The position numbers and the translations under genes are program-made. Shown piece after piece: positions 1 to 64,000 of a stretch of DNA of 64,000 nt (the stretch's first letter is position 1; each line of letters begins with the position of its first letter). The stretch lies in NCBI GenBank assembly GCA_951804945.1, contig OX638164.1, positions 18,228,001 through 18,292,000 on the forward strand. Direction: 5' to 3'. The notes below the pieces were generated by a model, which searched no databases, was not told the origin of the DNA, and saw only the letters and a program-made list of their open reading frames with translations. Source of the stretch: Podarcis cretensis. Lineage: Eukaryota.

Positions 1-185
1 TGATGAGAGTTAGCTGCTTGTCCCTGGTTGCATGCTCTCACACAGACACTTTTAAGCTGTTGATAATTAGCTGGGTTTCCCTGACCTGTGTCCACTATAC
101 AATTTCGGGTTCCACCTTAAACAGGAAAGGTGTATGCATAACCCTGAGGTTTTATAGCTGTGGAAATTTGGAATGAATCCCAAAT

Positions 186-331
186 GCAAAACAAGAAAAA
201 GGAAATCAAACAAAGGGATCTTAACTGAGGAAGTCTTTTATTCACAGCTAAATGCTAGCATTACAATCTGGCTATCTGTTTTTAGAAGATTAAAGGGGAG
301 GGGAGAAGAAGGTTAAAACAAAACATTTATT
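186..331 (-). terminator. Candidate polyadenylation region: AATAAA at 331-326 and 242-237, U/GU-rich downstream element at about 212-186
   Basis: Two AATAAA hexamers, downstream tttgtttgatttcctttttcttgttttg, and an upstream cluster of seven TGTA motifs (538-662). Confidence 0.55.
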
Positions 332-1192
332 AAAAAATTAGAAAGGTTTTTTTTTTTTTTTGCAAAGCTTGACTAGAACCAGCTTACTGGGTATTCTAGC
401 TGAGCAAGTAAGCAGTTGAGAGAAAAGAGTGAGATTTCCCTCCCCATGCATAAAATGCAATTGAGAAGGTGGGAGAGGCAGCAGCATTGTGTAACGCAGT
501 CACCCTTTCTCTCCCACCCCTCCAAAGACAGTTACTGTACACAAAATAAATACCTTTTACAAGAGGCTCAGTACAATGCTACAGTCCTTCACTGAAGGGA
601 AACATATATACATATAAATCCTGTATATAACTTATTTTACGTACATCACCATCAATGCTACATGTTCGTTTGTTTGTTTTTATTTGAAAAAAGAAGGGCT
701 AATTCAGGCAGGCATTCCAAATGCAAAGAAGATAGTAGCATTACAGGAGTGGGCAGTGCAGAGTCAGGAGGATGGGGCTGAAGACAAACAGCAGAATTTG
801 AGTGGAATGATCCCCAAGGAAGCATCTTTATGCTACAGACTTAGGGCCCTTCCAGACTGGTGTTAAGTTTGTTTGCGTGGGTGGGTGGGTGCAGACATGT
901 ATTCTGCAACATGTCATTGACACAATAACAGTGCATGAGTGGTGGAATTATACTGGGCAGTCCACACATTATTTTGCTTCATTGTTTTGTGATACTTCCC
1001 CAATGTTACAGCATTACTGACTTCTGGAGGAGCACCCTTGTGCTGTAGCGCACCAAAGGCGGGACATTCTACCCCCACATAAAATTTGTGGTGTGAAAAG
1101 TTACAAGATTTCAGCAGAAAGCTATGGGACATGCACTGATTGGAAGCAAAGCAGTTATGTCTGCCCCAAAACCTTTATAGGCACGAACAGTA

Positions 1193-1434
1193 TTGGATTT
1201 GGATTTGATATCCCGCTTTATCACTACCAGAAGGAGCCTCAAAGCAGCTAACATTCTCCTTTCCCTTCCTCCCCCACAACAAACACTCTGTGAGGTGAGT
1301 GGGGCTGAGAGACTTCAGAGAAGTGTGACTAGCCCAAGGTCACCCAGCAGCTGCATGTAGAGGAGCGGAGACCCGAATCCGGTTCACCAGATTACAAGTC
1401 TACCGCTCTTAACCACTACACCACACTGGCTCTC
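1193..1434 (-). mobile_element. tRNA/CORE SINE (Squam3/MIR-like)
   Basis: gagagccagtgtggtgtagtggttaagagc head, CORE motif gtgaccttgggctagtcac, L2-like tail; close copy at 50287. Confidence 0.85.
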
Positions 1435-2525
1435 TTTTGGCCCTCTATTGAAAGCAGAATCATGTATACCACCACAGATACCACCACCACAAGCACAAAT
1501 GACCATAAATGCACAATAAAAAAGGACTCTAGAGGGGTCCCTAAACTAGTTTAAATTGGGATTGTGTGAAACCCTTTTGAGAAATATTTAATCTTATCCA
1601 GTTTGTTGGGGTGTGTGTATCCTCTGAGGTTTCTTAGTTGTTTCACCTAAGAAGGAACCTCCAAATTTGCTGTGAACGTCACTTCAGTTGAAATCCAGCA
1701 ATAACCTCAGGCATATGTTGACTCTCCCAGGTATACATCTTACTGTTTCTTTCTTTTTTTCAGCAAAGCATAACAGTACGAAGAACCAAATTGGGCTTTA
1801 AAAGGAGCAGCTTACTGAGTATGGTCTATTTTTCTGTATAAGGGAAAACCAAACAGCGGGCTGCACTGACAGTACTGATAGATGAGATGTTGCTCTCCCC
1901 AATTCCAAGACTAGCACAGGCTTTATGACAGCGTACATATCTCTAACACAGCCTCAGGAAAATGTCAGGCTAAAATGCCGGGCATATTCCAAAGAAGTGT
2001 TACTTACAGCCCGACAGAAAAGACGCACACAGTGACCTTTTGAGTTTTTGGAAGTGCATTGCGAGAGAGAAGAATGAATTGGGGAAAGGACAGCATCCAG
2101 CATCATGTTAGAGTGACTGGAATTTCACTTCCGGTAGATGACCTCATACATGGGGTGAAGACACACAGAGGATTTTAAGCATGTGGTATGAATGCACTTT
2201 TCCTGCCTTGGAAAAACATGTCACTTGTTCCAGTGAGTTGGGGAGGGAACGGTTTTGCAAGTTTCTGATGTATTGGAGAAACGCTGGCTTAAGTGGGTAC
2301 CTCTTGACAAGTGCCCCATTAGCCTGGGCCTGTGACACTGGCCGCGTACCTCTTCCCTTTCTCCCAATCTGCTGGGAGTTCATTATTTTTTTGTAAGGCA
2401 AAGGATGGATGCATGGAAGAACAAATATGCATGTGCTGCTTTGATCTAGCATTTGACTTACCAGGCAAGACAAGATGCAAAGTTTGGTTGGCTAACAAAG
2501 AACTCACAGATGTTAAGAATGTTTT

Positions 2526-2669
2526 GACTAACTGGATAGCTCAGTTAGAGTGTGGTGCTGCTAACAGCAAGGTTGCAGGTTTGATCTCCATATGGGATAG
2601 CTGCATATACCTGCATTGCAGGGGGTTAGATTATATGATTTTCAGGGTCCCTTCCAATTCTAAGATTCT
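2526..2669 (+). mobile_element. Short tRNA-head SINE with CR1-type tail
   Basis: tagctcagtt A-box, ggtttgatc B-box, tail ggtcccttccaattctaagattct. Confidence 0.7.
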
Positions 2670-4104
2670 CTCTTCAGAATACAGCACAACTCATTTTCAC
2701 AGTGCTCCTGCTTTTGCCTGATCTCCAGGTAGCATCATACAGTATGTAAATATAAATAGCAGGTAATCTCTCCTTTCTTATCTACCCATTCTATTTCTCA
2801 AAAAAGTCCAGATATTCCCCCTGATAAATGAAGTCTTCCTGCAGTTATTAGAGATAGGTCTGATTTGCATACAGCAGGGGTAGAATTTAGCACTATACCA
2901 AATTTTGCAGCTGGCCTTGACTTTTTTTTTTAAAGGGCACATTAAAAAATCTGGGGCTAGTCCTACATATAGTAGACACATTAAAGTTAATGGGCATGAC
3001 TAACTTAGGTTCATTAACTTAAGTGAGCCTACTCTGAGTAGAATTTAGTTGCATACAACTCCCTGGTATACACATCCCAGAAGAAATAGTGTATGGCTTG
3101 GATTCATCTTTTGTTTAATGGGGGATGTATTATACCAGTAAAACGATTTATACTATTTTTTTTTTAAAAAAAAACCTGCAGTTTAATGTGAAACAAGAAC
3201 AAAAAATAGTGAGAGGAATATAGGTATTATTTCTTACAAACAAAGGAGAACATCCAGGGATTATCCCAGATATCTGAAAGAATGTGAAGTGCAAGACTTG
3301 TGGTTTGGCTCAGGAAACTAACCTTCAGTCATAAGGAACCCTATCTTCTCTTCAACCTTCTTCATAGGGTAATAAATGTTCTTGGCTTCTATAGGAGCTC
3401 TCTGCATCCTGCAAAAAGGGAGAGTGGGACTGTTGTTGCCAAATGTCTTGTGTCTACAAAATTAAGATAGCTGTTTGGCAAGGAAAAGCTTTCTGGCTAA
3501 GAGTTCCAGTATTTCCTGTACTGGTCAGGTCTCTCAAACTACTTTTTGTCTTCCTGGTGTTTAGGAATTTCTGTTTCTGGTTGCACCCAGAACCTTGAAA
3601 TGCAGTGGGAGCATCCAGGGTTTTTTGACCAGACAAAGTTCAAATTGGTGGTTAAAGACTGAGGCAACCTTTTTTCTTTCCTATCAAAAGTGGGATCTAA
3701 AACTCCAGAGCTTACTCCCTGGTTTAAATATACCCTCTTCTCCTTTTTTGTCCCTCCAGAGGATTTGGAACTGCCTTTTATGGAGAAGGGCTGTAGCATG
3801 GGGTTTTTGTGTGCAGGCAGTCCTAGGTTCAACGCCTGGCATATCCTGTTAAAAAAGCAGGGCTGGGAGCATTGGTGCAGTAGTCCAGGGTCATGGTGGG
3901 AAGTCAGAGACCCCTTACTACCGTATTTCTGTAGCAGAGTCCTAGTATTCTACAGCCACCCTATTCAGGATGAAAGGAGAGCTTTTTTAGTCACTGTGTA
4001 CTTCAAAGATAAACATTTAGAAACACTGAAAACATAAGATGCTTAGTTACTATGCATATTAGATAATTAGGTATATTAATTGTATACAGTTATGTGTATA
4101 TTAA

Positions 4105-4476
4105 GGGACGCGGGTGGCGCTGTGGGTAAAACCTCAGTGCCTAGGACTTGCCCATCGTATGGTCGGCGGTTCGAATCCCCGCGGCGGGGTGGGCTCCCGT
4201 CTTTCGGTCCCAGCTCCTGCCCACCTAGCAGTTCGAAAGCACTCCTAAGTGCAAGTAGATAAATAGGTACCGCTTTATAGCCGGAAGGTAAACGGCGTTT
4301 CTGTGTGCTGCGCTGGTGCTGGCTCGCCAGAGCAGCTTCGTCACGCTGGCCACGCGATCCGGAAGTGTCTCCGGACAGCGCTGGCTCCCGGCCTCTTAAG
4401 TGAGATGGGCGCACAACCCTAGAGTCATAGACACGGCTGGCCCATACGGGCAGGGGTACCTTTACCTTTACCTTTA
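4105..4476 (+). mobile_element. Sauria SINE, full length, young
   Basis: gggacgcgggtggcgctg head, B-box, (ACCTTT)n tail, 14-bp TSD ttatgtgtatatta (4090-4103 / 4474-4487). Confidence 0.93.
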
Positions 4477-5536
4477 TGTGTATATTAGGAGAAACTTGCA
4501 CTAAAATACTGCTGAAGTTTCAGGATTAGAGAGAGAGAACACAAACAGATGTGGAATGTGGAGATCTGAACTTAAAATTGGAAAAGTGAGAAAGTGAGAG
4601 AAACCTAAATTGGCAGATTCACCCATCCCTGATCACTACCAACTATATCTGTTTCAGGCTGCAGCTGTTCTCTCCCTCTGGCCGTTCCAGCGGGATAGCT
4701 TTTAAGCAGTCATTAACTGGCTCTGTTCAAGGGGAACAAAAACAGCTTCCCCTTTATTGTCAAAAAGGTGCTGAGGGTCAGAGCCCTTGCGTAATTGTGG
4801 ATCCTCTGAGAAAAGTTCTTTTCCTTTTCATGCAGCCTTCACACAAAGCCGAAGCAGCAACAGCTGAAGAGCCCATCTTAAAACCTGCACCCACTGTGCA
4901 GAGTGGCTTTGTTTGAAAGGTTGCCATCTGCAGGAAACAGGGTCATCCTTGCCTTGGACTCACCCGTCTCAAAGCTGCCAGAGTACATTCCGCACTGTTT
5001 CAGCCCTGAGAGGGAGCAGCCAAGTAGCACCACGGAATTCCATTGCTTTTTCCCAAGAATGCACCACATCTCCCAATCTCCCAACAGCCAGATGCTGAAT
5101 GACCTTCAGCGCTGGCATCAAAAATCCTGCATGTGCTAGATACAGAAATCTGCCTGTGCCTTGTTTCCACAAGAAAAAGCAAAGAGGAAACATGCAGCAG
5201 CTTTGATCACACCAACCTTCTGCTGATGGATGTTGCCCAGCAGCAGCAAAGAGTTGTTCCATGCGTTACGCAGAACGAGTTGGCAGACTTCTGGACTGTA
5301 CCATTGAACAGTAGATGGGGTCATTGCCAATGTTCCCTCATGTAAAGAAACTCTCTGTACACCATGAACTAGCACGTCAGGGAGAAAAGAGTAGGGCAGC
5401 CCTCTCTGGGATCCAGGAAGCTTTCCAAGTGAAGCATTTTAGGAAAATATGACCCCATCATCAACAGTCTGATGTGATTCAGTCTAGCATTCTACCACCT
5501 CAAGATTTGCAATCAGTAGAATGTCTCTAACTCTTT

Positions 5537-5860
5537 GGCCTCCATCTGCATTATACATTTAAATCCGTATCATAGCACTTGAAACATATTCCCCTAAAGA
5601 CTCCTGGGAACTATAGTTAATTTTAAGGGTGCTGAGAGTTGTTAGGAGGCCCTTGTTCCCTCACAGGGTTATAGTTCCCAGAGTTCCCTGGGAAAAGGAA
5701 TTGACTACTGAACCACTCTTAAGAATTATAACTCAGAGGAGTTGGGATCTCATAACAAGCCTCAGTGAGCTTAACAAACCGCAGTTCAAAGGATTCTTGG
5801 GGGAATCCATGCCTGTTTAAAGTGGTTTGATACTGCTTTCAGTGTATAGTACAGATGGGC
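5537..5860. repeat. Old palindromic MITE family (Harbinger-like); other copies at about 9310-9510, 29101-29281, 39695-39865 and 43645-43850
   Basis: Shared motifs catttaaa(g)ca...tcctgggaactgtagtt...tgctttaaatgt in inverted arrangement. Confidence 0.6.
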
Positions 5861-6586
5861 ATGGGCATTACATTTCCAAAGCAGGAAGAGCCAAACTATC
5901 CTATTTTTGTCCCCAAATGCCCAGTGCTTTCCTTGGTCTGTTTACATGAAGAGCAGCACGGGGCCTTACTTTGAGCAAGGATGCCAAATGCCATGTTAAG
6001 TTACAAGGTGGTGGCATTTAATTGTGGGGAGACTCCATGCTGACCCTTTTGCCAGACGTGTCAAGATGGAACTTTAACAAAGTGAATCTGCTTTTCTTAA
6101 GGTTGAATCCAGCCTAGTTTCTCATACAAGTGAATTCTTAAGTAACAAGCTATTCCCCCTCCTCAACACCAAGTTAATTCAGGATATAATTCTGAGTCAT
6201 TTGGACATTGGGGGCCTTAGAAAAGAAATTTGAGGACCACACAGGTTTTGATGCAGGAGGAAGCTTGTTATAAGCCCGTTGTGCACTAAGTGTAAAGGAA
6301 GGTGTTGGGCCAGCCTTCACTAAACTGATGCACTGGATGGTGCTGATGGGAGTTGTAGTCTGAAACATCTGGAGGGCACTTGATTGTCAAAGGTGCATTA
6401 GACAAACCAGGACTGACCTAATGGTGTACAGACTACTACATGGGTAACCAACACCATGTTGACTACCCTTGGAGTACTAATTCTTACAGTAGAAATGAGC
6501 AGGCTCCAGGACTTGAAGGTTCCACTAAAATAGAGACTGGGTTTTTGAGTCCATAGGTGGATAAAGGAATAGGGTGCCCCTATATT

Positions 6587-6944
6587 GTGACGCAGGTGGC
6601 GCTGTGGGTTAAACCACGGAGCCTAGGGCTTGCCGATCAGAAGGTTGGCGGTTCGAATCCCTGCAACGGGGTGAGCTCCCGTTGCTCGGTCCCAGCTCCT
6701 GCCAACCTAGCAGTTTGAAAGCACATCAAAGTGCAAGTAGATAAATAGAAACCGCTCCGGCGGGAAGGTAAACAGTGTTTCCGTGCGCTGCTCTGGTTCA
6801 CCAGAAGCGGCTTAGTCATGCTGGCCACATGACCCAGAAGCTGTATGCCGGCTCCCTCGGCCAATAAAGCGAGATGAGCACCGCAACCCCAGAGTTGGCC
6901 ACAACTGGACCTAACCGTCAGGGGTCCCTTTACCTTTACCTTTA
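6587..6944 (+). mobile_element. Sauria SINE
   Basis: tRNA-derived head and (ACCTTT)n tail; high similarity to other copies in the window. Confidence 0.92.
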
Positions 6945-9043
6945 AGCACATATTAAGCCCAGGATTTTGTTGTCAGTACCACATCACTCCTTGCAACTAC
7001 TGCTTGTGTGTTTTTCTGAGTGCATACAGGGGTGGAAAGAGGAAAGTATGTTGTATGTTAAAGCCTTCTCTATATAAAAGTATTTTACTGGGAGATAAAA
7101 TGTTCAGTTGATAGACAGTATATCTCAGGATGGTCCTGATTAAGCAGAAGTGAGGAAGGAACCACATGTTATGGAGGCACACCCTTGTTTCACAAATATG
7201 TACACTCCAGTTATCACAAATGCAAGGTTGAGGAGGAGCATGTGCAGGAAAGAAGTGGCAGCTTGGAGGGGTGCATAACTCTCCACACCTACTAGCTCTC
7301 CACTATCATCTGCTTCCAACCCCTGGAATATTAGCATGTGTGATCAACATAAGAAGCTGCTTTATAGTACTGGTCCAACTAGCATAGCCCTGTCTGCACT
7401 AGCTGAGGGCAGCTCTCCAGGGTTTCAGGTGGGAGTCTTCTTCAGACATACCTGGAAACTGAACCCTGGGACTGTTCACATGCAAAGAATGCATTCTACC
7501 ATTGAGCTATGGCCCTTCCCCAGAGGTCCGAGAACCCAATCTTTGCTCCCCAACACACATGCTTCTCCTACTACATGCTGAATCCCATTAATTTCAGAGG
7601 AATCCAACTCTCACTGCTTAGGAGACGGGGGTGTAAGTTTACATGTGCCTCCTGCACTAACTTGTTCTTTGGCTTCCAGTATTTAACCACTGGAACAACT
7701 AGCAGGATCATGCCCGCTGGTGTAAGATTCAGAATGAAATGTGATATACAGTTAGGGCTGCCGGATAGTGTTACTGCCAAGCATTGGAGCAACGTGCGCA
7801 TTACAATGGATAGCGAGGATAGTTCCTGGAACTCAGTGTAAGTATTTAAGTATTTCTGTCCTCTTGAACAGGAACAGTTGACTAGAGTATCCACTAGCAA
7901 TGCTGCATCCTTCAACCTCCCTTCCTCCCTGCAACTCTATTCTATAGAGCTGAGGTTTGCTTTCTGAAGCAGTTTGTCACGCAAGCTCCACCTGCTGAAA
8001 TCTCTTCTGCACAACTATTAAAGGTGCAGGAGTCCTGTCCTTTTTTGCTTCTGGCCATCCTAGTTCTCTTCTCACTGTCCCTGGAAATGCCAGAGATTGA
8101 ACTCAGAACCTTCCCCATTAAAGCATATTCTCTGCTATCCTGGTACGGCTCAGTGCAAGCGTGCCCTAGTGAGAGATGGGAAGGTGTCAAGCTTAAGGCT
8201 TGGGCGCTCACCTCTTACTACCAGGTAGCATGGGGAACTAGATTCCTTCTGCTTTCGACAGCAATCTATGTTCCCGAGCATCTCCTTTGCCAGGGAGCAT
8301 GGGAAATATTGATTATGATGCATTCCAGTTCAATTCACTGAGACAAGCAAGGTCTGGGAACTCCATTTTCCATGCGTCCCAGTGGCAAGAATAGTACTGG
8401 GGCCTAAGCTTGAGGCCTCTCCAGTGCTTTTTATAAACTATATAGTGATTTGAACTTTAAGGATGGATAAGCCATTATGAAGAATGTAGGGCTTTTAATT
8501 GGTGCACAGTAATTAGAGCTACAATCCTAAGCACAAAGTCTTGGGCAGAATTGGAATACAAGGGTGATATGAAAGATTTAGCAAAATAACAACATCTGCT
8601 GGATATTCTCTTAGTTTTTTGGGATGGAAAGTTGCAATTTTGATTCAGCGGAAATATTTTCTGAAGTTCTACATACTGCCATTATTTCCCCTGGTTGCTA
8701 TAGCTTCAGCACCATTCCTGTCCTCCCCACTCTCCGAGTTGCTACTTTTCCTTTCTTCCTAGGTAACACATGGTTTTTAAGGGATCACATGGTGAAGAGG
8801 ATGGCACTAGAATGTCATGTATCCAATCAGATTGATGGCAACTGAGAGACGAAGGGCAAATGGAACATAAGAAGAGGCCCTGCTGGATCAAATCAAAGGC
8901 CTGTCAATATTCTTGCATTCTTTTTCACAAGGAATGCCAAAAAAATACCATAGGGGAGATGTTTTTCAGCTTTTCCAAAAGTGCTTATAGAAACTGAGTA
9001 GCCTAAGCATGTGAAAGCCACCAATAGCTTTGTAGAATATATA

Positions 9044-9304
9044 CCATATTTTTTGCTCTATAAGACTCACTTTTTCCCTCCTAAAAAGTAAGGGGAAATG
9101 TGTGTGCATCTTATGGAGCGAATGCAGGCTGGTCAGCTATCCCAGAAGCCAGAACAGCAAGAGGGATTGCTGCTTTCACTGCGCAGCAATCCCTCTTGCT
9201 GTTCTGGCTTCTGAGATTCAGAATTTTTTTTTCTTCTTGTTTTCCTCCTCCAAAAACTAGGTGCGTCTTGTGGTCTGGTGCGTCTTATAGAGCGAAAAAT
9301 ACAG
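9044..9304 (+). mobile_element. Tc1/mariner (pogo/Tigger-like) MITE
   Basis: TIR cc(g/a)tattttt..gctctataagac, TA flanks, internal hairpin; three copies in the window. Confidence 0.88.
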
Positions 9305-11652
9305 TAGATCATACATTCATACCATACTCACATACCACTTTTAACAGTCATGGACAATCCTGGGAACTGTAGTTTATTAAGAGGGTTGGGAATTGTAGCT
9401 CTATGAGTTCAGCATCTTTAACATACTAAGGTTCCCAGGTTCCTCTGGGGGAAGTAATGATTGTTAAAGTGGTTTCATAATGCTTTAAATGTGTGGTGTG
9501 GATATGACCTTATCAGCTTTGGGAATGTTAACACTGTCTATGAGCATGATGCCATACACTTAAAGCAGAGACAGTAGAAATTGCTTTAGCTTTGATGCCT
9601 AGTTCCTTGATCCAATAGCTGTAATGTGATATTTAATCACTGTTTCCCTGTTTCATGTGCATGAACCTTGAGTCACCTTAGCATGAAAGCCAGTATGAAG
9701 CCATGGTACATATAATAAATCCACAAGTAAAGCAAGCTGTTGGGTGGGGAGAGGTACTGGGGAAATATGCGTAAATATAATCACATCCATATTATTATAT
9801 ACACTGAAACTGAGCCAACTATTTACAAGTAATGAAATACACAGTAGGTATTCCGCTTTCTTTTTCTGAATAATCGCCTTATCCAAACATGTAGCTGACA
9901 AACACATAATGGTCTGGAAACAACAAAGGTTTCCATAGAAAAGGAAATGCTAAACTGTGCTCAACCCAAGAGACGGCTGAGGTTCCTTTCTTAGACTGTA
10001 TTACGCAACTGAGCAAAGGCATCCAAATGTTTTGGATCAATGAGCCTGTGTCAATTTTCAACGTATTTTGTTGTGTCTCGGTTTATAGAGTTTGTTTGCT
10101 GAACTCACTTCCTGATTTACAAAGCCTGGATCCAACTGGGAAGGGAGTTTTATTTTTAGGCCATGGCGGGACATTGCTTGGTGACGTTATCACCAAGGAA
10201 CTGTTTTCAAGGACAATACTCAGAGTAGATCAGTTGAAATCAATTAACCCAAGTTAGTCATGTCCTTTAACTTCAGTGGGTCTGCTTTGAATAGGACTAG
10301 CACTTCAGTGAAGCCCAATTGTGTCTCCCTTCCCTAAAATAAGGAGTGGTGGTATACCTTTCATAGAGTTAAACCTATATCATCTTTCTTTGGTTCACAG
10401 CATTATTATTAAGCTTAACAAAGCTTCCAAATTGGCAGATGTTGTTGCATGGCAACGAAAAGGAGGATGAGCCACACCTGCCATTTTCAATCCCTAAAAG
10501 CCAGGGGTGGGGATTGAATGCTGCATGTCAGTGTCATTCTGCTCACACTGCTTTTAACCATGACATGATGCTCTAGTCAGAGAGCAGGTGAAAAGAGAGG
10601 TGAAAGAAGCCGCCTTATACTGAGCTAGATCCTTGAGCCATCTAGCTGAGTCTTATCCACACTGACTGGCCCTCCAGGGTTTCAGATAAGCTTGCATTTG
10701 ATTGAGCCTGGGGCCTCTTGCATGCAAAGGAGATGTTCTACCACTGAGCTACAACTCTTCCCAGGGTTTCTATGTCCCTCATGCTGCTGCTCCCAATGAC
10801 ACGAGAGTGCAGGCATCAGATCAGTCAGCTGCAGAAGTTTGATCTAATGGAGAACCAGTCTATTGTAGACCATGGCCAACAAATCACTGCAAGAAAAACA
10901 TCACCATATAATAAACACTGTATATAATAAGCCTTCGACTAATCCTGATGAAAGCCTGCAGAACAGGTTTGAATTGTGTACCTTGTTTTGCAGCTGAGAC
11001 AACGGTCGGAAGGTCAGTTACTCCAGCAGAATCCTTCTGATTAGGAGCTACGAGTATCATGGCCAGCGTGGGATTAAGTGGCCTGCTCATTTATATACAG
11101 ATATTCAACATGGGGGCTGGGTTAGGGGCCCACAGTAGATAGTTGCTATACTGATTATGGGAGCTGCATACTACTGAAAAACGGATTGAGGGTATCCCTG
11201 TATTTGAAGAGTGATAAGTTCTTAGATGCCATTTCTGTGATAAGACCCACAAAAAAGCTTGGGGAAAGTGTGAGCAAAATTCAGGTCCAGCTTAGGACCG
11301 GTTTATAAATTCTCCTAGGTGTAAAACAGTGGCCTGGGCGAAAAAAAGAATATTTTCCCAAAAATAATTACCATTATTCATCCAAAATCCCATGCTATTC
11401 CGCGCTCGCGCCCCTGAGGTAGATGCCAATTTGGAGGAAGACAATGCAAGAGAGAGAGAGAAAGAAAGTGGTTGGTATTCAATGCCTGCTATTCTTTCAA
11501 ACAGGTCTACCCAGCAGGGCCTGTTCAGGTCAAATAGTGCACATTTGCCTTTAAACCTACATCCTTGCTTGGCCATGCCAAGCCTGGTTCGGGTCAGGAT
11601 AGTAGCCTATGTTACACATGCCTCTGATCATGTGTCGGCCATCCCTCTGCCC

Positions 11653-12385
11653 TCAGCACTCTTGAAGCATGCAGGCGGTGGTAGCTGCTGGCGGCCGCGG
11701 CGAACCACATTTCTCTGAGGTGATAGGTTTCCCTGTGTAGTCAACGCACAAGGGGCTTCGTGTCCGCATTCCCTCTCCACACGTTTGAGAACAGGGGGAC
11801 CAAGGCCCCATCTGCCAGATGGGGCACGGGAAGTCACTGCAGGGCTTGATGTCCTCAGGCTTGAGGGATTTGTTGCAGGCTGAGGAGACCTGCCCTTCCA
11901 CATCCAGACACTCCACCGCTCGTCTCTGCCAGCCAGAGCCGCACGATTTCGAGCACTCGGACCAGTCTCCCAGGACCCACTGTGACGTTAGCATGGGCTT
12001 GATTACGTTGGCCAAGTTCTTCTCCTTGCTCTTCTGTTTGCTGAAGTGGACGTCCTTGGGGATAAAGAAGGTGTATCTCACCCTTGGGGGGAACAGCTCA
12101 GCGGAAACGGTCAACACCTGGACAGTAAGTGGCTCCGGGAGCTTCTGGAAACTTTGGATGCGTTCCAGGGTGGTAAGAGAGCCACTATATCTCAGTACAG
12201 TCCCCTTGATGAAAATGTCTTCTTCCATAGCTGAAATGGCAAGGTTTCCATTCAAGAGGTATTTGCCATCCAGGGTTTTCAGGGCTAAATAGTTTTGGTC
12301 AGGCCACACCCCTCGGCGACCGTGTTGCTTGATGTCAATATTGGTTGCTCCTGCGGGGATTGTGACAATGTCGTTATATCCAAAT
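11653..12385 (-). CDS. ADAMTS8: ADAMTS8 exon 9 coding part (spacer, TSR2, TSR3, stop)
   Basis: ccacag|ATTT; FGYNDIVTIPAGATNIDIKQ...YLLNGN...PEPLTVQ...WVLGDWSECSKSCG...WQMGPWSPCSQTCG...CMLQEC then TGA at 11655-11653. Confidence 0.96.
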
Positions 12386-13747
12386 CTGTGGAGACCAAAG
12401 AGACGTGTTTGTTTGATATATTAATACTGTGGTGGCCTCTGGCTTTAAACAATAAAAAGTTTCATTCATTCATTCCTCCATGGTCAGATAATTTTGTTAT
12501 GTCCGTGGTTTTTAAAGACTTGTTTTTATTTCAAATTTTAAATAATTATTTCATACCATTTTATGCAAATGCTTTTAAAAATTAAGGGGCATGAAATAAA
12601 TATTTCCAAATAAATAATAAAATAGATCATGAATATGTATTCTATCTACCACAGAATGAAATTGGCTTAAGTTGTCATCTCTCCCAAGCTACCCCTAGAC
12701 ACTGTGGCTATGTCAGGGGACAAGGACCGCTAAGGGAATGCCTAGCACCCTCACCAAATCTGTAAGTCCCAGGATTCGTGGAGGTGGGGGAGAGAGAGGT
12801 GATAATTCAGAAGCAGTTAGGGCTGTTGCTGCATCAGGTGCAGCATCCTAGAAATGTAGCAGAAGCTAGAGAGACACTTCATTTCCCAAGAAAAGAGGGA
12901 ATTGAACAGATAGGGCAAAAACAATGTGTTTTGATCATAAATGCAATGCCTTTTTTTAAAACAATTCCTTTATATATTCCTATCTCAAATGCCTGGGTGA
13001 AGTATTGAAAGAATACTGTATTGCTATCTGCCTGAACTTGAAGGTTTGTATCTCACTAGAGAACTAGGCTGACATATCCTTAACAATGGTAGGGTTCTCT
13101 CCCAGCCCTACCTGGAGATACTGGGAAGTGAACCTGGAATCTTCTGCATGCAAAGCAGATGCTGTCACTGAGCATTATTATTATTATTAATAATAATAAT
13201 AATAATAATAACCTACTTCACAGCAGAAAGCCATCAAATAGCATACAAAATAAAAGTGGAATAATACACAAGCTCTCAAAACAATAACACCATTCCTACA
13301 AACTCCAGAAACAGCACAACAAATTTCTTCAGCTACAAAATTGATATTCCATAAAGGAGCATGGCCCCTTCTGCAAAGAGACCCTCCCCTGTCCTCAGCA
13401 AGGAAAGTGCTTTATACATCGGTTGATCTATCTTATTACTGTTTGCATTGATGGGCAGTGCCTCTCGAGGGATACAGACAGGGAACATTCCTAGCTGTGC
13501 CTGAAGACACCAGGAACTGAAACTAGGGCCTTCTACATGCAAAGCTATGAGCTTTCCCCTTTGATCTATGATTTTTGTGCTTTTGCAGCACCATCTTTAA
13601 ATCCAGCTCCAGAACCATAATAAACAAGGAATCAGGTCAGCCATCGCCTCCTATGCAGTCTTCCTCTGGTCTACCCCGCCCTCGCCCAACCATCTCCCTC
13701 CTTCGCAATACTAGGATTGGCTCAAGCTGCCCTGGTCTGCCTCGTAC

Positions 13748-13923
13748 TTAGATTTGTTGAGTGAGCCAGATATTTTCTTGCAAGTTGAGCCGTTGCCACC
13801 GCAAATCCCACACTTGTCTAACTTCTTGGGCGAGCCAATGATGTGGTCACAGCCAGCCTTGATGCACTGCCCACTCACACAAACAGAGAGGGTGTCGGGT
13901 GCACAGAGGGTCCCATCAGCTAC
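13748..13923 (-). CDS. ADAMTS8: ADAMTS8 exon 8 (cysteine-rich domain)
   Basis: tttcag|GTAGCT; VADGTLC...[17 protein letters not shown]...[13 protein letters not shown]; AA|GTACGA; 176 nt. Confidence 0.96.
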
Positions 13924-13992
13924 CTGAAACAAAAACAAAGTGAGAGCAAAGTGAGGTTCCGTTGCCCTTCTCTGTGATACCATGATTTAGAA

Positions 13993-14128
13993 CAGGCATT
14001 CCCAAACTCGGCCCTCTAGATGTTTTGGGACTACAACTCCCATCATCCCTGACCACTGGTCCTGTTAACTAGGGATGATGGGAGTTGTAGTCCCAAAACA
14101 TCTGGAGGGCTGAGTTTGGGGATGCCTG
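13993..14128. mobile_element. Palindromic hAT MITE (136 bp)
   Basis: Near-perfect hairpin; 8-bp TSD atttagaa / atttagga. Confidence 0.85.
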
Positions 14129-14236
14129 ATTTAGGATAACCCCAGTCTGCTAAAATGTACATACAGTTTGGACATAATTCTTTTTTTTTTTGCTTTTTCG
14201 TTTAGTTGCAAAAAGAAGCTCAAATGTGCTGTAACT

Positions 14237-14551
14237 AGAATATTAAGAAAAGTGAATAAGATGGATCATAATTGGAAATTGTTTTAGTTTAATAATGATA
14301 TTGGAAAGCTGTTACTTTCAACTACAAGGAAACTCAGAAGGGAGGGACTAGAGGAAGTCAACCAAGATGTTTAAAAGGTTGGATTTGTAAAGAATTAAGT
14401 TTGTTGTTATTGTTTATTTGTTTATTGTTCCTTTTTTCTTTTTTCGTTCATTGATGTATTCCCCCCCGTTTTTTCCCTGTTTTTGTGTGTCATTCTGCTT
14501 TGTGTTTTTTGTTATAATTGTGGAAAGTCGAATAATATATTTTTTTTTAAA
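14237..14551 (+). mobile_element. L1-like 3'UTR fragment in intron 7
   Basis: 11-bp TSD gtgctgtaact (14226-14236 / 14552-14562); gagga(a)gtc motif shared with other L1 3' ends in the window. Confidence 0.6.
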
Positions 14552-14610
14552 GTGCTGTAACTGCTCGAAGGGATTTTGAGGTTACTCTCAGAGCAAAGAG
14601 CAAGTCTTAC

Positions 14611-14786
14611 TTTGGACTCAAACACTTTGAATTGACGGGTTCCCCCTTTAGCCCGGCAGAACAGCTTGCAGCGGTCTCGAGGTGACACGCCTGTGTACAT
14701 GGGGACCCACTCCAGCAGATTCCCGTTTGTGTCTGTATAGTTGTAACTGTCATACTTTTCGCACTGTTGCTCTCGAAAACTCTTGC
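14611..14786 (-). CDS. ADAMTS8: ADAMTS8 exon 7 (cysteine-rich domain)
   Basis: ttgcag|GCAAG; KSFREQQCEKY...WVPMYTGVSPRDRCKLFCRA...FESK; AAA|GTAAGA; 176 nt. Confidence 0.96.
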
Positions 14787-15038
14787 CTGCAAAGGAAAGG
14801 AAAGGCATCTGATTGCACACGAAGCACAGAAAAACAGCCATAGCCATCCTGGCTAGTAGCCATTGATAGCTTTCTCCTCCATGAATTTTCCTAATCCTCT
14901 TTTAAAGCCATCTAGGGTTCTCTGTGACATGCTTCTGAAGCAAGTCCTGATCTTGTTCGTGTTAAAGGGCATAGCTAGACTGCAGCCATCGGTCATGTTC
15001 ACATCATACATTGGAAGCTCTATGCTATCACGTTAGAC

Positions 15039-15244
15039 CAGAGCTTTCCAAACTTTTCATGTTGGTGACACACATTTTAGACATGCATCATTTCACGACA
15101 CAGTAATTCAGTTTTACTAGCAAACCAGAGCTTAAACTAACCCCTTTCCAGCCCCAGGAGGAGGACGGGGAGCGCTTGCCCGACACACCTTCACACTGCA
15201 GCCAACACACTAATGCATCGCTACACACAGTTTGGAAAGCTCTG
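15039..15244. mobile_element. hAT MITE nested in a Harbinger-like palindromic MITE (about 14990-15540)
   Basis: TIR cagagctttccaaact; TSD cgttagac / tgttggac. Confidence 0.82.
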
Positions 15245-15883
15245 TGTTGGACAGTCGCAGCTTCCCCCAAGGAATTCTGGGAGCTGCAGTTTGTTAAGTG
15301 TGTTGAGTGTTATTCGGAGACTCCTATTCTCCTCCCAGAGCTACAATCCTCAGAGTGGCTTAAAAAGCAATCCCTCCTCCCAGGGAACTTTGGGAACTGT
15401 AGTTCTGGGAAGGCAATAGGGATCTCCTAGCAACTCTTAGCAGTCAATAGCAGACTACAGCTCCCAGAATTCTTTGGGAGAAACCATGATTGTTTAAAGT
15501 GATACCATACTGCTTTAATTGTATAGTGTGAATTTGGCCTTAAACTAAGTTAATAGTCATTCTGTCATTCCAGGAACCCCAAGTATTGTAGTTTTCGGGG
15601 GGGGGGGGCAATATTAATGATCTCTAACAGGTCATTCTCTGCATCCTGACTAGACTAAAAATCCCAGGATTGATGACAGATAAAGCAATATAAAACTGAC
15701 AAATGTCTGCAGTGTAGTTAACCCTTACAATATATTAGCTGATATCTTAACGGCTTCCTGCCCATCCTTACAATGGTTGCATTCTTGTCACAAGCTATTT
15801 CCCTTTGGTTGGGGTGGGGTCAGCTCTGCTTCTTCCTTCTGGAGTCAGTGGGAATTAAGGTTTGCCGGGAAACAGCTGATTAC

Positions 15884-16067
15884 CATTCGGTGGGCATTCC
15901 TCAGTGTGGCATGATTCATACTTGACTCTTTGGCCTTCGCAGTATTTGCCTCCATTCTTAGGTGTGGGGTTGTCACAGCCTCTTTCGGAGAAATGCACTC
16001 CTCCACCACATGTCCTGGAACATGGCCTCCATGGGCTCCAGGGCCCCCAGTTTCCATCCACTGCCGG
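15884..16067 (-). CDS. ADAMTS8: ADAMTS8 exon 6 (central thrombospondin type-1 repeat)
   Basis: ttgcag|CCG; [24 protein letters not shown]...[21 protein letters not shown]; G|GTAATC; 184 nt. Confidence 0.97.
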
Positions 16068-16528
16068 CTGCAAAATACAAATCCCAGAGTTAAGGCCCTG
16101 ATTCCAGCTGATTTGCCATTGGGAGGCTGCCCCAGCCCCCATCATCATGGCAGACAGAAGACCAGCTTGCCCCCATCCATTGGCCAGCAATGGGGAAGTT
16201 GCTCCAATGCTGGCTTTCCCTCTTCCCTCCCTGGTCCTCTTTCCTTTTGTATCATGTCTACTGGATTTGTATAGCAATTAGAAATTTTTGCATGCTTTAT
16301 ATAAGATGATGATGATGATGATAATATCAGGCATGAAGGGAAGATACACGATCCCTGTATATTTTTCCATGTGAGTGGGAAGGTGTTCCTGTGTTTATAA
16401 TTTTGAAATGGCAGGAAGAGAAAGGGGTACACACCCTGTTTGGAGGAGAGGTCATAGAAACTGTGTTATTCAAGTGTTATTTGGTCTTTAGTAAGAGGTG
16501 GGCTGCCTGCTTCTCACTAGATGATTAC

Positions 16529-16827
16529 CTCAGGCATCACTGTGTCTTGGGCCACACAGTGTCCATCCAAACACATCTTCTCTGCCCCACAGGGTGTCCC
16601 ATCTGCCCAGGGCAAGCTGCCATTCCTGGTGTGGCACAGGCGCTCTCCTGCCTCCAGCTTACACCAGAGCTGGGAACAGATGTCCTCCTGCGTGGTGTTT
16701 GGGCAGTGTCGAAACTCCTTGCCAAAGATCTGCTGGCACTGATGATCAAGGTTGTATAGGGGGACTTGGCCTGGAAGGTCTGTGGGGAGGGCAATGGGTT
16801 CGGCAGGTTTGTCAAGCAGGCAGTCAC
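16529..16827 (-). CDS. ADAMTS8: ADAMTS8 exon 5 (end of protease domain, disintegrin-like domain)
   Basis: caccag|GTGAC; DCLLDKP...LPGQVPLYNLDHQCQQIFG...WADGTPCG...CLDGHCV; GAG|GTAATC; 299 nt. Confidence 0.95.
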
Positions 16828-17309
16828 CTGGTGAGGGAGAGAGGTAAAGAAGGTCACACCAAAGGCTGCTTTTTATTCATTTCAATAATGAATAATTTCA
16901 AAGGATGGTTGTATTTTGGCTTGCATATTGTTTAGGAAAGTGTGAATCAGGTAGGTATGCCTTTAAATGTGTACGGAATCAGCTTCCCAGCTACTGCACA
17001 GCCAAAGTCAAATCGCATACATAACAAAGTCTGTATTCCAATTGGAAATATCACCAAATCTAGAGAAGCTAAGGATTTCCTTGCATAAGAACAACCTGCT
17101 GGATCAGGCCAATGACCCAATGAGTCCAGCATTCTGTTCTCACAGTGGCCAAGCAGATAGATGCCTGTGGGAAACTCACAAGCAGGACTTGAGCACAAGG
17201 GCACTTGCCCCTCCTGTGCTTTCCAGTAACTGTGTTCAGAAGCATTGATGCCTCCAGCCATAATGGCTAATAGCCACCTACTCTCCTCCATAAATTTGCC
17301 CAATCCTCT

Positions 17310-17932
17310 GTTTTTTAATTTTTAATTTTCAATGCAAAATTACAACAAAAATTACAAAGATAAAATCCAGAAAAAACAAACAAAAATAAAGCAAAACAAA
17401 ACAAACAGAAACAAACGCGCGCACACACACAAACCTACAGAGAAAACCATCATCATAATAATCTTTACGTACATATACACATATTTACTTCTGTACATAT
17501 ACACATATTGACTTCCTTCCTATGTTTTGAGGCCTCCAAATTTTTAATCTTTCTGAATTGTTGTGTCTAATGTAAATTACCTCTGTCTTTATACCCTTTG
17601 CACCGTTTTTCAATTTCTTTAACCCTGCAAAGCTTAATTCGTTACATACTGATATACTTACTCCAGAACAATGTTTTTTTCATATATTCTTTAACACAAT
17701 CCCATTCTTTTGCTAATTTTTGGTCTGATTGTCCCCTTAAGAACATAGCTGTCAACCTTTCCCTTTTCTTGCGAGGAATCCTATTTGGAATAAGGGAATT
17801 TCCCTTAAAAAAAGGGAAATGTTGACAGCTATGCTTAAGAATGCTGTGAATCTTGCCAAATTTATATATTCACAAAATTTAATTTGCCATTCTTTTACTG
17901 ATGGGATTTTTTTATTGATGGGGGGGGGGGAA
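17310..17932 (-). mobile_element. L1-like 3' fragment inserted in a CR1 3' end (about 17084-18050, minus)
   Basis: 13-bp TSD tgcccaatcctct (17297-17309 / 17933-17945), A-rich tail; the flanks join as CR1 sequence. Confidence 0.75.
17744..17833. mobile_element. 90-bp hAT MITE nested in an L1 fragment
   Basis: TIR catagctgtcaac; perfect 8-bp TSD cttaagaa. Confidence 0.88.
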
Positions 17933-18306
17933 TGCCCAATCCTCTTTTAAAACCATCCATGCTGGAGGCCATCTCTACCTCCTGTGGGAGCAACCATCAC
18001 TGTTTAACTATGCACTGCATGAAGAAGTACTTTGCTTTACCTATCCTAAAACCACAAAACTGTAGCACATGAAAAGTTGCAAAAGTGTTCAGATTCTGAC
18101 ACATGGCCGATCTTGAGTTTGGCATTGACTAAATGCCTTGTGCAACTGAAGAGGGAGAAACCACAATATTGTCAGAGGAGGGTGTACCCTGAGATGTAAT
18201 CTTGACATTACCAAGGAGTTTCTAATAGCCATTCTCAAAAGATTGATAGGCATCAATGGGACTGTCCCAGCAGACATCTGAAAAGGATAGCAAGTTTGAT
18301 ACCTAC

Positions 18307-18474
18307 CGTGCCCTCCATCCAGAAATTCTGTGATGTGCATGGCACTGCAAGGGGACCATGGCAGAGTCTTGTTTAAGTGGATGAACAGAGGGGCCATCAT
18401 GTGATGCTTCCCTAAGGTCCCAAAGTTCTTCTCACAGGCCTTGGAATCGTCATGAGGCATGCTGAGTACATGCC
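18307..18474 (-). CDS. ADAMTS8: ADAMTS8 exon 4 (second half of zinc motif, Met-turn)
   Basis: ttccag|GGCAT; HVLSMPHDDSKACEKNFG...MMAPLF...WSPCSA...FLDGGH; G|GTAGGT; 168 nt. Confidence 0.97.
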
Positions 18475-18739
18475 CTGGAATGAAAGAGCATAGAAACAGG
18501 AGGTGAATGAGCTATTCCTGCCTTTTTGAACTGATAATGGTCCTTGGAGATGGCTTCATTGCCCTAAATTCCTTTGAAACTGTCTCTTCCATCCCCAAAC
18601 AAAGTGCTGTAATACCCTGCTAAGCTTTTTTCCAAGTCTGCCATCTGAAAGCTGTGCTCACCCTGTACAAAAAAAGCCACTGAAAATAAAAAGTTACCCT
18701 AAAACAAAGCTTCGATTTTCAGTGCCATGATCCCCATTA

Positions 18740-19089
18740 AATGGTAAATGGACCCCTGACCATTAGGTCCAGTCATGACCAACTCTGGGGTTGCGGCGCT
18801 CATCTCGCTTTATTGGCCGAGGGAGCCGGCGTACAGCTTCCAGGTCATGTGGCCAGCATGACTAAGCCGCTTCTGGCGAACCAGAGCAGCGCACGGAAAC
18901 AGCGTTTACCTTCCCGCCGGAGCGGTTCCTATTTATCTACTTGCACTTTTATGTGCTTTTGAACTGCTAGGTTGGCAGGAGCAGGGACCGAGCAACGGGA
19001 GCTCACCCCGTCGCGGGGATTTGAACTGCTGACCTTCTGATCGGCAAGTCCTAGGTTCTGTGGTTTAACCCACAGCACCACCACGTCCC
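18740..19089 (-). mobile_element. Sauria SINE in intron 3
   Basis: Reverse complement of the full SINE; TSD atccccatta (18730-18739 / 19094-19103). Confidence 0.92.
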
Positions 19090-19539
19090 TATTATCCCCA
19101 TTATGCAATAAGAAAAGCTGAATTTTGAAACCTGCGTTTTGCAAAGCTGCAGGTTTTCTATTTTTGCAACAGCGCACATGGCAATGAAAAACTTGTCCAG
19201 CAACTACTTGGGAAACATGATTGAGAACATGTCATGCAGGCAGACATGTTCAATTCAGGTTCAATTCTCATCACAGGCCTGGGGGAATATTTTGGCAGCC
19301 AGTGCCAGTCAGTGCAGACAATATTGAAGCAGATGACCAGTGTTCAGACTCCGTAAAAGACAGCTTCTGAGATTCCATTGGCTTCCTAAATTTCGGCAGT
19401 CATTGTTTAAATATATGCAAGTTAATATTTCCAACTATGAGGGCTAGAAAAGGGTGGTGGTGTGTTTTTTTTTTAAGAATGGCACTATGATGGGCTTCCT
19501 CCCGCCTGCTGTGCACATCAATATGGGCATGGTAACTAC

Positions 19540-19672
19540 CTAGTTCATGGGCCAAGGTGTAGGCTGCCTGGAGACCTTCATCTTCGATCACAGAACAGCT
19601 CTTGTTTGGGTTGCACATGGTGCCTGTCTCAGCCACTCCAAGGGTCCTGCAACCCTGGTGCCCACAGAAATC
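19540..19672 (-). CDS. ADAMTS8: ADAMTS8 exon 3 (S2' loop and first half of zinc motif)
   Basis: ctcacag|GAT; [44 protein letters not shown]; G|GTAGTT; 133 nt. Confidence 0.96.
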
Positions 19673-20526
19673 CTGTGAGTGAGAAAATGAAACAGAAACT
19701 AGTACACAAAGGAAACAGAGCCACCATCACCCCCAATGGACCTCGCACACAACAATGTAAACAAACAGATCGTTCCACACTTGAAAGGAACTGATGCTTC
19801 AGTGGGACAGCACCTGCCTTCTGGAACTGCCTTCCCCTCACCATCAAGGCAATCAGTATTTTAATGCTGGTTCTAAATGTGTTTTTATTGTATTATAACT
19901 ATTGTTTTTAACTACGTTGTTTTTATTACTTTGTGTTTTAAAACTGTTTTTAAAATTGTAAGTTGCCTTGAATCCCAGATTGGGATTTTTTAAAAAAGTT
20001 ATAGCCCTGAGGTTTTTCTTAGGTCAACTTGTTTTTTAGCTTCTGGTTTTTACCAATAATTTTAAGGTATTTTTCATGTAAACCACTGAGAGTTTTGTTT
20101 TTTTAAAAAACCCCACATCAATTAAGCGGTATACAAACCCTGTTTTTTAAAAGCAAATAGTGAGGAGGCCACCTAATAGCTATTCTGTTATCTTTTTAGT
20201 GCCAGGGAAAGGCCTCGCCATTCTCCCAGGGCTTTTTGAACTTCTTGGAATTCGTTAATTCTTTTAAGCTATTGTGAGGGTTTTTTTTCGTAGAATTGCA
20301 GAATTTTAGATTTGGACGGTACCCCCAAGGGTCATCGAGTCCAACTGCCTGGAATGCAGGAATCGTAGCTCAAGAGTTCCTAGCAGAAGGAGAGTCCACC
20401 ACTCTCTCCCTTCCTCTCTTAGCGATTTGTTGTGTGTTTCAGTTGCTGGCTTTGCTATATTATTTTATCAAATTGTATTGTTTTCAATCTTCCTCTTAGT
20501 CCAGCCTTCTAAACAAACCCATGTGT

Positions 20527-20662
20527 CAGGCATCCCCAAACTCGGCCCTCCAGCTGTTTTGGGACTACAATTCCCATCATCCCTGACCACTGGTCCTGTT
20601 AGCTGGGGATGATGGGAGTTGTAGTCCCAAAACAGCTGGAGGGCCGAGTTTGGGGATGCGTG
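20527..20662. mobile_element. Palindromic hAT MITE, same family; older relatives at about 22292-22408, 25902-26021, 27986-28068 and 38128-38263
   Basis: Near-perfect hairpin; degenerate 8-bp TSD ccatgtgt / ccttatgt. Confidence 0.85.
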
Positions 20663-20698
20663 CCTTATGTATTTGGTGTGTGTGTGTCATCCCTAATA

Positions 20699-20943
20699 CA
20701 GTGGTACCACTGGATGCAAACGGGATCTGTTCTGGAGCCCCGTTTGCATCCTGAAGCAAATGCAACCTGCGTCTGCGCATGTCGTGATTCGTTGCTTCTG
20801 CACATGCGCATGATGTCATTTTGAGCATCGGGCATGTGCGAGTGGTGAAACACGGAAGTAACACGTTCTGTTACTTCCGGGTCACTGCGGAGCATAACCT
20901 GAAAACGCTCAACCTGAAGCATATTCAACCCAAGGTATGACAG
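20699..20943. mobile_element. Tigger-like MITE, degraded
   Basis: ta|cagtggtacc start and aacccaaggtatgacag|ta end. Confidence 0.7.
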
Positions 20944-21206
20944 TAGATATTTACTGCAAGTGTACTCTTATCTCAAACATTTTGATATGAATGCAGATGC
21001 TGTTTCCCACTCTGCATACAGTTCAGACTTCTAACGGTCATTTTTCTGGTTGCCTATTGCAAAGAGGAAAAAATGGCAATGTAACAAAGGGTGCTTCCAG
21101 ATGACCTCTTTATTGAACCTTCACCCTGGTTTGTTTGCAGGGAGATTAGACAACGTTGGCCTCTGAGCAATTCTGCCTACACACCTGACTGCAAGCGTCT
21201 ACACAC

Positions 21207-21446
21207 CTGTCTCGTTAACAAGACTGCCGTGTCATAGTGCTCCGGGAGACGGTCACTTGCAGGGTTGAACTGCTGCTGCCACTCGCAGAAGTTCCGTAGC
21301 ATGAGCCCTCCGTTGTCAGACACTTCTGGCCCAACCTTCTCATCTTCCACCACCACCACCTTCACCACCACCAAACTGATGGAGTTCTTCAGGCTGGGGT
21401 GCTTGTAGATCTGAGCAGCCACAGACATCAAGGTGAGGATGTGATT
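21207..21446 (-). CDS. ADAMTS8: ADAMTS8 exon 2 (metalloprotease domain)
   Basis: tttcag|AATCAC; NHILTLMSVAAQIYKHPSLKNSI...HYDTAVLLTRQ; CAG|GTGTGT; 240 nt. Confidence 0.96.
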
Positions 21447-21545
21447 CTGAAACATAGAAGCAGCCAAGGGGGTCAAGGCAGGGGATGATATCTCATTCTT
21501 CATTCAGGGGGTGATACTCTGCATTCTACAGAGGGATCTATTTTG

Positions 21546-22167
21546 TTCTTTGTTTTTTTCAATTTTTTTAATTGATTTTGACAAATATAACATAAAACAT
21601 ACAAAAGAAAACACATTACAATACTAAAAAAAGAAAATAAAAAATATATAAACACATATTCCTTCTAAAGTTCATTTTAATTTCCATTGTTAAATGACTT
21701 CCTCGAATCCCCCCTAACTGAATTTCATTATATCCCTTGTAACAGCACTCCTCTTCTTTCTAAAAATAAAATTAACTCTCAATTTACTATCTTCTAGTCT
21801 TTTCTTGATGTTCAAAATCCATAATGCTTAACAAACCATTCTTATTTTATTCCTAAGCCTATTTAATATTTTCAAGTGACTTGAAATTATCTTATATTAC
21901 AATATTTGGCTAAATAGTCTTTAAATTTCATGCAATCTTCTTGATACTCCTTTCTGGTCACGGATTCTTCCAGTCAGGTTGGCTAGCTCCAAAAAGTCCA
22001 ACATCTTCATCTGCCAATCTTCTACTGTTGGTATTTCTTGAGATTTCCAGTTTTTAGCTAATAGCAGTCTTGCTGCTGTAGTGGCATACAAAAACAATTT
22101 AACATCTTTTTGGGGCAATTCCAATCCAATTTTTCCAAGTAGAAAGGCTTCTTAAGGCTTCTTAACA
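21546..22167 (-). mobile_element. L1-clade 3' fragment near the 3' end of intron 1
   Basis: LFLYATTAARLLLAKNWK...IPTVEDW motif, A-rich tail, 18-bp TSD acagagggatctattttg (21528-21545 / 22168-22185). Confidence 0.9.
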
Positions 22168-22847
22168 ACAGAGGGATCTATTTTGAGGGTTTGGTTTGGA
22201 AGCCATGAGCTGGTACAGAAGTCTCCAAAATGCATTACAAAAAGGAGAGGGGCAAGTTGTGTTTTTGGTTGCTCTTAAATATTCCTTAGAGCAGGGACTG
22301 GGAACCTGTGGCACTCCAGATGTTGCTGGACTGTAACTCCCATCATCCCTGACCATGGACAGTCATGACAGCTGCTGATGGGAGTTGGAGTCAGCCATAT
22401 CTGGAGTACGAATTGTGCTTTACACAATGAATAGGGGGTGAAGGAGTTACCACACAGATCGTATTTAAAATATTGATTCCAAGCCATTTTTGCCTTCACT
22501 CTAACTGAAAGGTAATTTAAAGTTTCAAAGAACGTGCGTACTGAGCTGTCAAAGAAAATATGTCCAGAGACATGTAACAGACAGCTTAATCTTGGGTGCA
22601 AATAATTTAAGCCACCCTTCTTTTTGTGACTTCCTTCCCACCACTCCAAAACAATCTGCATAGGATTGTTTGCTTTGCAGAGGCACCTACAGCAAATGTT
22701 TGCCTTACAGGATCAATTTGCCTTCAGTAAAGAGGACTATTCACTTTCCAGAAGCCTTTGTATGGCGACCCCCCAGCGAGATGCTCTCTTCTTTAATGAC
22801 TCAACAAGATGCATTGTCTAGCCTAAGATAACCTGTGGAAACTTCAT

Positions 22848-23192
22848 AAGGTAAAGGATCCCTGAATGGATGGGGTGTGGCACTCATCTCACTTTTCTGG
22901 CTGAGGGAGCCGGCGTTTGTTCACAGACAACTTTCTGGGTCGTGGCCAGCATGACTAAAACAGCTACTGGCACACGGAGGGCTGTGATGAATGCCAGAGC
23001 ACACGGAAACACCATTTACCTTCCCGCCACAGTGGTACCTATTTATATACTTGTACTGGTGTGCTTTTGAAGTGCTAGGTTGGCAGAAGCTGGGACAGAA
23101 CAATGGGAGCTCACATGGATTCAAACCACCAACCTTCCAATCGGCAAGCCCAAGAGGCTCAGTGGTTTAGACCACAGTGCCACCCACATCCC
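22848..23192 (-). mobile_element. Sauria SINE, older and degraded
   Basis: Head, body and tail recognisable despite deletions; flanking gaaactt repeat. Confidence 0.85.
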
Positions 23193-23306
23193 TGAAACTT
23201 TGTGTCTGATACTAGTTGCGATGGGAAAATCTGGCAATTTCAGTTCTCTTCCTTTCTCGCTTTTCCAATCTTAAGCTTAGTTCTCCACATTTTTATGTTG
23301 GTTTGC

Positions 23307-23341
<35 letters not shown>

Positions 23342-23905
23342 GAAGAAGAAGAATAAGAATAATGTCCTCCTGAAAATTAATCTATTTAGGGGCAAATTTC
23401 TCTGAATATACACATTTTCAATGCAATTTTGCCTAACTGTATTTTTGCAAAGCCATTCTCCCTAATATGCATTTTGGTACAATATATTCACTAATTTGTG
23501 CATTTCATGACATTTTACTCAAATATATGCTGCTTGGCTGGAGAACTGCATTGCAAAATTCAGAAGTGCAAACTTTGAAGGATGTCTGTGTGTTGGGTTG
23601 GTCCATACATTGTTTCAGGTGAGTCTTGCATGTGAACCGAATTGAATTTCTCCTTCATCTCTAGCTACTAGTGACATGGTTTTCCCTAGCTTGGGAAATA
23701 CAGTTGAACACAGCAAGAGAAATGGAAGGCATCAAAAGATAATTGACACCCCTAATCCCCCCCTGATACTGATAATTCTACTGTCTGAACTGCAATGTAC
23801 CACAAGCAAGAGATCAGAAGCAGTTCAAAAAGAGAGATGGTTATAAGGGTTGCCAATATTGGGGGGCTGTGGACATATTTGCAAAGCTGGGAAACTGTTG
23901 AGGGC

Positions 23906-23906
23906 A

Positions 23907-23944
<38 letters not shown>
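23906..23944. repeat. (CA)n microsatellite
   Basis: Direct reading. Confidence 0.95.
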
Positions 23945-23948
<4 letters not shown>

Positions 23949-24459
23949 ACCTGTCCTATTTGCTGCAATAGAATGCTTCATTTGAGTCTAATTTCATTGT
24001 GTGGGAGGGGCTCTTATTGATTGGTGTTGACTTCAAGCCAGCATGGGATTAGCTACACTCCAGAGTTTCCAGTCAGGAACTCTGGAGCGTAGCTGATCTC
24101 TGCCAAAAATGGGGCTTGATTGGTGCTGACTTAAAGCCCCACATTCAGCAGGGACAGGCTCCACTTAAGAACTCCCAAGTGGAAGCAATCTCAGCAGGAT
24201 TGCCTTTGGTGCCAAACTTAAACAGTGAGAAATACAAGCTTCACTTGCCAAAGAATAATCACAGCACAGCAGAAGAAGGCTGTTGCCTTCATACCCTGCT
24301 TGTGAGTTTTCCAGAGGCACCAGGGGCAGAGCATCAGCTTAGCATGCAGAAGCTCCCTGGTTCAGTCCTTGGCATCTCAAGGTAGGATTGGGAGAGAACC
24401 CTGCCTGAAACTCTGGAGACTTGCTGTCTGGCATTGTAGACCAGAGATTGCCCACGTGT

Positions 24460-25901
24460 CAAGATATATCTGGCAGGGCAAAAAGCCGAGAATTAAATAT
24501 AAATTACTAACAGACGCAAAAGAAAGAGGAGGCTTTGCCCTGCCAGATTTGAAGTTATACTATGAGGCATCATGTCTTTGCTGGTTAAAAGAATGGATAA
24601 AACTTAAAAACACAAAACTTCTGGATTTAGAAGGATTTGATAACAGATTTGGGTGGCATGTGCATCTATGGAAAGAAAAGAAAAAGGGTTACAAATCGTT
24701 TGAAAACCATATCTTCCGGAAATCGTTAACTGAAGTTTGGGACAGATATAAAAATATATTAGAAACGGGTTATCCCCATTAGAGGTTATAGGAGTTAAAA
24801 AAACTAACATGAGGAGCGAATGGATTACTTATGGAGAGTTGGTGGTGAAAGAAGGAGAGAAATGGAGATTGAAACCATACGAGCATGTATATGACTGGCT
24901 GCACTACTATCAGATAAGCGATATGTTTAAAAAGGATGTGAAAGAAAAAGGGTATTAAGAAAAAGATTCAAAATTTCAAATAGAAATTGTTAATAATGAT
25001 TGTAAGATAATTTCAAAAATGTACAAAATTTTACTGGAATGGCACACGTTAGATGAGGAAGTAAAAGTGGTAATGATTCAATGGGCCAGAGACTTAGGGT
25101 ATAATATAGATATGGAAGATTGGCAAAAAATATGGAATGAAAATCTGAAGTTTACAGCATGTACTACGTTAAAAGAAAATGTTATGAAAATGGTATATAG
25201 ATGGTACATGACACCTGTTAAATTAGCAAAAATGTACAAAACTTGTAACAAATGTTGGAAATGTAAAGAGAAAGAGGGTACATTTATTCATATGTGGTGG
25301 GAATGTAAGAATGTAAGAAAGTGAAGGGGTTCTGGGAAATGATATATAATGAGTTAAAGAAAATGCTGAAATATAGCTTTGTAAAGAAACCAGAAACCTT
25401 CCTACTGGGAATAACTAGAAAGGAAATAAATAAGAGGGACTGTAAACTCTTTCAGTATGTGATAACAGCAGCGAGAATATTGATGGCTCAAAAATGGAAA
25501 CAAGAAGAAGTACCGACTTTGGAAGAATGGAGAACAAAACTGACAGACTATGCAGAACTGGATAAATTAACTGGAAAAATTAGATTGCAAAGAGATCATA
25601 AGTTTTTAGAGGACTGGGGAAAATTTAGAGAATATTTGAAAACTGTATGTGAGGAATATACAACGCTAGTGTGTTTTAAAGAAGCTTTGTGAAAAAATAA
25701 GGAATATTGTAAGAATGCAAATGAGGATAGAAAAATTGTATTTAAAGGCGATACTAAAATTAAGGAATGCGAAGATAGAAATTTAACTACGGATGATTGT
25801 CAGAGGAGTTGAGGGAGGTCCAATAAGTTAAAATATGTGATGTGAAAATTTGTATGATTGGAGATTTTATGGAAAAATTTAATAAAAAATTTAAAAAGCT
25901 C
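24460..25901 (+). mobile_element. 5'-truncated L1-clade LINE (ORF2 C-terminal part, 3'UTR, A-rich tail)
   Basis: Disrupted frames with ERGGFALPDLKLYYEA, KCWKC...FIHMWWEC and ARILMAQKWK; AATAAA at 25881-25886; 16-bp TSD gagattgcccacgtgt (24444-24459 / 25902-25917). Confidence 0.93.
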
Positions 25902-26025
25902 GAGATTGCCCACGTGTTCTGAAGATATCACAGTCTACAATTCCCATCATTCCTGCCCACTGGTGGCTTGGGCTGATGGGCGTTGTAGTCCATCTGGAGG
26001 ACACCATGTTGGCTACCCATGGTGT

Positions 26026-27250
26026 TGGTTGGCATCCATTTGTCTTGGGAGACAATGGAGGTGTGTGCCTTTGGGGGTGAAATCAAACTGTTGGAAGGTC
26101 ACAGCGTCTGTTGTGGCTGTAGAAACCAGAGGTCTGCAACCTAAGGCCCACGGGCTGGATATGAGGGGAATCTGTGGTTTTTTTCTAATGGCACGGGCAC
26201 CGTTCCCCCCTGCTGACATTTCCCCCCTGTTCCCTCATTGTGGCGGAACCTCCCCCTCCTCCAGGTGTAGCAAATCGCTGGCCAATCGCCTGCTAAGGTT
26301 TGAGACCCTGGCCAATGGGTGAGCAGCGGCTGAGCGTGGCCAAGAGGAGGAAGGAGGAAGGGGGCTGGGCTGAGCTGGCTGACCGCATTTCCAGCAGCGC
26401 CTTGTGGGAGCAAGCTGTTTGCCCCCACTGCTTGTGCCCCCACTGTTTCTGCCAAGTGCGGCTCCTGTGCCTGCCCTTGCGAGTGGCAGAGGCTGTTGTT
26501 GCCATCGCTGGAGGAACGAGCAGCCCTAAAGCAGCCCTTTCAGGCTGTTCCTTCCTCCTCCGCCACCTTTGCTGCTGTTGGCGGTGGCGGCGGTGGCGGC
26601 GGAGGAACGAGCAACCTGAAAGCAGCCCTTTCAGGCTGCTCATTCTTCCTCCGCCACTGCTGCCACCAGCCTCTGCCTCTTGGCAGAACACTAGGTAGGC
26701 AGGGGGACAAGGAGGGACTGGGGGGGGGAGAGAGAAGCCCCCCCTGTCGTGTGCGTGTGTGCACACACATGCACTCCAGCCCACCAGGAGGTTTGTGGTG
26801 AAGTGAACCGGCCCACCCCCCGAAAAGCTTGCCGACCCTGGTAGAGACTGATGTGGGAGAGATAGGTTTTGTTGCAGCTGGGACAGATGAAGCTGCAGAT
26901 GCACCACAGCATTTCTTCTCTCTGCACTTCTCCTTGTAGTCATTCCTCCTCTGGTCACTGCTATGGATGCACAACCTGACTGCCTGTCTCCAGGCACTGC
27001 AGTCATGTGCAAGGGATTCCCACATGGCGGGGTTGATGTTGCCAGCCTTCATGTTATGTTTGCAGACATCTTTGTAACACAGAGTTGATCTGCCAACGGT
27101 CCTGGTGCCTGAAGCCAGCTCTCCTAAGGTCATGTCCTTGGGGATCCTGCCATATTCCATTCTGAGGACACGACCAAGCCAGTGTAGATGTCACTGAGAC
27201 AGGAGTGTAAACATGCTGGGAATGTAGGAGAATGTGGGAGAGCACATCTT
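26026..27250 (-). mobile_element. RTE-clade LINE 3' fragment (non-BovB), interrupted by a hAT element
   Basis: WLGRVLRMEYGRIPKD...GELASGTR..GR..L.YKDVCK..MKA motif and a C-terminal FICPSCNK zinc-finger remnant. Confidence 0.85.
26127..26840. mobile_element. Non-autonomous hAT DNA transposon, GC-rich
   Basis: TIRs cagaggtctgcaacct / agcttgccgaccctg; 8-bp TSD gtagaaac / gtagagac. Confidence 0.85.
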
Positions 27251-28068
27251 TGTATAGAGTGACAATACTTATCTAGAAGGACCATCTATAAGGCAGCTTC
27301 CTATGCTCCTATCTGGTTGGCCAATGGATCAGATGGACCTTTGGTCAGATCTTTTCTTCTGCAACTTTTTCAAAGAGGCCCAGCAAGGCTGACTCCAATG
27401 AGTACTATGGCAAGCCTTGCCTTTGTGAGATGTAGGCGATACACACCAATGACACATTTGTGAATGGGATGTCTTCCTACACAGACCATTTGCGTATGCT
27501 CTTGAGACTTCACCCTGCAGTACCTCCTGCTCGGGTAAACGAGACAGTGGGGAGATGACCTCATATATCAGACACTCCAGCTATGTTTAAGTCAGATGTT
27601 AACATCTTATCAGAATTCTGGCTTCTTTTGGCACTGGCTCACGGAACCGTCTTCATGATAGAAAAATGCAAGCGTTACACAACGACGCGGCTATTGAGAA
27701 ACAGCAAACGGTCCCTGCATTCCCAGACGTGCTTCCCTGTGTCAGCTTCTTGCCTTTGTGACTTCACCATAATTGTTCAATTAAGGCACACCAATAATAC
27801 TTAGAAGCAACTGTGCAGACTGTGTTCTACTCCCTACTCCATGCACCTTCTCTGCCAACTGAAGCCGGGGAAGTTAACACCAAAACAGAAGAGATTAGAA
27901 CATTGGGCCCAGTTCTTAAATAGCCAGCCTTGCTTTTGAATGAATGGTATCTGCTACCAGTCAGTGGATTATGATTGTGGTAGGCCAGGGATGGGGAACC
28001 TGTGGCCATCCAGCTGTTGTTGGACTCCAACCCCCATCAGCACAGCCAACAGTCAGAGATGATAGGAG

Positions 28069-28972
28069 TGTCGGAGCTTCCATACAACCGAGCTATAATA
28101 GCTCTCCTCCTCGTCGTATCTTTGGAATCCATTGACCTCTGCTCCGACAGTGATTAACAACCTAAGACTTTAATGAGGCTTCAGGCATGCTCCCCATTAC
28201 GCAGAGTACCTGGACAGCAGACGGAGCCAGGAAATATGTGCTACATTGCTATCTTTATTTCTATCTACGCAGGACAGAAAAGAATATGCATCTGTTCTCT
28301 GTGAGAGACAGTGAACAACAGGAACAAAGAAACAGGAAACCAGTAACTTCAACATCCGTCTCCCGTCTCCCGTGAGACTTCCAGCAGTCTGGAATGTCAA
28401 CAGAGTCTTGTGACTCCAAAAACTGCACAGTGGCATAACAGAAATCTAACAAGGAGTTGGAGAGCCAAAGGTTAGCCAGACCTGATGTGGACTGCGGATG
28501 AATGACTTTTACTCCTCTGAAGTTCAAGTGCAGCTGGGTCTTTTGGTCAGGAGGCAAGCTGAAGGTGTTCAGAGGAAGGCCCTGACAGCCTCCCTCAGTG
28601 ACATCATGTCCAGATGAAGGGAAGGCGGGAAGTCTGAGAACTTGACATCAACACATGGCAACAGATTAGCCCTGGTTTGCCAGGCCAAGAGGATTACGGT
28701 CTGTGGCCCAAATGCCTGTTATTCCTTTCACTAACCTGGTAAAACAGGAGGAAAGCCAGTGTCTGATCTGGAGGCTCCTGGTCTGAAAAAGTCCTACCAT
28801 GTATTTCATCAGGCCCTTTTCAGAGGTTATGGCAGTCTGAATGTGGATACCATCTGGAGGAACCCAGACCATGTGGGGCCTCTCCATGTGATGGGCTGCT
28901 TGTGCAATGCTGACTATGCCTATGAAACTTTGCATCGTTAAAATGGACCTGAAATGTATGGCTCTTGCTACA
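28069..28972 (-). mobile_element. LTR-like segment; right boundary uncertain (28663 or 28972)
   Basis: Abruptly truncates a MITE at TGTCGG; minus-strand AATAAA at about 28255-28260; candidate TGT starts on the minus strand. Confidence 0.4.
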
Positions 28973-31900
28973 CACGAAGAGCCAGTTTAGCAGCTGCATG
29001 GTTTGATTTCCCATAAGCAACCAGAACCCACCCCTAATATTGTATGAAGCTGGCCCAAGGTCCCTAATGTATGGAGCAGAAGACAATACAACATATACTC
29101 AGGCTGTGTACACAACGTGCATTTAAATCACATGTCTTCTCCCAAATAATCCTGGGGACTCTTAATTTGTTAGGGATGCTGGGAATTGTAGCTATGTAAG
29201 AGATAAACTATGGCAGACAGGATTATTTGGGGGAACTCATGTGCTTTAAATGTGCTTTAAATGTATGGTGTGTGCACAGCAGTAGAGAAAGGGCAAGTGT
29301 CCACACAGGCCACTGGTGTGGTTGCTGGTTATGTCCTTCCTGCTTTTTCCAGGCTGACAGTGGATAGCAATCACGTCACTGATGTCTCGTTACACAATCT
29401 GAGGCCCCTTTTCTCAGCACAGATCCTTTAATTTTTCTCTCCTCTTCTTATCCCCTGTCCTCCACCCATTCAGCAGCCCTGTATACAAATGTTCTGGCTC
29501 CTTATCCCTGCCTTGAATCCACAAACAAATAAAAAAGCTGGAAAGCAAAGATGTAAACTAAACTGAGCAAACAGCTATTTGATGAAGATTATGAGGTTAG
29601 GTTCACTTGTTCCACCATCTGGTGTCTATTTACACCCTTTCCCTCAGCTCTTTTCTCTTTCAGGAGAGGAACAAAGAAGTTTGGCTGGCCCCAGAGTGAG
29701 AGAACCTGGCTGCTCTGGGGTAAACAACAGCCACCTGGGTAAAGAAGCCCCTTGGGCTGGTGATGGAAGGGACATTTCACTAGGCTGGACTCTTGAGGAG
29801 TTGGATTCAAGACAGGTTGGCCCTCTTTTCTCAACTGAAGACAAATCTGTTGCACAGGCTTTGAGCTTCACCAAAGGCAGGCAGAATTCCTCTTGCTTTC
29901 CACAGGGGAAAGCCACTCTTTAGCACTCAGTTGGAGCAGACGGCAATAGGGTTTTCTGTGGATTGCCATTTGTTCCGATTTAGAGCTAAAGAGTGGGTTT
30001 TCCCTTGGGAAAGGAGCAGGGTGAGGGGAAAACAGCTTGGACCCGTGCCTAGAAAGCATGGGTCAAGCAGAAAACTGCTCAGCCCCCATGCTTTCTAGGC
30101 ATAGGACAAGGGGCAGTGTAGACAAGCCCTAACTCTGTCTCCAGCAACTTCTCCAAAGCTGGTTATTAATAGTCATGACATCAGCCAGGTTCTCATTCTG
30201 CTTGCTAGTCTTGTTCCAGGTATTCTTCATCTGTCTTGCTCCTTACCACTTCCCTGCCTGCCTGCCAGCTTCCCAAACTCTTTGCTGCATCCTTCTTCCC
30301 AACCCTTTTGAGCTGACTTTTCCAGATTCATAGACCTCCAGGTTGATCCTGCCAGGATTTAAGGTAGTTGCTCAGGCCTGCAGGCAAACATCTATGGGCT
30401 CATCCAAACTTTGATTTGTGTCATATTTTGTAAGCACAAGTCCGTGATTTCCAGGCACAGGTCTGAGTGGGGTTTTTGTTTTTTGGTCTCCTCAAGAAAA
30501 CCTGCTGTTCACTGTTGAATCAGAACAAACGTCAATCAGTTTTTCTGTGGATCAGTGTTTGTTCCAATTCAGTGGTAAACAGTGGCAGTGTTTGGCAGAA
30601 CAACAACCAAACAAAAACAAGAAACCCCGCTCAGACCCATGTCTGGAAAGCATGGACCTATGCTTACAAATCATGGCACAAATGGAAGTCTGGATGAACC
30701 CTCTGTCTCTCTTCCCAAGCCACACACCCTTAAGTGTTTTTCCTGCCTAGAATGTATCCTCAAACTCTTGCTTCCCTGGATGGAGGACATAGAGGGGTGT
30801 GTGAGTGTGCATAGACTTTGCTTCTGCCCCACCCACCACTGGCATGTGGGCCCAGGAAAGTTGCCCAGAAGGGAACATGGCTTTCAGGATGAGAAATATT
30901 GTGGGTAGGGAACCTATCTAGGCTACTATTGTCTGTTTCAACTGATGGAGTAGAGCTTTTTGCCACCACCTGCTACTTTTAGTTGGAGGTGCCAGAATTT
31001 GAACCTGGGACTTCCTACCTGCAAAGCGTATGTTTTACCGCTTTCCTTCCTCAGTTGTCCCTCAGCTTCCCATGTGTTCAAACAATTGCAGCTCTTCACT
31101 GAAACCACTTAAAAGATGATGGAGGCAAAGGAATTGCAGCTTCCTCAGGACCACCCAAAGAGTGTTTGAGCTGCGTTTGACCTCGAACTTTGGGTCAGAG
31201 TCTAATTTAAAATATCACCATTTGATTCTTTTAACAGAAATCCACTTGTAACAATAATAACGGAACTATTATAGTGACTCAGTTGCACCTGATTAACAAT
31301 CTACAGTGCAGAGATTCTCCACAAAACATGACTCACTGAACTGTATTCATATCCTTGGCATTCACTTGGACCCCTGTGTAAAACAGAGTGGAAATAATCC
31401 ACTTGGCACTTCTGTGTAGCTTAGAGCTTGCTGATGACTCTTGGTTGAAATATTCAGTTAAATATGTCTATTGTTTTGGTCCAGTCAGAGGGCAAATATT
31501 TAGCATGAATAAGGTGCCAGGTTCAGCCTCTGATAACTCCAATTAAAGAGTCTAAAGTAGCTAGGGAAGAAGCTGAGCTAGGAAACACTTTTGTTGGTGT
31601 GTACAGACAGACATAATCAGAGGTGTCAATCCTGGATAAAGCTGAGGAGGAAATTGGTTCTATTAATTTCCATCCTGCAGAACTGATTGGCTAGACTTTA
31701 TGACACAACACACAATGGCCAGCTTTTGTGACATCATGGAGCTAGCATATGCTGACTGATTAGTTTTTCTGATGTCATGGAGCCATCTCTCCCCACGCAC
31801 GATTCTCTAGAGTAGTTTCTCAAGGAAGAAGAGAAAGGGGAAAGAAGAAATTGAACAAAACCTAGTAGGAGAAACCCAGTTGAGTCTACCCTTGACTGAA

Positions 31901-32923
31901 AACACAGGCTTGTGTCAGTACATGTCAAGCATGTTCAGTGTACACTTCCAAAGTGTGGCTGTGTCAACATATTTTCAAACCTATCTAAGCTCATTAGGGA
32001 GTCAGAACTGGCTGCAGCTCCATTGTGTGTACACTCAGAACCATTTCACAACTTACACAGTATCAAATCCAGGTTTGCCATCAGGTGCACGCTCAATTGG
32101 GAACTGCAGCCAATCCTGGCTCCCCACTGAGTGCACTGTGCTACACATTGCATTTTTGGAGTGTACAACAAATGCATTGTAAGCGCACAAATAAGAAAAG
32201 CAAAGTGAGAAGAATCAGCTCCAAGGAGGAAGAATCAACGCTCCGCTGGTGCCTTGCGGTGGAGACACTATCAGGTCAGCTTGTGTCTGAGGGAAGGCCT
32301 GACCACAGTAGCTGACCACACAGAACAGACTCAAGAGGCACCGTCCGGGAGCTAGTGGTGCAAAGCTAATAAGAGTCAGCTTGTTGGGAATCATTTGCCT
32401 TGGGGAAAGGGGAGTGAAGCCGGCAGCCTGTGCTGTTTACCAGACTATCAGCAGAATTCCTGGTAGTTTCTGCAAGGGCCTTGGCTCCCATCTCAAATAT
32501 AGCACCTCCGTTGGCGGTTTAAAGTGCGAGCCAGGAATTTCCTTGCACAAAGCCAAGTGGCAGTCAAAGGATGCTGCAGGCAGTGTTTGGGCATTGGATA
32601 GCTGGAGAGGGGCTGAATCACCCCACTCCTTGGCTTCCTCCTTCCCTTCTCCCCCATTGGGACTGCACCCACATTTCATTTCCCCAAGATCTTTCTCCAC
32701 CTCTTTGTCTTACCTCTTAAAACAAATCCCTTCTCCCTTTCTCTCCTGCATTCTTTCACCTTCTCATTTCATCTTTACAACTTCAACCATTTCAGACCTG
32801 CACTGAGGGGCTGTAGCTTTGCATGCAAAAGGTCCCAGGTTCAGTCCTTGGCTTCTTCAGCTAGGACTGGGAGAGAGACTCCTTGTCATAAGTCCTGGAG
32901 CGCCACTGATAGTCAGTGTAGAC

Positions 32924-33109
32924 CAGGGATAGTCAAACTTTTTATACCTTCCGCCCACTAATGCATCTTTCTGGATGGTAAAATTTCCTTACTGCCCACC
33001 AGTGCTCAATGGAAGGAGGATTCAGCTTGTGCCCTAGAACTCCCTGCTGCCCACCTAGAATCCTGAAACGCCCACTAGTGGGTGGTAGGGACCAGGTCGA
33101 CAACCCCTG
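32924..33109. mobile_element. hAT MITE nested in a Squam2-like SINE
   Basis: TIRs cagggatagtcaaact / aggtcgacaacccctg; TSD gtgtagac / gtgtagat. Confidence 0.82.
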
Positions 33110-33170
33110 GTGTAGATAGTGCTGAGTTAGATGGACCACTGGTCTTACATGGTATAAGATAGATTTCCAT

Positions 33171-33663
33171 TGTCGTGAGTTTGGGCTGTAGATTAGGCTG
33201 TACAATGCCCAAGTCCCTTCTAATTCCTGGATCCTGCAAAGGTTAAAATCAAAAGGGTTTAAATCATTATTGAAGGAGCCAGGCAAAGGCCATGATGACC
33301 CCTGCGTGTGAGTTGCTAGCATAAGAAAGCTAGAAAGCTTCTGGGTGGGCCCTTTCCCCCTCTTGGCTGGTAGTGAGAAGGTCAATAGCCAGTGTGTGAG
33401 AGAGAGCTGGGCTCTAAGCAGACTGCAGGCAGAAGCCTGAGAAGGAGAGTAATGCTTGATTTCTGCTTGAAGCCAAGGCTGTAGCTATGGAAGAAGCAAT
33501 ACTGAACCTTCTAGGGTGTTGATGCTGTGAGCCCCTCCATCTTTGGCTCAGGTTGTATATATGTGTAAATAAGCCATTTACCCTAAGTCCCCACTGTCCC
33601 TTATTCCAAGGAAGCTGAACCCTGGGCAAGTGCCTGGAAGCACTGGATCAGCTTTCCATGACA
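33171..33663 (+). mobile_element. Probable solo LTR (493 bp)
   Basis: TGTCGTG...CATGACA inverted termini and a tgtaaataag poly(A)-like signal at about 33564; no matching TSD. Confidence 0.55.
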
Positions 33664-34000
33664 AGTTACTAGGAAGAAAGAAGTGGAGGGAGAAAAGGTA
33701 AGATTTAGCAAGGTCCAAAGTCACACTCTTTGATATGTTCAAAGTTCAATTGCAGGAAAGTAATGGATTTCTAGGAGCATTTGCTGCATTTAGTTTTGAT
33801 AATTGGTCTTTTTTTTGTAATTTTGTTTTGATTTGGTATCACAGTGCTTTAAATGTATGCCATGATTGTGGCCAATGCCCAGTTGTAATCCAAACAACAA
33901 CCCTGTAGAATATGTCAGCATTGTTATCTCTCAGGTTGCAGATTAGGGCAAGAGGAGTAAGACCAAGGGAGAGTGGCTTGTCTGCAATCACTGAGTAACT

Positions 34001-34428
34001 TTGTTGTTGTTTAGTCGTTTAGTCGTGTCCGACTCTTCGTGACCCCATGGACCAGAGCACGCCAGGCACTCCTGTCTTCTACTGCCTCCCGCAGTTTGGA
34101 CAGACTCATGTTTGTAGCTTCGAGAACACTGTCCAACCATCTCGTCTTCTGTCGTCCCCTTCTCCTTGTGCCCTCCATCTTTCCCAACATCAGGGTCTTT
34201 TCCAGGGAGTCTTCTCTTCTCATGAGGTGGCCAAAGTATTGGAGCCTCAGCTTCACTATCTGTCCTTCCAGTGAGCACTCAGGCCTAATTTCCTTAAGAA
34301 TGGATGCGTTTGATCTTCTTGCAGTCCATGGGACTCTCAAGAGTCTCCTCCAGCACCATAATTCAAAAGCATCAATTCTTCGGCGATCAGCCTTCTTTAT
34401 GGTCCAGCTCTCACTTCCATACATCACT
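34001..34428 (-). mobile_element. BovB (RTE) LINE 3' end, 5'-truncated
   Basis: Open frame YGSESWTIKKADRRRIDAFELWCWRRLLRVPWTARRSN...VHGVTKSRTRLND followed by a (CAA)n tail. Confidence 0.95.
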
Positions 34429-36575
34429 AGAACAAAAACTTAATTGATTCTAATTTGCTTCAGTAGTCTCATATAAATCTTCTTTTCTGTGTGTCACTTT
34501 GAGACTTTGTTTGTGGGGGAGGAAAGCAATCAAATAATTAAATTTAACACCTGCCCTTCACCATGGCTTTTAGCAATTTAAAATTTAGAATTAAAAACAG
34601 TTAAAACAGGTGACAGGTATAGGGTGGGTCCTTAAAACACGTCTCAGGTGTCAAACAACAGTATGGATTGAGCCCTCATTCCATCTTGTAGTATTTCGGC
34701 TCAAACATAGACCTCCTCATAAGCCAATTCCCCACTTGTGGGAGGAAAGTAGCATCCATCCCTATGGCTGCTTTTCCATTTCCGGTGTCTGTCCCCTGCG
34801 ATTGGATTTCATTTTTTTAAAAAAGTGTTGGGAGAATGTTACGTGTTTTCCTTCTGCAGTGCCTGAGCTTGGCCCAGAGTCCTAGAAGGGAATTTAAAGC
34901 TATCTTATTACAGCAGGAATAAAGGGAGGCACAAAATGGGAAGCATATCTTGGCAAAAATCTCCCGCTGAGCAGGCGAGAGGAGGACCAGTTCCAAAACT
35001 TTTTGCTGCAACGATGGTTCCCTGGTTCCTCAAAAAATCTCGCTGGAAATCACCAGTGAGTCTTCAGAAACTGGGGCATACCTGTCCATCATTCTCCCTG
35101 ACCTAAATCTGGACTCTACCCTTATTTGCCTATCTGCATTGTATGCAACATGGTCCAGTGGACCTTTGCCATATCCCGTGAGCCACATACAGAAGCTGCT
35201 CCCCATAACTCATTTGGGGATTCTGTCCTGACCCTCCACTTAGGCATCCTTCCTCTAGATCATGTTTCCTGCCACAAGCAGAATCCTGGAGTCCCTGACT
35301 CTGTCCATTTAAAATATGTAGACCAGCTATTTGTAAGCTGGATGCCCTCCAGTTGCTAGTATGGCGTAAAAAAGTACAACCCTCTTCCCCACAGGGCGGC
35401 TGCCTGATTTATCTCTGCACTATCCATTGCTTGGGATTTGCCTCCTGCCATTTGTTGGGAGCGGGCAATTCTGTCCCACTAGGAGGAGACCGGTGTATTC
35501 AGTCACTCGAAACAATATTAGGTAGCCCCAGATGGGGCTGTGTGCTGTGTGTGTATATGCATGCGTCAGGCACCGAACTGTGTCTGGAAAGCACAGTGCA
35601 AAAGGAAGTCTGGATGAGCCCTTACTCGTATGCCGTTTTGGGGTAAGAATGAGGCATGCATCATTAGACCTTATGCAGCACCTTGATGCATCAAATCAAA
35701 GGTCTGTCTACATCCAGCATCTTTTCCCCACAATGGCCAACCAGATGTCTCTGGGAAACCCACAAGTAAAAATGGAAAGCGGTATCCCCACTTCCAACAA
35801 CTGGTTTACCCCTTGGGGCTGACTAGAGCTGCCAGACTCGCCTTCTATGAATTTGTCTGATCACTTTTTCAAACTAATGGATGGCAGGGAGTTCCATAAT
35901 TGTGTTTAGTTGGACGTACCTCCTCATTGAACATATCTCTTCCACCTATCAATCTCACTGGGTGATTCTGAGTTCTGGTATTATGGCAGAATGAGAAAAA
36001 GCTCTCTAATGCACATGCATAATTCTACTAGATTGATTACATCACCTGCTTCTTACCTTTCTTTTTCTGAACTAAAATGTCCCAATTACTGTAGCCTCTC
36101 TTCATAGGCCAGACACTGCAGCCCCCTTGATAATCTCAGTTTCCCCTTTCCTGCCCCCTTTTTGAGTATCCTTTTTGAGAGGTTCAATTTTTATGGGAGT
36201 TGGGGGAAGGAGTGTGTGTCCTCCATCAAAGTCTTAGGAAACACTGACACACAGGGGACATTTCACAATGAATTCTGAAGCAACGTCACCTGTTTCTTTT
36301 CAGCGTGGGACATGAGCAATTGTTTGACAACCTGATAACCATAATACTATTCCAGGGCTGGCCTGCTTTCCTCCCAGCCCTTGGAAGCTACTCACGCTGG
36401 GTCCTCAGCCATCGCCTCCAGAATAACAATGTTCACTTGTGTGGCGCGTTTTTCATACCAGAGTGCTTCATAATCAGCAGTTGTTTTGCCAATGTTTGCT
36501 CTAGAGGAGGACTGTGGCAGCTGTTTAGCATTACATAGAAGGTAGAGGAGGAAGTGGAGAAGAATCCTGCAGTCC

Positions 36576-36577
<2 letters not shown>

Positions 36578-36621
<44 letters not shown>
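36578..36621. repeat. (TG)n microsatellite
   Basis: Direct reading. Confidence 0.95.
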
Positions 36622-36623
<2 letters not shown>

Positions 36624-37427
36624 GCAGACTTGGAAAGAGCCCTACAGCTTTTGTGTGGAGATACGTTTCAGAATCTGCATATTAACTCCTCAGGCTTACG
36701 GCTCCAAGCAGATACCAAACACAGTTCAAGCTGCTTTGCATGAGAGCAAACATCTAGTCAGGTGCTTTGGAAGAGAGAAGGGCAAATACCTAAATCAGAA
36801 TTGCAGAACTTGAGACCTAGGGGCAAAATGTGCCCCCTGACTTCTCTGTTTGGCCCTTGGGACTCTCCTCAGGTCACACTCTCTTCCCCTGTTTCTTCCT
36901 TCCGTTTCCTTCCTGGAGTGTTTCTGCCGCTGTCCTTGAACTCTGATGATGCCTCTTTCTTGCCAGATTGGGACAGAGAGGGGTGTGTGTAGAAAGCAGC
37001 CTACTGCACAAAGGTGAAATGTATATCCATTGTTCCGCCCACTCCTGGCACCTTGATGATGGCAGAAGGTTGCCCAGGAGGGAGTGGTTCGGAAAAGGTT
37101 CCCCACCCCTGACCAAATGGAACTAGACCCTCATTTTGCTTATCCTTTGGGTTTCTTCCAAGGATGTAGTCAGAATCCAGATGCAGCCTGAGCTGAGCCT
37201 TGCAGATTGTGCCCCTCCCCATTATCTGTCTAAGCAGCTTGACCCCTCTGGGAGCCACATGTCAGTGGTGGGCAGGGCCAGAAGCCAAAGTGGGGGCAAT
37301 GACAAAGATACGTTTTCCCTTTGTGCAATGGATTATTGGGTCCTCTCTGAGTGTAGCTAGCGTATGACTCACTCCATCCAGAGCAGGGGACAGAGCAGCC
37401 TAGGCAACGATACAGAGCAGGAAGACA

Positions 37428-37687
37428 CCATATTTTTCGCTCTATAAGATGCACCAGACCATAAGATGCACCTAGTTTTTGGAGGAGGAAAACAAGAAAA
37501 AAAATATTCTGAATCCCAGAAGCCAGAACAGCAAGAGGGATCGCTGCGCAGCGAAAGCAGCGATCCCTCTTGCTGTTCTGGCTTCTGGGATAGCTGCACA
37601 GCCTGCATTCGCTCCATAGGATGCACACACATTTCCCCTTACTTTTTAGGAGGGGAAAAGTGAGTCTTATAGAGCAAAAAAATACAG
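37428..37687 (-). mobile_element. Tc1/mariner MITE, same family as 9044
   Basis: Reverse-complement copy with both TIRs. Confidence 0.88.
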
Positions 37688-38343
37688 TATCTTGTGATGC
37701 TTGTTTGGGAGGTAAAACAGAAGCCACTCCCTCTTTGTCCATCTGTGTGAATCTATTTCGGGGGCCTCCTCTACCACAATTAATGTCGGAAAACAACTTG
37801 CAAAGGACGCGCCTGACCTTTTAATGTTTAGTGATGAAAATGCGCCTGCAAGGATTGTAAGGAAGCCAAGTAAACATGGACCCTTCTGACTCAATGTTTC
37901 TGCGACATGTGTGTACCTTTTCAGGCAGACCAGACCGACACACACGTATTTCCCCTCCATCTAACCCCACCACCAGTGCCTTCAGAAACAGCTGTGGGCA
38001 AGTGATATACATGGATGCTTTTGTTTGGTTAGTCTTCCACAGGAGATTGGAACGATGTACTGCTGCTAATGTAGGCTTTCTGAAATGTGAGGAAGATGGT
38101 AAAGGGCTTTCATTGAACACTATAGACTAGGGGAAGCCAACTTGGAGCCTTTCAGATGTTTGCTGCATTTCAGCTCCCCTCATCCCTGACCACCGGCCAT
38201 GTCGGCTGGGGCTGATGAGAGATAGAGCCCAGCATCTGAAGGGCACAGCATTGGCTATTCCTGCTTAGCTTTAAATGAGCTTAGCTATCATGGATTCCCT
38301 TCATGGAAGTCTGGGAAATAGAGCTCTGTAACTATTGTAGGCT

Positions 38344-38697
38344 GAGACGTGGGTGGCACTGCAGGTTAAACCACAGAGCCTAGGACTTGCCGATCAGAAG
38401 GTTGGCGGTTCGAATACCCGCAACAGGGTGAGCTCCCATTGCTCGGTCCCTGTTCCTGCCAACCTAGCAGTTTGAAAGCACATCAAAGTGCAAGTAGATA
38501 AATGGGTACTGCTCCGGTGGGAAGGTAAACGACATTTCCGTGCGCTGCTCTGGTTCGCCAGAAGCGGCTTAGTCATGCTGGCCACATGACCCGGAAGCTG
38601 TACGCTGGCTCCCTCAGCCAATAAAGCAAGATGAGCGATGCAACCCCAGAGTCGGTCACGACTGGACCTAATGGTCAGGGGTCCCTTTACCTTTACC
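38344..38697 (+). mobile_element. Sauria SINE in intron 1
   Basis: Full length; TSD ctattgtaggct (38332-38343 / 38701-38712). Confidence 0.93.
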
Positions 38698-39239
38698 TAG
38701 CTATTGTAGGCTAGCCCTCCACAGCCTGATGGGGATCTACACAGCATTGCATTCTCATCTGTCATGACTTCTCCACAAAGCAATTTTGGAAATTGTAGTT
38801 TGAGAGAGAGATAAGCATTCTCCATTAGACATCTGTAGCCTGGAACAGCCTTCCCTGACCTGATGCTTTCCAGATGCCACCCAGCAGCGGCTGATGAGAA
38901 TAATAGTCCCAGGCATCTGGAGAGCATCAGGCCCTGCAGACCTGCACTCCATAGGTCAGCTGCTTAGCACAGTTTTTGAGTGTCAGTTCGGTGGTAGAGG
39001 GAGCAAGACTGGGGACAGGTACCCAGCACCTGTTGCAAATGCCTAACCAATCCACACTATTAAGTTAAAGCACATCCAGTGCAGGGGTGTAGGAAGGGGG
39101 GGGTGCAGTACGCCCTGGGTGCCACCCTGATGGAGGGGTGACAAAATGGCCAGCGGCACTCACCACGGGGCCTGCAGTGCGCATGAGCCATGTGTGTTGG
39201 CACCTGCAGGCTCCACACTGTCTACTGGCTGCCTCCCCC

Positions 39240-39467
39240 TGTTATGTACTGAAGTTCTCACCCTGGGCCAGCAGGGGGATACTGTAGATAGTTTTCACTC
39301 AAGTCCACATATGCAAATAAGGGATTGAAAGTGACGTTCAGTGATTGGATAGTTACAGAAAGTTCAGCAGGCTGGCTGAACCCTTCAGCTCAGTTCTGGC
39401 CTGTGAATAAATAAGAGCTGTTTGAAGAATCGCTGTGTAGTCTGATATGTTCACCCACAACTTAACA
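39240..39467 (+). mobile_element. Short solo LTR (228 bp) nested in a GC-rich MITE-like element (about 39082-39690)
   Basis: TGTTA...TAACA termini, AATAAA at about 39406; TSD imperfect (ccccc / ctctc). Confidence 0.7.
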
Positions 39468-40144
39468 CTCTCCCATCTGTAGGGTGGCTGAGGCCCCACA
39501 GCATGCCCAGTCCCTCCCTAAGGGCACCCCACGCTCTGTACCGTCCCAATGGATGTTGCGTGGCACCCATAGGGACAGGGCATGTGGTGCCCATAGGGAA
39601 GGCACAGGCCATGCTGTCCCTATGGGTGGTTCACCCTGCTCCTATGGATGGTTCTCTGCACCCCTGGGCATGCCGCCCTAGGTGCCCAAGATCCAATGCA
39701 CATCTAAAACACATGACTTCCTCCAAAGAAACCTGGGAGCTGCTATTCCAACCTCACAGGGCTACAATTCCCAGCACCCTTAACAAACTATAGTTCCCAG
39801 GGTTCATTGGGGGGAAGTCATGTGTTTTAAATGTGTGTCTTTAAGAGTGTGATGTAGATCTGCCCCAAGGCTGTCTCTAACATCATCCCAAGTCTTTAAG
39901 GTCCAACAGGGGGAAACACACCTGAGCAAGATCCAAAATTCCCAGTGTGCAGAGGATTCCTATGACTATGCATGGACTGTGAAGGACTGTAAGGGTGGGG
40001 GGAGCTTCCAGATGGACATACTATTCCCATTTGTTGCTTTGAGGTCAGAATCCCAGGCTAGGAATACTGTGAAGCACATGGGTTTGGCCACTGCTTGGAT
40101 GTGTGGCTGCATGGGACCTGATGTATGCTGCTCTGAAAGGCAAT

Positions 40145-40234
40145 CATAGCTGTCAACGTTCCTCTTTTTATAAGGGAAATTCCTTTATTCCGAATAGAAT
40201 TCCTCACAAGCAAAGGGAAAAGTTGACAGCTATG
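40145..40234. mobile_element. 90-bp hAT MITE, second copy in opposite orientation
   Basis: TIR catagctgtcaac; perfect 8-bp TSD aaggcaat. Confidence 0.88.
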
Positions 40235-41255
40235 AAGGCAATACTGTTAAGAAATTTAAGAAATCAGCACACTTGTGCCCAGCCCTGCTCAGGGATTCTA
40301 AGAAACAAAACAAAAACAAGTGCAGTTTCGAAACCAGAAGTTTAAATCAGTGCAGCTTTGAAAGGTTCAGCCCGCCATCTTGATTCAAAATGGCAAACAA
40401 CTGTACCCAAACAGAGACAAAAACCTGATGCTTGTTCTCAGCAGTCATCATCCAAATATGGTTACAATATCTTAAGAAGTGTCTAAAGGCATAGCAAACA
40501 GACAAACAACTATCCAAAATAAATCACTTCTAGGGAAAAACAACAATTGTCGCTCAATGTCTTCCTATTTTGGGAAATCCAAAATAGTATTTCTTGAATA
40601 CTGTACAGATTTACGATTCATATTTTACCCAGTTTAGACATTCTACTGCTGTTGGCGAGATTCCCAGATCCGCATGACGTCTGGATATAAGGGGGTTATT
40701 AGTATTACAGAGGTTTGGCACTGTAGCAGGGAGTCTATCGTCTGAGCCAGAGTTCAGCCTAGTGAGATGTCTACTGAAGCATTATGTATTCGTATAGCAC
40801 CATCCAACGTCTACCATTTTTCAAAGCGACATGGCAATTTTATATATTTATTTACTTACTTACTTTACAAAATTAATATACTGCTTTCGTTTGCCACGAA
40901 ACCTCCCAGTGGTTGACAAAAAATATTAAAATAAGCAATGAAAACAGATAAAATAAGTAAAACGTAAAAAAAATTAAACCAGCAGTTAACTAAAAACTGA
41001 TTAAAAGCACAGCAACATATACACATCTCGATAGGCCTAATAAAAAATGTGTTAAGCAGGCACACAAACAAAGGAAAAATAGTAGAAGTGTCTGCCTGAT
41101 ATCAATAGGCAGGGAGTTCCAAAGTGCAAGTTATGGCAAGCTAAAGGAAGAATTTCTGAAATGTTTGGAATGGGTATTGTGCGTAAGACTGCCAGTTCTA
41201 CAGATTGAAACTGTCGAGTAGGCACATAGGGGGTAAAGCGATTACATGAGTAAAA

Positions 41256-41312
41256 AGTAGTAGTAGTAGTAGTAGTAGTAGTAATAATAATAATAATAAT
41301 AATAATAATATA
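41256..41312. repeat. Compound (AGT)n(AAT)n microsatellite; other (AAT)n tracts at about 13175-13210 and 23307-23362; (TATG)n at about 58688-58728
   Basis: Direct reading. Confidence 0.9.
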
Positions 41313-44047
41313 GGTCCCTACCCTTAAGGATCCTGCAATTTTAACTCCAGTAATGGAGAACACAGCAGAGGGAAAAGGAGGGAGAAGGTGAAGAAGCAAG
41401 AGCAGCAGGACGACTGAAGAAAATGCAGTTCTGTGTACATAGCCTTCTTTGCAATTGGGGATAAGGATTAAAGGGTTAAGCCAAAGGCTTGAAATAAATC
41501 TTTTCTATAGGGAGATGATGGATGTAATTGACTCAGCTCCAGTCTTTCTCGAGACAAAGGACTAGAGTGTTATTTTTATTCCCACAGAATTGAAATCGTT
41601 TTGAAAAAGTGATAGCTGCTTGTGGCATACGTACAGCCATCCGATTTTCACGTCAGGTAAATAGAGCTGGAAAGTTTTTGCATTGCTTAAAAAATCTGCA
41701 AAATCTGTTTGATTGAGAGCAAAAGTGGGATAAAAGGAAAGTTACACTTGTATGTATATTGTGTGTGTGTGTGGACACCATAGGAAGCAAAGTCTCTGTT
41801 ACAAACTTTTCTCTCTTCCTGCCCCAAGAGCCGAGGTTTCCTTAGTTCAGCAGTTCCATGTCATTTCTGCCAGCTGTTCATTGAGCACACATTCAGATTT
41901 GTTTGTTGGAAGGGTATATCGACCTGTGCCAAGCAACTATTATCCCTTGCTTTCCAAGGGTGCGTTTCCCAATCATTTCCCTCATCACAAAACGTCTGAT
42001 TTGAGTGGGGAGGGTGGTTTGTTGCACAGAGCAATAACCAGCTTTATTTGTGCAATCTGAGTTTGCTGGCATGTGGTTGAATCCCACCCCAAAAGAGCAA
42101 AAGTCTGGAAGAGACCAAAGTGCGATTCCACATGCATCCTGCCTATCATGGAAACGTTTCATACATCTTACTGCGTAATAAATATTCTCATTTAACATTT
42201 CTGAAGTTCCACCTGCTATGTGCTGAAAGAAAGAGGTCTCCCGAATAAACCTGACTTGTACTGAGCCCATTCCTGCTATTAGCACCTCAGATAAAATACT
42301 GTAACTTCCCCACTAGAAATGCAGGGACTGATGATGAACATGCGCCCCCACAAATACTCTGTTAGCAGAACCACTTGTAATGGCCCATGCACCTCTGTTC
42401 CCCTCTCATTTTAATAGAATGTCCTTCATATAATTTCTGCTTAATTTCACCACTGTGAAAGCCGCTGTCCTAGCAGAAGTTAGGATTTTCCTTGCACACA
42501 AGTTCCAGGATAGAAACTTCCCTTTTAGAGCTAACAAAGCTGAGTAAGACTTTCACACGGTGAACATAAATTTACTGATGTAAATGGTACTTGTGAAACC
42601 TGTGGGTCTCCTGGTTCAAGTGGTTCTCTTCAACCACGGCTTGGGGGTGGGTGTGGGGATGCAGCCCAAGAGAGAGGGAGGCTCCCATCAAAACATGACT
42701 TCTAGAACTTTTACTAATCTTATGTGGCTACTAATAGAGACTGTGCCTCTTCCCCTTCTCCTACTAAACAAAGCCCCAACCCCCCCCCCATTAGTCTCCA
42801 AAAGGTAGTATCAGGTACCAAATTAGTATACCAAAGAGGCAGACCTTACAATAATGAGGAACACAGATTAGCTTAACGGCTGTAATATCAAATTGCTTTA
42901 CAGTTCTCATGTCATCACCTGAGCATAGGCAAAATATGCTGTGCTTGTTTCCCACAATATTTTTTTTTAAAAACCCACAAAATATGTAGTTCAATTTTGC
43001 CTCTCTCTGGGCAAAATTATGCTTTGAAAAATAATTTTTCAAGCTTTCAAGTTCTGCAGCGCACTTTACCAGGTACAAAGAAAACAATGAGTTAAAATAC
43101 AGACGTTTCATCTCCACCAGACAAGGTGCAACTACATGTTACTGCAGACTCAGGCAGCTGCCAGAAATGTCATCTGGGTGTCGAGTTCCCTACCCCAAAC
43201 CCATAACATCTAGGAACATCCATCAGATATATGACTTCATCACACTGTGCAATATTCGATGATGTGAAGCTGGGGCGGGGAAATGCAGAACGTGATGACA
43301 TCACATTGCGAGGGATGTGTTAATTGTGTGTTATGGGTGTGGGGTGGTGAGCAGGGGATAACTCTACCCAGAGATGCTGTTTAGTGGAAGTTCCTTGTTA
43401 ACAAGTCTGCCCTTCTTTAGCAGTCTCAAAGAAGTGCGTTGTCCCACAACGACCCCTTGCACACCCCAGCATGGAGCATCATTCCCCCAGATGTTTTCCA
43501 CTATGATCATTTTTGCTATCATGTGCCTTAAAGTGTTCACAGTGCTTCACAAGTGTTCTTCCCAGTAAGTAGCCCTGCAAAGTGGATCAGAATTATTATG
43601 GCCCTTACCCCATAAAATTACAGACAGGAGGCTGAAAGACAGCAATGAACAAACCACACATTTAAAGCACATCATGCACACCCCATAAGAATTCTGGGAA
43701 GGGTAGTTTGCTGGGGATTGTAGCTGTGTGGGGTGAACTACAGTTCTCAAGATTCTTAGGGTATGTGTGTGCTTTAAATGTGCTTTGTATGTGTTGTGTG
43801 AACGCAACCAGAAGTTAATGTGCATTAAATGTATGGTGTCTACGCAGCCAGAAGTTGAAGGCAAGCGAGATTTGGAGAAGTACTGCTCAAGGCTCATGCT
43901 TTTACCATAACCTGCCCCTGACTGCATCACCCCAGATCTACCACCCCACCCACAGCTCAAAGATTCCCACTATTGGCATGCACCGCCCAACCTGCACCTG
44001 CTCTGAGCATCTAAAAGGAAGAGAAGGAGAGTTGAAGCACTGCTTAC

Positions 44048-44704
44048 CGTCAGGTCTTCCCCATAGAACTGGAGCATGGAGGCATCAGCCACCAGCAGGG
44101 TCTCCACATAGCGGGCTTCTGAGATGAACCTCTTGGTTCTGCTGGTGCTGTTGGACTCTGCTACCCGGGATTCCTCTTCTGGGATGTCCTCTCCAGCTTC
44201 TTTTGCCCACCCCCTCTTCTGGAGCTGGTGGGCCTGCAGCAGAGGATCTCCATTCTCATGACCTTGTGGGTGGATGACATATTTGTCTCCATCCACCAAG
44301 AAGGAGCCACGGATGCCCTGGCACAGGCTGACAGCCACCAGGGAGTCTGGCTGGGAGTTCACAGTCCCCGAGTAGAAGCAGCTCCGGAGCCCCACGTCCT
44401 CCTTAGCAAGGAGCTCCTTCCTACCCACGTGCTGGATCTTCAGCCCAGGTGCCAAGAAGCTGGCATCTGGCTTCAACTGCAGGACAAACTCCTTCCTGAA
44501 GGCACGGATGGAGAAGGAAACCTGCCCTTCGCTTCCCGGAGGGACCATCCAGACTGGCACCACCCCCTGGGAGTCGCTGTCCTGGGTGGGCAGTGCCCAG
44601 GCATTGCCAAGCAGTCGCAAGACCAGCAGCAGAGGGAAGAAGAGCGTGCGGGCAGCGGCCAGCCTGCCAGCCGAGGGCTGCGGTGCTTGCAGAGAAAGGG
44701 GCAT
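44048..44704 (-). CDS. ADAMTS8: ADAMTS8 exon 1: signal peptide, prodomain, furin site RTKR (44129-44140), start of catalytic domain
   Basis: ATG at 44704 gives MPLSLQ...LFFPLLLVLRLLGNAWA (hydrophobic signal), CFYSGTVN prodomain motif and RTKR|FISEARYVETLLVADASM; donor ACG|GTAAGC, phase 0. Confidence 0.92.
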
Positions 44705-45254
44705 TGATGCTATCAGGGAGCCAGTGACGGGATGGGAAGAGCAGGCTCGGTTGAAGAAACAGCAAAGTCCCCAGCTGTGTATGCTGCAAATTGGCAAGCC
44801 ACGATCCCCAGGGAAAAACTTGTGGCTTGAAATTGATAGGAGAGAGTGAACAAATTTGGGGTTTTAATGCCAGGTTTAGTTAGCAGCAACTTGCCCAGCG
44901 TAGAGGGAGAATTGAGGGGGGGGGAGCGGGCGGGAAAATCCTTTTTCTCCCCAAAGGTTGCTTTGTGGGGTTCCTTCTGTTACCAGCTTCCAAAGTAGCT
45001 CTTGCACCTTTCCGGGCAAAAGATGCAGCAACAAAGCGGGCTGTCCACTTGGAAAAAAGTGTGTCGAGTTGAAAGAGGCTGGGACTGGGTGGGTGTTGGA
45101 ATCCTGATTTCTCTCTTTCTCTCTGCCTCTCTGAGTTTCCCTCCCTTCCCTTCCTAAGAAGCTCTCTAGCTCTCTCCCTAGGCTGCTGCGCTCTCTCCCT
45201 GGGCTGCTTCTTCCCAAGCCTTTGAAGCACCAAATCTGGCTGCAGAGTCCTCGG

Positions 45255-45262
45255 TATTTATA
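45255..45262 (-). promoter_or_regulatory. TATA box (TATAAATA) of ADAMTS8; predicted TSS about 45225-45230
   Basis: Consensus TATAWAW on the gene strand, followed by about 520 nt with no ATG until the start codon. Confidence 0.7.
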
Positions 45263-45406
45263 CTTTTCTTCCCCCCTTGCTTTGACATAAGAGGTTTATT
45301 TTTGATCTCTCTCACTATTCCACATTCTCCCCTGGGACCTAGAGAGCAAGAGGAGGAGGAGGAATGAAAAGGGGGGGGGGAGGGGAGGTTTTTGGATAGA
45401 ACTTGA

Positions 45407-45416
45407 AGCCAATCAG
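45407..45416 (+). promoter_or_regulatory. CCAAT (NF-Y) box AGCCAATCAG, with a G-rich Sp/KLF-like tract at 45371-45388
   Basis: Full NF-Y consensus about 150 nt upstream of the TATA box. Confidence 0.55.
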
Positions 45417-48400
45417 GAGCTAGGAGGACACGCCTCTCTTGTTTAAGTGTCAACTCAAACATGCCCCCCCCCTTCTTATTCTCTTTGTGTTAACTCTTTC
45501 CAGGATTTTGATCACCCTTTGGCAATCAGACATTCTTTTTAAAATTTACTTTTTAAAGGCTGCAATCCAAGAGATTGGTCATCATTTGCATTAATTCTGC
45601 ACTGTACGGGGTGAAAGAAGAAGAGGAGGACTTCCACTTGTTCCTTCCTTTTTCGGGGGCTCCTGGGGAGGGGGAATAAGTCTGCCATGGGAAAAAGTTC
45701 CAAATACTAAATAGATAAAACTCCATTTTATCAGATGCTAGCATACATCTGGGTCCTCCCAAACGAGATCTTCATCATCCCTAAAGGAGCTGCTGCTATC
45801 TAAAATCAGGAATCTTATCATTGTGCCAGGGAGTTGGGCGTTTCATCTGAGAATGTTCTTCAGAGAATACAGAAGGAAGCATAGGGAGGTTTCCTAATTG
45901 AAAGCATTAACAGGGCCATTTGGAAAATTAGAAAAGCAATGCATTCAGTTCTTCCACACAAGTATAGCTGGTCATGTTTTCTTTCCTTTTTTTAAAAAAG
46001 GAATGTTTTAATCGGAATTCAGCTCCGTCCCCCTTCTCCAAGTACGTGATAAACTTGGAAAGGAAAAATAAAAATAAAAGGAAACATAGAGAATGGATTT
46101 TGTGCTTATTTGGTTTTTTAAAAACAAAAAGCAAGCACCCCAAACATAAACCATTTTTTGTCTTATGACTGTCTTTATTTACAGCATACCTTTTATTACT
46201 CACAAACCACCCACTGCACAAAAGTATCCATTTTTTATTCTGGTGTATTGCTGATGTAGCTGCTGGATACGCTTTATTTTAAGCAGCCTCGCTTCCTGTA
46301 TACATCATGACACTGCAGAACACCAAGAGTGGCCTTTCATTTCATTCAGTGGACTTTTGCTTCTCTACATAGCTCTCCACATTCCAAACACTTCAGCTCT
46401 GGGCAGAATGAAATAGTCATGTGTATAACCCTCCATCCCTTCATTTCATTTTAGTAAATATTCTTCAACCCCCCCCCCCAAAAAAAAACTTTCTGAACTT
46501 CCCCATGCATAGGCCCCTCAAGGCAGTTTACAATGAACTTGTTTATAAAAATCGCATAAAACAAACTTTCTAAACTATCCTCTAATTAATGAGCAGCAAC
46601 AACAAAGAAAGTTCAAGAATTAGCACCTTAGCCAAGTACAGGGTTCTTTTAAAAGCCAATATTGATGGGGCCGTGCCTATTATTCCCTAGGGGAGAGAAG
46701 TCTAATGATGTGGGGCCATCACTAAAAAGTCCCTGTCTGTGATAACTGTCGATATAATAGATCATGACAGCAGCACAAACAGAGAACAAGGGCCTCTGAG
46801 GCCCAGCTTAAACTGGGCAGGCTTATATGTATGGATGCAGACAGTTTGGAAACATTTGAGCTGGTATCTCTTCTTAACTGTAGAGGACATATGATGCATT
46901 ACACTCACCATGATTGGTCTAGATTCTGGAAATCCCATTGTGCTTGACCAAAAGGAACCAATTGATAATGGAGAAAAATCTTTGAATAAGGAACAGCTAA
47001 TTGTGGGGAAAGGAGAAATCTTTTTAAAAGGTCCATATGCCATGCACACTGGAAGTAACTTCCACAATGGAATTCTGCCAAGCCTCGTCCAAGTCCCACA
47101 CACCAAAAGTGATGTATTTTGCATGGTGGAAAGGGACCCACAGTTGCCCCATTAGTTCTTAGGGGAGTTGTAGGTTATCAGGGATCAGAGTAATTTCCTT
47201 TTTCTCAAAGCGCCACAGAGGAATCCCCTTTCCTCCCCCTTAAAACGTGCTGTTCGAAAGCTTTAATCCTCAAACTATTTGAAAGGATAATGTAAGCAGT
47301 GTTTTGAGGTTCCAGATACCTTCCTCCCGGGAACCTGGGAAATCAGCTTTATGGTAAATGATTGAGGACGAGGGTCAGTGTTTAAAGGCTGTTTACTCTG
47401 GACAAATATCTGTGCGTCCGTTTGAGGGGGATTATTTACATCTGCTTGGCTCTGTTGAAAAGCCACCTCCTTCTACTCAGACACACACTAGCTGTGTCTC
47501 TAAATAACTGCATCTTTTCCAGGGGTTGGGGGGGGTGGGCAAAGTTTCTTATTACCGAATTTCTTTTTATAAAGTGTGATTCTTTTGACTGTAAAGAAAT
47601 GAAGCGTGATGAGCATTTGCTGATGCGTGTTCTAAACAGTCCCATATTAAATATGCTGTCGGCAGAGGCTCCAGTGATGCAATAAGTGATGGCAGGATAA
47701 GATCCATGGGGTGTGACGGTCAGCAGCCGAGCATAAACTGTTGCAGAGAAAAACTGGTCCATGGCCAGAGATGGTTTTTTGGTACAGGGAAAGAGAATAA
47801 GATTGGAGACGGGCAGAAGATCTGAATGGACAGAGCAGGAGCTCGGGGCTGAATCAGGAGCAGATCGCTTAGTGAAGAACCATTTATGAGGGGAGAGGGC
47901 CAGGAGGATTGACCTGGGAGCTGAACCAGCAGAAGTTAGAGAGAACCAGTCCTGAAGCTGGTTTGTGGTCTGATGATGCCAAGGAAAGAGGCCCTCTGCT
48001 GGTGTTTTTAACAAGAGGATTTGTGGAAATTCTGATTGCTGTTCATAGGGCAGCAAAGGTCCTTACTCAGTCCTATCAGATGTTCAGTTTGTAAAGTGAA
48101 GGGACTTGTCCTTAACAAAGGAGCATAGGAAGCTGTCTTATACTTTAGTCAGACTTTTGGTCCATCCAGCTTAGCATCGTCTACACTGACTGGAAGTGGC
48201 TGCCCAGGATTTCAGGCAGAGGTGTCTCCCAATCCTACCTGCAGATGCCTGGGATTGAATTAAAACAGAAGTTCCACACAGCATTTAATATAGTGCTATG
48301 CAGTTCAGCAGTACCCTTCCCTACAGCCAGGATCCTCCTACAGTTTTTACATAGAATTCAGTCTCAGTCGAAAACATAAAACTGCCCCGGTCTCCTTTGA

Positions 48401-50286
48401 AGGCAGTCATAAAACTTACCTCTAAGCCCCCTGCAATGTTAATTGCAAGTTTCCCTTTTGCAGGTTCTGGCTGCGCTATCACTCCCTGTTTGGATTTGCT
48501 GGAGGTTAGTGATGAATTTCCCCTTAGTTAAGTCAGCATCTGCTCTGGGAGGAGACAGTTTTAACTTATGCAAGGAAGCCAGCAATTAGAGCCCACCCCA
48601 ACCCCTCCACCAGAAACGTAAGCTTACTAGTCCAGGCACCAATTCATTACACCCCACACTGCCCCAGACATTCTGAACAGGAAATAAAATGGGTGGAACC
48701 TGCAATGAGGAAACCTAACAATTGGGCATTGTCTGTAAAATAAGAATGGAGCAAGCATGGCGGTTCCAGATAAATGGGCGAGTGTCAAAGCAACCTAGCA
48801 CAGCTACGGGATTTGTTACCTTTCCTGTCTCCCTAAAACCCAAAGCAGCTACTCGGCAGAGGTCTTAGGTGTGGAATTCCACAGCAGGGAATGCTGTGCT
48901 CCTTGTAACCTCTTCTTAAGCACATATGGACATGGGAAGAGCCTGGTGGATCAAGACAATGGCCCATCTAGTCCAGCATTCTCACAGTGACCAACCTAAT
49001 GGTGATGTTGCCATTGAGGGCATGTTTGCCTTATATCCCACCATTCCACTTGAAGGAGACCAGGGTGCCAGATGCCTTTTGCTTGCAATTTCCAGCAACT
49101 GATATTCGAAAGAATCCTGCCTCCAGCAGTGGAGGTGGAACTGAGCATGGCCATTGTGGTTCCAGCATGGCAGTCTGGAATTGTAACCCAAGCACCCTAA
49201 ATGTAAGGATCATAGATCTAGCAAGGTGGCAGAGCTTTTCCTTCTACTACAGTGAACTGGCCTCTTCTTATGGCAGAAATGGGGGAACTTTCTCTTGAGG
49301 AACACTAGCCTCTCTGCAAAACTCTTAGGTAGAATAGAAACAGCTTTCCTTTGGGACAGCACCATCAGTTTCTAGATGGCCACTCATTTTCAGTGGAGCT
49401 GTATCATGAACTTTGCAAGTGCTGAAGGGTCAACAATACTCACTTATCTGCAAGGCAAAGGGTTCTACCAGAACCTCTTTCAGACTCCTTTGTCTGCACC
49501 ACCTTTTGCAGAAAGATATGGTAGAAGTACATTAAGAAGGGAGAGGTCCTTGGGACTGAGGATTGTCCTAAGCACCAGATGGGAAGCCTCTGCCTGCTGG
49601 ACTGAGCCCTTTTCCCTGCTGTAACAGCAGCAATGATATTGCTGTAACTTGTCAAGGCAGAGATTTGCCTGTACAGATTCTGCAGCCACCGGACTATTTG
49701 CAAGTGAGTAAATAAGTTTGTTGGCTCTTGAAAGCATCACCAAGTACAGAATGCTGCCTGTAATAGTCCAAAGACAATACTTTGGAATGAGACACACTTC
49801 ATTCCCATGCCTTCCCTTTACCTTTACCTTTGACCTTAGAAGAAAGACACTTTTTGGTAGTTGTTGATTCTAGGTCGTCCTGGTTTTCATTAAGTGTTCC
49901 TGGTTGAATAAAAGGAAACCTGGAATTTCTCATAGCTTCAGCCAGCCTTCCAAGGGCTTATTAAAGCAAGTTTGGAAGAATTATGTTAAGGCATCCCAGG
50001 CAATCAAGATTTCCACCTTTCCAGGATCTCCTTTAATCAGAAGAGCAGAAGACGTGAATGGGAAAAGTTCCAAGGATGTAAGGGTTGGGTCTAGTCTACT
50101 TTCACCTGTCATCATTAGAGATCATATTTTAAAAGGGTCCTAGCTAATGTAAGTTAATTTAAGTCTAACCCTGAAGAACTCATGGTTTCCCCACTGTGTT
50201 CAGAAAACCACTCGTTTCGCCTTTCCCCTGCAGATCCTTGTTGAGATAAGCTGAACTGGAAGGGCGAATTGACTTGCCCCTTCTGG

Positions 50287-50530
50287 AAGAAGAAGGGTTT
50301 GGATTTGATATCCCGTTTTATCACTACCCGAAGGAGTCTCAAAGTGGCCAACATTCTCCTTTTCCTTCCTCCCCCACAACAAACACTCCAAGAGGTGAGT
50401 GGGGCTGAGAGACTTCAGAGAAGTGTGACTAGCCCAAGGTCACCCAGCAGCTGCAGGTGGAGGAGCAGGGACTCGAACCTGGTTCACCAGATTACGAGTT
50501 CACTGCTCTTAACCACTACACCACACTGTC
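50287..50530 (-). mobile_element. tRNA/CORE SINE (Squam3/MIR-like)
   Basis: Close paralog of 1193-1434. Confidence 0.85.
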
Positions 50531-51627
50531 CTTCCTGCTCTTTCAAATATCCTATCCCTGTTATGCTCCTGAAATCACAGGGAGTGATTCACACAAAGTG
50601 CCCTGTGCGCATTGATTCACTGCTTTGCATTTTGTAGAATGCAGCACAACCATCCTTGGGTTAATCTATGCTACACTGAACGTTGCTTCTGAGGTTAGTT
50701 CCCACATTTTTCTGCAATGGGATTTTGCACACATTGGTGCCATTCTCCTGCACCCACACCCATGGAAGCAAGAAGCAAGGTGGCCAGGTTCTCGCAAATG
50801 TCAACTTTGACATATTGAATGATATGAGTCTCTGAACAAACAAACAACCCATGCTAAAAGTTGATGCTTCTGACAGCTGCTATCTGCCAGCACACCAGCT
50901 GCCTCCCTCACGCAAAAAATCATACCCTAATGTAACTTGGGAACCAGACATTAGGCCATTGCATTTCAATATGAAAACATAGTTGCACAGGAAGCTCTCA
51001 TTAAGACATCAGCTTGCAGGGTCTTTGTGATAACATTCTGGTTGCTTTCTACTGAGCCCTGTGTACAAAGTACCGGTACATTCTACAAACCTTTTTGCAA
51101 AAACAAAATAGAAAAGTAATACACTTGAGAATGACAATATCTGCATTTTGCCCAAAATGTACTCCTTTGATGTTGGAACTCATGTTTTTATTATTTGTAA
51201 AGGTCTTCCATGTACTCCAAATTACTGTTAGTAATTGTCACTAAGTTATTTCTGTTAATGCAGAACTTAAAAATATAAGACCATTAAAAATCAAATTCAA
51301 ATAGCTTCTTCTTATTATTATTTAAAAAAGAAGTTTTGTAGCACTGGGAAATGAAAACAACCCCCGTGTAGCAGTAGATGAGAAGATGTGCCGTATCCCC
51401 ATAGAGTGGAATTGAGAACAAGAAACCTTCAGGCCAGATGGGCTTTCTCCCCATAGACATTGCCTTATTCACCAAGGACACTGAACAGTGGGAGATTCAG
51501 GACAGACAAAAAGAAATACTTCTTCATGTACCGCACAGCTAAACTATGGATTTTGCTGGCACAAAGTTGAATGACAGCTGCCATTTTGGACAGCAATAAA
51601 TGGGGATTAGCCAAATTCAGGGAGGAT

Positions 51628-51977
51628 AGGTATAGGGACCCCTGACCATTAGGTCCAGTCGTGACCGACTCTGGGGTTGCGGCGCTCATATTGATTTAAT
51701 GTCCTAGAGAGCGGGCGTACAGCTTCCGGGTCATGTGGCCAGCATGACTAAGCCGCTTCTGGTGAACCAGAGCAACACACAGAAACACCGTTTACCTTCC
51801 TGCCGGAGCGGTTCCTATTTATCTACTTGCACTTTTATGTGCTTTCGAACTGCTAGGTTGGCAGGAGCAGGGACTGAGCAACGGGAGCTCACCCCGTCGC
51901 GAGGATTCAAACCGCTGACCTTCTGATCAGCAAATCCTAGGCTCTGTGGTTTAACCCACAGCGCCACCCGCGCCCCC
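51628..51977 (-). mobile_element. Sauria SINE inserted in a CR1 3' fragment (about 51483-52160)
   Basis: 12-bp TSD ttcagggaggat (51616-51627 / 51978-51989); the flanks join to form a CR1-type 3' end. Confidence 0.92.
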
Positions 51978-52719
51978 TTCAGGGAGGATGCATGATGGCT
52001 ATATTATCATCAATACCAGAAGCAATATGCCTCTGTATACGTTGTTGGAGGTTACTGATGGGATAACACTATTGCACTGAGATCCTCTTTGTGGACTTCC
52101 TGGAGGCATCTGAGCAGCCACTGCAAAAACAGTGGACTAGATGTGTATTTGGCCTGCTCCACTGTGGGTCTCTCCTTATATTCACCTCTTTCTCAAATGA
52201 GTCCAAACTAGCTGGCTTAGAGTCTCATTAGCTTATTACCATGTGAGCTCTTTTCCTTCCAGGTGCACAAAGTCATCCAGGACCTGCACTCGCAAAGCGG
52301 CCGAGATACATTGAACATGCACACAGATGTCTGAAATCCCCAGTCGCAGGAAGTTGGCTGTTCCTGTATTGATGGCACTCTCAGCCTGGAATGCAAATGT
52401 CAGTAGGAACAGAACAGCTCTCCCCTGTCACAGAAGCCTGCCAAATGTTCTGGCAAGACAGTTCCTAAAACACCCAGATTTTTAAGACCTTAACTTAATC
52501 CCTTCCCTGTCCAGTGACTGTTACAATTTTTTTTTAATGTTTAAACAACTTCGCCCGTTGATAACAGAGCCCATGTGTTGTTGCCCTTTCATAAAGCCAC
52601 CACCAGATGTCAGTGTTGTCTCTCTGTTTTGTTGTGAAATGTAGGTGCAGCACATGGGCCCACAGCTGATCTGCAAAACTGATGGTGTTATGGGGGCCAT
52701 GTAAGGTTTGCTTCACAAT

Positions 52720-52876
52720 TGTAAGAAATCAGCCTTTTAGTGTGGCAGCACCTACACTTTGGAACTCCCTGCCTATTAACATGAGGCAGGCGCCTTTGCC
52801 GTTGTTTTTTCAGTGCCCGCTTAATACATTTTTTGCTTTGGTGAGTGTATCCAAACATGCAGATGTTGATCTGATT

Positions 52877-52932
<56 letters not shown>

Positions 52933-53035
52933 TGTTAATCTGAATTATCTTACTATCTTTATTGTTTTTAACTGCTTTGTTGATAATTGTAGTATTTCTT
53001 GTAAGCTGCTTAGAGGTTTTACTACAATCAAGCAG
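52720..53035 (+). mobile_element. L2 LINE 3' fragment; other L2 remnants on the minus strand at about 40860-41215 and 60865-61620
   Basis: FSVAAPTLWNSLP motif and L2-type tail (tgtaagctgcttagag). Confidence 0.75.
52880..52931. repeat. (TA)n microsatellite
   Basis: Direct reading. Confidence 0.95.
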
Positions 53036-53217
53036 NNNNNNNNNNNNNNNNNNNNNNNNNNNNNNNNNNNNNNNNNNNNNNNNNNNNNNNNNNNNNNNNN
53101 NNNNNNNNNNNNNNNNNNNNNNNNNNNNNNNNNNNNNNNNNNNNNNNNNNNNNNNNNNNNNNNNNNNNNNNNNNNNNNNNNNNNNNNNNNNNNNNNNNNN
53201 NNNNNNNNNNNNNNNNN
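53036..53217. other. Assembly gap (182 N)
   Basis: Run of N. Confidence 1.
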
Positions 53218-53603
53218 TGGCCCCCCACCCCACTGCAACAGGTAGTGTGCTCTGGCTCTAACTGATGGAGTAGCAGCTCTCCAGGGACCCAATCTGCCAC
53301 AAAGATGGACATTTTGCTAGGAATGGGGCAGGGGGTAGGAGAATGGCATGCAAACACCCAGAATTTTAATTTCTCATGGTGAGCTGAATTGCAGATATGC
53401 AACGCAGCACTCTCCCCAGTTGTAACAGCTGGGGTGTTTCTCCTTGCTCTCACTTGCTTTGCTGCAGATACAGAGATGTGACCTTAAAGCAACTCGTAGG
53501 ACAACCTATGCAAGTCTCTGTTGAAGTAAGACCCGCTGTGTTTGATGGTGCTGACTCCTTAAATGAGTGTGCATAGAGGTTCAGCCTCAATTGCACAATT
53601 AAC

Positions 53604-53830
53604 AGAGCCAGTGTAGTGCAGTGGTTATGGGGTTGGGCTAAGACTTGGGAGAGACCAGGGCTCAAATCCCCACCCAGTCCTCAAGCTCATGGGCTTGGTC
53701 CACACTGCCTCAGCCTAACCCACCTTGCAGCCTTGTTGCCGGGAGAGAACTGGGTAAGTCACCTTGAGCTCCTTGCAGGAAAGGTGGGTCATAACAATAA
53801 GAAGAAGAAGAAGAAATTAATCAATAAACT
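53604..53830 (+). mobile_element. tRNA/CORE SINE, degraded
   Basis: agagccagtgtagtgcagtggtta head, gcctcagcctaacccacctt body, simple-repeat tail. Confidence 0.65.
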
Positions 53831-54663
53831 TATATTTAAGTAAACACCAGGGGGCACTCTTGTTTTATTCCAGTTTAGTAGAATGTGGTTTGATGTTCCT
53901 TTAAAAACGGAAATCCTGGTGGGATCCCTCGACTTACAACTGCAACTAATTTTTAAGAGGGTCTTTGAAATGAAGAGGACCATAGCAACACCTGCTTAGC
54001 CCAGTGACTCACACTCAGGAGAGACAAGCAAAAGGGCTCTTTAACCTCCTCCTTCCTGGTGGGCACAGCCACATGCTTTGGAAGAGTCTTCCAGTTATCG
54101 TGGCCCTTGGCTACTGCCCCCTCATTCACCACTGGTTCAGCTTCCGCAACAAAGCCGAACGTTGAAACGCAAAAGGGATGAAAACTGTCAAACGTTTGCA
54201 CTGTTAACGCAGCAAAGTGGATGCTTCTCCCTTTGCCCTGCCTAGGCTAAAGTGTGCAAGTGTAAAGGACACAGATTATCAGAGCTGGGAAGTGTCCTCG
54301 GAGATCATCCCAGGAATCTTGGAATGACAGCATCCCTGCAGAATGACCACCCAACATTGATGAAAAATTCCTCCAGCGAAGGAGAGCCCACCTTGGAGAA
54401 TTGTACAGTTAGAAGGGACCCAAAGTCCAACCCCCCTGCAAAGCACCTCCTTCTTAGGCAGTCAGTTTCATGGTCAACATAGGAAGCTGCCTTATCCCAA
54501 GCCAGACCATGGTGCAGCATATACTGACCAGCAGTGGCTCTTCAACAGGGGTCCCTCCCAGACCTACCTGCAGATGCCCACCTGTCAAAAATGGCCCCCA
54601 GACCAGTTATGGATCTGACTGGCTGGATGCAATTCCCCACTCCCGCTGTAACTGAATTATGTA

Positions 54664-54923
54664 CCGTATTTTTTGCTCTATAAGACTCACCTTTTCCCTC
54701 CTAAATAGTAAGGGGAAATGTGTGTGTGTCTTATGGAGCGAATGCAGGCTGCGCAGCTATCCCAGAAGCCAGAACAGCAAGAGGGATTGCTGCTTTCACT
54801 GCGCAGCGATCCCTCTTGCTGTTCTGGCTTCTGAGATTCAGAATATTTTTTTCCCTTGTTTTCCTCCTCCAAAAACTAGGTGTGTCTGGTGGTCTGGTGC
54901 ATCTTATAGAGCGAAAAATACGG
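54664..54923 (+). mobile_element. Tc1/mariner MITE, same family as 9044
   Basis: Near-identical copy with both TIRs. Confidence 0.88.
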
Positions 54924-55032
54924 CAATGTGCACAGAAGTGCTTTTTTTCCTGCCTGCTATCTCCTGCCACTGTGTGAGTGTATCAGATGAGCCCAGAGTT
55001 TTTGCATTGCGTGGCAAGTTTCCTCCCCCAGT

Positions 55033-55320
55033 TGAAATGAAGACACGGACACGTTGCTTTAAGGTTAATGGGCGTGAAAGGCCACAACTTTATTGATTAC
55101 GGAATTGAAGGTATTGGCCTTAGGCATTGGCTTCTATCGACTACCCGGCATGGTGACCGGGAAGGGTTGAACACACCGCAGGAGTCCTGTTGAAGTACGC
55201 CAACTAGGGTCCCACGGGTGTCACCGCTCAGGGGCGTGCCGGAGGCCCTACCTCTCCAGGCTTCGGACAAGGCCATGCCCCCCCCCTGGGAGTCCTCTAC
55301 CGGACTACCCCTTCTCATTG
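55033..55320 (-). mobile_element. DIRS/Ngaro-like terminal repeat fragment
   Basis: CpG-rich; minus strand ends ccaatgcctaaggccaatacc...aataaagttgtggcc...gtgtccgtgtc, resembling recalled tyrosine-recombinase retroelement repeats. Confidence 0.4.
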
Positions 55321-55879
55321 TGAAAGCAAGAGGAAAAAAGTTATTTCCATATATCTCCACACTGTGCACTGTTTTATAAACTTCTACTTTTTTTTGGTCT
55401 GTTGGTTGGAATACTTTTTTGTCAGTTTAGAGAAAATAATGTTTTGGATAAGGAAGTATTAAATTGATTTTTTTTGGGGGGGGAGGGGAAGAAAACTGCA
55501 TCCAACTAGGAGCAAATGTCCCTGACATTGTGCGTTTTTGTAGGCTTAGTTTTAATGCAATGGATGTGTAGGTGGAACATGAATTCAAAAACTTAGGTCA
55601 CATGGTATGGCTTAATTTAAAAATAAGAGGTATGGAGTCAATCTTTTCGTGAAAATCTTTATTGGATTCTCTTATATGGAAGTTCTTCACCTGCCCATAG
55701 ATGTGCAAAGAAAAATATATTTTGTTGAGCCAGGAGACAAAGACATTCTGTGCATATGTAACAGCACACTTCCCTAAATAAATGTTGCACAAGTCCTATT
55801 GCGATCAAAACAACAAGGTTAAAAATTGCAGTCCTGCCGAGTCAAAATGTCACCAGTTGCCTTGCATATTCCCTAGCAG

Positions 55880-56330
55880 TTCAAACCCCATCAGTGTTGC
55901 GAAATCAGGATTGTTGTTATTATTGTCCCAATGTGCATCTCTTACCACTTGTATTTTTTTTGCCTATTTATCCAGTCTGGAAAGTTCACAGTCTGTTTAG
56001 GCTTTCACCATCTTGAATAATTGGGTGTCATCCACAAATCTGGCTGTCTCATGGCTCACACTTTATTCCAAATGAACAAGTTAAAAAGCACCAATAACCA
56101 ACACAGACCCCACTCCTTACTTCCTTCTATTTCAAGACTTGTTTACTCCTATTCTCTGCTTCCTGTTGTTTAACTAGACAGGAATCTTTAGGAGAACTCA
56201 TCCTCTTATCCCTGTCTGCTAAGTTACTCAGGAGCCTTTGATGAAGGATCTTGTCAAAATCTGGTTTAAAGAACCAGTTATACAATGGTTACTGGACCAC
56301 CTTTCTCCACATTCTTGTTATTCTGATGTC
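55880..56330 (-). mobile_element. Old CR1 reverse-transcriptase fragment
   Basis: Minus strand reads tttgtggatgacacc (FVDDT, degenerate FADDT) with flanking CR1-like sequence. Confidence 0.55.
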
Positions 56331-58049
56331 CAAAATAAGGGATTCACCTTTAGATCAGAGGTGTCTATGCTAGGGCATGGAACAGATTAAGCCCCAGGGC
56401 TGTCAGCTGCCAATCCTCATCCTAAAATACAGGAAATGTGTGTTCTGGTTGTAGTACTGCTGCACATTCCTTGATCACCTCTGGCAAACCCAGTTAAGGC
56501 TGGTCCATTAGGGCATGTGGGGCACGTGTGCTAAGTGCCCTGGTAAAAGTGGCACATCCAATTTTTCGTGGCTATTTTGGGTGTTGTGATCTCGCACACT
56601 CTTGCTCTGTGCTCTTGCCCTGAAAAAGTGGTTTTTTGGGGGGGGCGAGAGTGACGCTCAAGTCACATGACTCACACGGAAGCACACCTTGGAAGATGTT
56701 TGTACCAGTTTTGGGTCTTCAAATGTTGGGCGGTATGGTAGGGTGCTGCCCCCATGCCCCAGCCCGCTGCCACCTGTTTGCCTTCTTTTTTAGAACCAGC
56801 CCAGCAGGTGGCCCTGCCTGCCTGCTAGCTTCTTCTTCCTCCTTAACTTCATGGTTTTCATTGTAGGGAACAGCAAGGAGGATGGGGACAAAACTAGAAT
56901 TTGTGGGTTTTGCCTGTCATTGGCTCTGGCGCCACCTACTGTTGGGCCTCCAGCCTTCCACCCCACCAGTCCAACAGGCACCAGGTGACACTGGACCAAC
57001 CTTACATTCACAGCAGAGTCATCCAGGGACCACTCACTGAAGCCTTCTGTCTGTGCAAAGGCCTGCTCTCATTTTCAGACATCCAAGATGTTCTATGGGC
57101 GTGAGCAGCTGGAGCAGCCCTAATGATCCTCAGCCCGCTCCGAAAGTTGGAGGGTTGTGTGGTTGCTGTGTTTACAGGCTGTTCAGAAAAAGGAATGAAC
57201 TGTAAAACCATTGGCCTGGCCCATAAGTGTACATCCTTGGTATTTGGGTTGCAAACATGCTGAGAGCCAGGTTTATTCCAGATGTGTAAACTTTGAGCAA
57301 CCTCTTGTGGTCTGTTGCTTTGCAATACTGGAGAGGCAAGCTTTCCTCCAACCCAAGCTAGGGCTCTGCCTACGCACTTCCAACAGGGACACTCAGCACG
57401 AGGCTTATTAATCTGGAATGAACCCTGTGCCGAACAAGTGTGTGCAATATAATGCTATATCAATATTGGCTGGACGCTCCGGGGTTGTCTATTAAACCTC
57501 AGTCCCAGGCCTAATGTGTGGGAGACTGTTTTGCTGCAAAAACAGAACAGTCTTGCCAAACATTTCCAATCTGTCTTTTGGCCCAGCTCACCTCTCAGAG
57601 GTTCACACCCAGCTCTAAGCACTTTTTCCCATCCCAGGGGTAGGAGATCTGCTCCCCTCCCACCAAATACTGCATGCTTCCTCTCCCCAGGCTAAACTGT
57701 AGGCCACTAACCCAGGTGTGCTGCTGAGTTTGCACAAAGCAGAAGGCTACCACTCATTTTGTCATGTGCTACAATGTGTCTGCAAACACATAATTGCGGC
57801 CTTAATGCATTGTCCTTTCAACACGCTTTTGTTTCATCAATCAGTTACACTTTTAGATGCACGCACTGTTAAATGGGAAGAAGCAGCCCGGCATTTGATT
57901 GTCTGGGAGCTGTGGGCTCTCATCAGTACAGCACATATTTGGATGCAGTCAGTTAACCTAGAATAACAGCTCTACTCTATTTTGACTTCTGTGGTTTTTT
58001 TCTGCATCAGATCTGAATATCTTGTGACCTATTGAACTGAGTGCAGACT

Positions 58050-59015
58050 GCCAGAAGAGAAGACACAGAGGTGACATGATAGACATCTTCAAATATCTGT
58101 CACACAAAAGAGGGAGCAAGCTTGTTTTCTGTTGCTCCAGAGGGTGGGATCTGAACCAATGGATTTAAAATACAAGATTAACAGAGACAATTAGGGGACA
58201 ACCCAGACAAGAATTTCCAAAAAAATGGGGGAAATGCAGAAAATAATTTACCAAACAGTGCCCCAAAATATATACCTGGACTTGTTTCGATTACGGTAAT
58301 TTCTACAGGAGACTTTGCTTTTTTAAAAAAAGTCATAACTAGGAAAAATTGTAATAATCACATATAAAAAACAAGAAGTAAATAAGGAGGCCATTTACAG
58401 GATAAAGGAAGTCTTTTATTTTTCTAGTTACAGATAGGTAGCCGTGTTGGTCTGCCATAGTCAAAACAAAATAAAAAAAATAAAAAAATTCCTTCCAGTA
58501 GCACCTTAAAGACCAACTAAGTTAGTTCTTGGTATGAGCTTTCTCATACCAAGAACTAACTTAGTTGGTCTTTAAGGTGCTACTGGAAGGAATTTTTTTA
58601 TTTTGTTTTATTTTTCTGTTATGTTTTCTTTATGTAAAGTAATAGGAGTTTAATTTTGATAATTAAATTGTCAATGATGGTGGGTTTGTATGTATGTATG
58701 TATGTATGTATGTATGTATGTATGTATGTGTGAGTTGATGTGGACTATGTTGTAAACAAATTATTAGTAAAAAATAAAATAAAATACAAGAAGAGATTCT
58801 GACTAAACATTTGGAAGAACTTGCTGCTGCTGAGAGCTATATGACAGTGGAATGGACTCCCTTGGAAGGTGGTGGACTCTCCTTCATTGAAGGTTTTTGA
58901 ACGGAGGTTAGGAGGTAATCTGTCAGGGGATTCTTTAGCTGTGATTGCTGCACTGCAGGGGGGGGGCTGGGCTAGATGACCTTTGGGGGTGCCTTCTGCA
59001 ATTTTGTTATTCTAT
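58050..59015 (+). mobile_element. CR1 3' end interrupted by an L1-like fragment (58178-58779)
   Basis: gaggtgacatgata...ttcaaata and gactaaacatt...ggaagaactt...ctagatgacc CR1 motifs; TSD taaaatacaaga (58166-58177 / 58780-58791). Confidence 0.75.
58426..58605. mobile_element. Penelope-like element remnant with fold-back inverted repeat
   Basis: ggtagccgtgttggtctg and gtagcaccttaaagaccaac motifs; perfect 62-bp arms; 12-bp TSD ttttatttttct. Confidence 0.75.
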
Positions 59016-60643
59016 TGTGCCCTGCCAGGTACTTCATAAATACTGCTTCTGCAATCCCAAGCAGGCAGCAAAATAAAGCAACATCTTGAGTTGCTGGTGG
59101 ATGAGTCAACTATTTGTGGTTGGTGGGATGCTCCCAGTGCGGTGGCTCACACTCAGCACTTTTTAACATGTTCAGGGGATGAATCAGAAGAAGCTGACAC
59201 TAGCAATGACCCTGAATTTTGCATTTATCTTATTTAGAGTATGGATTTCTGTGGTTCACAAGGCTTCGATGCACTTGGCGATTTCATACAAAGGTCATGT
59301 CCACACCAGAGCATTTAAGCACACACCTGGATCAATTGGTGTGTGCTTATGTGCCATCATCCACACACGAGCTTATTCTGTTTTATGCATCTTGAAACAT
59401 GATGCTTCTCATCCACATTGGTGGGTGGGGCTTGATGGGATGGGATACACCAACATCACTTGGCTAGCTCATTCTGTAAGAACATCTCAGTTATCCACCA
59501 GGAACCTTTGCATGCAATCAATGTCCATGGTGTAAGAGCCAATATGAATTACTTTTGACATTCGCCGTTTCATTGCTCAAATGTGTTCTCAAAGGCTGTT
59601 GAAGGAAACTGCACAGTACTATTGATGAAATGCCACTGTCTCAGTTTGGGGCCAATGAAATAAAAAATCGACAGACTGGCTAGACGCTGATGTAAGAAAA
59701 ACCTGCACCCTCCTTAGATTCTTCATCCCAAGTGTTGCTTATTGATTTATTTGTTGGCAAAACATGCTAAACTGTAAGTCCCTAATGCAGTACAAGCCTG
59801 TGGTTTTCAAGGTATGTTAAAAACCCAACATCAGTGTTATTTGGCTGCAGGGGAAGAACCTTCAAGACTCTAAATCCATCACCTGGAGTTGTTTAAATTC
59901 CCCAAATGCAAGCAATCCCTTTGCAATTGCTAGAGATGACCCACTACAGTTCAGTCTAATAGGGTGTCTCCCCAGATGTTCTAGGGTACAGATTTGGAAA
60001 GTAGTAAAAAAACAAAAACAAAAACACCAGCCAATCTGATGGGCATCCTGTTGCTTTTCTAATATAAGCCCTTTTGGGGCTCTGTTGGCATAGCCAGGGC
60101 TGACACCGTTGCCGCTGCCTTATTTGGCGACCATTTTGATGACTCCAGAAAATGGAGGACTGTGTGTTGCGGTTGCTAGGAAACACCAGGATGTGCTTTC
60201 CAGCTACATAGGTGACTGAGGAGCATCTCCTATGGTTGCTTAGTAACCATGACATGCTCTCCCTGTTTGTTGGACCTGGCAGAGTGGCTGGCTAGATTTG
60301 CAAAGGTGAAGCTGGAGAATGCCACAGGCAGCCATGTCGTGGGGAGAGGCAGCAGTAACCATGTGGTTTTAGATGTAGTGAGGATGTGTTAAGTGTAGCT
60401 TTTAAAAATTCAAAATGAACATGGCAAACAGGTGTTTGAAAAAGCTTGGGCCGTACTCGTTTACCAGTCAGGGAGCCTGGACTGAAAGCACACTAGGTGG
60501 CAAACCCAGGGTCTGTTATCAGGAAGGAGCAAGGGTGGGTAGGAAGAGAGCTGGCTAGATGACAGAGGTGGGAGGAGTAGGGAACCTAATTCTTTCTGGG
60601 TTGCAGCTATGGGGGGTGGGCTGGCTACCAAAGAATAAGAATA

Positions 60644-60855
60644 CAGTGGTACCTCGGGTTAAGAACTTAATTCGTTCCGGAGGTCCGTTCTTAACCTGAA
60701 ACTGTTCTTAACCTGAAGCACCACTTTAGCTAATGGGGCCTCCCACTGCTGCATGATTTCTGTTCTCATCCTGAAGCAAAGTTCTTAATCCGAGATACTA
60801 TTTCTGGGTTAGTGGAGTCTGTAACCTGAAGCGCCTGTAACCCGAGGTACCACTG
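60644..60855. mobile_element. Tigger-like MITE
   Basis: Perfect TIR cagtggtacctcgggtt with TA TSD. Confidence 0.88.
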
Positions 60856-61978
60856 TAATATTTATTACCTGTCCTTCACCAGAAGTTCCCAGGGTGGGTT
60901 ACAGCAATAAAAAATGCAACATTAAACACAGTTTTAGACAAATTATAAATGTATCTAGAATGGCTCCGTGTGTGTGTGTTGGGGGGTGTAGCCAAAGGTC
61001 ATGACAAAGAGGTGTGTCTTCAGCATAAAACAATAGCTGCCCAATGAAGGTGGTGGATGCACCTCTGTGGAGAGGGAATTCCAAAGGTTAGGGCTCACCC
61101 CTGTGAAGCTCTGAAGATAGTGGAAACAACAAGAGCCCACCCACCCACCGCTGATCACAACACCCAAGAGGATCTGTAAGGAAGGATGCCATTTCTTATT
61201 TATTTGGGACCTAGGACATTTAGGGATTTAAACACTAATGTGAGCACCTTGAACTGGATCCGGAAACAAAATGTCAGACAACATGACTTTAAAAAAAATA
61301 AAACGGGTGGTATGAGTTCTAAAGGGAACCCCAGCTGGTAAACCGGCCTCTGCATATTGGACCAGTTGAAATTTCCAAGTTGTCCTCAAGGGCAGCCCTT
61401 GTGACCAAGTCACGCTGTCCAAAAAGGCCAAAACTGGTGGAGCAGCTGTAGCTGGAAAAAAACCAACTCTCCTTGCCATTAAGGCCACCTGAGCCTCCAA
61501 GGACAAAGTTCAACCCAGGATATACAGAACTGCTTTTTCCAGGGGAATGCAACTCCCTCTATGTCAAACCATCTCTCCATGTCCCAGACTTTAAAACTCA
61601 GTGCAACGGATAATCCCTCTGCCTTTTCAGGCTACAGCTTCATACAAAAGTGCTCACTAGGGAGCCTGATTTGGGTGTGTCTGCTGGCACAGCAGGTGGC
61701 ATTGCGGTCTAAACCACTGAGCCTCTTGGGCTTGCCGATCAGAAGGTTGGCAGTTCGAATCCCTGAAATGAAGTGAGCTCCCGTTGCTCTGTCCCAGCTC
61801 CTGCCAACCTAGTAGTTCGAAAGCATACCAGTGCAAGTAGATAAGGAGGTACCACTTTGGCGGGAAGGTAAAAGGTGTTTCCGTGAGCTCTCGTTTCTGT
61901 CACGGTGCTCCATTGTGCCAGAAGCGGTTTAGTAATGCTGTCCACATGACCTGGAAAGCTGTCTGTGGACAAACACCG

Positions 61979-62554
61979 TGTGCTGATCCCGGGGGGAAGG
62001 TTACCGTTGGCGTAGTCAAAGTCCGGTCCTGGGTCACTAGCCTGGAATCAGTCCACAAGGAGCGGGGCGAGGTCCGAAGCAGGAAGCCGGGCGGGGACAG
62101 GAGCACTGGAGAGTCAGGTCTGGGTCCGGGCAGGAACAGGTACTCAACAACGACGTTGCTCCCACAACCTGGGACCGGGCCGACTGGCCTTTATCTGTTC
62201 TGAGGCCAGGGGTGGTCCCGGCCCCTAGGAGACCCGCCTCTCTTGGCCTTAAGGCGAGCACTCCTCCTGGGAGAAACCAGTTCCCTTCGCCTCTCTGCCC
62301 TGAGCCTCTGCAGTTCAGGAGAGGCTAAAGGGTTACTGGGCCCAGGGGGAGACTCACCTGTAGGCACTGAGTTCTCAACCACCTCTGGAGCCAGAGTGGG
62401 ATCACCTGGTGCCTGCTCCTGAGGATCCGGCACAGGTGCAAGCGCTTCAGAATCAAGGCCCTGGCCCAGTTCAGACAGCCCTGAAGGCGGGGACTCCTGT
62501 GCAGGCTGGGATTCCTCTGGTTCAGCCTCTGAATCGGAATCCCAGGCCATCACA
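61979..62554 (-). mobile_element. Solo LTR (Gypsy-like, 576 bp) inserted in a Sauria SINE
   Basis: TG...CA termini with imperfect inverted ends (TGTGATG/TGTGCTG); 5-bp TSD caccg/ccccg; cleanly splits a SINE; CpG-rich. Confidence 0.85.
62191..62550 (-). CDS. Putative LTR-encoded 119-aa acidic/basic microprotein with RRSARL motif
   Basis: ATG at LTR nt 5 in a strong Kozak context (GTGATGG), uninterrupted frame, sharply partitioned charge, stop codon overlapping a TATA-like GATAAA. No expression evidence. Confidence 0.5.
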   Translation of the reverse strand: MAWDSDSEAEPEESQPAQESPPSGLSELGQGLDSEALAPVPDPQEQAPGDPTLAPEVVENSVPTGESPPGPSNPLASPELQRLRAERRRELVSPRRSARLKAKRGGSPRGRDHPWPQNR

Positions 62555-64000
62555 CCCCGACTCCCTCAGCCTGAAAGTGAGATGAGCAGCGCAACCCCAT
62601 TGACTGGACTTTACTATCCAGGGGTCCTTTACCTCTTTACCTTTTTTTACCTCGCTGGCTAGCAAGACAAAGTTTACCACTTTGGGATGAATGAAATGGC
62701 CATAAGTCCCATGATGCAGCTTTCCCACAAGCATCTGATTACATTTAGGTTGGGCTTGATCTTGTTCCATCGCAAGAAGCCATCCTTCTTGGTCAGCCTG
62801 AGAGCTGTTGGCCCAGGCAACAGGAAGAACGTCCCTTGCACACTCTTGGGCCGGTATCCAGCCTCTTGCTGCTGCCAGCCTTTCAAGTGAAGGCAAGTGG
62901 AGTGGAGAGACAAAGAGAATATTTCCTCAGCTCCTCAAGCCCTTTCCAGTCTATCTTTGGCTTGGAACTCTTGAAAGGGCTATATTAAACCAGAGTGATT
63001 GTTGTTTTCAAAGCAGAATATAGGGTGAGATCTCTGGGTTTTTCTCATCTTTCTTCTGGCTTTAAATTACTGACATTTCACACAAGGCTTCCAGAAGAGA
63101 CAGAAATGTGCCTTTGTAGTAGGGGAAGATGGGTGCAGTCAGAGAAAGAAGAGGGTGAATGTGCAACAAGAATAAGTGCTCTGATTTGCAGATCAGGGTA
63201 ATTTGGATTTACTTAGCCAGAAAACTCCATTGCAATTTTTTGGAGAAATGTGAATTTCAAAGGATAGCTGTGTTTGGAAAATGCAAATTTGCTTCAGTTC
63301 ACTTTTAAATGGGAACTGAATCAAATTTCCCCCTCTTCCCTACTCCTCAGATTAGTTAAGCCCACACAGACTTTGAGTTGCAGATCTTGATGTATTTATG
63401 TATTTATGTCAATACATTTAACTTTAGTTTATCCAATGGCCTTGTGCCTGGTCTCTTTATCTGGTGGTCCCTGGCAAAGGTACCCCAAAATTATGGAAGT
63501 TTGCTTTGTTATGAAAAAAAATTGTTTGGAGATGTAATGTTAAAGGGTATATACTACGTCACAAGGCACTCAACCAAAATGATTGGTCAAAAATTGGTTT
63601 AGAACTAACTTTCATGGTTTTGACTGATGAGTCAACTGATTTAAACAGTCCCTTGTGAACTGGAGGTGGTTTGATGATTCAGAATGAAGAAAATGGCACA
63701 GTAATGCTGGAGTGTAATTTTAATCTATCATAGTTTGCCGCACCCCACAAGCTGAAATCAGATTTAGGTGGCAAAAGTGGCATTTTGCCATGGGTCCTTG
63801 AATCCTTCTCCAGATGTTCCTCTCCATCAGAAGCTGGTCCACACACCTCATCATAAATATTGGCTCAAAAAATGTAACCAAAGCAGGAAATGTAGTTTCA
63901 GTCCTCTCACCTTCCACCCGGCTCTTGATATTTTTCCATGAATCGGCACAGAAGAAGAACATGTTCACACGTCATCATAATGCGCCACAACCACCAACAT

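Follow-up and report, generated by a model that had tools for sequence, protein, structure and literature searches.

An intact reading frame of 119 codons within the U3 region of a lizard solo LTR raises the question of what such a frame encodes and how it comes to lie inside an LTR. The LTR is found in a window of 64,000 nucleotides of Podarcis cretensis DNA (contig OX638164.1, positions 18,228,001 to 18,292,000), and an earlier note, made from the letters of this window, had read the frame as an accessory microprotein carrying the nucleosome-binding motif of HMGN proteins. We confirmed the anatomy described there: a 576-bp element that begins with TG and ends with CA occupies positions 61979-62554 on the minus strand, an ATG at LTR nt 5 opens the 119-codon frame (62550-62191, minus strand), and the stop codon overlaps a TATA-like GATAAAG (LTR nt 360-366; 62189-62195, minus strand) that may function as a promoter element. 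The 5-bp target-site duplication is sound as a property of the family, being perfect in 24 of the 30 top copies and at 63 of 93 loci, with one mismatch at 17 more, but in the window copy only four of the five bases match (62555-62559 adjoining the 5' end of the LTR, 61974-61978 adjoining its 3' end). The LTR interrupts an older interspersed repeat of about 350 bp, which we take to be Sauria SINE-like, leaving a left part at 61703-61978 and a right part at 62560-62663. Since the split repeat aligns across the LTR junction with two other copies in the window, at 82-87% identity, the LTR boundaries are confirmed. The window also holds exons of an ADAMTS-family host gene on the minus strand (reprolysin propeptide at 43973-44863, spacer plus TSP1 at 11656-12420); the LTR shares their orientation, sits about 17 kb upstream of the propeptide exon and is probably intergenic. 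A near-perfect inverted repeat of 71 nt with a 4-nt spacer spans window positions 58468-58613.

The split of charges seen in the earlier note is exact. Residues 1-81 (62308-62550, minus strand) form an acidic, Pro/Ser/Glu-rich linker, presumably disordered and differing in length between subfamilies in whole codons, with 17 Asp/Glu and no Lys/Arg, and residues 82-119 hold 14 Lys/Arg. A conserved basic block covers residues 77-100 (62251-62322, minus strand) and finishes in RRSARL (62268-62251, minus strand). The frame is not a chance one, as the note had argued: among the 30 closest copies, which are 97% alike and were chosen for likeness, 26 hold all 119 codons and 23 hold an exact RRSARL in frame. 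A Pfam scan of the 119 residues returned no family at E up to 10, HMG14_17 included, and the last 41 residues, searched against PDB sequences with the same E limit, likewise gave no match.

First-look candidates for the LTR number 2,140 by DNA and 4,894 by protein in the genome, against roughly 41 near-complete integrase-chromodomain matches at an identity of at least 78%. LTR candidates far outnumber these matches, and solo LTRs therefore dominate. The family is abundant and recently active; in 8 of 14 two-LTR copies the LTRs are at least 98.5% identical, and two LTR-pair identities of 0.73 and 0.85 are probably alignment artefacts.

A pattern search found a recurring junction in which a purine tract is followed by the start of the LTR, with an integrase and a chromodomain upstream. 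The two-LTR elements are about 5.5 kb long, and one of them holds a single frame of 1,544 codons without a stop, running from gag to the LTR tail. Along this frame Pfam places Gag, a zinc knuckle, protease, reverse transcriptase, RNase H, integrase, Tf2 SH3 and Chromo, so that the pol domains stand in the Gypsy order PR-RT-RH-IN; no env domain is among the element's Pfam matches. The Chromo domain (PF00385, residues 1358-1405, E 9e-15) keeps a Y-W-Y aromatic cage, as read from the translation. The full elements lack a tRNA primer site after their 5' LTR. The sequence directly after this LTR is complementary to LTR nt 390-399, 30 nt past GATAAAG (62156-62165 in the window, minus strand), over 10 nt in two of three elements and 7 nt in the third, and self-priming of this kind is described as the arrangement of the Tf1/Sushi group (PMC6317226). 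The element is a chromodomain Gypsy of the Tf1/sushi type, a classification that rests on domain order, aromatic cage and self-priming arrangement, the tree of fish, frog and squamate homologs covering the integrase-chromodomain part only and holding no named reference element. The full-length copies, by which the earlier note had proposed to classify the family, thus exist, and the class of the solo copy in the window is taken from them. From the self-priming complement we infer that the RNA starts near LTR nt 390, and the whole 119-codon frame would therefore lie in U3. It follows that transcription from the element's promoter can include the tail only where it closes gag-pol, in the 3' LTR.

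In the two-LTR elements the order is integrase, chromodomain, polypurine tract and then the tail codons inside the 3' LTR; read-through of pol across the polypurine tract is what places the tail in U3. The 119-codon frame is thus very probably the C-terminal tail of a single Gag-Pol polyprotein. In the solo copy of the window the stop-to-stop frame around the 119 codons starts at 62565 and is severed from pol. A contig from another public run bridges chromodomain and LTR without a gap, and Podarcis muralis Gag-Pol entries in UniRef, full-length ones included, finish in the tail (93% identity over 200 query residues). A UniRef gene model (P0012), in which the ATG of the 5' LTR is the start and is joined to gag, is probably a prediction artefact. 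Among 38 distinct junctions at which both anchors were found, duplicates and loci lacking an anchor being excluded, 18 are in frame, and 15 and 5, respectively, fall in the two other frames; the single most frequent junction length is the in-frame one (16 of 38), and 13 junctions read through to the motif. With 20 of the 38 out of frame, many copies would end their integrase without the tail. Nearly all differences in junction length fall within or adjoin a G homopolymer upstream of the polypurine tract, and may reflect slippage or assembly error. The length of this G run (3' junctions L031-L080, L111, L204-L211) varies from copy to copy and toggles inclusion of the tail in Pol.

A protein of its own, started at the LTR's ATG from a spliced or read-through RNA and serving, in solo LTRs too, as a tether or transactivator, is how the earlier note had read the frame; in a variant, the protease would clip the tail free. 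In its favour, all four subfamilies retain the ATG, whose Kozak context is strong, about half of the junctions uncouple the tail from pol, and host transcripts could cross thousands of solo copies. The frame, however, is continuous with pol and lies upstream of the inferred transcription start site, and its ATG sits within the att end of the LTR, which in the window copy fits the Sushi att consensus TGTYANR (PMC3601003) except at one base. Two related families whose Pol also reads into the LTR lack the ATG. Nor does the tail have a stand-alone homolog: the sole match among 52 candidates of 65-209 aa, a Podarcis gene model, carries a chromodomain. In 17 sequencing runs guessed as RNA only 0.09-0.17 of the query words were present; four of these, compared at a junction as contigs that cannot show expression, strand or start, gave no listed splice joint leading into the start of the LTR. 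A separate accessory protein is improbable. The U3-overlapping genes sag of MMTV and nef of HIV encode separate proteins from their own mRNAs; the overlap with U3 is alike, but the lizard frame is the end of Pol, and a microprotein of the nef or sag kind is not supported. For the acidic transactivator role nothing was found. Solo LTRs do carry the tail, as the earlier note had foreseen, but as a passive by-product rather than as an accessory gene.

The tail frame is real protein-coding sequence under purifying selection. Real copies were compared pairwise across four subfamilies (28, 15, 24 and 21 copies), with 19 copies that had a frameshift or a lost motif dropped beforehand and a further 12 3'-LTR copies of the window's subfamily kept outside the counts. 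Fixed differences at codon positions 1/2/3 amount to 26/26/49 between subfamilies A1 and C, 31/25/55 between A2 and C and 24/22/49 between B and C (permutation P = 0.001 for each), and to 21/14/30 between A2 and B (P = 0.012); the third-position excess is not significant in the closest contrasts, A1-A2 (P = 0.08) and A1-B (P = 0.20). The contrasts are six non-independent comparisons, and guiding the alignment by protein may bias the gapped linker towards a third-position pattern; the basic block is ungapped. Within subfamilies pN/pS, which serves as the neutral baseline, is 0.54-0.64. Between subfamilies the net value for the whole tail (0.42-0.67) is only modestly below this baseline, and the 24-codon basic block, at 0.12-0.27, is the only clearly lower part; its B-C fixed differences are 3/0/10. 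The selection anticipated in the earlier note is thus clear for the basic block, but modest for the tail as a whole and not significant in the two closest contrasts. The in-frame bias of indels that the note had proposed as a further sign is present: the recurrent indels that separate subfamilies in U3 add up to -30, -69 and -39 nt, all multiples of three, except for a 1-nt gap in the stop region between A1 and A2, while most of those in R/U5 are not divisible by three. Across the four subfamilies RRSARL is retained and has undergone no fixed amino-acid change, while the linker drifts. Its six codons show 0-1 changes even at third positions, with one synonymous change, and constraint at the DNA level, as part of the promoter, may therefore contribute.

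Such constraint is central to the idea that the frame is neutral read-through, open since the family is young and GC-rich, with promoter DNA elements accounting for its conservation. The likeness of the top copies, the conservation of the RRSARL codons at synonymous sites and the two non-significant contrasts would fit this idea. It is nevertheless largely refuted, and we regard it as very improbable, given the third-position excess in four of six subfamily pairs, the net indels of up to -69 nt that keep the frame, and the recurrence of the acidic-then-basic layout in other families and species.

What, then, would a conserved basic block at the end of an integrase do? The HMGN core RRSARLSA, like related motifs of the otherwise unrelated proteins Dsup and Dot5, binds the nucleosome acidic patch (PMC12487698, PMC13347269), and by this motif definition the tail has the R-R-S-x-R-[LI] core, sharing six of the eight HMGN letters and also the last A, the two letters after RRSARL being KA. 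When the tail is shuffled, the word RRSxR[LIV], which was chosen after being seen, arises in 0.09% of cases, and when only its basic part is shuffled, in 0.44%. A complex modelled from tail residues 76-112 (37 residues) and the Podarcis genome's own H2A and H2B scored 0.70, against 0.02 for the best of the controls, which were unrelated proteins and not Arg-rich peptides. In a benchmark that does not cover peptides, 51 of 78 solved complexes attain that mark, as do 2 of 108 mismatched pairs; on eukaryotes the counts are 39 of 65 and 2 of 126, respectively. Model runs agree in at least 76% of contacts, with a partner pLDDT of at least 59. Confident contacts come only from residues 94-102, with R95 placed at H2B Q47, R96 and S97 at H2A E64/E61 and R99 at H2A E61, the register reported for Dsup (PMC12487698); H2A D90/E92 are not among them. 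Because similar HMGN, Dsup and LANA complexes have been solved, the model may draw on memory, and it shows likeness rather than binding. The earlier note's reading of RRSARL as an HMGN-like acidic-patch motif is thus borne out in the match of the core and in the docking predicted on the H2A-H2B patch. Its SPRR, taken there for a CDK site, is rejected as a conserved one: SP precedes RRSARL in the subfamily of the window LTR, but in the other three this place is mostly taken by AP, SR and TR.

The same Pol tail may instead end in a basic block that is mainly a nuclear localization signal or a general DNA-binding patch, RRSARL being coincidental in an Arg-rich stretch. Basic clusters occur in all related tails and the literal RRSARL does not; Ty1 integrase is reported to have a C-terminal localization signal, and such signals have been proposed for beet CRM elements (PMC3605345); and with many families in existence, a word that arises in 0.44% of shuffled basic parts could turn up in one of them. 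Coincidence sits poorly, however, with the lack of any fixed amino-acid change in the motif among four subfamilies whose linker drifts, with a matching motif in a separate frog-like lineage, and with a model that uses only residues 94-102 of 37 and does so in the Dsup register. We consider this reading unlikely, though clearly less so than a separate accessory protein. An acidic-patch tether is the likely working role of the tail. For the reading as a whole, namely a Pol tail in U3 with RRSARL as the likely anchor of the integrase on the nucleosome acidic patch, we put the probability at a little above 0.6.

The layout of the tail is wider than its motif. Two other families in the Podarcis genome, at 41-48% identity over the integrase-chromodomain part, likewise have a Pol that extends into the 3' LTR, and their tails too are first acidic, then basic; the LTRs of both open with TGTCAGG, without an ATG, and FxGF-type motifs replace RRSARL. 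In one of them, a second chromodomain Gypsy family (L119, L121-L127), the acidic motif EEEFIGF lies after the chromodomain and before the polypurine tract, and Pol runs about 100 codons into the family's own 3' LTR; EEEFIGF resembles FxGF, the consensus of LEDGF/IBD partners (bioRxiv 10.1101/624023). A third family (L128, L215-L218) is very young, with LTRs 100% identical in L128 and dozens of frames of 1,333-1,334 codons, and has two acidic FxGF motifs, both present in the five copies read, plus an LTR-encoded basic end. Proteins of Rhineura floridana and Vipera latastei carry a similar acidic-then-basic tail after the chromodomain, without RRSxRL. From these sequences the layout appears common to the squamate families seen. 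The conservation of RRSxRL that the earlier note had proposed to test holds across the four subfamilies, but not in the tails of Rhineura, Vipera and the two other lizard families.

Among homolog tails, many of them from truncated or chimeric gene models, RRSxR[LIV] occurs in 3 of 152, two of the three from the family of the window LTR, and in a second search in 2 of 47 short tails, one of which is already among the 152-tail matches. Two frog-like integrases (P0034 and P0172, ENA) have a very short tail after the chromodomain that finishes in RRSARI or RRSQRL, a part that we infer to sit in the LTR; RRSARI equals the first six letters of the Dot5 motif. Both of these outside carriers of RRSxR[LI] group with frog elements in a tree of 36 rows and 146 columns, and a single clade of carriers that includes the lizard family was rejected (p-AU 6e-7). 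Therefore, the motif was either gained more than once or lost repeatedly.

With this in mind, one may sketch how the tail would work. The protease would leave the tail attached to the integrase, whose chromodomain, with its Y-W-Y cage, would read a methyl-lysine histone tail, and the acidic linker of about 95 residues would let the basic block reach H2A-H2B. Chromodomain and arginine anchor would together give the pre-integration complex a two-point grip on the nucleosome, and the basic block may double as a nuclear import signal. Reverse transcription would copy U3 into both LTRs, and LTR-LTR recombination would leave thousands of solo copies, in which transcription from the LTR's own start site would miss the tail, as the tail lies further upstream. 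Around 80 insertion sites there was no nucleosome-type periodicity of 10-11 bp (P = 0.16, in an underpowered set), and the sites show only a weak palindromic base preference. More tentatively, the integrase tail of sushi-type vertebrate elements may be an exchangeable module, encoded partly in the LTR, that imitates motifs with which host proteins dock on chromatin: an HMGN-like anchor in some families, gained at least twice (in lizards and in a frog-like lineage), and acidic FxGF motifs of the LEDGF-binding type in others. Together with the chromodomain, such tails would set the integration preference of each family. For annotation the family calls for caution, as an intact ORF across thousands of solo LTRs may be the end of Pol and not a microprotein gene.

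How does this family compare with known systems? It is closest to the Tf1/Sushi chromoviruses (V-clade of GyDB, with Sushi-ichi and Amn), with which it shares a single gag-pol frame, the order PR-RT-RH-IN and the Tf2 SH3 domain, as well as an aromatic-cage chromodomain, self-priming without a tRNA site, an LTR of about 570 bp and a 5-bp target-site duplication (PMC6317226, PMC3601003). It differs from them in that the lizard Pol goes on for about 116-131 codons into U3 and finishes in an HMGN-like motif. In the open literature searched, we found no description of a vertebrate sushi-type Pol that runs into the LTR, nor of an HMGN-like motif on a retrotransposon integrase. Pol tails inside LTRs as such are already known: in the plant CRM group A and in some beet Bingo elements gag-pol extends into the 3' LTR, and for CRM group A the LTR-encoded part is described as a putative chromatin-targeting domain (PMC3059260, PMC3605345). 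What is new, as far as we found, is the HMGN-like motif in such a tail. The likeness to CRM is one of layout. There, the CR motif replaces the chromodomain and priming uses tRNA-Met, whereas the lizard family self-primes and keeps a type I chromodomain upstream of the polypurine tract, its LTR-encoded part being an added acidic linker with a basic motif. Membership in CRM group A was rejected; a true chromodomain is present, and the top copies are spread over many contigs.

HMGN (RRSARLSA), Dsup (RRSSRLTS) and Dot5 (RRSARIAT) have in common with the lizard tail an R-R-S-x-R-[LI] core in a presumably disordered protein (PMC12487698, PMC13347269), but the tail belongs to a retrotransposon polyprotein and is not an HMGN protein. 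Viral tethers to the acidic patch have been reviewed for prototype foamy virus Gag, KSHV LANA and CMV IE1, in a text that does not mention retrotransposons (PMC9040877). As in these proteins, an arginine anchor would tether a mobile genome to nucleosomes; unlike in them, the predicted lizard anchor belongs to the integrase of a retrotransposon and has a chromodomain next to it. Should the tail prove to bind the acidic patch, this would be, in the literature found, the first retrotransposon integrase with an HMGN-like anchor and a parallel to foamy virus Gag.
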